Notes: a model not told the origin generated them from the sequence alone. DNA of 64,000 bases from Zygnema circumcarinatum SAG 698-1b (GCA_037447605.1 CM074817.1:1178001-1242000); one strand, 5' to 3'; positions 1 to 64,000 are shown, counted from the first letter of the stretch. Made by a program: numbers and translations.

Positions 1-142
1 CACGTATGATAACGACTTTCTCTCAAAGAGCCATATTGTCCTCTCCTTACTTGCTCTCTCTGTCCCTTCTCCCCCTCTGAATGCCCTCTACCCCAATCTC
101 CTCTCTTTTCTGATCTTTTCAGCCTGTTCCAACTCCGTGCAG

Positions 143-3100
143 CGGCATGGGCAACAATTACTTGGAGGGAAGACTGTCCAATATCATCGGCAATCTCAAA
201 AACCTGATACGATTGTGCGATTTTCTGAGTCCATCATGATTAGACCTCGTTTAGAGCCATGCCTTGGATGGCTCGTGAGCCTCTACAAGCTCCCTGCATT
301 CACAGCAAAGCAGCAATGTGCTCTCTCATCCGACATTCTCACCTCTTCTTGGTTCACTCAATGTCTCCGAACTCTCAAACTTCTTTTCCTTTTTTAGGGT
401 TTTTAGGGTTAGAGTCCCTCACACGCTGCCGCTCTCATTATCGCCAGGTATATGGACAACAACCGTTTCACAGGCTCCATATATTTGGCAAGCGACTTCC
501 TTCGCACAGTCACCGTTGAAGGAAATTACTTCTCCGGACCGCTAAACTTCACCAAAAATGGCACAAACTTCTGCTCCATAGTCCGCACCAACTGCCTTTT
601 CTTCTACGACTCATCCGGAGGCTGCGCAGCTTCCCAGCTTCAGCGGAGCCCTTCAGAGTGCGCGGCATTTTGCAACAGTGCGGATGCCGCCGGTACATGC
701 AGCGGCCATGGCACGTGCGCGTTCGCCACAACCACATGCAACTGCGATGAGGGATACACATTGGCGCTAGGGACCTGCTCTCCATCCAGTGAGTGGTTTC
801 TTACTATGGGAGGGATTCTAATGAGGGGCTGATTGATGCTTGGGTTGCAGTCGATCATGCTCAACGAATGGTCCATACAGGGGGTTTATTGATCAGCCAT
901 CCTAATTCCTATGTATTGCTATCGGTTTTTTGACCGCTGAGATTTGTCGGAGATTTGAAAGTAAGGAATGTAAGGGTTGAACAAAGTTTAGCTGATGCTT
1001 GGGGTGCAGTCGATGCGAGCTTGATAATCTGAGGTGACTCTGAACTAGCATCGTGGTTTGGAGTCACAGTAAAGGATGGGATAGGTCAATGGATTCAAGC
1101 AGTTTACCGAGAGTGGTTGGGTTCGGCATCGCATATACCATTTGGCAAAGCCTTCATTGTAAGCCATATTGAAAGGTTTAAGGGAGTGTTTCTTCAAAAT
1201 CTCTCAACATTTGCCCATGTGAATTGCAGGACCTCCTCCTCCACCACCTCCACCTGTCTCACTAGTAACTGCTGGTATGGAGTCAACTTGAACCTTTGCT
1301 ATTCAAGCTCTTAGAAAAGGTCTTGAGTCTTATACAATAAGGTAGAGTTGAAATCTTGAAATCTTTTAACTCTTGATGATGGTCCACGACAGTTCATGAA
1401 GAATTGGACTTCAAAGGTTCCATAGAAGCTGCATGTGCCTCATTCTTTCCGTGCTCCATTGTAGAATCTACCAAGTCAGAAAAACCTGATGCAGTCAAAA
1501 GGAGTGTGGTCCTTTTCATTTCGTGAATTCTCAACTTTCTTTCTCGCCCATTGTTCGTTACTCTGTCAGAAAGCGTTCTCTTAAAATTTAAGGCAGCGAT
1601 TTCTAGAGATCCTTCAAACAGACTGGGCGGCTGGACAAGTGGAAGGTCGGCCTGCACGTGGTCAGGAGTGACTTGTCAAAGCAATCGAGTGACTAAAATG
1701 TACGGCCAGCTGACTTGCTCTTGTCCCTTTGCTATTGCGTGATGGAGGGTTTTTTGAGAGATGTTTTCAACCGAAAAAAAATGAAGTGTGCAGAGCTGTA
1801 CAAGTCGACGACCCTAAACCCTAGACCCTAAACCCTAGCTTCAGACTCACTGACATTTTGGGGTATGTGGTCTTCAGGCTGAGCGTCTTTGCTTTAAGCC
1901 TGTCTGGCCAACTGGCACTTTTCTATGCTAAAGAAAGCTGTGAATGAGTCTTTAAAATTACACTTAGAAATATTATCACTTTACATTGGTGAAAGTCAAT
2001 CCAGTTACCTTATCCGTTTTGATAAGGTTCATTGAAAGAATGAACCTTATCAGTGCCATCGTCGAACATGGGTTGCGCGATCTAAACCATTTCTTTCGTC
2101 CAAAAAAAAAAAAGTGATGCATTTTTGATTTGTATGCGACTCACTGCATTGCTTAGAAGATTTGGTACACTCCATCCGTCAATGTGAACGAAAGAAATAA
2201 GTATAGCATTATGCTAAGAATAGAGTGAGAATGTGTGACTCAATTTGAAGCTTAACTATTGTCTTTTGTTCAGTGCAGAAAGCTTTCCAATTTTGGCCTG
2301 GCGGGAAGCATATCTGACTCCATCACTCTCTTAAGCACTCTCCAAGAATTGTCAGTCTTCATCAAACTCTGCTCGCCCCTTCTACATAGTAACATGACAA
2401 CACTTCTCCGTTTTGGGACGAGAGTTTTTGGCCTTTCGTATCAAAATAGTGCGTCTGTACTAAATGCGTGTGCTTCTATCACCCTCTAGGCTCATGTTGT
2501 AGAAACGTCGACAGGACACAAGTGTAAACTCATCCTGTTTCTTTCGTACCTTGATGGAATTCAGAGACTTATCCAATAACAGCTTCACGGGATTCATCCC
2601 AGCTTCCATTGGCACCCTCGTCAACTTACAAACCTTGTAAGATTTTACGTCATGAAATCTTTATTGGCGATTTTCAAGTTTCCTTGTCGTGTGCACTTCT
2701 ACCTTTTGTTGAGAGACAAGCGGCAAAGTGGTTTGTTTAGTCACAGCTGATGAATAGTATTCAGCGAAATTTTTGACATTAAAATAAAAAAAATGTAAGC
2801 TTGAAGGAGGATCATTGAGTGACTCTCAGAGGCTCCTCTCCGTCTCCCTCTCCCTCACCTCTCACAATTTCCCCAATATTTTTTTTTTTTTTCCAATTTT
2901 TCATTTTTTTTTTTTTTCATCGAGGGCTTGAACAGAAAGCTGGACGGGAACAGACTGACAGGCTTCATCCCAGAATCTATACAAAACATCAAAAATTTCC
3001 GACTATTGTGAGATGCTGGTCACATCCCCTTCCCTGCTGCCTTTATTCTTGAACCCCCCCATGCAGCTGAGCTCTAATACTACACTCACTTGCCCTAAAC

Positions 3101-3966
3101 CGAACTCATCTCCACCTTCCCTTTCGCAGATCTCTGGCCAACAACTTGCTAATTGGCCCCCTCACGTTCGACTTTATATCCCCGGAAAACTCCGTTTTTA
3201 ACTTCTCCAACAACTATTTATCCGGCATTCCCAGCATCGTTCTGAATGGCAGGTCGGTTTGCACGGGTATCTCCATGAACTGCTTTTCAAGTGCGGACTG
3301 TTCCCCTCAGAGAGACTCTTTAGCTTGTGGACTGTTCTGCAATGCAAGCCAATCACAGGGAGCTTGTGGGGGAAACGGAGTCTGTAACTATGGACTGGGA
3401 GAACAGCCAACATGCACTTGTTCTGCGGGATATTACTATGTCAACGATACTAAATCCTGCCAATTTGGTGAGTCTGGAAGCTACCATTTGGGACATGAGT
3501 TCGTGCATAAGGATATGTGTCTATCTGCGAGCACAGAAAGCAACTGGTTGGGTAGAAGAGCATGCAATGGAAAATAATCGATTCTGTGGGGTATTGTAGA
3601 AAGAGGGTTTTTGCCGAATCTAGCAGAAGCACGAGATTAAAGCCAGTGTGAACGAATTGTCACAAGACCCTATTTGTTTGTTTAAGTTTGAGATAGTACT
3701 TAGAAGTCGACCAATTGTGCATATTTTGCAATGCAGTGGAGAGGGGGAGGGGTTTGGGGGAGACCCTTCCTTCGAGCCTCCCCACCAAAGTGAACCGCTA
3801 CTTCCGCTATGCGAGCGCGGGCTATTTGAAGGGGCGGAGCGGGAGGGTGACGTGGCAAGTGGCAGTGTCATGGAATTGGACGGGAGAGGGAGCGATGCAG
3901 AGAGTCAGAGACCAGCAGCTCTGCAGTAAGAGGCCGACTTCCGAGCATTACTTTTCTATGAATGAC

Positions 3967-4002
<36 letters not shown>

Positions 4003-4012
4003 NNNNNNNNNN

Positions 4013-4065
<53 letters not shown>

Positions 4066-7000
4066 CCCCCCCTCCCCCCCCTTCCCCGCCCCTTTTTCGT
4101 TCTCCTCGATTTTCGGCTGACAGTTAAGTCGCTTTCCACATTTTGCATACTCCAAGAATCTTGCTTCTTTACCTGCCGAGCACAACTAACATTGTATACC
4201 ATTTCATCATTTCATTCCTAATGCATAATTATGCAAGTCCAACAAAAGCAACGAAGCCATTCTTAGTTGATGAGAGCTCTCTTTCGGAACCGTGCTACTC
4301 TCCTCCCTTGCTGAGTCCTCACTCATTCAAACGTTGTCACAACCCCCTCTCACTATCAACCATGTCGGATGGTTTGGCAGACTCGTGCTGGATATTTGCC
4401 CCAATTTCCGCTATTGAAAGCGCCATTTATATTGCCAATGGGGGGCAGCTCCCTCTCCCGGAGTTTGATGAGCAGCAGATTCTGAGCTGCTCCTCAAATA
4501 ACAAAACATGCACCTCCTTTGGAAGACCGATAGAAGCACTCGATTACGCTGCACAGAATACTCTTCTTCCGCGAACTGAATTTACAGGTCCAGCAAGCTG
4601 CTTACAGGTCAGAAAACTGAGAACATATATACATTTATACATTCATGCATACACAAATACACATATACATCAACATACATATATCTGAGCTATTGCTCTG
4701 GATACAATTCATGTCGTAGGGTGAAGAAGAGGAGCAAGGGGATAAAAAAGGGTGATGAAAGCAAACGGGTGATGCTCAGTTGGACTGATTCATGCATAAG
4801 ACTCGCCGGCTTCAGGTGCCCAAAATTGGCATGATCACTTCCTTCGAGCAGGTGCAGTTCAATGGCTGGATGGGACTTCTGCTGATTCTGCAGCAACAAC
4901 CTGCCATTGTAAACATTGAAGCGTCTAGCAGTAGCTTCATCAACTACAATTTTGTGAGAGATTGAACCCATTCTTGAGACCCTCCTCTGTCGAATGCCTT
5001 TTGCCTTTGACTCTGCATATCGATCCTATGATGAAAGCAAATTGAAACTCGTTGCGAAAGGAAAATGAAAACTGTCCTGTTCGTGCTAGCCCCCCCCCCC
5101 TCCCCCATCCACACTAGGACTTTCGACTTTCCCCTATTGCTAATGCTGAAGGGATAAACCACAATGTGCTACAGATTACAGTGATTATTAAAGGCGTCCC
5201 CTCCCCCTTTTTTTTTTTTTTTTTTTCTTGCCCCTTTCTGGCAGGGAGTGTATGACGACGAGAGCTGCTTCTCCAATGGAGTGGACCACAGTGTGGTAGT
5301 GGCCGGCTACGACTTAGCCTCCACTCCGCCATTCTGGCTGCTTCGAAACTCGTGGGGTTCAGGGTGGGGGGATGGTGGCTATATGCGTCTTAAAATCACA
5401 GGGGGGGATGGAATATGCGGTATCAATTCCCTGCCCGCACTTATGCCAGTGGTTAAGGGCACAGGTGACTTTTTGGAACATTAGACACTACTTGAACACC
5501 TTGCAGAGAGAGAGAGAGTATTCAAGCTGTGTGTTCAGGTTGAAGAATTGGATAAGTCGCTGGTTTACCTTCCTTAGGGATAATATGAAGAGTGGAAGAA
5601 GGATTTGCTCTAGCTTATGAGGGTGTGTTTATCTCGTTTTCTTTGGGGATTGGTGGATGATGCTTTTGCAGCCAATGACCCGTGCTTTACCAAAAACTAT
5701 GCCAAGTTGGTGCTCAAATCTTCGTACGGACCAGGAATGATGAACCCATGCGGGAATGGAGAGTGCATTCCAACCGGTTCAACAAATCTCTGCCTCTGCT
5801 CAGAGGGGTTTGTGGCTGTAAACAACTCTGACAATACGCAGACATGCGCTCCGGGTAAGGGCTGTGCTCTTATCATGCATCACCCTCCAATTGGGGCATT
5901 CTTGCTCAGTTTACACATGCAAGTCATGTGGGCTCTGTTGAGCTCTCCTTTGAGAATATTCACAGTCAAGAGCGAACCTTTTTGTTTATAGGATAGAGCC
6001 CTCCCCCTGATTTGCGCCTTTTCCTCCACTAAACCATCCATTACAAAACGGCTTCGTGAGATTCGTTTACAAGTTGGTCATTATTTGTGATTCTTTTTCT
6101 TCGTATTTTCATTTGTCTCCAGTGTCTCCGTGCACATTCTCTGGGAGTAATCCATGCGGAGTGGGAGCGTGCTTGGACTCCACTGCCCCTCCGGGAACAT
6201 ATTCATGTGCATGTCTGATTGGCTATGCGGCAGACTCCATGGATGGCATCCTCACATGCATCACAGGTTTGCCCCATCAGCCTTAACCTTAACAAGAACC
6301 ACGACTGCTCCTTATCTTCATCACTCAAAACTCGCCTTTGTTACTACAACATGTCATGCTCCTAGTAGTAGCCTTTTGGAACCTACAAAAGTTTGTTTTG
6401 TGTGTACACATGGTCCGATCTCCCTACCTTCTGTCTTGTTACTGATCCAATAATGAGTGTTGAACTGATAATCATAATAATCATCATCATCACGGCTGTT
6501 CTGGAGGACCCTTGCAGCTCCCTCAGTCTCTGGAAAGGTGCAGAACTTCACTGTTCCAGTCGGCACAAACATCAGCTGCTATAAAGTGTACAATACGTAC
6601 GGCATCAGCAAGGCTACTTTCTTGCTGCAGAACAAGGTAAGCAGGCTCGATGGCTCGTTTTTGTCTCTGTTTTGGCGCGGAAAATAAGTAGTAATAGGAT
6701 GGGTTTAGGTGACGTGACTTTTCAGACGGGAAAAAATAATGTGGTTTGCTGTAATTCAACCATCGCTGTTGCTTTGTTGGCAGCAACTAAACTGCAATGT
6801 ACCAATTCCGGGAGGGACAGTTGTAAATGTCACCAACTTCAGAAACTGTTCTGTGGTGTATGCTGTCAATTTGGTGAGTTCCGACCAACTTTCTTCCCCC
6901 GCAGTGCTTGGTCTCTTTCTGTCAGTTTGACTAAACACAGTCCACCACTGAATACAGAATGTGAAGCTTTCAAAGTCTTTCTGAATGAATACAGATCATT

Positions 7001-8028
7001 CTGAATTCTGAATACAGAATGATACTGATGTTCATTTCTGCCGACTGCTTGTTCATGGCAGGGCGATACATGTGTATCTATTGCAGCGATGTTCAACATA
7101 TCATCGCTTTCTGGAAACAAGTCTCCTAATCCGGACCTCGACTGTTCCCTCCTTGAACCGTTCCAGCAGGTATGGAGAAGTTCGAAATGGAGAGGCTCTG
7201 TATGATGTTACAATATGGCATCATATGCCTATCTATATTGTGAGGGTTCGTTTTTATAACAGTGTGGCCTATGTGCAGGTCTGCATTGAAAGAGGAGTCC
7301 TTCCCTACCTCGGGCCATGCACAAGGCCGTACGATGTGCAACCTGGCGAATCTTGCACACTCATTGCTCGAAACTACCTTAACGGAAACCTTCGACTGTT
7401 TTACGCACTCAATCCCGGTGTCTACTGTGGCAATCTGCTGCTCTCTACAAACAACCAGGCCATATTCGGACAACAGGTAACTTCACAAACAGTGATAACC
7501 TCTCCCATTCACACCCCAAATTCGCAAGCGGTAACTTCTTAACACACTAGCCAGCTTCCTGCTGAAGTCTCTCCTTTACAAGAACCTACACCGAAGTCCT
7601 GCTTGCTGCAAACCAAACTTTAGACTAAGCCTCACGCCATGAATGCTTACTTTTCCACCAGTCACGCCATGGATGCTTACTTTTCCACCAGTCACGCCAT
7701 GGATGCTTACTTTTCCACCAGTCACGCCATGGATGCTTACTTTTCCACCAGTCTTTCCCAACCTGAACCCATACTTGGCCCCATATTGCCCCTCCCCCAG
7801 GTCTGCCTTGCCGCGGGCGAGGTGGGGGCCAGTCTGACCTGCAGCAAGGGGAGGGCGGTGACCCTCCTCCGAGCGAGCAGCTGCGCGAGCCTAAAGCGGT
7901 GCTTCAAGGGGGGGAGGACGGAGACCTTCAAAGCGCTCAATGGCTACGCCTGCACTCAGCGCGCTCTGGCGGAGAGGCTCCGCTTCCCCAAACCGCAGAT
8001 CTGTGTGCCGAAGCTCAGCATATGTTGA
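143..8028 (+). CDS. Multi-exon, 5'-incomplete modular protein: LRR - EGF - poly-Pro - LRRNT - LRRs - EGF - papain (C1A) cysteine protease - EGF - EGF - about 4 LysM-like domains; no transmembrane segment seen
   Basis: Phase-compatible GT-AG exons. LRR exons of ~72 bp: GMGNNYLEGRLSNIIGNLKNLIRL (143-215), KLSNFGLAGSISDSITLLSTLQEL (~2278-2350), DLSNNSFTGFIPASIGTLVNLQTL (~2565-2636), KLDGNRLTGFIPESIQNIKNFRLL (~2934-3006). EGF-like CSGHGTCAFATTTCNCDEGY (~705-760). PPPPPPPP linker (~1230-1275). LRRNT LLKFKAAISRDPSNRLGGWTSGRSACTWSGVTC (~1570-1680). EGF CGGNGVCNYG..CTCSAGY (~3365-3435). Papain motifs VRDQQLC/NSCWIF (junction ~3925/4381), QQQPAIVNIEAS (~4890), VDHSVVVAGY and RNSWGSGWGDGGY (~5280-5390). 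EGFs at ~5680-5855 and ~6125-6265. LysM-like YAVNLGDTCVSIA..NPDLDC (~6860-7145) and YDVQPGESCTLIA..LNPGVYC (~7330-7430). Stop at 8026-8028. Confidence 0.8.
3968..4066. repeat. (CT)n microsatellite spanning an assembly gap
   Basis: CT run with 10 N at 4003-4012, inside an intron. Confidence 0.95.
7632..7751 (+). repeat. Intronic 30-bp tandem repeat x4
   Basis: TCACGCCATGGATGCTTACTTTTCCACCAG four times, with one mismatch in copy 1. Confidence 0.97.
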
Positions 8029-8121
8029 GCTTGGGAAGGTTTGGAAGTTGGGGTGGTGGGTCTGGGTGGTGGGGTATAATGGAGAATTTGGGATCCCCAA
8101 CTTGGGGTTTTTTGTTTTGGG

Positions 8122-8168
8122 TGGGGGGGGGGGGGGGGGGGGGGGGGGGNNNNNNNNNNGGGGGGGGA
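8122..8168. other. Poly-G run with 10-N assembly gap (8150-8159); similar gaps at 10595-10604 and 63687-63696
   Basis: Fixed-length 10-N runs, each within or beside low-complexity sequence. Confidence 0.9.
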
Positions 8169-8347
8169 TGGGTTTGTTACTGACTTATTACAAATGGGGT
8201 TCTTTTAGGGGTTCGCTTTGTTGTTGAAGAAACAATATTATCTGGTTTAAAATGAGTTCAATTGGGGGGAGGGTTTCCTTATTACACATGACTGGATGGG
8301 TTATTATTTATAACATGTCGAGGATTCATTTTTCTGAGAAATAAGTT

Positions 8348-8440
8348 GTGGCATTGATCTCACGATGGAGATGCCATCGAATGTACATGGACAAGAGCGA
8401 CATGGGGAACCACGAGGAACCGCTCAGAGAGGACCTAGGG
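8348..8440 (+). mobile_element. ~130-bp dispersed element, copy A (3'-degenerate)
   Basis: GTGGCATTGATCTCACGATGGAGATGCCATCGAATGTACATGGACAAGAGCGACATGGGGAACCACGAGGAACC matches seven other loci in the window. Confidence 0.75.
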
Positions 8441-8968
8441 ACCTTTTCCTCCCCCCGCTTCTCGCCTCTACTTTCTCTCTCCACACAGACCGCCTCAATG
8501 CTGCCCACGTCGCCGTCAAAACGAAACCTTACCATATATACCATACAAAATCATATGTATATAGAGAAAATAAGAGAATTGCCATTCAATCCCATGTAAT
8601 AACCACACCATTCCATAGCAACTTCTATAAGAATTTCCAAAATTAGAACACTCCAGTCATTTTCTAACGAATTGTTTCCGAATTTACGAAATTACTGCGA
8701 GTTATGAAATTCATGAGCCCAAAAACAAGAAATAACAACTCCAACTCCCGAAACCAGTAATGGCTCGTCGATGTATGTGTGAGTATGACATGACCCCCAA
8801 AGCTTCAGGATTCAATTCGAAAGCAGTACTTTCAGGTTTCACATCTCCCACTGATATCACATGTGTAATTTACTGGTCTCGAATACTGTTTCCTTTCTGG
8901 ACCTGGTGAAGGATTGACATGCCCATCTGACCTTCTGCTCCGCCATTGGACCTCGTCCCTTCGCCGCC

Positions 8969-11900
8969 ATGGATACTTCAGCGAAGGAAGGCCATGGCGG
9001 CCGGCGGCTGCCGAAGGGCGCGCTGGCATCCATTGCTCTCTTGTACATTATCAGCGCTTTGTCGGAAACCGTTCTCTTTCCTTTCGTGGCGTTGATGGTC
9101 AAAGGCTTTCACATCACGGAGGATCCGCTGAAATTAGGGTGAGGATGCTTGGAGGTGGAGTAGAATTGCTGGTAGGATTTGGTTTAGGGTTAAGTGTGGG
9201 GGAGGACTGGGACTAGGCTTGAAATTACGGTTATATAGGGTTATGGTTAGGGTTAGATTAGGGTTAGGGTTAGGGTTAGGGCAGGGTTGGGGTTAGGGTT
9301 AGAGTTAGGATCAGTTTAGGGTTAGGGTTAGGATCAGTATTAATACTTGCATTCATAATTAGGGTTAGGGTTAGTTAGGTTAGCGTGAAGGTAAGAATAA
9401 AGGCTTAAAGCAAAAGAGAGAGAGTTTAGGGAAGACCTAGTTTCAATTTTCTGTACAATTAATGTCACCAAATCCTTCACTCGAAGAGATATGACTGCGT
9501 ATGTCTCAAATATCTGCCTTTGGCTGTCACTGCAATTTTGGTGCCTGCAGCCTGTTTCCAGGCTATATGCGATCATGTCAATCAATAACCTCTTGAGTAC
9601 AGAGCACATTTCCATGATGGCACACTGTGAAAGCCTATGTTTTTGGTTTCTCATGGTTGTTCAGTCGTATGTGCGCCTCACACAAGCTTTCTTCCTTGCA
9701 TGGATCCAGCTATTATGCCGGATATGTTGCAAGTTCGTTTTACGTTGGCGTTTTGCTGTCGTCAGGCTTTTGGGGGTAAGCAGTTCTCTACCTAAATGTC
9801 TAAGCTCGTCGTTTTCACTCTATTATTATGTTTGGCATTCTGCAGCTCGTTGACTTATGGTACAACGTCTTCAAATGAAGTGAACTCAAGTCTTGAATTT
9901 CAGCTATTTCGTCCATATGAATTGTGACTGGGTTTCATTACTTGGCTCAAACGGACCTTTTTTTTTGTTTTTTCTTAAGTTCTCTGTCCGACTGGATAGG
10001 CCGCAAGCCGGTGCTCCTTTTCAGTACCGTCACAACAGCTGCCACGTCACTCACCTTTGGCTTCAGCTCCTCACTCTCGACAGCCATGGCTGCTCGCTTC
10101 TGCAGCGGACTCTTGAGTGGAGTATATCCTGTTGGCAAGACGTAAGCTCTTCCGTGCTATCTCTAATGAACAGTTTGAAAGGAACAAATTCCTACTGGAG
10201 TAGGAACTGCTTTTTTCAAGTAGTCCGAGTCAAATAGACGGAGGTGAGACAAAGGGATTTTGAAACGTGGTTTGACGATAAGCAACGAGGTCGATGTGTC
10301 TATATGATAGCATTTACTTTGTTGCTTGCTTTGTAGCTCAGTAAAGGTTCTCATACAACTTGTCGGAGGGTGCCATGGCGGCCTGCAGATTGATAGCAGA
10401 GCTGACTGATAACAGCAACCAAGCATCTGGGTAGGGCTTCCACCCTAGTCCTCCCAGAATGACTTTCAATTCACAAACTGTCGTCTGTCAAGTTGGATCT
10501 CTTGTGTTTTGAGGCTTCTCTTCTGCTTGTTTTTGCTTGTTCTTTGCAGCTACACTGTGATTGGCCTCAGTTGGGGTGTCGGTCTGCTCTTGGGNNNNNN
10601 NNNNCCCCCCAAATTGTTCTCTTTGAAACCCCAAGTAGATCACAGATACATACCTCCACTTTAGTAGCTCTTTGCGGTGTACTCGAAGGATATCAGATTG
10701 TTCAAGTCAACAGCCCCAACTTATGCTTATTGTGTCTGATCATCAAGATTGTGCATTCCATGCTGTTTCCTACAGGTCCTGCGTTGGGAGGGCTGTTCTC
10801 ACAGCCGGCAGAAAAGTACCCCTGGTTGATACCCCAGGGCAGCCTTCTTGATATTTTCCCCTTCGCCCTCCCCTGCATTTTTATCAGTTCCCTTGCCGTT
10901 GTTAGCCTCGGCCTCCACTACTTTTCTCTGCCCGAAACTTTGGGCAGGGCCAAAACTGCTTACAATTTTAGACCAACTGCTATGGAGATTTCCACTGAAG
11001 CCGGCAGCAGCAAAGACGGAGCGAGTGGCAGCAAAATTTGCTGCTCCAATCAGGATTTGACATCTGGCAGCTCCTTTCTCCCAAAAGGAACGTTGCTGTC
11101 CCATGTGACAACGGAGCCTCGGCTCCGTGAGCCGTTGATTTTGAAGGAAAATTCGGAAACTGAGATGGGAAGCATAGGCAAGGGAGGGAAAGGATGGGCC
11201 GTGAGAAGGTGGTTGGCCTCCATTTGTGGGTGGGAGGATGAGGAAAAATATACAGTAGAGTGGAGGGGTGATGAGAAAGCAGGATGGGTGAGAGCTGTCT
11301 TTTGCGAACGGGATACCGGTGAGTGTCTACTGTTTATTAGGGTGGCTTTTGAGGGCTCAGATTTTGCTCAATGAAACTGTTCTCAGGAGCATTCTATCCA
11401 AAGTTTCTACCTTAACTTTGAAGTGATTCTGAAGGGAAGGTTGTTGTTGCTCCTGCTGACTGACATGTGGTGTGTATACGTGCAGTGCTGACGACGCTGA
11501 TTTATGCGGTCTTGGGATTTGCTGCCACTTCGCAGAATGAGGTGATTTCTCAACTAAGAAAGTATCTAGTGAATGTTTAAAGTCTGGACTTTCGCCATAT
11601 CAAATGCTCTGTATGAATGCTGATTACTCCTGCCGCTCGTTTGTCGTAAGAGACTTCCATGTCTCCTTTATGCTTGAGACAATTAGTTTCAGGTTTGCTG
11701 TAACTTTACGGAAGAGCAGAATATTGCTGTGTTTTCTAAGGCAACTCAGACAAGGGAGTAACTACATTTTAATCAGCTTTAGATGTCAGCGTAGCAATTT
11801 TGTAGGCATCGTGGTTTTTTGCATGCCCAGACGCCAGACTGCACATGTGGCACTGGAAAGATGAACCTATCAAAGAAATGAAATGGCTCAAAGTGGAAAC

Positions 11901-13071
11901 AATGACTTAGAGCTGATGGCCTTAGCCTCTATGATGATGATGAAACGTGTGGTAATGGTTTCAGGTGTTCCCTCTTTGGGCCATTACTGAGTGGAGTGCA
12001 GGGGGTCTTGGCTTCGGCACTTCAGAAATAGGTTTTATTCAAGCGGCAGGCGGCTTTGCTCTGGTGGGTCTATCTCATCCCTGTGGTTTTTAGAGTTTTT
12101 ATGTGAAGGAAATGTGGGTTCAATTAATTAAGTTTCTTTCATCGAAATTTGTCTTTTTTTTTTCGGAACTCCTTTTGAAGGCCAAGTGCAGCTTTCATTC
12201 TAAGGCCGTAAACCGCTATGAGAGATTGGGTGCATTCCCTCTAACCAATATGAAGCCCTCAGGATCTGATTCCTTCAAGCTTCTTATCCTTGTTTGCTTT
12301 ATGCAGATACCTTATCAAATGCTTTTTTATCCTGCGATTGCAAACTACCTAGGGACTCTCAACTGCATGCGGTGGTCGTTTGTGGGGATGACTTTGGTGG
12401 CTGCGTTTCCCATTCTCCGATTCATCACTTCTCAAAGACTGAGAGTGGCGGTAGGCCTCCTCATTATGATGATTCGAGGGTATGTTTCTCTTTTCCCTAG
12501 TTACACTGTGCGGTCTCTGTGTTGCCAGCTCGCACCCTGCCTTTGTGTTACAAGTGTATAGTTCATGTCTTTTCATTCTCCTTTGGTGCAAACAATGCCA
12601 TATGTCCTATAGGGTATCACTGCCCTAGCGAGCACTGTTTCATGAAATAGTAGGCAAACTGCAATTCAAGAGAGCAAGAAAGAGAGAGAGAGCGAGAAAG
12701 AGAGACTGAGAGAGGTGACAGTGGAGAATCAATAAGCTATTTTTGGCCCCATATGCAGAATAACGTGTGCAACAGCCTTCACATCAATCACCATCGCCAT
12801 CAACAACAGTGTTCGGTATGCGGAGTACCTCGGCTCGGTCAACGGAATGAGCCAAACTGCCAACATGATGCTTGAGAGCTCTGCGCCCCTTCTTGGCTCG
12901 AGCCTCTACGCGTGGAGCGTTAGCGGGCATCACGATTTCCCTCTCGACTTCCATCTCTATTGGTGTCTGTGGGTGGCCCTGTGCGCACTCATGCTGCTAC
13001 TCACGGCCCTCCTTCCCAAGTCAATCGACAGCAGAAAGTTCATTATGGATGATTCCAGTTTTGACGAATAG
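8969..13071 (+). CDS. Major facilitator superfamily transporter, ZIFL/ZIF1-like
   Basis: Exons: MDTSAKEG..LSETVLFPFVALMVKGFHITEDPLKLG; YYAGYVASSFYVG..GFWG; SLSDWIGRKPVLLFST (MFS motif A-like D-x2-GRK); GPALGGLFSQPAEKYP..FPFALPC; VFPLWA..GGLGFGTSEIG; last exon GSVNGMSQTA..APLLGSSLYAWS..DE* at 13071. One exon end falls in the N gap at 10595. Confidence 0.9.
9236..9380 (+). repeat. Interstitial telomere-like (TTAGGG)n tract in MFS intron 1
   Basis: TTAGGGTTAGGGTTAGGGTTAGGGCAGGGTTGGGGTTAGGGTTAGAG plus degenerate units. Confidence 0.85.
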
Positions 13072-13607
13072 GAGAAGGGTAAGTTAGGTCAACTTAATTC
13101 CCCCTCGTTTGTTGCCCTCGGTCGCATCTCCAGTGTAAGTATGTTATCTGGAAGGGAAAAGGGAAAAGTGAGGAGAGAGATAGGTAGTGGTAGAGAGTCT
13201 GTTGCGTTGTATATACGTGTTGTTTAGTTCTGCAGCAGCGAATAAGTAAGTAAATTAATGCAGGTATTTCTTGTGGTGATTTAAGTTTAGGTATTAAGGT
13301 TAAATGTCTCTATGAGACCCTTGCTTATCTATAATTGTTACCAATGAATGAAATGGAGAGGGATGTAGCCAGATGGATGAAATGTATTGCAATAGAGATC
13401 CCAAATCTGGGAATTGCTTGAACTCGTTATTAAGAGGAAGCCAGTCTGTCAAAGCTGTGGATGGACGTCTGGAAATATTTACCGTGGTGTCAAGAATGGA
13501 TCTGTACCGCCGATTCAAATGCAGGAACGCATCTGAGCCGTCATATGGTTTGCACACTTGCACCGTTGGATGCATGGACCTAAGGGTAACTGTACAGGCG
13601 CTTAGGG

Positions 13608-16600
13608 CTATCCCTCCTGAGACAAAGCTATCAAATTGAACTGACAAGAAGTGGGATCCCTCTCCATGAATCCCCGCACTACTTTCACAGTTGCCTGCAA
13701 ACCCCCAAAAGAGCACAACCCAGTTTTGAGCATATTGAGAGATCGATTGCATTTGGCTAACCTTCATTCAAAAGAAGTGTCCAGTTGATTGGGCTCAGAG
13801 AGGACAACTCAATCCAAGGAAATAAACAACAAGGAAAACAGACAACTGGAAAAGTATGGCAGCAAAGATGGAAACAAATGTTGGTGATGACCTATATGGC
13901 CTGTTGTAAAGGCGAAATAAAGAGCCAAAAACTGACCGGTAGTAAATCGTCTGCACTCGCGGGGCCGTGATAAATGGGAAACGGCTTTGAGCCGTCCAAT
14001 TCGTACAAGCCACCTGTCGGCCAATTATACAATAGGTAACTCAATATATTTTGCCCAAAATTTACTTCAGACCCACACTAATGCCAAAAGGAATCAAAAA
14101 CGAATGAACAATTTAATTTCTTATACAGTATGCATGCAATGGGACAGTCTGACTCCTGCTGATTATGCCAGAAAATCCAAAACCTACAAACAAGGGTTAG
14201 GCTTAGGGTTAGGGTAGGGTTAGGGTTAGAGTTGAAGTCAGCCACAAGTGTGGAGGACGAACTGGCTTACCGTCAACACTCACAAACGCGATGAAGTGGA
14301 GGTCGACCGGTTCTGTTATTTCAGGCGCCTGTGAAGCATAAAAGCAGAGAAAAACATTGCTCATTCAGTCATAGTCAAAGTCAAAGTTACAGAAAAACGA
14401 TGATGATTCACATAATGGGAATCATTATCTTCAGTCTCCCTTCCTTATCAACCTTGTCTGACTTCAGTTTCCTTTCCCACATGGAAACAAAAAGCCTCTC
14501 ATGAGTAGGATGCTGGTTGTCCTTTTCCAAAGTGGCAGAGCACTATTTAACCTATTCCTATATTTATGGGAGGTTTAAACTTTCGAGTACTAAGTTTATA
14601 AGTTATGAGAGGTAGAAAAGTACCGCCGTGTCTCCCGCTGATGCTGCAACTGAATGAGCTTCTTCCATTTCCGTATCCTCCTCCAAAAATTGTGCCCGCT
14701 ACAATCAATTAACAAATAGCAAACGTCATGTCTACGAAGTCTGACAGAGGCACACAAATAGTAAGGGACGAACAGCAAAAACCAAACTAGAAACAAACAG
14801 TAAGCGACTTTAGAGTCTTCTTTTATATGATTTTGGAACCTGGCAAATTCTTCAGATGGATCGTGTCGGAGAAGCAACGAGACCGCTTTAAAAGTTGGAT
14901 ACTATCATGACTTTTTGTTTGTTTTTTAATACCCCACAGAGACTCTATCCCAAGCAATTCTCCTCACCTCAGCTGGACTCATGCTTTTGGTCTTCTCAAA
15001 AAATCTTTTGAGGTAGGAGCCCTCCGCTGCATTCAGGTAAAATAGTGGCACAATGCTCACAGTTAAAAGCGTTTGAATGCAAAGTAGATGATAAAGGAGT
15101 ATCCTTGTCATTTTCCAAGACAGAAAACTTGGCCGCATTGTCATACATACATGCACATCTCTCTCCCTCTCTCTCTTCAACGTGCCATGCTCACCTAGAT
15201 TGAGGCGCTGAGTGTTGTTCCCAATAGCATGCAGAAGGCCCACAGTTCCACAAGCATTGCCAACCGTCTGTAGAGTGAACCACACTTCACTGCTCACCTG
15301 CAGCTTCAAAACAAATTGTGAGGCTTTAGGCTCTATGTGGACCATACCTGGCATTGAGCATATTCAGTAGAAACTTCCATTAATGCTCACACAGTTCTTT
15401 GAAAACAGGGAAAATAAAATGCAATGCTTCAGCTTTCAGCATCATGGTCCTTAGATCACGCTTCCTTAAATGTTCATTACGAATGAAGAAGTCTCTTGGG
15501 GGGAAGGTGTTCTAGCGTGTCTTGTCATTTCAGTAGAAATATTCATGAAACAGACGTCCAAGAAGGAACTGTTTCTTATGATATTTTCCATGTCTACGCT
15601 TCAATGCTCATTGCCGCTTGAAACCCAAACCCGATCTTACTTCCTTCGATAGAGTTAACCATCTCGCGCCAGCTGTCACTCCCTCTCCTCTCTCCTCTTC
15701 CAAAACGACATGGCAACACGCTAGTCTATTCAATATGAACGCTATTTTATTCGATATGAAGGTGAACAAAGTAGCAATGAGTATCATACCGTCTGCCCTT
15801 CTTTCTCGACTCGTTGCACTTCTGCCTTCTTAGCTGCTACAGCCTGCATCATCGAAGTTTTCAACATGAAAAAGTGAATCGGTTACTGTCAAAGCAGGTT
15901 TCCAGCCAGGGTCACCTCAAAACATTGCATCTTCTGAAAGAACTGCTGAAAATCGAAAAACAAAGAAGCTTCAGGTTAATTCTTCTAAAATGTAATTTAC
16001 GATAATCTCCAATATTGTAGAAATGAACACACTCCTGCATACATTTGTCAGTGCATGCTAGTACAACACCTGTGATGCTCTATTCTGGCATTATCCTCAA
16101 ACGTCATACATTGAAAATGAGTTTGAATATTACAAGAAAGCAGCCTTAAAGCCTTCCAGCCTTCCTACTTCCACTCCTCGTAAGGTGAAGCCGAACTTAC
16201 CGCCTCATTGTCAGGAAAGAGAAGGAGCAGCGCCAGCACAGGCTGCGGGACCATGGAAAGCAGCTCTTCATCGAGACCGTACACGTCATAGAATCCAGCT
16301 GTCTCTGGAAGCCCTAAAGGGCGCACGAACTGCAGCTCCAGGGAGGAAGTGGAGAGGAAAGGAGTGATGAAATGAGAGGAGGCAGAAGATGAGAGAGATG
16401 AGGAGGCAGAAGAAGCAAGGTGGAAGAAGGCGGGGTGGGGAAGGAGAATTGGTGTGGATGGCAGGCGAGGAGAGAACAAGAGGGAGTTGGAGGGAAGGAG
16501 GAGAGGGAGGGAAAGGAGGAGGGAGAGAGGGATGGGAGGGAGGGAGGAAAGGGAGGGTGGAGAGGGCAGGAAGCGTGGGGAGGGAGGGGAAGGGGAAGAC

Positions 16601-17007
16601 AGTGAGGGAGGGGAGGAGGAATGGGAGGAGAGGGAGGAGAGAAAACGGGAGGAAAGGGGAGGGAAGGAGGAGGTCCGTGAGAGCAGTGATGCCAAAAGCT
16701 GTATGGCTGCTTTCTCTCAGCCACTGCTATCCATTATCAGACGTACAGGATGAACGAAGTCTCCTGAAGCTCAAAATGGAACATGTTTCTGATTCATGTC
16801 AAGGACTCAAACAGTCATTCACCGTAAGGGCTCCACTATGACTCAGACCACAGAAGCCTCTGTCTTCTCCTCTCTCTTCTTTCCCAAATAAATTCAGCTC
16901 AGAGAGACCGTGCATCCCTCCCTCTCTTCTCGCCCCACCTGCTCCATGACGGCGGGATTCGCCTCCAGAGGAAGCCATCTCTTCCTCCTCTGAGCTCCCT
17001 CGGCCAT
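13608..17007 (-). CDS. Ubiquitin C-terminal hydrolase, peptidase C12 (UCH-L3/UCH3-like)
   Basis: Exons: MAEGAQRRKRWLPLEANPAVMEQ (17007-16939); GFYDVYGLDEELLSMVPQPVLALLLLFP; FTLQTVGNACGTVGLLHAIGN (catalytic Cys); FLEEDTEMEEAHSVAASAGDT; PVDLHFIAFV (His); LYELDGSKPFPIYHGP (Asp); VRGFMERDPTSCQFNLIALSQEG* ending 13608. Confidence 0.93.
14197..14232 (+). repeat. Short interstitial TTAGGG-like tract in a UCH intron
   Basis: AGGGTTAGGCTTAGGGTTAGGGTAGGGTTAGGGTTAG. Confidence 0.7.
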
Positions 17008-19133
17008 GGCCTCACAACACTCACAGAAAATAGGATCAGAAAGCAAACAAACCCTAATCACTCACAAAATTGTAAAATGTCTCCACCAATTGCTTCAAAC
17101 CGCCTCTCTCACTCTCTCTTTCTCCCCCCCTCCCTCCAGCAGAGGAAGCTTCAAAAGTGCCACGTGTCGACAGGAGTGAGCTCCGCCTGCCACGTAGGCA
17201 TGTCCTTGCTCGAGAACCAACTGACCGTTCCATATATGGCAGATCTGCGCATCCGAGCCGTCCATTTTCCTGGAAGCCGTAATGTACGAATGTGCTTTTC
17301 TTTCAACGCTTTTTTCATCACCTTCCCCTCCCCTCTCTCTCTCCTTCCTCCCCTCCTCTCACCTCTTGAGGGGGTATCAAACTTAGCAAAAGTTGAGGTT
17401 CTGAGGGCGATCACTACTGCGAGAAGAAGAGTGACTGATGACTGATCATGATGGTTTTGCGGAGCCTGTGCCGAACCTGTTGCAAGTCAATTTCTTCTTG
17501 TTCTTTTTCTACTTTTTCTTTTTATTTTTCTCCCCTTCAACCTTGCAAAGGCTCCCTCCCTTTCATCTCTCCTCCCCTTCAGACGCGTACTGAGCCCTGT
17601 TTCCCCGGCGGCTTATTCGCATTCTTGCCGTAAGGGGGACCCGGCAATTGCTGAGCCCTCCTCACACCGAGACTGCTAAAAAAGCAGACCTGCTTCCTGG
17701 AGGCTTCAAGGATTTGACTTTTTAGGAAAAATTGGAAGCTTTGAGAAGGTGGGTTGAGCAATCTCTAGTTAGTGGTGCAGTACTGCCTTTCGTGTACTGT
17801 CTTTATTTAGACAAGGGAAGGCGCATCGGAGGATAATTTGAAGAGATAAGTATAAATTCAAAGCAAAGATATGAAGGTCATATATGTATATCAAATTTTA
17901 AATGAGGGTTGGTGTGTTGTACTGGTAATTGAAGCCATTGCTTTTCCAGAAAACGACAGAAGATTTTTTTTTTTAGGCTGCACACGAACTTTTTGAATTC
18001 TTCGTTGAAGTTCAACGAGGTTGCCTCGACTCAACCAAACAATTGGACAAAAAGGACAAGCAATGAACATCTGCAGTGTAGGGACATTCTGGCAACAGGT
18101 CTTCCAAAGAATAATGATCAGTTTCAGGAGCTAAGTACCAAACAAATAGAGAGGGGGAGGGGGGGAGATGGTGAAAAAAAAGGGGAAAAAAATGATAGAT
18201 TAAAAAAATAACTCTTCAATATGCAAAAATAGAAGGCGCAAAGAGCTGAAGCCAGCCCATTTGAACCCTCAAGCTCCCGAAAGCATGCACGTTCAAAGCT
18301 TCTTGCTTGGCAGAGGCCTGCAATGGCAAAAAAATCAGAAAAAAAATATTCAGGAAGGTCCACTCCTACGGATGCAATGGACCAAAAGATAGCAGCAGCG
18401 TATGAACCATCTATGAACCCCATTTTTGCGGAAATGACCAGCACGGACGAGTGCAACCAAACATGTTTCTAATTCGATGTATTATTCATTCACATCCTTA
18501 TTTGAATGTTGACCTTTTGCAAAACATCATTGAATAATCTTACTTAGAAGTGCCGGCCTGCAGACTTCCCAGCCAAGTCCCAAGCCTGCATCGCAGGAGG
18601 TGGTGCTGAAATCAGAATCACCAGCTGGGAAGTAGCAGGGCTTCACTTTCGGGGGTTCGAGCTTGCTGCAGAGAGCAACAAAGCACATAGGAAACTAGTC
18701 CGTTCCATCAACAAAAGAAGCATATTCTTTGTTTGCACATTTTCCCGGACAGAAACGTTCTGGAAGTCAGGGAATAATATAGTACATAAGATTGGAAGGT
18801 CAAGGACCACTAACAAGAATCCGAACTCTAATAGCGGAAAGGCAGCACAAGGTCGCATGATATTGGAAAGTGTAAGCATGTGAACACCTTCATGGAATGT
18901 GGCCAATGAGAAGACATGTTGGTGAAGTCAGTACCTATTGTCCAGGCTGATCCAAATGATGGGGCCATGATTCGCGCCTGCCAAATCAAAATCAAAATCA
19001 AAATCAAAATCAACATAAATGACAACTCGCTTTTCTCTCTCAATCATTCCAGGCATACCATGCTTTGTTATCCAATTCTTGCTGTATTCGAAACCTTTGC
19101 AGCTTCATAAGAACAGAGTTCTGCAAAGGTTAC

Positions 19134-20623
19134 CTACCTGCTGAGAGTGTAGCTTGCTCCTTCTTCCAAGGGTTGGAGGGTAACACCGGTTTCATTAGTC
19201 GCCACTACATGCCCTTTAGAGTCGATGAGAATGCTCGCATCTCCAAAGCTCGTTTTCACATCCAACAGTCCCACCGGAACATCCCACGACTTCCCATTTA
19301 TGGAAACCTGCACTTTTTTCTCGGCATCTGCAAAAATAACAGGACATGTTTTTGTATGTAACAAAACAACAGTTAACAAATCATGGTTTGCCTTATTTCT
19401 CAGGCATTCCTCAAACCCAGCTTTGATAGCCCGATTTTCATTGAAAGATAGCCTAAGACTTGCAAAGCGAGTTCAGTATGACAACTAGTCCTCCTCACGA
19501 TTCGCTGCCGATGGTTTTCTAGAAACAGATTTCAAAAAAAAAAAAAAAGAGGGAGCAGAAAAGATCACCTGCATGACTGTACATGGCTGCCCTAAACTGT
19601 CCAACAGACATGTCAACTACTTTTTCGACTTTCGAAGCTCCAACATCCGATTGCGATTGCTGGGAACTATGTTGATGCAAATGCTGCTCTCCATTTGCAC
19701 CATCTTCAACCTCTGCTCCTTCTTCCTTATGCTCCTCCCCCTCCTCCTCCTTCTCCTCCCCCTCAATTCGTGGTTTCTTTTCTCCTCCTTCCTCTTCCTC
19801 TCCATCCCCCGTTTCATCCTCCTTGTCATTTTCGCTCTCCTTGTCATTACCATTCATACCGCTAGACTGCTTCCGTTTGGCACGTGCCTTCCGATTCTGA
19901 AACCAATTGTAGACGTTGGTATCTGTGATGGGCCCATGCTGCGCTAACTCCATTGTAATATCTTTTAATTTTGCTTTATGTGGAGTTCCTGAAAGTTCAG
20001 AAAAATACTTCTCCAGCAGTTGCAGCTGAGCAGGCTGTGGGCTCCATCTCTGCCGCGGTTTGACCAATGGAAGGGCGGGGGCTGCATGCGGAGTAGGATC
20101 ATAGGTGTAGCTGACAAAATTACCTGCAATTGTGAAGAAAAAGAGCTATCAGTATACTTCAAATGTGCAGTGTAAACATCGCAATGAACATAGGAGTTTA
20201 TGCAGGAGTGCGCTACGGGTTATGCTGAAGCCTAGCTAATCTTGGGCATTCCAATTCCAAGTTAAGTGCAAGACTCTGGCTAATGCATGGGACTAAGCTG
20301 AAATTAGAGGCCAAATGGCACTTATAACTCAGTTTTGGAAAGTTTCAAAGGTAGTACAAGCTTCTCAACCCCACGCCTCCAAAAAAACGGTCCAATAAAA
20401 GCAGTGCGTTACCGGCAGTCTGAGTGGCTACGGCAGAGCAGTAGATCTTGAAAAGTTCCTGCGTGCATGTGCGATAGACGGTGATCTGATCCTTTAGAGT
20501 GGCCATCTGCTCGTCCGTCATCACAATGCCGTGCGCCATCACATCATAGAGAGGCTGAGGGAGCGGCTCTCGAGCCATGATTTCGCTGTAGGTGAGGTCA
20601 GAAGAGGGGGGCTTCTGCGCCAT
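19134..20623 (-). CDS. WOX13: WUSCHEL-related homeobox protein, WOX13 (ancient) clade; last exon uncertain
   Basis: N-terminal [24 protein letters not shown] (WOX13-type motif). Homeodomain [41 protein letters not shown]-terminal [56 protein letters not shown] donor at ~19136 may splice to an open exon near 18545-18665. Confidence 0.88.
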
Positions 20624-22135
20624 GGCCTGGAGGGGAGCAGAGGGTAGGGACTAATTTCCTGGTTCAAGAGGGAGAAAGCATATGTGTGAGAGGGAGAGGC
20701 GGAGAGTGGGAGAGGAGGAGGATAGGGGGCGACGGGGGAAGGAAGGGGGAGAGGTGGAAAAAAGGGAGGGAGGGGGAGGAGGACGAGGAAAGCGACCAGG
20801 GACAAAATGGGGAAGAGAAGGAGAGAGTGGCAAGAAGGTGCTAACACTTTGATGCAGACGTATAAAAGTCATATGACATAAATATCAGAATGCCTAATGC
20901 GGTGTGTAAAATAACGTGAGAGGAAAACAAAAGAAGGCATGGGAGTGAGCCAATTGAGTATGAGAGAGAGAAAGAAGGGGAAAGCACCATTAACTCTACT
21001 GCTATTCGTCATACTCTCTCCTTGATCTCCTCTTCCCTCAGCTCCCCACTCTCTCTTCGCCCCCCCCACCCCCTCCTCACCCCCGCTTTTCCATACTCTT
21101 CAAAGCTTTCCTCCCCGTTGTTTATTTTCCTGTCTCCTAATCCTCACCTCCAATACCTCCTCCCCCTACCTCCTCACTTCTCCTTTCCATCAGCTCTCTC
21201 ATAGCCAGCCCCCTCATTCTTTATCCCCGCTCCGCCTCAGCTCCCTGCACTTTCTTCGCCTCCATTCTCTCTTCCCCCTTCCTTCACCCCTAATCATGTC
21301 ATCCTCTCTCCCAACACCATCGAATTCCGCCTCTCCTTTGCCCCTTCCTTCCCCTGTCCTCCCTTCTCTTCCACTTTCCCTCTACCTCTTCCACCCTCCT
21401 CTCCACTCCCCTCGGCTCCCCTACCTCTCCCCCTCCCTCTCGCCTTCCCCTCCCTCCCCTTCGCTTCCACTTCCCCTATCTTGATCCTCTCCCTCTCTCA
21501 TCCCTCTCTCCTTTCCTCTCCTTTCCACCTCCCTTTCCTGATCCCTTTCTTCCTCTCCTGCCCCTCCCCACTTCCCTCTTCCTCACTAATACTTCCGATC
21601 GCTTAAGTCCTGTAACCCTAACTCCGTACCCGAGCCCTAAGCTCACCTTCTCGGCCGGCCGGTTCCTGGCCGCCTGCCTGCCTCCTCTCTCTCCCTCTCC
21701 CTTCCCCTCCGCGAGAGTGCAAAGAGGCCTTCCTCTCCTCTCCACTCCACTCCCTCCCTCACTCCCATCACCGACATTTCGCTGATCCAGCCCGTTCCGT
21801 TCCGTTCCGTTCACAAATCAGCATGGAGAGGATGCAGTTCGATACGGGCGGCTGCGCGGCAGACACGTGGCGTCGCGTGCGCCGAGATTGCTCGATATCA
21901 GTCGTCCGATCTTCGATCCGACGGTGCCGGGTAACTAGTAGTTTCCCACAAGTGACCCGCTCGTGGTTTCCCGCGAGGAGCCCCCTCGTGGTTTCCTTTA
22001 TATCAAGTTACGCGAAGAGGTCACAAGTTCTGTGAAGCGTGCAACTGAGTCACATGATTTTTAGGTTTGGACAGCTCCATGGTTCATGCGGCCATGGCGG
22101 AGACTTAGGAGGCATTGAAAAAGGAAAGGGCAGCC

Positions 22136-23528
22136 ATGGCAAGGATGTGTATGCGGCGTCCGGGCGTAGCCATGCTGGAGCTGCAGCTATCGCTGGTGCT
22201 CCTGCTTCTTTCAGGATGCCACGTGTCATCATCCCTAGGGAGCAGCGAGTGTGAAGCTCTGGGCTTCAGCGGTTTAGGGTTATGTTCGGACTGCAACTTG
22301 CTCGCAGAGTATGTCAAAGATGCAGGTAATTTCAGCAGCTTTGAATTTCCTGCATGATTTGCTGATACCATTTATTCAGAACCCGCCTTCAAAGTGCTTC
22401 GTTTGTATTTCAACAAAGTGAAAGTGCTGGACTGCTTCGAAGGCAAGAGATGAGTGTATGCTGTGCTTGTAGAAAGCGTGTAGCGACTTTATAGCAGCTG
22501 AAAAGCGGAGCAAATCGCCGTTCCTGCATGTGCGGTGGCTGCAAGCAGAGCTAGAAGCAGATTGTCGCAAATGCTGTACTCCCGACGACGATGATGACGC
22601 CAATGCCAAGGTGAGAATTAGGTCAACTTTCTTCATAGGCGATGACATTTCTTGGCCATGTGATTAAAACTAAATTGTGCCATTTCTTATTTGTGTTTAT
22701 TCAGCAAGGGCTCTTCACGGTGTCTCACACGTTCGGAATGCATTCATATGACCATTGGAATGCCAAAGTCCACAATTTCTAGATGGACTGCAAAGACTTC
22801 GCAATTTAGGACCTGCCATACATTTATCTCAGAGTTAAACTTTTTGTGACTAAGACAGTTTATACAATGAATGTGATCCACAAAGAACACGTGTTGGTTT
22901 CATATGATTGTGGAAGCTGCCCCGTGCTTTTCGAAGATTTTTTGGCAAACATTTGAATCGTGCGCAGTAGAGTTACATGACCATTGAGCTGAAACCATTT
23001 TGCCATTGACAGTGAACAATATTGGAGTTGTCTTTCTTCAGAAAACGTTCGCTTCTGCTATTCTGGAGGTTTGCATGCGGCGAGTGAGTTTTTATCCTGC
23101 CGTCTATAAATTTATTGAGGAGAAGGCTCAGAGCTATAAGCTCTTGAGCGTAAAGTACACGGCCCATGCGACTCCAAAGCTCCTTATGATGGATGCAGAA
23201 GGGCAGTTGCTTGACACAGTGATGTGAGTTCTTCGACTCAAACTTATAGCTCAAATGCAGGCATCGCTTTAGTGAATGTCTTGCTGACAAGATGGTTGTG
23301 GATGCTGACCTGCACTTAACTAATTTTGTATCATGCTCCAATACAAAGAAAGCAGCATTAGGGTATTTAAGCCTGAAAAGAAGTCCAGCAAAACTAGTGG
23401 TATTGGCTTTAGTTGCATGCCTGCTGTGTACTGTCTAATTCTTTGCTTTGGCCGAGTGCAGGATCGATAGTTGGCGCACGGCACATATTGAGGCCTACTT
23501 GCAGCAGAAGCTCAAGGCGGCTGTGTGA
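22136..23528 (+). CDS. SEP15: Sep15/SelenoF-like thioredoxin-fold protein, plant type (non-selenium, CMR motif)
   Basis: Signal-peptide-like LQLSLVLLLLSGC; CEALGFSGLGLCSDC; ELEADCRKCCTPDDDD; FASAILEVCMRRVSFYP..TPKLLMMDAEG; RIDSWRTAHIEAYLQQKL..*. Start codon ambiguous (22115/22136/22172). Confidence 0.88.
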
Positions 23529-24204
23529 TATTTTGAAACCATTCAACATGTGATAACATGTTCTCCCAGGTTAAACCCTCACAAGATGTAAAAAACGATG
23601 TATCTCAAAACTGGTCACTTTTAATGATCTAATTCACCAATCAGATTATGCCACTCAGAACCTGCTCAATGATGTAGAGTTCTCCTTGAAGTTTAGGGTT
23701 TTGCATTCAAAATGTGATGTGATGTACATAAGAATCATCCAGGTGGCCATCCATCATCTGCTCGAAACTCCTCGTTCGTGCATTCTTACGAAGCAACTTC
23801 AAGGATTCGTATCCTGCCCGCATGGAACTCCCATTACCAACCAAGAGTACGCTTCTAAGGGAACGATAAGTTCCACAGACAAGTTCAGAATAAGATAGGA
23901 GGAATATCCCTAATTACAAGCAAATAATAATCCCCATGAGCAATACTGGAAACCACCAGTACTGGCAGATTACCCACTTTCCTTTGCCATCCAGTAATAA
24001 GCTGACATCTCAGATCTCCCTTATACGTTTTATTGCCACGTGCATTATGCACAGAATAATTTTAATAGATGCAAGTCCTCGACTTCTTGGGATTCCCCAG
24101 CTATGGCCTGCAACCCTAATGCCATTTCCCTCCATTCCGTAATTAAAACTCTAGATTAAAACTGCAGAGATATGGTCAATTCCTCCCTTCGGTATCTCCC
24201 GTCT

Positions 24205-26135
24205 TTAATTTATCCAACCTGTGCCTTCATTCTGATTTCTCTCCACTATCACCTCCTCTATGATTGTCACTAGCGTCACCATGAGAGCTGTATCCACCTG
24301 CATTTTCAATTCATGCCAGCACCATTGTAGCACAGAGTTAAGACGGAGGTACTGGTCACAAAGGAGGGCAAGCAAAACGGGCACCAACTTGTTTCCCAAG
24401 ACAAACAAGGCATGTTGTTACTTCTGAAAGGAAACGTGTCAACAGCTCTTATTTGAGTACAACCTGATAGGAATGCAGACATCATAAAGTGTAAGTTGAT
24501 GTTTCTGAGCATGGTCCAGCACATACCCCTGGGAATATTCGGAGGTAGTATGTGTCCTTTCCCAAGTAAGCTGCACGAGCAGAGAACATGTCGCGGCTAA
24601 CCTCAGCCAATAAGCGTCCTTCAGAATTCGAAATCTGTCCATAAACAACAAACGATAGTGCAGGTCAGACCATCTCCATCTAAGCTACTGTCTTTGTGAA
24701 GGATGAATGAACAGGACATAAAGTTCAAAGTTTGTAACTGGAACAGTCTTTTCAACAGGCTACACTTCAAACGCTAAGATGTTACGTAGAAAACGAACCT
24801 GAAAGTTCCTTTCGCCAAAGGTTCCTCGAATCAAGATGTCAGGATTTGAGGACTTGTTTCCTCGGAAGAAGACCTGCAGCAAAATCCATATGTTTTCCAT
24901 GCTACAATGAAATAAAACCTCTTTCGTTGCCAACGACAACGAGCACAAATATCAGACGCTTCAATTGAAAGGCCTTAATCAATTAGTCTCTCTCTTCTGA
25001 AAAAAAAGGAAATGCAGTTGACGGCTCCGAGGATTGCGTCTGCTGCAATGCAGCGAAAATTCTTCTTCTGCTCCATTCCTAAAAACATTTCCTTTCGAAG
25101 CCCCGCAAAAAGTTTGGAAACTTACATGGGCCTGTGGAGTAAGGGAGAAGACCACTTTGCGAAGCTCGGCAATTTTAGCAGACTCTTGTGGGTTCGCTCC
25201 TGGACAGATATATGTTACAGCCTTGAGACTCATCACCTTCTGCATGGTGCTGGAAACTGCGTTGCCAGCATTATCATATATTGCTCGCCTTTTATGCATG
25301 CTCACAATCCTGCAGCACCGCAAGAAAAATGGTTTAAGGGACTTTCAGAGAAGCAAAGATTGCTGAAACGACCGGCAGAAAAAAAAAAAATATATATATA
25401 TATATATATTCTTTTCAGGGACATAAACGCATGGCCCGCACAGAACAAGGGAAGCCTGACGTAAAAGGAGTGAGCCATCAAGCCATCCATTCACCGAGAA
25501 AAATAAATTGATGCCTTGCAGTGAATAGAACGCTGAATGGCCTTCCGATACAAAATGACAGCAGCCTTAGAAAGATAGCAAGTAAGAACAGCCAATATGA
25601 AGACTACTCACTTTGCTCGTAGTCTGAATTGAAGGGCGCCTGTGACGTCCGTGATGTCCATGTCATCTCGTGACCAGCTCTGAATCTCTCGCAGAACAAG
25701 AGTGGTCTCATATGGCAAAATGAACTGCGGTCCAAACAAACTCACTATGGGCTCTACCTGTGCAGGAGGGGCAACAGGGCCAGCAGGAGCCGCACCCGGA
25801 ATCGCTGTGTGGGACCTACCGCTACTGCTCCCTGCCTGGTAACTGCCACTATGGCTTTTCAGAGAATAGTCTCCAGCAGATGGTCCAGGAGGGTGAGGGT
25901 ATCCAGGAGGAGGCGCGCCATAGGTAGAGGGATGAGTTTGAGGAGGGTAGCCTGGAGCCTGAGGGTAGCCATGGCCACCTTGAGGCGGGTATCCAGAAGG
26001 AGGGTATCCAGGAGGTGGGTATCCAGGAGGCGGGTATCCAGGAGGCGGGTATCCAGAAGGAGCGTATCCAGAAGGAGGATAGCCTTGGTCGGGAGGGTAG
26101 CCAGGATAGCCCCCTGCAGGAGGATAATAAGACAT
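24205..26135 (-). CDS. LURP-one/Tubby-C-like (Tub_2) domain protein with N-terminal GYPP-repeat region
   Basis: MSYYPP..(GYPPP)n; LFGPQFILPYETTLVLRE..DMDITDVTGALQFRLRAK; IVSMHKRRAIYDNAGNAV; VFFRGNKSSNPDILIRGTFGERNFQ; GRLLAEVSRD..GKDTYYLRIFPG; VDTALMVTLVTIIEE..*. All exons join in frame. Confidence 0.85.
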
Positions 26136-26234
26136 GGCCTGGCCTGCAACGCTCTGAACGCTCCTTGAGCCTCCTTCTCCTCCAAAGCAGCCTCCCTACC
26201 TGCCTGCCTGTCTGCTTGCCTGCCTGTAAGTTTG

Positions 26235-26270
<36 letters not shown>

Positions 26271-26623
26271 CCCGCCTGCCTGCCTGCCTGCCTGTGAGCC
26301 TGCCTGCCTGCAGAACGCCTTCCAACAAATTAATACCACAAGGAAAGCAATGCAAATGTCACTGTTGTTGTCCTCCTCAACCTCCTTGCTCGTGAGTAAC
26401 ACGGAAATGGCGGGCAACGCGGAGAGCTGCACTGGGCGGACGGTATGAAGCCGGCACGACTAATTCTGAGTGCAGCCTTCAAACGCGGTCAAAGCGCGCG
26501 GACCAGAGAGAGGGCGCTGGCGCTTCCGGAGGAGGAGGGCCGATATTATCGCCGCAATACTCCTGGCGACATAGTATGGAATAATTTTCTATTACGAATA
26601 AATTTCAATTTTAGAGGCTTTTT

Positions 26624-26676
26624 GCTCGCTTAGCATGCGAGAGGTACCGGGATCGATTCCCCGCCCATCATCTCCA
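26624..26676 (+). pseudogene. tRNA-Ala(AGC) fragment (5' half missing, 3' end with insertion)
   Basis: GCTCGCTTAGCATGCGAGAGGTACCGGGATCGATTCCCCGCCCATCATCTCCA; positional paralogue of the tRNA at 30926. Confidence 0.85.
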
Positions 26677-26729
26677 TTAAAACTCTGAGACTAACTGAGT
26701 CTCAATTTTTCTTCATGCACTTGTACGCG

Positions 26730-27056
26730 TTCTGTCGGGAAAGTGCCCGATGACGTGCTTGGAGGATGTGGAAATTTGACTACCGAGAAGAAAGAAGAAG
26801 AAGTAGAAGATTTTTCGTACTATTTTTCTGAAGCAAATATATGTAGGAGAAAGGAAGTGGCATCGATCTCACGATGGCGAGTGGCAATCAAATGTACATG
26901 CACAAAATCATCATGGGGAACCACGAGGAACTGGTCGCAAAGGACCTAAGCACAAAAGAAAAAAGCTATGAGCGGAAATGAGGCAATTGAATGCAGTCCT
27001 TATTGCACCTCTTGTACCTGCAGCAGGCAACATATGCAGGAGGCCGACTGCTGACG
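26730..27056 (+). pseudogene. Duplicated fragment of LMW-PTP intron 1 and start of exon 2
   Basis: Matches ~32703-32877 (CTGTCGGGAAAGT..GCAACATATGCAGGAG, NICR), interrupted by a 133-bp insertion. Confidence 0.85.
26848..26980 (+). mobile_element. ~130-bp dispersed element, copy B (full length, with empty-site paralogue)
   Basis: ATGT-AGG-[133 bp]-AGG-CAATTGAATG here versus ATGT-AGG-CAATCGAATG at 32802-32818. Confidence 0.85.
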
Positions 27057-27065
27057 TTTTTGAGT

Positions 27066-27138
27066 GCTTTCTTTTGTGCTTAGGACCTTTGCGACAAGTT
27101 CCTCGTGGTTCCCGATGATAATTTTGTCCATGCACATT
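27066..27138 (-). mobile_element. ~130-bp dispersed element, copy C (5'-truncated) at the duplication junction
   Basis: GCTTTCTTTTGTGCTTAGGACCTTTGCGACAAGTTCCTCGTGGTTCCCGATG is the reverse complement of the element's 3' half. Confidence 0.8.
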
Positions 27139-27197
27139 GTATTGTATTGTATTGTATTGTATTGTATCTATATTGTACTGTATTGTATTGTATTGTG
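27136..27197. repeat. (ATTGT)n microsatellite at the duplication junction
   Basis: ATTGTATTGTATTGT... directly between element copy C and the start of unit 2. Confidence 0.9.
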
Positions 27198-27293
27198 TCC
27201 ATGTTGTGCTTGTAGAAAGGGTGTAGCGACTTTTTATAGCAGCTTGAAAGGGGAGGAAATTGCCGTTCCTGCATGTGCGGTGGCTGCAAGCAG

Positions 27294-27586
27294 AGGTAGA
27301 AGCAGATTGCCGCAAATGCTGTACTTCCGACGATGATGATGACGCCAATGTCAAGGTCAGAATTGGGCCAACTTTCTTTTCCTGCACTTTACTAATTTTG
27401 GATCATGCTCCAATACAAAGCAGGCAGCATTAGGGTAACGAAGTCCAGTAAAGTAGTTGTATCGCTTTAGTTGCATGCTTGCTGTGTACTGTCTAATTCC
27501 TTGTTTTGGCCGAGTGCAGGATCGATAGTTGGCGCACGGCACATATTGAGGTCTACTTGCAGCAAAAGCTCAAGGCGGCTGTGTGA
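27294..27586 (+). pseudogene. Sep15-like pseudogene
   Basis: Keeps exon 2 (EVEADCRKCCTSDDDD) and the last exon (RIDSWRTAHIEVYLQQKL). Exon 1 is absent, and the CMR exon is removed by a deletion of roughly 670 bp relative to unit 1. Confidence 0.88.
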
Positions 27587-27821
27587 TATTTCGAAACTAT
27601 TTAACATGTGATAACATGGTCTCCCAGGTTAAACCTTCACAAGATGTAAAAAACGATGTATCTCAAAACTTGTAACTCTTAATGATCTAATTGACCAAAC
27701 AGATTATGCCTCTCATAACATGCTCAATGGTGTAGAGTTTTCCTTGAAGCTTAGGGTTCTGCATTCAAAGTGTGATGTGATGTACATCAAAAGCATCCAG
27801 GTGGCCATCCATCATCTGCTC

Positions 27822-28179
27822 AACTTACAGAGACAAATTTGGTATTCACACAAGACATTGATTAAATTTTGAGAAATATCTTCGTAGTTCGAGAGGAGCT
27901 AGGATTTGAAACAAGAGACCTGTTAGAACATATCGAGGGCCGAGCAGCTCGAGAGAAGCTGGCAACTCTAGCAGGACTTGACACAGCAGATATAGAGGAC
28001 CTAGCAGCATGCCTATACGGAGCACCAAGAGCTGTAAAGTTAAATGAGACCCCACTCTTTACTCCTAATATTTATGCTGAAGGAGAAGGAGAAGAAGGAA
28101 GCGGGTGGCTCTTATTGAACTCCCAACCTTTTTTGTGAAACACGCAGAGAATTGTAATAGTTAGTATCAATACGCCCTT
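27822..28179 (+). mobile_element. ~358-bp insertion specific to unit 2, carrying an ORF-like remnant
   Basis: Absent at the paralogous site (~23762, CTGCTCGAAACTCCTCG); bounded by AACT on both sides; contains ORF 27869-28138. Confidence 0.6.
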
Positions 28180-28620
28180 AACTCCTCGTTCGTGCATTCT
28201 TACGAAGCTGCTTTAAGGATTTCGTATCCTGCTTGCATGGAACTTCCATCACCAACCAAGAGTACGCTTCCAAGGGAACGATAAGTTCCACAGACAAGTT
28301 CAAAAGATGACGGGGAAGGATATCAATAATTACAAGCAAATAATAATCCCCATGAGCAATGTTGGAAACCACTAGTACTGACAGCTTACCCACTTCCCTT
28401 TGCCATCCAGTAATAAGCTGACATCGCAGATCTCCCTTATACGTTTTATTACCACGTGCATTATGCACAGATTAATTTTAATAGATGCTCCGTTCACAAT
28501 CCTCGACTCCTTGGGATTCCCCAGCTATGGCCTAGTGCCATTTCCCTCCATTCCTTAGCTAAAACTGAAGATTAAAACTGCAGAGATATGGTCACTTCCT
28601 CCCTTCGGTATCTCCCGTAT

Positions 28621-30563
28621 TTAATTCAACCAACCTGTGCCTTCATTCTGATTTCACTCCACCATCACCTCCTCTATGATTGTCGCTAGCGTCACCACGA
28701 GAGCTGTATCCACCTGCATTTTCAATTTATGCCACACCATTGTAGCACAGAGTTAAAACGGAGGTGCTGGTCACAAAGGGCAAGCAAAACAGGCACCAAC
28801 TTGTTTCCCAAAACAAACAAGTCATGCTGTTAGTTCTGAAAGGAAACGTGTCAACAGCCTTTTCGTCGAGTACAAACTGATGTGAATGCAGACATAACTT
28901 ACACTTTATATATATATATATATAAATATATAAAGTGTAAATTGATATTTCTGAGCGTGGTCCGACACCTACCCCTGGGAATATTCGGAGGTAGTATGTG
29001 TCCTTTCCCGATTGAACTGCAGAGGAAATGCCGCGAGTAACCCTCGCCAATAAGCGATCGTCAGAAGTCGAAATCTGTTCAGAAACAACAAACGATAGTG
29101 CAGGTCAGATCAACTCCATCTGAGCTACTGTTTTGTGAAGGATCAATGCACAAGGCATTAAGCTCAAAGTTTATAACTGGAACAGTCGTTTCAACAGACT
29201 GCACTTCAAACGCTAAGATGTTAGGCAGAAAACGAACCTCAAATTCTCTTTCGCCAAAGGTTCCTCGAATCAAGATGTCATGATTTGAGGACTTGTTTCC
29301 TCGGATGAAAACCTGCAGCAAAATCCAAATGTTTTCCATGCTAAATTAAAACCCCTTTCGTTGCCAAACTACAACGAGCACAAATATCAGACGCTTCAAT
29401 TGAAAGCCTTTAATCAATTAGTCTCTCTCTCCTGACAAAAATGGAAAAGCAGTTGACGGCTCCGAAGATTGCGTCTGCTGTTATGCAGCTAAAATTCTTC
29501 TTCTGCCCGTTCCTAGAAACATTTCCTCTCGAAGCCCCGCAAGAAGTTTGGAAACTTACATGGGCCAGTGGAGTACCGCCGGAGAAGACCACTTTGCGAA
29601 GTTCGGCAATTTTAGCAGACTCTTGTGGGTTCGCTCCTGGACAGATATATGTTACAGCCTTGAGACTCATCACCTTCTGCATGGTGCTGGAAACTGCGTT
29701 GCCAGCATTATCATATATTGCTCGCCTTTTATGCATGCTCTTAATGCTGCAGCACCGCAAGAAAAAGGTTATTGTGTTGAAGGGTCTTCCAGAGAAGCAA
29801 CGATTGCTCTAACAACAGGAAAAAAAAAGAAAATTATTCTTTTCAGGGACATAAACGCATGGCCTGCACATAACAAGGGAAGTCTGACGTAAAAGCAGTG
29901 AGTCAGCGAGGCATCCATTCACCGAAAAAAAGGATTGAAGCCTTTGCAGTGAATAGAACGCTGAATGGCCTTCCCATACAAACTAACAGCAGCCTTAGAA
30001 AGATAGCAAGTAAGTACAGCCAATACGAAGACTACTCACTTTGATCGTAGTCTGAAATGAGGGGCGCCTGTAATGTCCGTGATGTCCATGTCAACCTTTG
30101 TCGAGTTCTCAATCTCTCGCAGAACAAGAGTAGTCTCATATAGCAAAACGAACTGCGGTCCGAACAAACTCACTATGGGCTCTACCTGTGCAGGAGGGGC
30201 AACAGGGCCAACAGGAGCCGCACCCGGAATCGCTGTGTGAGACCTACCGCTACTGCTCCCTGCCTGGTAACTGCCACTATGGCTTTTCAGATAATAGTCT
30301 CCAGCAGATGGTCCAGGAGGATGAGGGTATCCAGGAGGAGGCGCGCCATAGGTAGAGGGATGAGTTTGAGGAGGGTAGCCTGGAGCCTGAGGGTAGCCAT
30401 GGCCACCTTGAGGCGGGTATCCAGAAGGAGGGTATCCAGGAGGCGGGTATCCAGGAAGTGGGTACCCAGGAGGCGGGTATCCAGGAAGAGGTTACCCAGA
30501 AGGAGGATAGCCTTGGCTGGGAGGGTAGAAAGTATAGCCCCCTGCAGGAGGATGATAAGACAT
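28621..30563 (-). pseudogene. LURP-one paralogue with nonsense mutations
   Basis: ATG at 30563, in-frame TAA at 30494-30492 (GGG TAA where the repeat has GGG TAC/TAT), and GAG TGA in the last exon where copy 1 has GAG AGA. Exon structure otherwise retained. Confidence 0.82.
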
Positions 30564-30925
30564 GGCCTGGCCTGCAATGCTCTGAGCGATCCTTGAGCCT
30601 CCTCCTCCTCCAAAGCAGCCTGCAAGCCTGCCTGCCTGCCTGCCTGCTTGCCTGCTTGCCTACTGCTGACCTGGTCGCGTGATTTCCACGGAGGGTCGCA
30701 ACGCGGCGAGCTGCCATTGGGTGGACGGGATTCAGCTGTCGCGTCAAACGCGGTCAAAGCGCGCGGACCAGTGGGAGGGGCCGAGGCTTCCGGAGGGGCG
30801 GGAAAAGTGGGCGGGAGGGGGGTGGTGCCCATATTATCGCTGCGATACGGTAGGATACTGGACCGTGCTGCTTAGTTAGTGAAAAAAAGAGTTTAAATAA
30901 AATTTAAAGCAATACCCTGTCATCC

Positions 30926-30998
30926 GGGGATGTAGCTCACATGGTAGAGCGCTCGCTTAGCATGCGAGAGGTACGGGGATCGATACCCCGCATCTCCA
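30926..30998 (+). tRNA. tRNA-Ala(AGC)
   Basis: GGGGATGTAGCTCACATGGTAGAGCGCTCGCTTAGCATGCGAGAGGTACGGGGATCGATACCCCGCATCTCCA; 73 nt cloverleaf, G3:U70, anticodon loop TTAGCAT. Confidence 0.97.
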
Positions 30999-31106
30999 TG
31001 TCTTTATGAAACCGTCGCTTTTTATTTTTATGAACCTTTTAGCGTACAGCTCAACGCAATTGGTGCAGAACCCCCCCCTTAATATTTTCCACCCGTACAG
31101 TGAGAA

Positions 31107-31146
31107 ACAGTACCGCCGCAGGCCGGACTCTTAACATAATACCGCC

Positions 31147-31209
<63 letters not shown>

Positions 31210-32016
31210 TTTCAGATTCCAAGATTTTCGCCCAATAATATTTGTGCCGAAACCATGGCGAAAATATTGGAGATTGATGGACCCCTCCCCCTTTTGGATA
31301 TCCTCTCCCCCTTTCGGGGAAAGTTCGCACTTCCATTTCGGCTATCCACTCCCCCCCCCTTTTTTTTTGTTTCTCCTCTCACACATCAACGCAATGTCAA
31401 ACACAAAAAACAAACAAACCAAACACAAACAAAAAACACAAAGAAAAAAAACACATTCGTAGAGAGAAAGCAAAGCATAGCATGCATTATGTGGATGTGA
31501 AGCTCTATGATGATGTAATGGCTGGCTTGCTTTGCTTTGCTTCTCGTTTTTGCTTTCTCTTTCTCTTTCTCTCTCTTGCTCTCTCTTTCTCTCTCTCTCT
31601 CTCTCGCTCTCTTTCTCTCTTCCTTTCTCTCTTTCTTTCTCTCTTTCTCTTTCTCTCTTTCTCTCTTTCTCTCTTTCTCTCCTTCTCTCCTTCTCTCCTC
31701 TCTATCTCTCTTTCTCTTTCTCTCTCTCTCTCTTTCTCTCTCTCTCTTTCTCTCTCTCTCTTTTTCTCTCTCTCTTTTTCTCTCTCTCTTTCTCTCTGTC
31801 AATCTCTGAGAGAGAACTAGGCTTGGATCTCTCTGCGAATGTGGTTGCGGACATTGCGTTGATGTGTGAGAGGAGAAACAAAAAAAAAAAAAAAAAAAAG
31901 GGGGGGCAGGGAGTGGACAGCCAAATTGAAGTACGAAATTTCCCGACAAGGGGGAGAGGATATTCGAAAAGGGGGGAGAGTCTACCATTCTCCAAAATAT
32001 GTGGGGGCGGTACTGT
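31107..32016. repeat. Imperfect inverted repeat (~140-bp arms, 31262-31398 and 31850-32000) around CT-rich microsatellite DNA; MITE-like
   Basis: TCTCCTCTCACACATCAACGCAATGTC is the reverse complement of GACATTGCGTTGATGTGTGAGAGGAGA; similarity continues through GGATATCCTCTCCCCC/GGGGGAGAGGATATTC. Outer ACAGTACCGCC (31107) / GGCGGTACTGT (32006). Confidence 0.75.
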
Positions 32017-32252
32017 AACCAACAGCCGTTCCCCATGGCCATGCATCCGTACGGACGAGGGCTTGGACCGCATCCGTACCCCATGGCCATGCCATGCCTC
32101 CCTCCAATCACATCGCCTATTGGCCCGCGCCCGACGGGATTTCAGATCTCCCGTTATGTACGGACCGTATTGTACCGCGGCTCAAGCGTGCGGCGGGCCA
32201 TGGCGGCAGTTCAGCTTAGCTCCTGCACTCCGAGCGGCAGGCACCCTCCGCC

Positions 32253-34631
32253 ATGGCGCTTGCGCCCCTGCTGCTCCTGCAACCTCTCTCTAACTCTCAG
32301 CCGTCGCTCGAATGCGCAGGCACAGGGAGCTGCAGCGCTGTTGTATTGACTGGACGAGGAGCTTTGACGTTGTTTGACAGGAAGAGGACTGCTGTGCAGA
32401 CTGCTTGGTTGAGTGTGAGGTTGCGAAGGCAGCAGGTTGAAAGGAAGAGGTTTGTTGGCAGTGGATTAGGCACGCTGATAGAGAGAGAGAGGGGAACGGT
32501 TGTGCGGATGGCTTTGGAGACAAGTCATGGAATTGGAGCGGACGTGGAGAGGAGTCGGCCGCCATTTGGAGTACTGTTCGTATGCCTGGGTTCGTCAGTG
32601 ACCTTATTTTGACGTTATGGATTGTGCATTCAGCATTGTTGTCTCGTCCGTGATCTCCTAGTCCTGGCTTCCCACTGTGGAGAGAGTATCAGATATTGAT
32701 AGTTCTGTCGGGAAAGTACCAGATGACGTGCTTGAAGGATGCTGGAATCCGACTACCGAGAAGGTGCATTAGAAGATTTTCGTACTCTTTTTCTGAAGCA
32801 AATGTAGGCAATCGAATGCAGTCCTTATTGCTCTTGTACCTGTGGCAGGCAACATATGCAGGAGTCCAACTGCTGAAGCCGTGTTCACATATGCGGTGAA
32901 GGCCAAGGGACTAGAGGATAAATACAAGATCGACTCTGCCGGAACTATAAACTACCACGAGGTGAGCACCAGCTTGTTGGCTCATGCTTTTTCGAGTTCC
33001 GTGATTCTTCAGATTTCGTGGTGTTGACTTCTCATTGTTCAGATGGAAATACTTGAGTGGAAATGTAATTGACCGGATTTGTTTATCTGAGTGAAGTTTA
33101 CCTGTTTTCCTAAGCATTCATGGAGGGACATGCCGGAATTGCATATTATGAAGAGAGGATTTGCAACGGTAGATGCTTGTTAATTTTTAGCCTAGTGGAG
33201 GGGGAAGGTCAAAGATATGAGAAGACTTCTATAATCAGTTCAATGAGTTCACATTCAGGAACAAAGCAAACTGTATTGTGTGTTTTTGTTATAATGATTT
33301 CGTTAGTTCAGGACTTGGTCTTGTACGACTTATTCGTATATGGATACTTCAGTTATCTTCTAATTGTCAGAGAAGGTACCTTCTCTGTTCTCTGTTCTCG
33401 GCTGTGGCAACATAGGGAGACCCTGCGGATGCGCGTATGAGAGCAGCAGCAATCAAGCGAGGAGTGAAGCTCACATCCATTTCCCGGCCAATTCGACCAT
33501 CAGACTTCAGCGACTTTGATCTCATACTCGCCATGGATCGTCAAAACTATGGTAAAAGCCTGTGTAAGCGCACTTAGACTTCCCTATTTGCAGCTCAGTG
33601 AAGGAACACTTGAATGAATTATCATTATGCAACAAGGTTCATTGTTCCAGTTTTTTGTTGAATTCAGAGCAGATACAAGTTGCAGGAAGACATGCTTGTT
33701 GCTTGAGACTTCGCTTCACGTGAACGATTGGGCGGGTGGGTGTAACTGAATGGGTTATTTCAGCCAACACTCCCGAAATTCATTATTGTTTTGTGAACTT
33801 GCAGAGGACATCATGGCAGCTCATCGTAATTGGAGCAACAAGTATTCTCTGCCGGCTGGCTCACATAATAAGGTGATCCTTTTATTCTCCGCAAAATGTC
33901 AGCAGGACCGACTGCGAATATAGCTGAGGAAAGCTGGAGTCTAGCGCTGGTTTATTTTCTTCGTGGTTTGTGAGGATCTAAAGACTCTTGAAGGATGTTT
34001 AGTAGGTCTTCCTGTTCAAGTTTTTATGTCAGCTCAGTTCAGTTCAGGTCAGTTCAGTATTTCTGCTTACTTGCAGTTTCTGCAAGTAAGCAGTTTCTTT
34101 AGATGGACGTTGTCATCCTTGCTCCTGGCGGTTGCCATTCTCTCTTGCTGCATATCTGTCCATTGCCTTATGATGTCACCTCTTCACCTTGTTCTTTTTT
34201 AAACAAAAATGATGATTTCCCTAACTTGTGTTGACAATCTCCTTTGGGCTGTTACAGGTGAAGCTAATGTGTAGTTATTGCTCTAAGTCTGAACGCGATG
34301 AAGTTCCAGATCCGTACTACGGGGGCCCAGAGGGATTTGAAAAGGTCGGCTACCCTGCTCTGTAATCTTCGATGAAAGGGGAAACGTAAAGTTTAAGGAA
34401 CAGAGAGTGGGTTCCACGCAGAGATGTTTTCTCTCGCTCATGTTTGAATTGGATAGCCCAATATTGGAAAGCCGCTGTCCACGTCATTTTCGTTTTAAAG
34501 TATGATTTCGCCCCCGTGTTCACACTGTCAGCTTTGGGATGGCCGTATTGCAGGTGTTGGACCTCCTTGAAGATGCGTGCGGAGGGTTACTAGATTCTCT
34601 CGAGCGTCAGGAGCAAACACTGCAAGCCTAA
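32253..34631 (+). CDS. Low-molecular-weight protein tyrosine phosphatase with an N-terminal extension (possible organellar transit peptide)
   Basis: P-loop VLFVCLG/NICRSPTAEA split by intron 1; DSAGTINYHE; SRPIRPSDFSDFDLILAMD; EVPDPYYGGPEGFEK; VLDLLEDAC..QA* at 34631. Confidence 0.93.
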
Positions 34632-35577
34632 ACTCCTATTCGATGACAATACAGTGAGGGAGTCGTATCATTGACTTGAATGCGGTCGTGGTATGATGTT
34701 CCTTTGTATACTTCTCCCAGATATAAAGGGTCTGTTATGTCCTTATACTGCTGCAGGTGTGCTGGAGCCCGTCCCGAGTTAATAAGCTACGATTGCTTTT
34801 TGTAGACTCGTTCAGGCGACAGAGTGTGTGATGTTTCAGATAGTAACTATAGTTCCAGATATCAACGATATGGAGCCAAGCCTTGTCACCGAGGCGCTTG
34901 TGGGTTTCTTCTGAGAATGAAAGGCGAAGCAAATGTGCGTGTCTTTCTAGAGATAATGGCCTGTGGGGGATGAGACAGTGCTTGAGAGTCGTCCAGCATC
35001 TATGCTTGCAATTGTGCCGCATGTGCTCCATGAGGCATGTGGAGGATAGTCGACTAGTGGCGGCGAATTCTCTCCTAACCTTTTCGAAAGCGTTTAGTAT
35101 AAGTTACTGATACTAAACTAGTTATAAGGAGTTAATAACACTAAAAACTTGTAATGGTAGTTACTAATTACTAAGTACCAAGCTTAAGAGCTACAAGAAC
35201 TTCACGTGGTAAAAAGTCACACATGCTGGTTGTTTTAGGCAGATTTAAGGCTTACACTGAGACTGCGCTTTCAAGTATGGCACCACACCCTAAACCCGGT
35301 ACGGCGGTGCTGCTGTTTCCCGACCTCTTATGGCCGTGTGCGCCCGATGTGTAATGTCATGCATGGCAGTCTGTAGAATGAAGCCCTAAAATTTGACAAA
35401 TGTGACGTGATGTGATCAAGTTGTGAACATGTCTCATTCGCTGAAACGGCGTTTTGTCAATCCTACAGAGGGCGCTCACAAGTCAAAGCAATCATCGCAT
35501 TGTCACGAGCCAGTCGCGTTACCTGCAACAGCAGCCTCGCATCCCAGCAATTGTGATGGGCTCGTCAATGAAGACGG

Positions 35578-35675
35578 GAGAGATGTGGAATTGATCTCAC
35601 GATGGCGGTGCCATCAAATGTATAAACGAAATCATGAAGGGGAACCACGAGGAATTGGCCGCGAAGGAACATAGG
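35578..35675 (+). mobile_element. ~130-bp dispersed element, copy D
   Basis: GTGGAATTGATCTCACGATGGCGGTGCCATCAAATG..GGGGAACCACGAGGAATTGGCCGCGAAGGAAC. Confidence 0.8.
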
Positions 35676-35700
35676 TGGATATTGGTGGCCTAGGCGTAGT

Positions 35701-35817
35701 TTTCCGCTCCTAGCTTTGAACTTCTGTGCTTAGGTCCTTTGCGACCAATTCCTCGTGGTTTCCCATGATGATTTTGTCTTTGTACATTTGATGGCGATCA
35801 ATGCCACACCCTTCTCT
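35701..35817 (-). mobile_element. ~130-bp dispersed element, copy E (inverted relative to D, ~25 bp away)
   Basis: TTTCCGCTCCTAGC..GTGCTTAGGTCCTTTGCGACCAATTCCTCGTGGTTTCCCATG..GATCAATGCCAC. Confidence 0.8.
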
Positions 35818-36396
35818 GTTGGTGGCCCACACCGTACAGTACATAGTTTGAGCCCACACTGGCCGCACACTCCAACGTAGGTCGGCGCCGTTTGATCTTC
35901 CCCTTCTGTAGGTAGGTCCCTGCCGCCCTCTGCCGCCACGTGTCGAGCAGGCACAGTTCCTTCGATTTCTTCTCACGCCACATGTTCATTCCACATGTCA
36001 AAAGCTCATCAACCGCTGTACGGACCGTATGAATTTCCATGCGTCTAAATGGAACTGGAACAAGAATATTGTGAAATTCACGGAACCACAGCGACAAAGG
36101 TCCATACGGACGAGGCTATGGCCATGGCATGCCATGGTGGCCCCCGCAGGTCCTGCTCCATGGCGGCAGTTGCCAGTTAGGGTTTCCTACGGCACTTCCT
36201 GCAACGTCCCTCCCTCACAGGAGTCTTCCAGAGAGCGAGAGAGAGAGGGAGGCGGTTGCAGAGGGGAAGTTGCCTGCCGTCTGCAGGGGTGCTCCTGAAG
36301 GAGTTGCAAGGCTGCAGCTGCTGCTTGCTGCTGTGCTGTGCTGCTTGCCGCAAGAGGAGGGAGGGCGGGTAGAGCGACGGCGGCACGACTCACTGT

Positions 36397-39300
36397 ATGC
36401 ACTCCAAAAGGAGGGTTGCGGAGGTGGACCTCTCGGGCTCTCTCTTGAAGAAGCCCCGTTCTGAGAGTGAGGCAGAGGGGACGGACGGAAGCGCAGCCAT
36501 GGCTGCAACGGGAATTCCTCCTGCCATTGAGATAGATGAGGATCTGCACAGTCGCCAGCTGGCTGTGTATGGCCGGGAAACCATGCGCCGGCTGTTTGGA
36601 GCTAGCGTGCTTGTGTCGGGGTTGAAGGGCCTTGGTGCTGAAATTGGTAAAGCACCTCCCTTGCTCTCTGTATCCAAGAATTGCAGCTGTGGTAGTGAGG
36701 CTTTCTTCGGTGTTATATGGGATTTGCAACCTCTTGAGCAAGATTGAGGTTTCTGTTGTCTATTGTCAGCCAGCGCTGCTTAGATTTGTTTGCTTTCTAT
36801 CCATCCGATCATTGTATTAACAGGCACGAGTGAAGCATTTGAGTAGCTTCAAGGCTACCGCTAAGGCTAAGGCTAAGGCTTTGTAGCTTATCCGTGCAAG
36901 TTTCTATATGTTGTAATTTTACCATTTATGAATAATTTGATCTCTGCCACCCCTTGCATGGGTCATGGCTCAAATAATACTTTTTCAGGAGTGCCTGCCA
37001 TGAGAACTTATCTGTTTTTTTTTTATGAGGGGTGACGGTATTCAGCAAAGAACATCATCCTCGCTGGCGTGAAATCTGTTGCACTTCACGACACAGAAGT
37101 GGTGGAATTGGCGGATTTGTCAGCTCAATTCTACTTGACGGAAGACGACGTAGGAAAAAACAGGGCTGCAGCCTGCGTGAGTAAGCTGGCGGAGCTGAAC
37201 AAGGCTGTCAAAGTGACAGCCGTTACTGAAGATATCGGCAAAGACTTTCTTGGACACTTCCAGGTATTCTGATCTTCCTCTTCACAAGAGAAGCACATCC
37301 ACGCTCATTCTGCGCCTATTTCTCCTCGACAGAAATTTATTTTATTTCATTTCCTAGCTGCAGACGGCAGGCAGACTGTCGTTTTGTGAATCTGCTCTTA
37401 TCAGGGGGTGATGTGCTTTGTCTAGGCAACTTATGTAAATCATTTAAAGTGTATAACTACTATTTCTGTTTTTAGTTTTACTTGTTGAAATTCGGCAAGG
37501 TCTCTGAAGAACTGGTGGTCTTGTTGGTCTTTTTGAATATTAGAAAATGAGATGGATGGAATACTGGAGCGACTCAGTAACTCTTGTCGAATAAGTTTTT
37601 GTCTTTAACTCTGTGTCCCGTCAACTACATGCAGTCCTGCAAAGTCCAATTTTTGCGACGCCACTTCTTGTGGTTCATGATTCAGTTTGCGCGCCTTTAT
37701 ATGTAACGATTTGCATAGCTTGCTACTTGTTCATCTCCCTTGTCTTGTCCCTCTTCTTGTACATCTCCCTTGTCCTTCTTTAACAGGTGGTTGTCTTCAC
37801 TGATATCACGAATGAGAAGGCGGTTGAATACGACAACTTTTGCCGAAGCCATACTCCACCTGTGGCTTTTATTAAAACTGAGATTCGTGGGGTTTTTGGC
37901 TCAATCTTCTGCGATTTTGGACCTTCGTTTGTTGTATTGGATGTCGATGGTGAAGAACTCTTCACCGGAATTATCGCTTCTATATCGAATGATAGTCCTG
38001 CTCTTATAACTTGTGTTGACGATGAGCGACTTCAGTTCCAGGATGGTGACTCCGTCACTTTTACCGAGATTAGGGGAATGAATGAGTTAAATGATGGGAA
38101 GCCGAGAAAAATAAAAAACGTGAAGGCACACTCGTTCAGCCTGGAGGAGGACACCACAAAGTTTGCTCCTTATGAGGGGGGGGGAATTGTCACTGAAGTT
38201 AAACGTCCAAAGGAATTGAAGTTCAAGTCGTTTCAGGAGGCTTTGAAGGAGCCCGGAGAGTTTCTTCTCAGCGATTATTCCAAGTTTGACAGACCTCCTC
38301 TTCTCCATATTGGATTTCAGGCACTTGACAAGTTTAGGGTACTTTCGGGTCGCCTTCCCTTGCCCGGATCAGAAGAAGATGCTGAGAAGTTTGTTCAGCT
38401 TGCGAAGGAGATCAATGACGGGGCTGGCGATATGAAGGTGGAATCTTTGGATGAAAACATACTAAAGCAGCTCGCATCTGGGGCCATTGCTGATTTGAAC
38501 CCCATGGCAGCCATGTTTGGAGGTATTGTTGGTCAAGAGGTGGTCAAAGCCTGCTCCGGAAAGTTTCATCCTCTTTTCCAGGTAGGAAGGAAATGCATCA
38601 CCCGCTTAGTATTAGACCCTTATGGGCTCTCTGGGGATACAACCGATCAAGCTGTCGCACGTGTCGATCAATATTGGCACCTGTTTTTGAAGTTTTTAGC
38701 TCTCGGTTTGTGGACCCATTTAGGAATTTGCCGTTTCTCGCTTCTCTTTCTTCTTTTTTCCCGTGCTTTCTTATACGTTCCCCAGTCCAGCTTTCGTATT
38801 TTGTGACATATTTTGCTGATGAGACAACTGATTGTACATGCTGTACAGTTCTTTTATTTCGATTCAGTGGAGTCCCTTCCAAGTGAGCCTCTGCCTTCAG
38901 AAGAACTTCAACCACGCGGTTCTCGTTATGACGGGCAAATTGCAGTTTTTGGAAGAACTTTTCAGGAAAAATTAGAAAAGATGAAGGTGTTTGTAGTGGG
39001 ATCAGGAGCACTTGGCTGCGAATTCTTTAAGAATTTGGCTCTCATGGGAGTAGCCTGCAGCGAGGAAGGGCAGCTCACAACCACAGACGATGATGTGATT
39101 GAAAAAAGCAATCTCAGCCGTCAATTCCTCTTTCGAGATTGGGACATTGGCCACGCAAAGTCATCTGTGGCTGCAAAAGCAGCGAAGGCCATAAATCCGG
39201 CCCTTAACATCCGTGCTTTGCAAAATCGGGTCAGTCCTGAAACAGAGGATGTGTTTGATGACCATTTTTGGGAGGGTCTTGACGTCATTGTGAACGCTCT

Positions 39301-42242
39301 CGACAATGTGAATGCTAGACTTTATGTGGACGCGCGATGTGTATATTTCCAGAAGCCACTTTTGGAGTCGGGGACATTAGGGCCGAAATGCAACACACAA
39401 ATGGTTATCCCAAAGTTGACAGAGAATTACGGAGCCTCTCGGGACCCCCCAGAAAAGCAGGCGCCAATGTGCACCGTGCATTCCTTCCCTCATAACATTG
39501 ACCATTGTTTAACGTGGGCACGTTCCGAGTTCGAAGGTTTGTTAGAAAAAACTCCTACAGAGGCGAATTTGTATTTAGAAAAACCGGAAGCATATGTGAC
39601 TGCTCAGAAGAAGGCGGGAGATGCTCAGGCGAGGGAGGCAATGGAAAGGGTCGTGGAATGTCTTGTCACAGAACGGTGTACTACATTTGAAGATTGCATT
39701 GCCTGGGCTCGAAACAGGTAACCTGCTGCTATTCTCTAATGAAAACGTTTGGGGTCTTCTTTTCGTTTTTTTTCGGTTTCCATCACACCTATGTTATTCG
39801 GGTTAGGCCCCCTTTGTGGAATCTGCTCCTGTATTGATTGGATATTCTCAGTTTATGGTTAGTATTGTGGCTCATTGTTCACTGCAATCCGCATATGTGT
39901 TTACAGGTTTGAGGACTACTTTGCAAACCGAGTGAAGCAGCTTACTTTTACCTTCCCTCAAGATGCTGCCACTAGTACTGGACTCCCCTTTTGGTCAGCC
40001 CCAAAACGGTTTCCAAATGCGCTCAATTTTGATGTATCCGATGAATCTTATCTCGCCTTTGTACAAGCCGGAGCTATTCTTCGTGCCGAATCTTTTGGCA
40101 TTTCTCGGCCGAAGTGGGCAAACGACCTTTCTGAAATAGCAAAAGCTGTGGGCAAAGTTGACGTTCCCGAGTTCACTCCTAAACGGGTTGGCAATTCAAC
40201 CCTTCCTTCTGCTAAGGCTGGTCTATGGGCAATAAAAAAGTACAAAGCAGGACTCGAGAGGAAGTTGCTTTTGGTTCGGACTTTTGTGTACTTATTGAAG
40301 TTACCTTGTTTCTAAGGTATTTCTCCGACTTCCTCTCTGTCTGTGTGTTCTCACAGGGAGTGAAGATTGTGACGGATGAGAAGGCAACCGATCTGCGAAG
40401 CTCTGCAATGGATGATGATGTGGTGATCGACGGTCTGGCAAAACGTTTGCAGGAGGGCTGTAGCGACCTACCATCCGGCTTCAGAATGTCTCCCATTATC
40501 TTCGAAAAGGTAGGAATGTTAACTTGCCTGACAAGCTTTCTAAAAAACAATCTACTGCATTCCATGATACAGGTTTAGTGCTTTGACTTCCTGCACCAAC
40601 CTGCAATCCTGATATATATGTGTGACTTTTTTCCATGTGTGTGAATGCTAATGCTGTAGTAATGTAATGCTTACTCAGAAGTGCTCTTGATACATGTGGG
40701 TTTTGCAGGACGATGATAGCAACTTTCACATGGACTTCATTGCGGGTCTTGCCAACATGCGAGCGCGAAATTACTCCATTCAGGAAGTGGACAAGTTGAA
40801 AGCGAAGTTCATCGCGGGCAGAATCATTCCTGCCATCGCAACTACCACTGCTTTGGCAACAGGTGGCCCCTCTTTTTGGATCACTCTTTAAAGTTTCAAA
40901 CCTCCGCAGGGCAAGGATGTTCCTCGGAAATGCTTCTTGAACCCCTTTTCGAGCTTTGCAAGCTTTAGCTTTTTGGTTCTTTCGTGTGCTTTCTTTCACA
41001 AGTAACTGTATTTCTTTCTGCTTCGAGGATTGACCTGCATGTTTTCAGTTTTTAAACTGACTGTGACCTGGAATTTCGTATCACTTGCCATGCGTAGGTG
41101 TGCTTTTTCCTGATTAGTTATGATTGATAGAAAGAGGCTTTTTTTCTGGATTGCAGGACTTGTCTGCTTGGAGCTATATAAGGTGCTACTTAAGCACCCT
41201 ATGGAGAAGTACCGAAACACATTCGCCAATCTTGCTTTGCCTCTCTTTTCCATGGCGGAGCCTATTGCTCCAAAGACATTCAAGCACGAGGAGTATTCGT
41301 GGTCTATATGGGATCGATGGACAGTGGAGGGAGACGTTACTCTCAGGGAGCTTCTGGAATGGTTTTCTGCCAAAAACCTGATCGCCTATAGGTGAGCCTA
41401 AAGCCCTAATCAAGAGCTGTTTTTGGCCTTTGGAGGGCCAAGCTATCGATGTTGAGAGAGGCCTTCTGGTTAGTTTCAGCACACACAATACCTTTGGTTT
41501 AAGTTCAGCTTTATGTTTACTTCATGCAATTTCGGGGACTTTTTTTTGTCCTCGTTTCATTTCGCACATGTTCTTCTTTTCTTGCCTTCAACCAGCTCCA
41601 TATTGCGTATTGTCTTTGCCAATTTGCTTTTTCCCTTCTGGGGAAAAACGATGTCTTTTTCCTTCTGGGATAGAGCCATTGGTGTAGGACCTCTCGGGGA
41701 TTAGGGTTTTTTCAGATTTCAGGGCCCTGTTTTTTAGGATTTTCAGCTACTATGGCTTCCGGAACTTTCAGATGCTAGAGTTTCCAAGACTATTAAGTCT
41801 TAGTTGTGAGGAAACAATACGTTCCAGCCCTTTTTAAGGTATAGCTTGAGGATTCTCACGTACTGGGGTTTCGATATTTTCACGCATAGTTTTGAGGAAT
41901 CTCAGGCATTAGGGTTCTGGGTTCTGGCCCTTTCAGGTTACAGTTTTGAGGATTCTCAGGTACTCCAGTTTCCAGCATTCTAGGGTATGCTCTGACCCTA
42001 AAAAGAGTGCCAACTCCTCCCTTTCCTTTGTGTGCAGCATCTCCTGCGGACAAGCTCTCCTCTACAACAACATTTTTCCGAACCACAAGCAGCGAATGGA
42101 CAAGAAGGTATCCAGCCTCGCCAAGGAGATCGCCAAAATCCAAATTCCCTCCTACCGGCGCCACTTCGACATCGTGGTGGCGTGTGAAGACGAGGAGGCG
42201 AACGACCTCGATGTGCCGCTCATTTCCATCAAATTCGCTTAA
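36397..42242 (+). CDS. UBA1: Ubiquitin-activating enzyme E1
   Basis: [21 protein letters not shown]; [11 protein letters not shown]; [16 protein letters not shown]; [17 protein letters not shown]; [15 protein letters not shown] (catalytic Cys); [25 protein letters not shown]; [10 protein letters not shown]; C-terminal UFD ..[12 protein letters not shown]. About 9 exons. Confidence 0.98.
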
Positions 42243-42296
42243 GGGCTACTACTATTGATCAGCGCATTGCTGGGACCTACCCGAGGAAGCCATGGT

Positions 42297-42335
42297 TGGA
42301 TGGATGGATGGATGGATGGATGGATGGATGGATGG
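42297..42335. repeat. (GGAT)n microsatellite in the UBA1 3' region
   Basis: TGGATGGATGGATG... Confidence 0.9.
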
Positions 42336-43325
42336 TTACGAATAAGAGAAGACGAGTATGGGGTGGGACTATTGGAGAGCTTTGGCTTAGTGCTCATTAT
42401 TGTGCCCATTGGAACATGAGCATTTGTGGACTCTTGTTCATCCGAGGGTGACGATATGAATGGCGATGGATGCTTTTGTTCCGTGTTTTGGGTTTAGGGT
42501 TTGCCGATTTTCTCCGAGTTTTTCTCGGGACTTCACGTTTTTTAGGGCTTCTGGGATTCATGCAGAGGTTCCTGCAGAGCCTAAATCCTCAGAAAGGCAT
42601 TGTGCAGAATTTTTTGCAAAGGGTTCGCGTTTTGGTATGGCCAATCACGAGCTGAAAGCATAAAAAACCTTCAGTCCAGTAAAAGAATAAATAAAATTTG
42701 ACCATAATCTTAACAAATGTGTGAAGTTAAAATGTCGAAGCCAAATGATCTGACTGGTATTGCCGCAGTATTCTCTAAACTCAAAAGAATGTCCTTGTCG
42801 ACGCCGTTTGTCGATGTCAAAATTCTAAAGTTCAAGTCAAGAAAACGTCCTAACCTTGCCTTCCTTGTATGGTGAATGAGAACCCTTTGCACAAGTGCAC
42901 ATTATAAGGGCTGTTGCACTGAATTCCTACGGTACATTGCAGGAGTACGAAGTCAGAGTTGCTGGTTGCAAAAATAGACTTCCTCTAACTCCTCTCTCTC
43001 TAAAACTGGTCAATCCAATGTTGGCCCTTACTTTGCAGGCTATCAAATTAAAGGCTGCACTCAAAGGCCAACGCATTACCAGCGTTCATTTCTCATCGAA
43101 TATGAGCTCTCCACTTGCGAACTGTTATAGGACCTGACTCGGGCTTCTCGCGCGTTGTAAAGATACGTTCTCACGGTGCGATGGAAAAAAAACCATCTCA
43201 TTTCTTGCTACATACATGCCGCCTCGATTGAGCGGATACGCGAACAAGTTATTTTTTACGACTTCTCATATCTATGTATGCTCCAATCAAACAGGAGGCA
43301 CTACGATGTACAACAACCGCAAGAA

Positions 43326-43794
43326 TTATCTTTTCTTTTTACTTTGAGAGATCATCATCCATCCCACAAAAATGGCCACAAATGAAAGCAAGGCTACTGC
43401 TGCTCCAACAGGGATCAAAACTGCATAGACATGAGGCAGGAAATAGCTGTGGATGAAATGATCCTCCGGCATGAAAGGCTGTTTGCAAGCGCAATATGCA
43501 CATGACACCGTATGCATAGGGTTAGCAGTTATACTTCGTAACAACAGCAGGATATGCCAAAATTTAAGCAAATATTCAGGACACCTATCATAATTTAGGG
43601 ATTCTGTTGTGTGTTTGAGGACGTGTTTCTGTACTACAGTCCTACCGCGACACAGTTCACAAATGAAAAGCTTTCAGACATGGCAGGAAAAAGAAACTGA
43701 CCGTGATGATCACCCATGTCGTATAGTACACAAACCCCGCAATGCTCAAGAAAAGGAGAGAGGCGCCGAATGCTCTGTCGCTGAGTTCCGCCAT
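43326..43794 (-). CDS. DPM2: Dolichol-phosphate mannose synthase regulatory subunit 2 (two exons)
   Basis: MAELSDRAFGASLLFLSIAGFVYYTTWVIIT / PFMPEDHFIHSYFLPHVYAVLIPVGAAVALLSFVAIFVGWMMISQSKKKR*. Confidence 0.92.
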
Positions 43795-45435
43795 GGCTGC
43801 AGGTTTCTTTATTTCTCTCCTTAGTGTCCCTTCGTCGCTTCCTCTCACTCCCACTGGGCCTCTCCCTCCTTCGCGAGAATGTCGAGAGAGGGAATGAAGA
43901 AATGGGAAAGCAGGAAAACACACACAGATTGATGGCACGAGAGGAGTGAGAGAGTGAGGGGGAGAGTGAGGTGGAGAGAGTGAGAGAGAGAAAGACCTGC
44001 AGGATCGAGAGTAGCCTACGCTGCCACCTGGCGCCCTTCGGGTGGTATGTACGGCCCAACGCTGATTGGCGCGTGCGTAAAATTTTCCTCCAAAACTTTT
44101 TTCATCTCCTCTGCGAGAGCTCTGCCCCGCTGCCACTCAAAAGTAAATGAAAGAAATAAATATTAGGGAGAAAGAGATAGTGAGAGAGAAAGAAAGAGAT
44201 AGTTAGAGAGAGAGAGAGAGAGAGAGAGTGAGGGAGAGAGAGAGGATCAGAAATAGAATAAAACAATAGCAAAGTGAGATACTATGCTGTTTGATACGGG
44301 GGCCTTCGAAATTTACTGTCACGGATTTTTGGTGAGTTCCGTGTTCCCTGCTTTCATTGTTTCTTAGCCAGCCATTGCATTCGATGGGATTTTACGAATT
44401 CACGAATATCTGGGCGCGTTTTTTGGTTCCATTCGTTAAGCTTTAAAACCGGTTTTAGGGTTGTGGGACTCCAGTTTTCAGGTCTTTAGGGTTTTCAGGG
44501 TTCAAAAGTTTAGAGTTTCTCGTGATTTGCAAGTGTTGGGATTTTGGAATTTGGGGGCTCCGATGTTTAGGGTTGTGCTTGTTGTGTTACTGAAACTGAA
44601 CGGAAACGCGGTTGCATGCAGGTCTTTTCGCGTCTAGCGGAAGGTGAGCTTCCAGCTTTCAAAGATGTGGTCGCCGGCATCCGGAGAGTATTGGAAAGGA
44701 AATATCTCCATGAATACTCTTGATTCAGGCCAGTTTCAATTGCAGTTCAATTGCTCTCAAATTTATTCAAATGTATGAATGGGAGAGAGGAGGGAGGGGG
44801 AAGGAGGAGGGGAGTGGGGAGTGGGGCTAAAATGAGCTAAAGAAAGGAATAAATTTCACAACAGTGTCCTATCACCTTATTTTTTTTTTTCTACGGGTCG
44901 GTATAAAGTTCAAAATATGTTCAGCCGCTTTTTGTTTCCTTTGCAAATTATGTGTCAAATGTACGCGATGGGAGTCGCACTTTAAAAATGAGAGAAATGG
45001 AGGGTGGGCAGATGCCTGTTCATTCCTTCTTCGAGGACCGCTTGGTTAACAGAGTGTTAAGCTTTTACTTAGAAGCAAACGGCACTAACACTAACACTCC
45101 TGCACAAACAAAAGGGTCACGATGCAAGTTCAAGGGCCCATGTTGGCAGGCTTCGATGTTCTTAAAAGTAAATGCAGCAAGTACAGCTTATATCAATGGT
45201 TCCATTTTAGGTGGAGATAACATAAAATACAAAATTTATTTTCTTGTTTGAAATTACTAAATCGTAAGAAAAAAAGAGAAAAAGGGCATTTTTATTTTAT
45301 TTATATGCATGTGTGCGAGGACTTACGACAGGCAGACAGCTTCCTTCCCGTGCAGAAAAAAGCACCTCCTTTTTTTAGGGCGTCGCAGCGCTCCCACAGA
45401 CGGCCCTGCAATAGCGCCGCCCCATTGCATCGGTA

Positions 45436-46380
45436 ACGATACTATGCTCGATACCGATAATATATCGTGGACGATACACTATGCTACTGGCGATACTATA
45501 TCGTCAACAATATTATGACGTCTACGATATTACACCGTGGGCGATACTTGCATGCGATATTGTATCGCTGACGATAGTATATCGCAAACAATACTGACTC
45601 GCAAAAGATAATGTATCGCACGCGTTTCTGTATCGCAAGCGATATTATATCTCAAACGATACTGTCTTACAAACGAGACTGTATCGTAGTATTGTATCAC
45701 AAACGATATTGTATCGCAAACGCTATTCTGACATAGACGATATTGTCTCTCAAACAAGAGTGCATCGCAGGCGATATCGTATCGCAAATGAGATTGTATC
45801 GCAGACTTATATTGTTCGTAAACGATGGTGTATCGCAAAATATATTGTGTCTCAGGCGATATTGTATCTCATACGATATTATATCGCAAACGATACGATT
45901 TCGATTTACGATTTACGATTTATACTGTAAATCTGACTATGCTGTATCGCAAACAATATTATATTGCAGACGATAATATATCGTAGACGACATTGTATCG
46001 CAAACGGTATTGTATTGCAAACGCTATTGTATCGTATACGCTATTGTATCTCAGACGATATTGTATTGAAAACGATATTGTATTGCTGACTATGCTGTAT
46101 CGCAAACGATACTGTATCGCAAACGATACTGTATCGCAAACGGCATTGCCACGATATTGTATCGCAAATGGTATTGTATTGCAAACGATATTGTATCAAT
46201 TGAGATTGTATCGCAGACGACATCGTATCGCCAACGCTAGCATATCGCAAATAATACTGTATCGCATGCAATAGTGTATCGATCCAACAATGTATCGGTG
46301 GCGATAAAAAAAGCGATATTGTACCTCGAGCGATACTGTATCGCAAACGATATTGTACTGTACACGATATTGTATCTCGA
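45436..46380 (+). repeat. Degenerate 17-bp minisatellite array, consensus ACGATATTGTATCGCAA (about 55 units by length)
   Basis: Recurrent CGATA-TTG-TATCG palindromic core, e.g. CAAACGATATTGTATCGCAAACG. Confidence 0.92.
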
Positions 46381-47039
46381 GAAGAGAGAAAAGGCATTTT
46401 CAAATTGTTCGACACTGGTCATGAAATGGCGCAAAAACGCCAAAAAAAATACAGAAAGATGAGGACGACGACGATGGCCTTGCAGCTAAAGCGACTTTCA
46501 GCCAAGTTTCTCAACTGACGAAGGAGAGACTCAATTACAACTGACCTTGAATAAAACTAAAACTAAAACTACACAATGGACTGAACAAAAAAAAAACGCA
46601 ACGACCATGAACTCTGCTGGACAACGAAGAGCAAAAAGTTGCTCTAAATAGTCACTCTTCACAAATCATTATTATTCAGCTTCAGTCTAAATTTCCCTTA
46701 ACCTGATCTGAACTGAACTGAAATAGAAAATGAAGCTGAATAACGAATGTGGAATGAAATAAAAAAGCAGCACTCATGATGTTGCTGACGACCCTGCAAC
46801 GTTCAGCAAGTAGACGACTTGCTCCGCCTCCCTTTCTCCGCTTATTCCACTCTCACTGTACAAAAAACGAACTGAACTGAGCCCCGATGTTGGGCCCGGA
46901 ACCAATCTGACGAGCAGGGACCACCGCCTTCCATGCCCCCCTGCGTCCCCTCCCTTCTTTTTTCCCACCCTTCCCCCCTCCCTTCCTCCCTCCCTCCTTC
47001 CCCTCCCTCCCGAGAGGCAAGCGGGCCTAGACTGGAGGC

Positions 47040-48496
47040 TTAGAATACAAGCCCAAACGGCTCCTCCTTCCGCCACATGAACCACACATGCCGCACCTTG
47101 AGGGTGGGCTCCCACACCTCTACCTGCGGGTGCCAAAGAAGGCGATCGAACACAATCGGCCATAACCAGCGCACCCACTCCTCGTCCCCCTCCCACCCTG
47201 CATTGCGAAACCCCGCGAGAACCCACTCCCGCAACTGCTCCGCTTTCACACACGGCTCGGCGTGATCAACGCAAAACTTGAGCCTCCCCACAGCCTGCTC
47301 CGCCCACAGCATGCAACATTCATTCATCATCGGTCAGTTCATGCATTTCCGCAGTAAAGCGAACTCAAAGCAGCTACATCAAGCAAAGGCTGCAAAACTT
47401 GTTTTCTGATCCATTTCTTTATTTCAGAGATAAGTTATCCAAACAATCCCGCGGCTTTGCATGGAGGTGCACATACCGTGTCAAACATCTTCTCAAACAA
47501 TCGGTCCAACTTCTTCTTCATCAGCAGATTGGTGATGTCGAGGACAATCAGTGTGACAAGAAGGAGGGAGAGTGTCAACTGCAAAAGGTCCCATGCGGAC
47601 TTGTCGAAGAAGTCGACCTTCAGTGACACAAAGACCCAAGCCACGAGCATGTAGCCACCCGAGCGCATGATAGACTCTCCTTCCGCTGTCTTTGTAGCGG
47701 AGCGCAGAACTGCACAGAGATACACACGCACAAACACCCCTGTATTCCTTCAGTTATTCCGACCATCAAGCTAATGAAGCTGCAGGCACTCAACCTAACC
47801 TTGGTTGTAATTCCATACCCCCAACCCTCATCATGAACCTGTTCCTGTCACTGCCAATTTTGATCGATTACGAAGTCAAACAATAGAAAGAAATTGAACC
47901 TACAACTCAACCTTTCAAGACAAAGAGCCAATTTATTCCAGTCGAGAGTTCAGAACCAAACCTGTGTGCTGCGTGGAATAATCCACCCGCGCGCTATTCT
48001 CTAGGCTGTAAAGGCTTCTGAGCGAAGCATCCTCCAAGTGAGGGTTCTGCAAAGCAAACGGGAAAGCTCGTTAGCTTCAAAATAAACATTGTACTTGGTT
48101 TCCCGGATGGAGCTATCGCGTAATCGGACAAGTGGTTGCGCCTTGCAACAATCCTTTCATTACCTTACTGTAATAATGCACCGAAAGTTCCTTCAGATGC
48201 ATAAGCGACAACAGATTGCACATCCTGGCGACGAACGCTCCCAAAAGGACAAACACAATCGCCAGCTGCACAAACTCCCATTGCGTGAAGAGCGTGCCCC
48301 TCGCGGCCCACACCAACACATTCAAGAGCAGCACCGCGACAGGGCCCATGCTGAATTGGTCGTTCAACCGAGGCCGCACATCCTCCGTCTCAATCGTCTC
48401 AACTGTCTCAACCGTCTCAAATATCTCATCCGTCTCCATTGGCACCGCAGTATCCAATTCCTCCACCCTCCCCACATGGAACGCAAGGCCCGCCAT
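47040..48496 (-). CDS. Unidentified membrane protein (acidic N-terminus, about 4 TM segments, C-terminal Trp-rich domain resembling a MAN1/Src1 winged helix)
   Basis: Three phase-compatible exons: 48496-~48170 (MAGLAFH..HYY), ~47710-47478 (ILRSATK..KKKLDRLFEKMFDT) and ~47295-47040 (AVGRLKFCVDHAEPCVKAEQLREWVL..WLWPIVFDRLLWHPQVEVWEPTLK). The 3' end is uncertain; an extra exon near 46774-46860 is possible. Confidence 0.6.
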
Positions 48497-48629
48497 GGCT
48501 GCCGGCGGAGAGCAGAGAGCTGAGAGCTTGAGCTTGGTAGGTAGGGAGGAGGGCGAGAGAGAGAGAGAAAGTGCAAGGGGGCACAGGGAGGGGGGGCCTC
48601 CTTATAACTACCCGCAGGATGGACCAATC

Positions 48630-48990
48630 GGGAGATGCCACGTGGATAACAGTTCCAACGTGGCGCGCGCTGATTGGCGGTCGGTTGGCGCTGCGTGCTG
48701 GGCACGTTCCCACCACGCGTGCGAGAGTGGATTGCCTGGTGCCTGTACGCGGATAAGGCCGCGGTGAGCCCACACCGTGGCCCGGAGAGCGCCACGTGCT
48801 CCCCGCAGACGCGGCATGCGCTGCTTGACGCGTGTTGCGATAACCTGCGACGCCAGGCGACGAAGTACGACGGACGTGCGACGGTCCTCCCATCCCGCGG
48901 GACGCGCTTTTCCACACGCCTGTAGCCGGATAGCGACAAGGGCCGAATGGGATAACGCCACGTGGCGTAGGGCTGACGTGGCATTGCCCA
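48630..48990. promoter_or_regulatory. GC-rich upstream region with clustered G-box/ABRE-like motifs
   Basis: GCCACGTGG (~48637, ~48957), GCCACGTGC (~48790), CCAACGTGGC (~48655) and CTGACGTGGC (~48974), upstream of the minus-strand gene starting at 48496. Confidence 0.4.
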
Positions 48991-49050
48991 TGTGAGGAAG
49001 GTGGGCGACGCTTGTTTTACGATTCGCGGACAGGGGAAGGCACAGATAGG

Positions 49051-49628
49051 ACAATAATATTGAATCGAATCGAACGCAATAATATTGAATCGAACTGAGT
49101 ACGATAATATTGAGCTGAACTGAGCACGATAGTATTGAATCGAACTGAGCGCAAAAATACTGAGTTGAACTGAGCACGATAATATTGAATTGAGCAGAGA
49201 ACGATAACATTGAATCGAACCGAGCACAATAATATTTAATTGAACCGAGCACAATAATATTGACTTGAAGTGAGCACGATAATATTGAATCGAACCGAGC
49301 ACGATAATATTGAATTGAACTGAGCACGATAATATTGAATCGAAATGACCACAATAATATTGAATCGAACTGTGCACGATATTACTGATTCGAACCGAGC
49401 ACGATAGTATTGAATTGAACTGAGAAGATAATATTGAATTGAAGCGAGCACGATAGTATTGATTGAACTGAGAACGATAATATTGAACTGAACTTAGCAC
49501 GATAATATTGAATTGAACCGAGCACGATAGTATTGAGTCGAACCGAGCGTGATATTATTGAATCGAACCGAGCACAATGGTATTGACTTGAACTGGGCAC
49601 GATAGTATCGAATCGAACCAAGCGTGAC
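49051..49628 (+). repeat. 25-bp minisatellite array, consensus GCACGATAATATTGAATCGAACCGA (about 23 units)
   Basis: Regular 25-bp period, e.g. GAGCACGATAATATTGAATCGAACCGAGCACGATAATATTGAATTGAAC. Confidence 0.95.
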
Positions 49629-50886
49629 AGTACCTTCTCACATTTCCCACAGACGCAGACAAAGCAGCCCCGCAAACACTCAGAACATTTCCCCACAGAC
49701 AGACAGACAGAACACCCCCAAAGCACTCAGACAGAACATCCCCACCGACACTCCGAACATCGCCACACACTCTGAAGCACACAGACGGTCCGAACATTCC
49801 TACAGACAATCCGTATAGGCCCACAGACACAGAACAATCGCACACACACAGGGGGATTCAGAGACATTGGTCCTACACAACTGATGTTCAGCATTCCTTA
49901 CACTATCTTGAACATCAATTCGGGCCGTACACTCCCATCCGGCCGTCTCAACCGAGAGCCACATTTAGATCCGAGACTGAAACAAAGAATAGGGCAACGG
50001 CTGCAAACCTAATAAGCTCTGAGAGCCTCCTGCCTGACAAAAACCATGTGGTCCGCTAATGAACTTCACCTATTCACTCTCTCACGAGTATCGCAGGTAC
50101 TACAGCTTTGGTGTACTGACACAGCCCCACCTCTACGTGATCCTGCTTCGAAGATTTAGGGTTGGGGAATGCCTCGGGATTTTCTTTCACTCTAAAGCCA
50201 CTAGACAGGTATGTATGTGAATAATCACCGATAAATCTTCACTATGATTCCCTTGTTTCAGCGTGGTACTGGCTCCCTCTTCAACTGCACCAAAGGTAAA
50301 CGTGCGGGAATATCTTTAGCAAACGTATTTATGACACAGCAGCTGAAGCATTCACACCAATGTTCGTTGGGCACAGTCAACAAACATGCAGCAAAGACTT
50401 GTAGTGATTCTGTCATGCTTCACATTCAGAGCCACTGACTCCAATGCCAACGATGAATACGGTTCTAATATGGTTCTATATGGCAGACTCATCACGATTC
50501 CCGCATCGAATTAAACACAAACCATGTCAGGAGAAACCATGATTGTCGTGCTCAGAAAGACTTGTAAGAAAGGCCCTTTGTATCGGCCAACAGCCTCAAC
50601 AGCAGCTTAAAACTTCACTCACCAACCTACCCTTCATTCTATGATAGCAAACTCCCAACATTGCTCCGAACAAAAATAAATGTAACCTCGCAACTATATC
50701 AACAAGCGGACTTCTGCTCTCGTAGGTGTGCCTATTCTTATTCCAAGTCAAACTGCCTTGCCTTCTTCCTGTTAGTAGAGAGAAGGCTGGGGGAAATGAC
50801 GTTAGTAGAGGGAGAGCGAAAGGAGGGAGGAGTGATGTGGATGCACGAACGATGATCCAATGGTATTTAGACCTCGCGTTAGTCAG

Positions 50887-52939
50887 TCACGTCAAAGTGC
50901 TACTCACCAGATTGCGCAATTCCTCAGCCTTAGCATCATCGAACCCCAGCGCCATCAATATCTGTTGTCCAGCTGACTGCTTCTGCTCCCAAATGCCTAG
51001 CAACATGTGCTCTGTTGTCACTTCGCCTTCGCTTCCTATAGCGCTCCCGCCCACAACCAATGGACAGCCGAGGCACAGGGAAAATTAGCAAGTAAATAGA
51101 GCTTTTTTGCTAAGCTTTCTCTTGCAGCTCAGCTCCCGAGAAAGCATGGCGATTCTTGTTTAACGAGCTTAAGACATGATCATTTTAGTATTTAGAAAAC
51201 AAGGCAAAGCAGAACCTACAAAAGGTCGCTAAAAGGTATGAGCCCCAAAACTGAAACGGCTTGTCATCATTCGAAATTGTATGTCGTCGATTCAACCCTA
51301 AATACCAAAAGATACATAGAACGGGTCGCAGGTGGCTCACCAGACTTCGCCTTCTCGTTCATTGCCCAGTGCAGAGCTGCCTGAGAAGGTTCCGTTAGGG
51401 GAGGATGCTCTGGGCTAAAATAAAACATATCAGCTTTCCCTAAAAGTTTCAAAGTCTCTTCTCGTACACCGAACAACGTAACGCCATTTGATCTCAGAAA
51501 ACGAGCGGCAGCACTAGTTCCTGAAGTCCATGGAGACATCCAAAAAAGGCCCAGAAGCAAAGCATGGAGCAGCTTTGTCAGTTAGAAGCTGACAACAAGC
51601 GAAGGTGCAGCCGAAGTAATATAAAGGCAACGTTACTCTGCTTGCTTTACAGGAGAACGAGAACAAGAAACAAGATGAGTCAGCCCAACATCTAAACGAA
51701 CTCTGTGATCTTTATAAAGGAAGTAAGAAAGGCTGTACAAGATCAATGATTCGCAATGATTTATCATAACAGAATCTGAAAACAAAGAGCACCTAAATTC
51801 GCCTGCGTTGAAAAAATAGTGAGCCTGCTGACTACTTGGAAAGTCGGGACTATTCGTTACTCCATGCTCTTAAACCTTCTTGAACAGTTGGGAAATTCAA
51901 AACCTTTTGGAGCCTGCATGAGTTAAGCTAATTTGCATGACCTCCAAGCCCTGACTTGGGAGCTTACCTTCTGTCAACATGCCCATAAGCAGTGCCTCTG
52001 TGCCTGTTGTAGGATATTTAAGCTTGCGAGCCTCTAACTCCCCCATGCTGAACGATTTTATTGCCCGAGCAGACCATTTGCTGCACACCCTTCGCTTTTC
52101 AAGCATATGAATACCTAATTGTGTGTTCAGCCTTTCCTTAATCTGTCCCTGGACGCACTCAAGTCTATCTGCACAAGCCTGGACGATTAGCTCTGACCAG
52201 AAACATTCTAAAGCATCTAAGCTTTTGCTTCTTTGAGGTTTCTGTACTCCTGTGACAAAGTTATGCGCCCAAATTGTTGTCATGTGAAGGAAAAACAACC
52301 TTTCTAGCTGATTGTCAAACCTCCCATACGGGAATTGGGCTGGACTAGCCTAGGACCGCCAGCAAGCTACTCGATTGCTGGTAGAATGCATAGAACTACG
52401 AAAAGGACCATTGACTGCAAATCTGTTGGATATTGACCAGACTCTCTAAGCAGATTCAAATTCTGATTTGAAGTTGGAGTTCAAGTTGGAGTTTGCAATC
52501 CTATGTCTGAAGGTTAAACATAGAGCTAACCCCCCTCGATTACCAAATTACCCCACTCTGACAAAAAAAGTTAAGCCTGAACGTAAACCTTCCTCCTCCT
52601 GCATGAAATAAGCCTCCTCGTTGTTTCAAAAGGCACTTACGCTGCCGGCAAGCTCATGCAAACAACTCCCCGCTGTCGTTGGGAGGTTGCAGTCCACTGG
52701 GACGCTTGATGAATGCGAGAGCCGAAAACGGCTGACTTCAAAGCCCCCTCAGACATTCTGCTTCTCTCGCTTCCTTCTGCTGCTGCGAGTCCCCTTCCCC
52801 TGCATCGCAGAGAGCTCCGCGTGCAATGCAAATTGGAAGACGCAGGTGATTGGAATCTGACAGGCTCAAAGGAGCCAGAAGTAGAGCCTGAAAGGCAGTT
52901 CAACCGGGAAAGAGACGTGCTGCATGTGGCGGTAGCCAT
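50887..52939 (-). CDS. ClpT: Plastid double Clp-N domain protein, ClpT-like (3' end uncertain)
   Basis: Ser-rich transit-peptide-like exon 1; KWSARAIKSFSMGELEARKLKYPTTGTEALLMGMLTEG; TSAAARFLRSNGVTLFGVREETLKLLGKADMFYFSPEHPPLTEPSQAALHWA; GEVTTEHMLLGIWEQKQSAGQQILMALGFDDAKAEEL. Confidence 0.88.
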
Positions 52940-53536
52940 GGCTAAAGCGAGGGAGAGGGAGAGGGAGATGGAGGGCGAAGGAGAGGGAGAGGATTTGAGG
53001 GCGAAGGAGAGGGAGAGGATTTGAGGGCGCAGGGGGGAGCCGCAAGGGAACTGGAGAAAAATACAAGGGATCAGAGGGATCCACTTGTTCCTAATCAACA
53101 AGCTGGATCCACATGGGAGTTCAACCAGTATGGGTAAACTTGATTTCCGTTTCTCACTGTATCGGATTGAAGTAGACTCGGAGATTTCCGAGGATCCGCT
53201 ATTCAAAGGTGGAGAGTTGCGATTCCACCTCGGGGGTCTACTGGAAAGTGGAAGGTTGATCTCGTTGGACGATCGACTATTTGGGTTTGATCCTAGCAAA
53301 AAGTTGATCCGATAGTGTCTTGCAACTTGCAGGCGGAGGGGGATGAGGGGCCTGCTCATGGCATAGCAACTATAGCAATAATGTATTGCAACAGATATGA
53401 CAATGTAATAAAAAAAATTTAAAGCAACAGATAAGACATTTTGATAGCAGTGGCATCGCACCGCAAGGAATTTTTTTATATTCTTATCATTTTTTAAGTC
53501 TAGGTCAAGTGCTGATTCTTCTCCGTTCTGCACTGA

Positions 53537-56158
53537 ATGGCAGTTGCTTCTAGTGTGAGAAGAAGAGTAGGAAGTATGAGCACGGAGCATCCTCGCGAGG
53601 GTCGGCGACAATGTGATGAATCATTTCTCTCCAGTGACGCGTTCATGCTTGTCTACTTGCCATGTGTACGTGCTGCTCAGACCCCGGAACACCAATGTGA
53701 ATTGAGTCATTTGCAGGAAAGAAAATAGTTCAACACCGTATTGACAGGAAACGTCTAAAGTGCTGCATAATTTTGTAGGTATGGATATGCTTTTAAGCTT
53801 CTAAAAGTATCTGTACGACGAATGATACTACTCGGTGTGGGAATGGAGCTCAGGTTTCTCAGTAATCATCAAAGACACACCATGTCCCAGTGGACAAAGG
53901 AATTTTCTAGTGCTATTCTACTATTGCGTGAACGTAGCATTTGGACAAAATGTGGCTTTACTCTTACTTTGCAGACGCATTGCCGTCTGGACAGAACTGC
54001 AATTTCATGAACTAGTTTTGCGATGCAACAGCCTCACAATAATGTTTACATCCTAGTTCTAGACTTTCCTTGCATAAAGAGTGTCAGACACAGGTCAGTT
54101 ACTTCTCCCGCCTTGTGTACTTTATTTGTGTATTCATAAAACCAATTAACCAATGGTTTTACATTTCCTAGAAGAAAATTATTTCTTGTCCAGTTAATGT
54201 TCGCTTAGTCTATCACACTCAAGATATTGGGATGTAAGGGTTGAGTTGGTTCTTAGCTCAAATGACTCAATGCACCTTTTTAGACTGCAGAGAAAAGGAG
54301 TATGGTTGACCTAACAAGCTTTTGGCTATGGCTTTCTTCTAATGATTTGCAGATAATGTGCTTTCTGGGACTTAGTGAGGTGATCTTGGCCGTGTTATAT
54401 GGCCATGTATGGGGATTCCTAATGGGATCAGCAGCTGTAGTGGGTAGTGTACTTGTTCTTCGAAAACAACCACACACCATCGCTGCAGGATGGTGGCGGG
54501 CTTCATTCTTATTGTACGAAGCACTACCTTGGAAAGCTGATATTGAAAGTGTAACCTTCTGAGGAAAATGCCTTTGTTAAGGAAACGTTATAATTCGTAC
54601 TTAAAAAAAACGCCCCCTGAAAGGTGCTGGGATGCTTACAGGTTCTTCATGTACCTTTCTCTCTTGGTGTTTATTCGACTCGTCAGTTATCGTGGAGCTG
54701 TTGACCTTTCTTCCTCCTTTGGACTCGCTGAAGTTTTTCCTGAGCAATGCCCTCAAGATAAGGTTTGGCAGCCGACCTAACCGGAAATATTACTGATTAC
54801 AACGCGGCTGACATTAAGATTGGCTCAGTATGGCATTTCCTGTGTAAGGGCAGGAATGGTTGACAGTGGAAAGGTGAACCGTCAATGCTGCAATGGATGC
54901 ATACGCAATTTGTTGGTGCTTGTAGCCATGTTATGGGCCAATTGAACTTCTGGGCGAGAATGTGCAGGGCTTTAAGTTGCTCGAAACTTCTGGGGTTGGC
55001 AGCTTCTTGGCTGCGTCCGTATATCCTCTACAGGATCTCATCCCAATGCTGATGAACGACCCCCAATGTTGACGGTTTATATTCAAGATGCCATCAGGTG
55101 AGACTTGTACATTCAGAAGACTCTACATGGAGCAGAATCGTTTAGCAAAACCATTATCAATTGAAAGCCAAACGATTGCACAAAGTCTAAACACTTGCTG
55201 AACGCAAGAACCATGAAGCATGTTCGGTGACTTTTCACGTAAGTTTTATTCAGGAGAAGTTAGGCAGTCTTGTAAGAAAGCTTCGTAAACACAGTGGGAG
55301 TCAGCAAATCCAGGAGCGAGTTTGAGACAGACTCGTCGTTTTTAGGGTTCCTGTGTGTGCTGAAACTGTCTTTTTGGCAGTTCGGTGGAAAAATGGGTTG
55401 CGGCCGAATGCTTTTCTACAAGAGTGCTAGTGAAACGCTGGGAGCCCATGAATTCGAACAGGACAACTGGAAGAAGTTCGTGCATCGTATACTTCCATAT
55501 CAGGTAAGTTAGGCACTATGCCCAGCCTGACGCTGAATAAGCCACTTTGGGAAACCTGAAAGTAAAGAAGTGGGTCTATGAAGAGGAGGGAAAGAATGCT
55601 CTCTTCTCCAAAGACAATCCTCTTTGGTAATTTCATTAATCTATGAAATAAAACTTTTCGAAGGATGCTCCATCATGCTGTTGATCGGTTGTTTGGCGTT
55701 TCTGGGTTTGCAGGGCTCTCAGTTTCTTTATGGGATTTGCAGATGACCTTTACCTAAATGTTGAATGCATTAAAGACGGAGCAGAACGAAAGCAGCCAGG
55801 AACTGGAGGCTATGTACAGATTTCGCTTCAGTCGCAATTACGAATAGGCGAGGTGAAGACCTAATATCTCACTCACTATCCTTCCATCACTACTTTGCTT
55901 CCCTCGTCTTTCATAAAGGAAAATCATTAAAATTTCTCTCTCTCTGATGTTTTACTCGTGCTTCCTTGCTCTTATAATTTCCTTGAGGTCCTTTCATTCC
56001 CTTTCCAACCCCTCCCCCCTCACCCCTTTTGTTTTTTCATACAGGGGGACTTAGGGGTGAATAGGAGTCGAATTAATCGGCTGCTCCAATACTTAAAGTT
56101 TCGCTCGAGTCAAGTGGAACAAGGAGACTGCAACCAGAATCTGGCCAACGATTTGTAG
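53537..56158 (+). other. Candidate unidentified spliced gene or pseudogene
   Basis: A series of AG/GT-bounded open segments (e.g. ~54642-54760, ~54930-55098, 55381-55503 with CAG|GTAAGT, ~55743-55852, 56045-56158). No single consistent frame could be built and no family was recognised. Confidence 0.3.
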
Positions 56159-57644
56159 CTAACCGGTCAGTTCTGTGCCTCAGAGTTCTAATGTGTGAAA
56201 TTTCCCCTGTATGAAATCTACCCATTTGCTCGTCCTTACCATATTGGAACAGAAGGTTTGACCTCTGCTCGTTCTATGTTCTCCTCAGCTTGTTCATCGA
56301 CTTCATTTTTTAGGCTAGTAGGATCATACGAAGAACAATAACATGGGGGACAGATTCGTCACTAGTATTTCAGATTCTATAGTTTGTTCCGGCGTTTGGC
56401 ACGGCATAAGTGCTCTGATATTGCTCAGTTGACTCGCACGGATCCAAACAGTTTAACGTTTTTTTGGCGGGTCTTCGGTTGAACAGAAACCGTGAAGGAA
56501 CGTCACGACATGAACAGTGAAAATAGAGAGCACTAAGGGCACCACCGAGGTCATCTCAGCTGCTTTCCTTCACCAAGCAGTGTAGAAATACATGGTGCTT
56601 ACATTGTTCTATTGTTCCGGCATTGTAGCGGAGGATGGCAGAGGTCCATAAAGTCATTGGTCATTAGGTCGCTAGGTCATTAATCAGATCAATTAGGTCA
56701 ATCTTTGCGAACAGATTCATGGTATGCATGCCCCCCTCCCTTGCATGGCAAAAGCCATCAAAAGGTGTAAAGCGAAAGGGAATCACCTTTTCTGGGAGCT
56801 GAGTGCCTGAACAAGGATAGGCTCATGGTGTGCAGTAGAAAGTGTACGGTACGGAGCATTACATGGAGCGACTGGCATGCCTTGTTGTGCGCAATGCTTC
56901 ATACAGGCACAGCGAACGGGGGTTCTCTCACACGGTTTCTGTCAGCCCTGACAATCAGTTTTGGCCACTGCGCAAGCAAGACTGCTAAATAAGAGACCAA
57001 AAGGAAATGGACCACCCCTCCCCCTTCCCCCACAGACACGTCTTAACCCGAAGTAACCAGATACTGACTTGCAGCTGATCAAATAACTCTAGAAAAAACT
57101 TAAGGAAATCACCAAAAGCCCGAAAAGCCGATTTTGACTATTTGATTTTCACTCGGGTGTTTAGAAACTTCGCGGCTATGGGCAGTTGCAAAAAGAAAAG
57201 TCGAAAACTGGAAATGCTGAAGTGCCTACAACACGGTCAATACTTATCCTTATGTTATTGCATTGCGTTGTACAATTGCAACATATTGGTTGGTGGATGG
57301 TTCACATGACGTGAACCATTCCATAATTTCCTCACCCTTGATCAGTTAGTTTTCCCACATGCCGCTATACAATCTGCCAAAAATCTAACCAGATACATCA
57401 TTCATTTTTTTTGTTGGGATGCAATCCGGCAACCGTAGGCAATGGTTGTGTCGGTCGGGCGGCGATGGTTCCAACCATTGGCAATTGCTGTTCCGGACCG
57501 GCTTGCCGAGACAAGCAGTCCGCCAAGGCATCACCTTGTGACGTCAGCCATGAACAGCTCAAGAACAATGTCCACATTATTGGTCACACCATCGATGTTG
57601 ATGTTTGACCATTTCCAAAAATGAAAGAAAAGAGTAAAATGTGT

Positions 57645-57751
57645 GGGTGCGACACCGGGACTTCCCGGGAGGTCACCCATCCCAGTACTATTCCGGCCCA
57701 CAGGCGCTCAGCTGCAGGTTCTGATGGGATCCGGCGTAGTAGCCTAGGTAT
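57645..57751 (-). rRNA. 5S rRNA gene copy lacking the first ~9 nt (probable pseudogene)
   Basis: Reverse complement: ATACCTAGGCTACTACGCCGGATCCCATCAGAACCTGCAGCTGAGCGCCTGTGGGCCGGAATAGTACTGGGATGGGTGACCTCCCGGGAAGTCCCGGTGTCGCACCC, followed by T-rich sequence. Confidence 0.88.
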
Positions 57752-58539
57752 ACGGACGTCCAAGTGTCAGACCTTGTTCTTTTTTTATTTTTCGTTTCTC
57801 CTTTCGAGGGAAGACATCGGACGCCTCCTTTCGGCAATCGTTGTTTGGGACCGGCGGCAATGGTTGGGAACCAGTGGCAATGGTTGTTTCGGTCCCGTCG
57901 CAATCCCAATCGCAATCCCGTTGCAACCCTTGGAATTCAATGGTTGCAACCATTGGCAATGGTTTTCAATGTTGCCAACCAAACCATTGCCACCGGCCCT
58001 AAACAACGATCGCCAATGGTTGGCAACCTTGGAATTGAAGGGCCGGCGGCAATGGTTGCCAATTGAAAACCATTGCCAATGGTTGCAACCGTACCGCAGG
58101 CAATGGTATGGTTGGAACCATTGGCAATCGTTGTTTTGTTTTGTCCCGTCGCAATGGTTGGCGACCTTGGAATGCAGTGGTTGCAACGATGGGCAATGGT
58201 TTTCAACGTTGCCAACCATTGCCGCCAGCCCTAGACAACTGTTGCCAATGGTTGGCAATCTTGGAATTCAAGGGCCGGCGATGGCAATGGTTGTTTGGGA
58301 CCGGCGGCAAACATTGAAAACCAGTGGCAATGGTTGTTTCGGTCCCGTCGCAATCCCAATCGCAATCCCGTTGGCAACCCTTGGAATTCAATGGTTGCAA
58401 CCATTGGCAATGGTTTTCAATGTTTGCCGCCGGCCCTAAACAACGATTGCCGAAAGGAGGCGTCCGATGTTCTTCCCTCGAAAGGAGAAACGAAAAAGAA
58501 AAAACGAACAAATCCTGACACTTGGACGTCCGTACACGT

Positions 58540-58651
58540 GGTGCGATCATACCTAGGCCACTACGCCGGATCCCATCAGAACTCCGCAGCTAAGCGCCTC
58601 CGGTATAGTACTGGGATGGGTGACCTCCCGGGAAGTCCCGGTGTCGCACCC
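58540..58651 (+). rRNA. 5S rRNA gene copy with an internal deletion of ~6 nt (probable pseudogene)
   Basis: GGTGCGATCATACCTAGGCCACTACGCCGGATCCCATCAGAACTCCGCAGCTAAGCGCCT-CCGGTATAGTACTGGGATGGGTGACCTCCCGGGAAGTCCCGGTGTCGCACCC. Conserved 5S blocks CCGGATCCCATCAGAACTCCGCAG and AGTACT.GGATGGGTGACC; downstream TTTT runs. Confidence 0.9.
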
Positions 58652-58833
58652 GCCCATTTTACTCTTTTCTTTCATTTTTGGAAATGGTCAAACATCAACA
58701 TCGATGGTGTGACCAACAATGTGGACATTGTTCTTGAGCTGTTTCTGGCTGACGTCACAAGGTGACGCCTTGGCGGACTTCTTGTCTCGGCAAGCCGGTC
58801 TGCCAAAATTCCCAAAGTACCCGCTGCCTTTTT

Positions 58834-58930
58834 GGTCTCACGATGGCGATGCCACCAAGGCTGTTCATGGGACGGCAAGCAACGCGGGGAACCACGAGGA
58901 ACCAGCCGCTCAGAAAGAGGGCCCAAGGAC
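58834..58930 (+). mobile_element. ~130-bp dispersed element, copy F (diverged), between the foldback and tRNA-Ala
   Basis: GGTCTCACGATGGCGATGCCACC..GCGGGGAACCACGAGGAACCAG. Confidence 0.7.
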
Positions 58931-58969
58931 GAGAAAAATCACGTCCATCACGTGGAGGAAAAAGGTTTA

Positions 58970-59042
58970 TGGAGACGCGGGGTATCGATCCCCGTACCTC
59001 TCGCATGCGAAGCGAGCGCTCTACCATGTGAGCTACACCCCC
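58970..59042 (-). tRNA. tRNA-Ala(CGC)
   Basis: GGGGGTGTAGCTCACATGGTAGAGCGCTCGCTTCGCATGCGAGAGGTACGGGGATCGATACCCCGCGTCTCCA; anticodon loop TTCGCAT, G3:U70. Confidence 0.93.
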
Positions 59043-59275
59043 TCGGTGAGTTTAATGAGATTTGAATGAATTTCAATTGTGTTACAATGAGGTTGCGTGG
59101 CATGACTCCCACGCAACAGGCCAACTCTCTCTCTCTTTCTCTTGTCCCGCGGCTTCTCCCTCCGGCGAGCTCCGGCGAGCTACGTCCATGTCCGCCTCCG
59201 CCTCGCACTCCCTCCCCTCCTCGCCAGGAAGCTTTCCGGACAATGCCATGACTGCGCAGGGGAGAGATTCCAGCC

Positions 59276-62200
59276 ATGGCGTCTGCCAGCAAGCGGAGGC
59301 GAAAGGACGAAGCCCCTGGCATTGCGGCAGGGAGCAACGATGGCGGGCGTGCTTTCTACAGAGAGCAGCTGTCTGAGGAGGGCTTGCGGAGCGGCGCTAC
59401 TCAAATTCAGAACGTTTTTAACAAAGTATTTTTTCTCCTCATAGACACTTTGCGGTTTGAATGCTGAACATAGCCCATTTACTGTGCAAGATCGTTCAAC
59501 ATGCGCAGGGAATAAACATGTTGCAAGGTGATGAAACGGCTAGCTTTTCGTGTGTATTATTGAAGGAATTCAGTTGTCGTCGAAGCTTATCCTGCTCAGA
59601 TTCGCTGGTTAGGGAGGCCTTCCATGGTGCTCGACTGAGCGCCTTCCACTTTACGATTGTTTCTTTGTGGGTGGAGATTGGAGAAAACTCTCTTTTGGAA
59701 AGGAGAATAGTTTCTTGTGTGTGGTTTTAGCCATTTTGAGATGTATTGTTGGTACCAGATAACCACGAAGCGCTCCTGGTCGTTCCGTACAAAAATGTCG
59801 CTCCCTTCTCCCCCCTCCCCTCCCCCCTTCCCTCCCTCCATTTTTTTTTTTTCATTGCCATGGAAGTACATTAGCTCTCCTGTGACTCACCTGGTTACCT
59901 AAGTCTGAGTCACCTCTTGAATGCGAGTCACTCCCGACGCCTTATGCTTAATGTACAGCTCTAGACCTGAACCTTAGGACTTTAAACACTAGGAACTACT
60001 TTCATACGATTTATTTTTGCTACTCTTAGTAATGCAATTTACGGGACGTCAGCTTTTTCATCCCTTTAGGTGGCCCCTCTGTCAAAGTTCTCCAGCCATT
60101 CTCCATACGAGTGGGTGCCGTTAATTATGCGTGGAGGTTACTCCCAAGCCACCTCTACACAGTGAGATCAAGTGCAAGACAGCGGTTTGAAAAGCTGGTC
60201 ATAACTGTTTGCTCTAACACTTATTCCTCTTTATCTCATTTCTGCTCTCCTGCAGGATGGAGGGTTTCAAAGTACCCAGAGTTTAGCGTCAGGAGAAAGT
60301 GGAGGCGATGTAGTGGCTTGTAAGCCTCAAGGTTCTATGTTTGGGAACTTCAAGGAGTCCGATTCCCCACTATCACTAAGAGCAGATACAGAACCCAATA
60401 GCGTTCCACAAAATGGTAATGGAGGACCTCAGCATTGGCCTTCAACCACTCCCATTTCTTCCCCGACGGCGCGAACAGCAGCAGTCATTATGTTGAATAA
60501 AGGGCCAACTGATGGGCCATCCCTGTCACGCGCTGAAGAGGATGGTGGTAGTGAAAGGGAGTTGCAATCAGGGAATGTCGCGGATAACAGAACTGTTTTT
60601 GAGGATTTAGGAAACGGGCATCAGAGGGAAGGGGATGCACAGGGTCTTGAAAAAGAAGCCCGTAGAAATAGTGAGGCTGGAATGTCTAGGGGATTCGGTG
60701 GATGGGTGAATGGGAGAAGATGGGATTCGTCGGATGAAGTCAAGAATGAAGCTAGTCATCATTCGCGTGACCAGGGGTATACCTATGATCAAAGTCCTCA
60801 AGGGGGGAATGGTGGATTGCGAAGTGAAAGGTGGGTTCAGGAAGATAACAGTCCTCATAAAGCAGCGAATGGTGGATTTAGTTTCAGGATTCCAGAAGGC
60901 AACCAGAACTTGCAAAACTTGCTTGGTAAGCGAGACACAGCGTCCGAGCGAACTCCACAAGGTACGGAGAGGAATCTGGAAGAGCAATTGAGAAAGACAG
61001 AGATAGAGTCGGATGGGAGAGGCGATGCTTGGGGGGGGGGGAAATAAATAGCATAAAGGGGAGGGGAGATGAGCTGTCTCTCGGAAAAATGGAGGGAAAA
61101 GATGCTTCCATGCAAAGAATGAGTCACTACTACCAAGTGAGAACGCGAATTGCAGTTCTATTCATTCTGCAGAGCAAATTGTGAGCGCTGCTGCTGCTGA
61201 GTTGACAGCTCGGATGGTTTCTATTGCGGGAGCTGAAGTGGTCTCCTGGGGGCGAGTGGCTGCAGCTTTAGGGGCATCTCCCCACCAATGGCCCTTCCAT
61301 CCTGCTAGCCAGAACACAATGTCTGCTGCAGAATCGAGCTCAATGCCTCACCCAGAAGTTGCAACTACAGTGCAGCAGCAGCAGCAGCCATTGCCAGCCG
61401 GGTCCTTCCCTAGCTACCCTCCTCCTGCAGCTTTCCTTGGTCCCAAATGCGCATTGTGGGACTGCTTGAGGCCGGCTCAAGGGGACTACTGCAGTGAGCT
61501 GCATGCAGCCATGGCTGCCACAGAAGGGGGGAATGGGAGGGCCCCTGTGGTCAGACCATGGGGGATTGAGCTCAAGGACCCTCTTTTGCTTGCTGCACTC
61601 CGAGCGAGGATTGCAGGAAAGGCAGTGGGAATTCCTGATTGTGAGAAGGCAGCTACGGCAAAAAGTCCATGGGGGGCACCAGGTAAGCCAAACGCTGATC
61701 CTTTTCAATGGAAGTTATGAATTGGGTTCCAAAAGTCTCCATTTCTGTGTTCATATGGCAGTAAATGGCATTTAATTTGACAGATATAAGGGAAAGGAAC
61801 TCCCTTTCCCTGTCTCGGTCTGCCTAGTTTCACCACCTGCAATTCTAGGGAACTTGGAAAATGTCTTTAATATGCTTGACCTGCCCTGAAGGATTGTTGT
61901 CACTTTCACTCAAGTAATGGGGAGAAGAATGTGAGTCGTAACTGTTCTGTGGAACCCCTTCAAGTCTTCCTCCTTCCAGATCACATAAAGTAACCAAGCC
62001 TCTGTCGCATGCACTCTACCTAATTCGTTGTAAAAACTCCAACCTCTGATATGTTCCCCAACTACTGATTTCCACCATACAAACTTCTTTCAAGGCATAC
62101 ATACCTCTCAGCCTGCTCCCTTTCTCCACTTCCACACTCCACTTAGCACCAAAACTTTCCCTATCAAAAAAGCGGTTGCAAAGCGTATTCCTCCCCCTCT

Positions 62201-62787
62201 GTGATGGACTACTACTTCCTATGTGAGCAGAGCTTTTCGATGTCAACATGTTGGTGGGTGAACCTCTCCGTGAGTGGCTCTTTTTCGACAAGTCTCAACC
62301 TGCGTACGGAACAGGCACTAGGAAGCAGCGCGCTCTGCCTGACTACAGCGGGAGATGGCACGACTCCTACAAGCAGCACTTCAAGGACCATGGCGGATTA
62401 AAGAGAATTTTGTACCTTGACCCGCAGCCGTCCGGCAATGTGGAGTGGCATCTCTATGAGTACGAGCTCAAGGGCTCGTCAGAGTGGGCGCTGTATCGTT
62501 TGGAGATGAAGAAACGCGATCCAACCAAAGCGGTAAGCACTGAATCAGGGACTCAAAAACGGGTTGCAGAAAGGGTGCCTGAATTAGGGTTTCGGACTCA
62601 CGTTGGTTCTGCAGGAAGTTTTAGCTTGTGTGGTTATAGACAGTGACATGTGATCTGAAACCTGCCGTGTGGTTTCTTATGTCCTTTTTGATGCAATTCT
62701 TGGCAGGTGAATAGTGTACTTATTCAGTCGTCACAAAGAGGAGGCCATAAGTCTGCTTTCACAGTCGTGAAGCCAAGACCACTATGA
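59276..62787 (+). CDS. VOZ: VOZ (one-zinc-finger, NAC-like) transcription factor homologue
   Basis: [29 protein letters not shown]; [17 protein letters not shown]; [23 protein letters not shown]; LREWLFFDK; [12 protein letters not shown]; [13 protein letters not shown]; EWHLYEYE; ALYRLEMK. Exons 59276-59425, 60256-60961, 61173-61682, ~62230-62532, 62708-62787 join in frame. Confidence 0.9.
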
Positions 62788-63410
62788 GTATGACTCAACA
62801 TGGTATTGCTGCTTGTACTTGTGGAGGTGAGAGCAATTCAAACTGTGATCCATTCACAAGTCCCATGGAAAGGCGTAGACCACTCGAAAGGCCCTGTACT
62901 GGGGGAACTAGTCGACCCAAATGGGCAAAATTAGTCGACCAAGATGAAACGTTATCTATTCCTGATGTTCAGCTTCCCTTCTGCTCGAAGAATAGGACCC
63001 GTTCTTGCAATTAGGTTCGGGGATTCTTTACTATCCTCCTAAAACTTGCAGAGAGCAAGCTTTCGACTACTTAGTTGCAGAGCTCTGAAAATGGTAGTTG
63101 CCAGGTTACATGTTGGGATTCTTGTCAAAACGTATTTTATTAAACATGGAATGTCGTCGCAAGGCCTGTCAACAAGTTGTACCTTTGTTCAAGTCTCAAA
63201 TCATGAACTGCGACTTCGAATAAACGTTTGCGAGCAATTACCCGCAATCCGCAAATAGCAATTATATTCGTCAGTCTCCTCTCCCTGCAAAAACGCCTAT
63301 TGACATATATGAAAAAAAACGCCTACGGAACAGCCTATGTGAACTGCTCAACACCTCAACTTCCAAGCTGCAGAGAATGCAGGACACTTTCCCCCTTTTC
63401 CCTTCCTTAT

Positions 63411-63515
63411 GCTTAGGTTTTTTGCGCCCAGTCCCTCGTGGTTCCCCATGCTGCTTTTGTCCATGTACATTTGATGGCATCGCCATCGTGAGATCAATGG
63501 CCACATCCCTTTTCT
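63411..63515 (-). mobile_element. ~130-bp dispersed element, copy G
   Basis: GCTTAGG..CAGTCCCTCGTGGTTCCCCATGCTGCTTTTGTCCATGTACATTTGATGGCATCGCCATCGTGAGATCAATGGCCAC. Confidence 0.82.
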
Positions 63516-63649
63516 TTTTCCGCTCTTAGCTTTTTTCTTTTGTGCTTAGGTCCTTTGCGACCAGTCCCTCGTGGTTCCACGTGTTGCTTTTGTCCATGTA
63601 CATTTTTGATGGCCTCGCCATGCGTGAGATCAATGCCATTTTCTTGTTC

Positions 63650-63650
<1 letters not shown>
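63516..63650 (-). mobile_element. ~130-bp dispersed element, copy H (tandem with G)
   Basis: TTCCGCTCTTAGCTTTTTTCTTTTGTGCTTAGGTCCTTTGCGACCAGTCCCTCGTGGTTCC..GTGAGATCAATGCCAT. Confidence 0.82.
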
Positions 63651-63686
<36 letters not shown>

Positions 63687-64000
63687 NNNNNNNNNNCCCC
63701 CCCCCCCCCCGCCCCTCCCCCCACACACCTCCCTTGTCTACTTTCCAATCTGCATTTTCATCTTCACAAAACTGGTCCCTAGAGCCTAACAACAGCCACC
63801 ATCGCTGGCACGCTCTCCACACCGTCCGACCGTCGGCTTTTTGCCGGCCGGTGGCGACGCAATCTGCCGGCCGTCATGCCGGCCGGCAGTCGCCGACAGT
63901 CCCGCGACATCCATAAGAAATGCCGTCGTACGGTTTGCGGGTCTCGCGCGACTGTCAGTTACTGAATCGGTTACTGCCGGTTCCCTATCGCCGAATTTCG

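Follow-up and report, generated by a model that had tools for sequence, protein, structure and literature searches.

Two mirror-image, probably defunct 5S rRNA copies around a dyad-symmetric spacer repeat in Zygnema circumcarinatum: a likely local inverted duplication

The window analysed here is a stretch of 64,000 nucleotides from Zygnema circumcarinatum SAG 698-1b (GCA_037447605.1 CM074817.1:1178001-1242000), and all positions are counted from its first letter. It contains a small 5S island (~57441-58800) in which two copies of a 5S rRNA sequence face away from each other across a short tandem repeat. A permissive Rfam search (E<=1) returned exactly two matches to the 5S model RF00001 in the 64 kb, one on the minus strand at 57646-57757 (59.6 bits, E 5.6e-10) and one on the plus strand at 58539-58652 (73.3 bits, E 1.4e-13), both of them above the gathering score of 38. 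Both copies are of the plant type. Read along the DNA, the island consists of a fragment of a spacer repeat unit, an inverted 5S cassette, three repeat units (A, B and C) and a second 5S cassette.

The two cassettes form the arms of an inverted repeat. The left arm (57496-57846, minus strand) comprises the inverted cassette together with ~14 nt from the end of a repeat unit, and the right arm (58438-58800, plus strand) carries the cassette in the same orientation as the repeat array. Each arm contains ~87 nt of upstream sequence, the 5S sequence, three T-runs, ~148 nt of downstream sequence and ~14 nt of the adjoining repeat. When the right arm is reverse-complemented and aligned to the left one, 330 of 346 positions are identical (95.4%), and the arms are distinguished by 16 substituted positions and four indels of 1 to 15 nt. 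The repeat search recovered the arms as a 201-nt inverted block at 96% identity with contiguous blocks. The T-runs on the 3' side of the right 5S (TTTT, TTTT and TTTTT) lie at 58657-58679 and are mirrored on the left. The original prediction, which had been made from the sequence by inspection and had described two inverted arms with outward-pointing 5S genes and T-rich, terminator-like runs, was thus accurate in these points of anatomy. Folded as single-stranded DNA, the whole region is predicted to form a long hairpin (-594 kcal/mol), and a BLAST search of the other 62 kb of the window revealed no second copy of the arms or of the core between them. Both arms also carry two perfect palindromes with an ACGT core, namely TGACGTCA (57541-57548 and 58748-58755), which is located ~100 nt downstream of the 5S, and GGACGTCC (57759-57766 and 58525-58532), which is located ~10-17 nt upstream of the 5S +1. 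These palindromes might be factor-binding sites.

The arms are separated by a spacer of ~590 nt, equivalent to 2.8 copies of a ~220-bp unit that is repeated head to tail on the plus strand. Unit A (57833-58049) measures 217 nt and unit B (58050-58282) 233 nt, and unit C (58283-58451) is cut off by the start of the right cassette at unit position ~169. Pairwise identity is 95% for A and C, 85% for A and B and 81% for B and C. Outside the left arm (57441-57495), a further unit is represented in the same orientation by its first ~55-60 nt, with 74-77% identity to the starts of A and C. Every one of the three units has an inverted repeat of its own of 36-54 nt, situated at 57833-57868 and 57979-58014 in A (86%), at ~58039-58090 and 58179-58232 in B, and at 58283-58336 and 58398-58451 in C (91%). 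The self-complementarity scores of the units exceeded those of all 200 shuffles; unit B, for example, reached a score of 35 against its own reverse complement, with a shuffle maximum of 20.

According to the original prediction, the spacer was made up of CAATGGTTG/CAACCATTG repeats at the centre of a palindromic layout, a description that applies in part. The exact motifs are indeed confined to this region, with all 16 sites of the 64-kb window falling within 57440-58406 (expectation 0.76 sites; maximum of 4 in 100 shuffles), but in addition to the core they occur outside the left arm, where CAATGGTTG and CAACCATTG are found at 57440 and 57472. The palindromic layout, likewise, holds for the arms but not for the core, which is a directional tandem array. 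When up to one mismatch is allowed, the 9-mer occurs in plus orientation at 20 sites and in minus orientation at 10, which gives the core a polarity. The full 1.3 kb aligns to its own reverse complement at 78% (BLAST), but the core part does so at only 63-67% and with many gaps. As the direct relations among the units (81-95%) are much stronger than this, a palindrome over the whole length was rejected, and the 78% alignment is attributable to the dyad symmetry of each unit. A literature word search for the 9-mer CAATGGTTG returned unrelated papers or primers only. At 57303-57330, ~110 nt to the left of the island, lies a short hairpin-forming sequence (GGTTCAC..GTGAACC with CCATT-like flanks) that resembles the spacer motif.

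A functional 5S rRNA gene has five intact helices, a length of ~118-121 nt and an internal control region of normal spacing. Both copies at this locus depart from this configuration, the left one through a reduced helix I and the right one through a loss in helix V. In the left 5S, 15 nt that are present at the 5' end of the right copy are missing, which removes the 5' strand of helix I, together with a single nucleotide further inside; in the RF00001 alignment this copy shows gaps and non-canonical pairs in helix I, most of which is gone. The right 5S (58540-58652) lacks 5 nt that the left arm has in the 5' strand of helix V, and its RF00001 alignment shows a 5-nt gap there and, on either side of the helix, four broken pairs. 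Helix I is required for a stable, assembly-competent 5S rRNA, and the region of helix V coincides in part with the intermediate element, a component of the internal promoter to which TFIIIA binds. Because of these losses, both copies are likely pseudogenes, neither of which would be expected to produce a working 5S rRNA. We judge the missing nucleotides to be deletions by reference to the other arm, the Rfam model and a plant primer sequence. The first 14 nt of the right 5S equal the start of this plant 5S primer, 5SgF (PMC3692318), which indicates that the 5' end is canonical on the right and truncated on the left. The box C region and the T-run terminators are retained in both copies. Between the arms, 5 of 103 positions are substituted within the 5S sequence and 13 of 257 in the flanks, and three of the four indels fall within the 5S. 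The 5S sequences have therefore diverged as fast as their flanks, which speaks against purifying selection, and against gene conversion, after the deletions had arisen.

To locate the inner junction, we aligned the inner end of the left arm to three other sequences, namely the corresponding right-arm end in reverse complement and the first parts of units B and C. The left arm tracks the right-arm reverse complement to ~57846 and then the start of unit C, which it matches exactly beyond 57886, and the three-way alignment brackets the switch point between 57846 and 57861. This interval lies inside 28 nt that are common to the start of the unit and to the reverse complement of unit positions 142-169. 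The change from right-arm to unit-C sequence therefore occurred within the unit's own 28-nt inverted repeat, or in other words, the inversion junction coincides with an existing short inverted repeat. At the outer junction on the left, the three-way alignment shows repeat-unit sequence to 57495 and arm sequence from 57496. The outer flank of the right arm (58801-58831) is not repeat-like and consists of unique DNA. Microhomology at the outer junction amounts to 1 nt in one register and to 8-9 nt in another, an ambiguity that stems from the nearly palindromic nature of the unit and from its direct subrepeats. No target-site duplication was found when the sequence within +/-6 nt of either arm end was searched for direct repeats 4-10 nt long, the only repeat encountered being an arm-internal CCGG.

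In the vicinity of the island, a tRNA-Ala(CGC) gene is encoded on the minus strand at 58970-59042 (ARAGORN; RF00005, 53 bits), 170 nt beyond the right arm and outside the palindrome. Between the right arm and this gene sits one copy (58832-58930) of a dispersed repeat of ~100 nt, which is found three more times in the window, at 8354-8442 (+), 63431-63497 (-) and 63564-63633 (-). Its conserved core contains CTCACGATGGCGATGCCATC and GGGGAACCACGAGGAAC, and it may be a short non-coding element or a fragment of one. Further to the right, at 61181-62646, there is a pair of exons which we take to be VOZ-like, the second of them having a weak NAM-domain match, and a ubiquitin-activating E1 gene is located at ~37.8-39.7 kb. 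The window also contains repeats of other kinds. Interstitial telomere-like repeats are present as TTAGGG-type runs at 9225-9338 and 14193-14233 and as a short CCCTAAA-type run at 1810-1838. Two minisatellites were recorded, one at 45555-46381 with a 17-nt unit in ~44 copies that contains the palindrome GATACTGTATC, and one at 49054-49623 with a 25-nt unit in ~23 copies. A pair of tandem repeats, in which a 15-nt GAGGAGGGTATCCAG array is followed ~100 nt later by a GCCT microsatellite, occurs twice (25982-26311 and 30410-30661) at a distance of 4.4 kb, the second pair lying just upstream of a tRNA-Ala(AGC) at 30926; this duplication suggests a segmental duplication or a repeated element. Unknown bases at 63590-63605 (X in the ORF translations) in a long C/G homopolymer at ~63651-63686 suggest an assembly gap or a masked stretch.

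We posit that the locus originated as a local inverted duplication, by fold-back or template switching, of a single 5S cassette in a palindrome-rich spacer, that both cassettes now hold pseudogenes, and that it is not a mobile element. We assign this reading a probability of about 0.6. The starting arrangement would have been that of the present right side, namely a short array of the ~220-bp dyad-symmetric repeat, followed by one 5S cassette and then by unique DNA. Upon a break or a stalled fork within the repeat array, a 3' end with unit positions 1-28 would have folded back and paired with the complementary stretch (positions 142-169) of a unit further downstream on its own strand. From there, the cassette would have been copied in reverse, and the new copy would have been joined, with little or no homology, to the second broken end, which lay inside another unit. 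Afterwards, the two cassettes would have drifted ~5% apart, each 5S gaining its own disabling deletion. On this path, the left cassette, which lies inside the array, is presumably the derived copy and the right one, at the array edge, the ancestral copy. The inclusion in the arms of ~87 nt upstream of +1 and of ~148 nt past the first T-run indicates that the cassette was copied from DNA and not from a Pol III transcript.

Two observations fit the fold-back reading less well. Classical hairpin-primed palindromes have short loops, which the ~590-nt spacer with its 2.8 units exceeds in size, and the identity of units A and C (95%) matches that of the arms. The equal divergence of the A-C pair and of the arms would be in line with a single event that duplicated unit and cassette together, and such an event would fit as well as fold-back synthesis; so would an inversion inside a former head-to-tail 5S array of two units.

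A broader reading, which we consider possible but doubtful, is that the locus belongs to a dispersed and perhaps mobile family built from a 5S cassette and the dyad-symmetric 220-bp repeat, either foldback- or MITE-like or spread via excised circles, and that the palindrome is a property of this element and not a local accident. The inverted repeats of 36-54 nt give the 220-bp unit MITE-like termini, and large 5S palindromes have been proposed to seed new loci via extrachromosomal copies in pike (PMC5437419). Against this reading stand the absence of a target-site duplication at the arm ends, the unique sequence of the arms, the internal and directional position of the subrepeats, and the lack of any further copy in the window. 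Metagenome contigs scanned for exact patterns from the arm and from the core also gave no match, nor did a search in protein space with a 272-aa ORF that runs across the locus and that we take to be spurious. With similar reserve, it may be speculated that 5S genes are organized here not in one long array or in the 35S unit but in many small islands, each composed of a ~340-bp 5S cassette and the dyad-symmetric ~220-bp repeat. Its inverted repeats might flip and copy the cassette and perhaps seed it elsewhere, which would amount to a palindrome-driven, semi-mobile organization with the present locus as a decayed example.

The classes of mobile element compared here do not fit the locus. The original prediction had offered, as one of two readings, a new 5S-bearing family of foldback (FB-type) transposons, and the island does share with these elements the long inverted arms, the internal short repeats and the folding into a long hairpin. 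However, the arms of FB-type transposons are composed of subrepeats and have conserved termini flanked by a target-site duplication, whereas here the arms are unique 5S cassettes without subrepeats, the subrepeats form a one-way array in the centre, and no duplication flanks the structure. The arm ends correspond to the internal inverted repeat of the spacer unit and not to the termini of an element. A foldback transposon was therefore rejected for this locus, also in view of the missing second copy in the window. A retroposed 5S of the SINE or Cassandra kind was rejected because the arms hold promoter-side and post-terminator DNA. 5S-derived SINEs start at the 5S +1 and close with a tail, as a retroposed transcript would, whereas the identity between the arms extends over the upstream and the post-terminator sequence described above. 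Together with Cassandra TRIMs, these SINEs (SINE3) share with the present locus the occurrence of 5S-related sequence outside a normal 5S array. Cassandra carries its 5S in direct LTRs (10.1101/2023.07.14.548913). In a TRIM of this kind, the LTRs enclose a primer-binding site and a polypurine tract; here, in contrast, the two 5S copies lie on opposite strands and enclose a tandem array of the 220-bp repeat.

It is improbable that the two copies represent a working divergent 5S pair which shares an upstream control region of CAATGGTTG repeats and is maintained as a unit by selection or by gene conversion. In favour of such a pair, both copies score above the Rfam threshold and retain the box C region and the T-run terminators, the repeats are located upstream of both genes, and a Pol III-transcribed tRNA gene is present 170 nt away. 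Yet the left copy is without the 5' strand of helix I and the right copy without 5 nt of helix V in the region of the intermediate element, the 5S has diverged at the pace of its flanks, and a repeat array of one orientation faces the two genes differently. The deletions, moreover, differ between the arms, which implies that no conversion has taken place since they arose. As an alternative to the transposon, the original prediction had suggested an unusual dispersed palindromic 5S unit maintained by arm-to-arm gene conversion. The unusual dispersed palindromic unit stands, whereas conversion is contradicted by an arm difference of 4.6% with four arm-specific indels, by the separate disabling deletions and by a 5S that is no better conserved than its surroundings.

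An assembly artefact, in which a fold-back chimeric read of the kind known to yield palindromes of this size from long-read data created a false palindrome, is excluded in practice, since such a chimera should have near-identical arms about a sharp centre, whereas the arms are set apart by 16 substitutions and four indels (1 to 15 nt), as already argued in the original prediction, the 590-nt spacer array is directional, and the outer flanks are unlike in kind.

As a single locus, the pseudogene pair should be of little consequence for ribosome supply. Its value lies in a cleanly readable junction, at which a spacer repeat with built-in inverted repeats appears to have turned and duplicated a 5S cassette. 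If the same junction logic held at other inverted 5S pairs, it would explain scattered, mirror-paired 5S sequences in a lineage where linkage to 35S rDNA is taken as ancestral, and it would connect palindrome-rich spacers with replication errors and with the dispersal of 5S in a way that can be tested. For streptophyte algae, literature word searches retrieved no account of nuclear 5S genes that are palindromic or dispersed. The linkage of 5S to 35S rDNA is, in a passage of PMC3692318 citing Wicke et al. 2011, the observed state in these algae and is taken as ancestral.

Among known systems, inverted duplications seeded by short inverted repeats share with the locus an inverted copy made at the DNA level and an inner junction in a short (here 28-nt) inverted repeat, as well as a non-palindromic spacer, little homology at the other junction and the absence of a target-site duplication. 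That short inverted repeats can give rise to inverted amplification during replication is an established model (ODIRA, PMC4689423). In contrast to ODIRA, which predicts an inverted triplication, the present structure is a duplication with a long (~590 nt) spacer made of a tandem array, and its proposed mechanism is derived from the junctions only. In the 5S rDNA of pike (Esox), inverted 5S blocks were found in long reads, and the authors associate them with errors in replication and with the spreading of 5S (PMC5437419). Both cases have 5S units in opposite orientations at one locus, but the pike blocks are kilobases of tandem, potentially functional genes, whereas in Zygnema each arm holds one damaged cassette and the pair is situated among protein-coding genes. 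An S-type tandem 5S rDNA array differs in its head-to-tail arrangement, as the 64 kb contain two copies only and these are inverted. With dispersed 5S pseudogenes or orphons, the two copies have in common their isolation, their disabling deletions and the neutral rate of their flanks; they differ from them in forming a mirror-image pair that is embedded in a specific, dyad-symmetric spacer repeat. The structure is best read as a variant of two known phenomena, the dispersed 5S pseudogene and the inverted duplication that arises at short inverted repeats.
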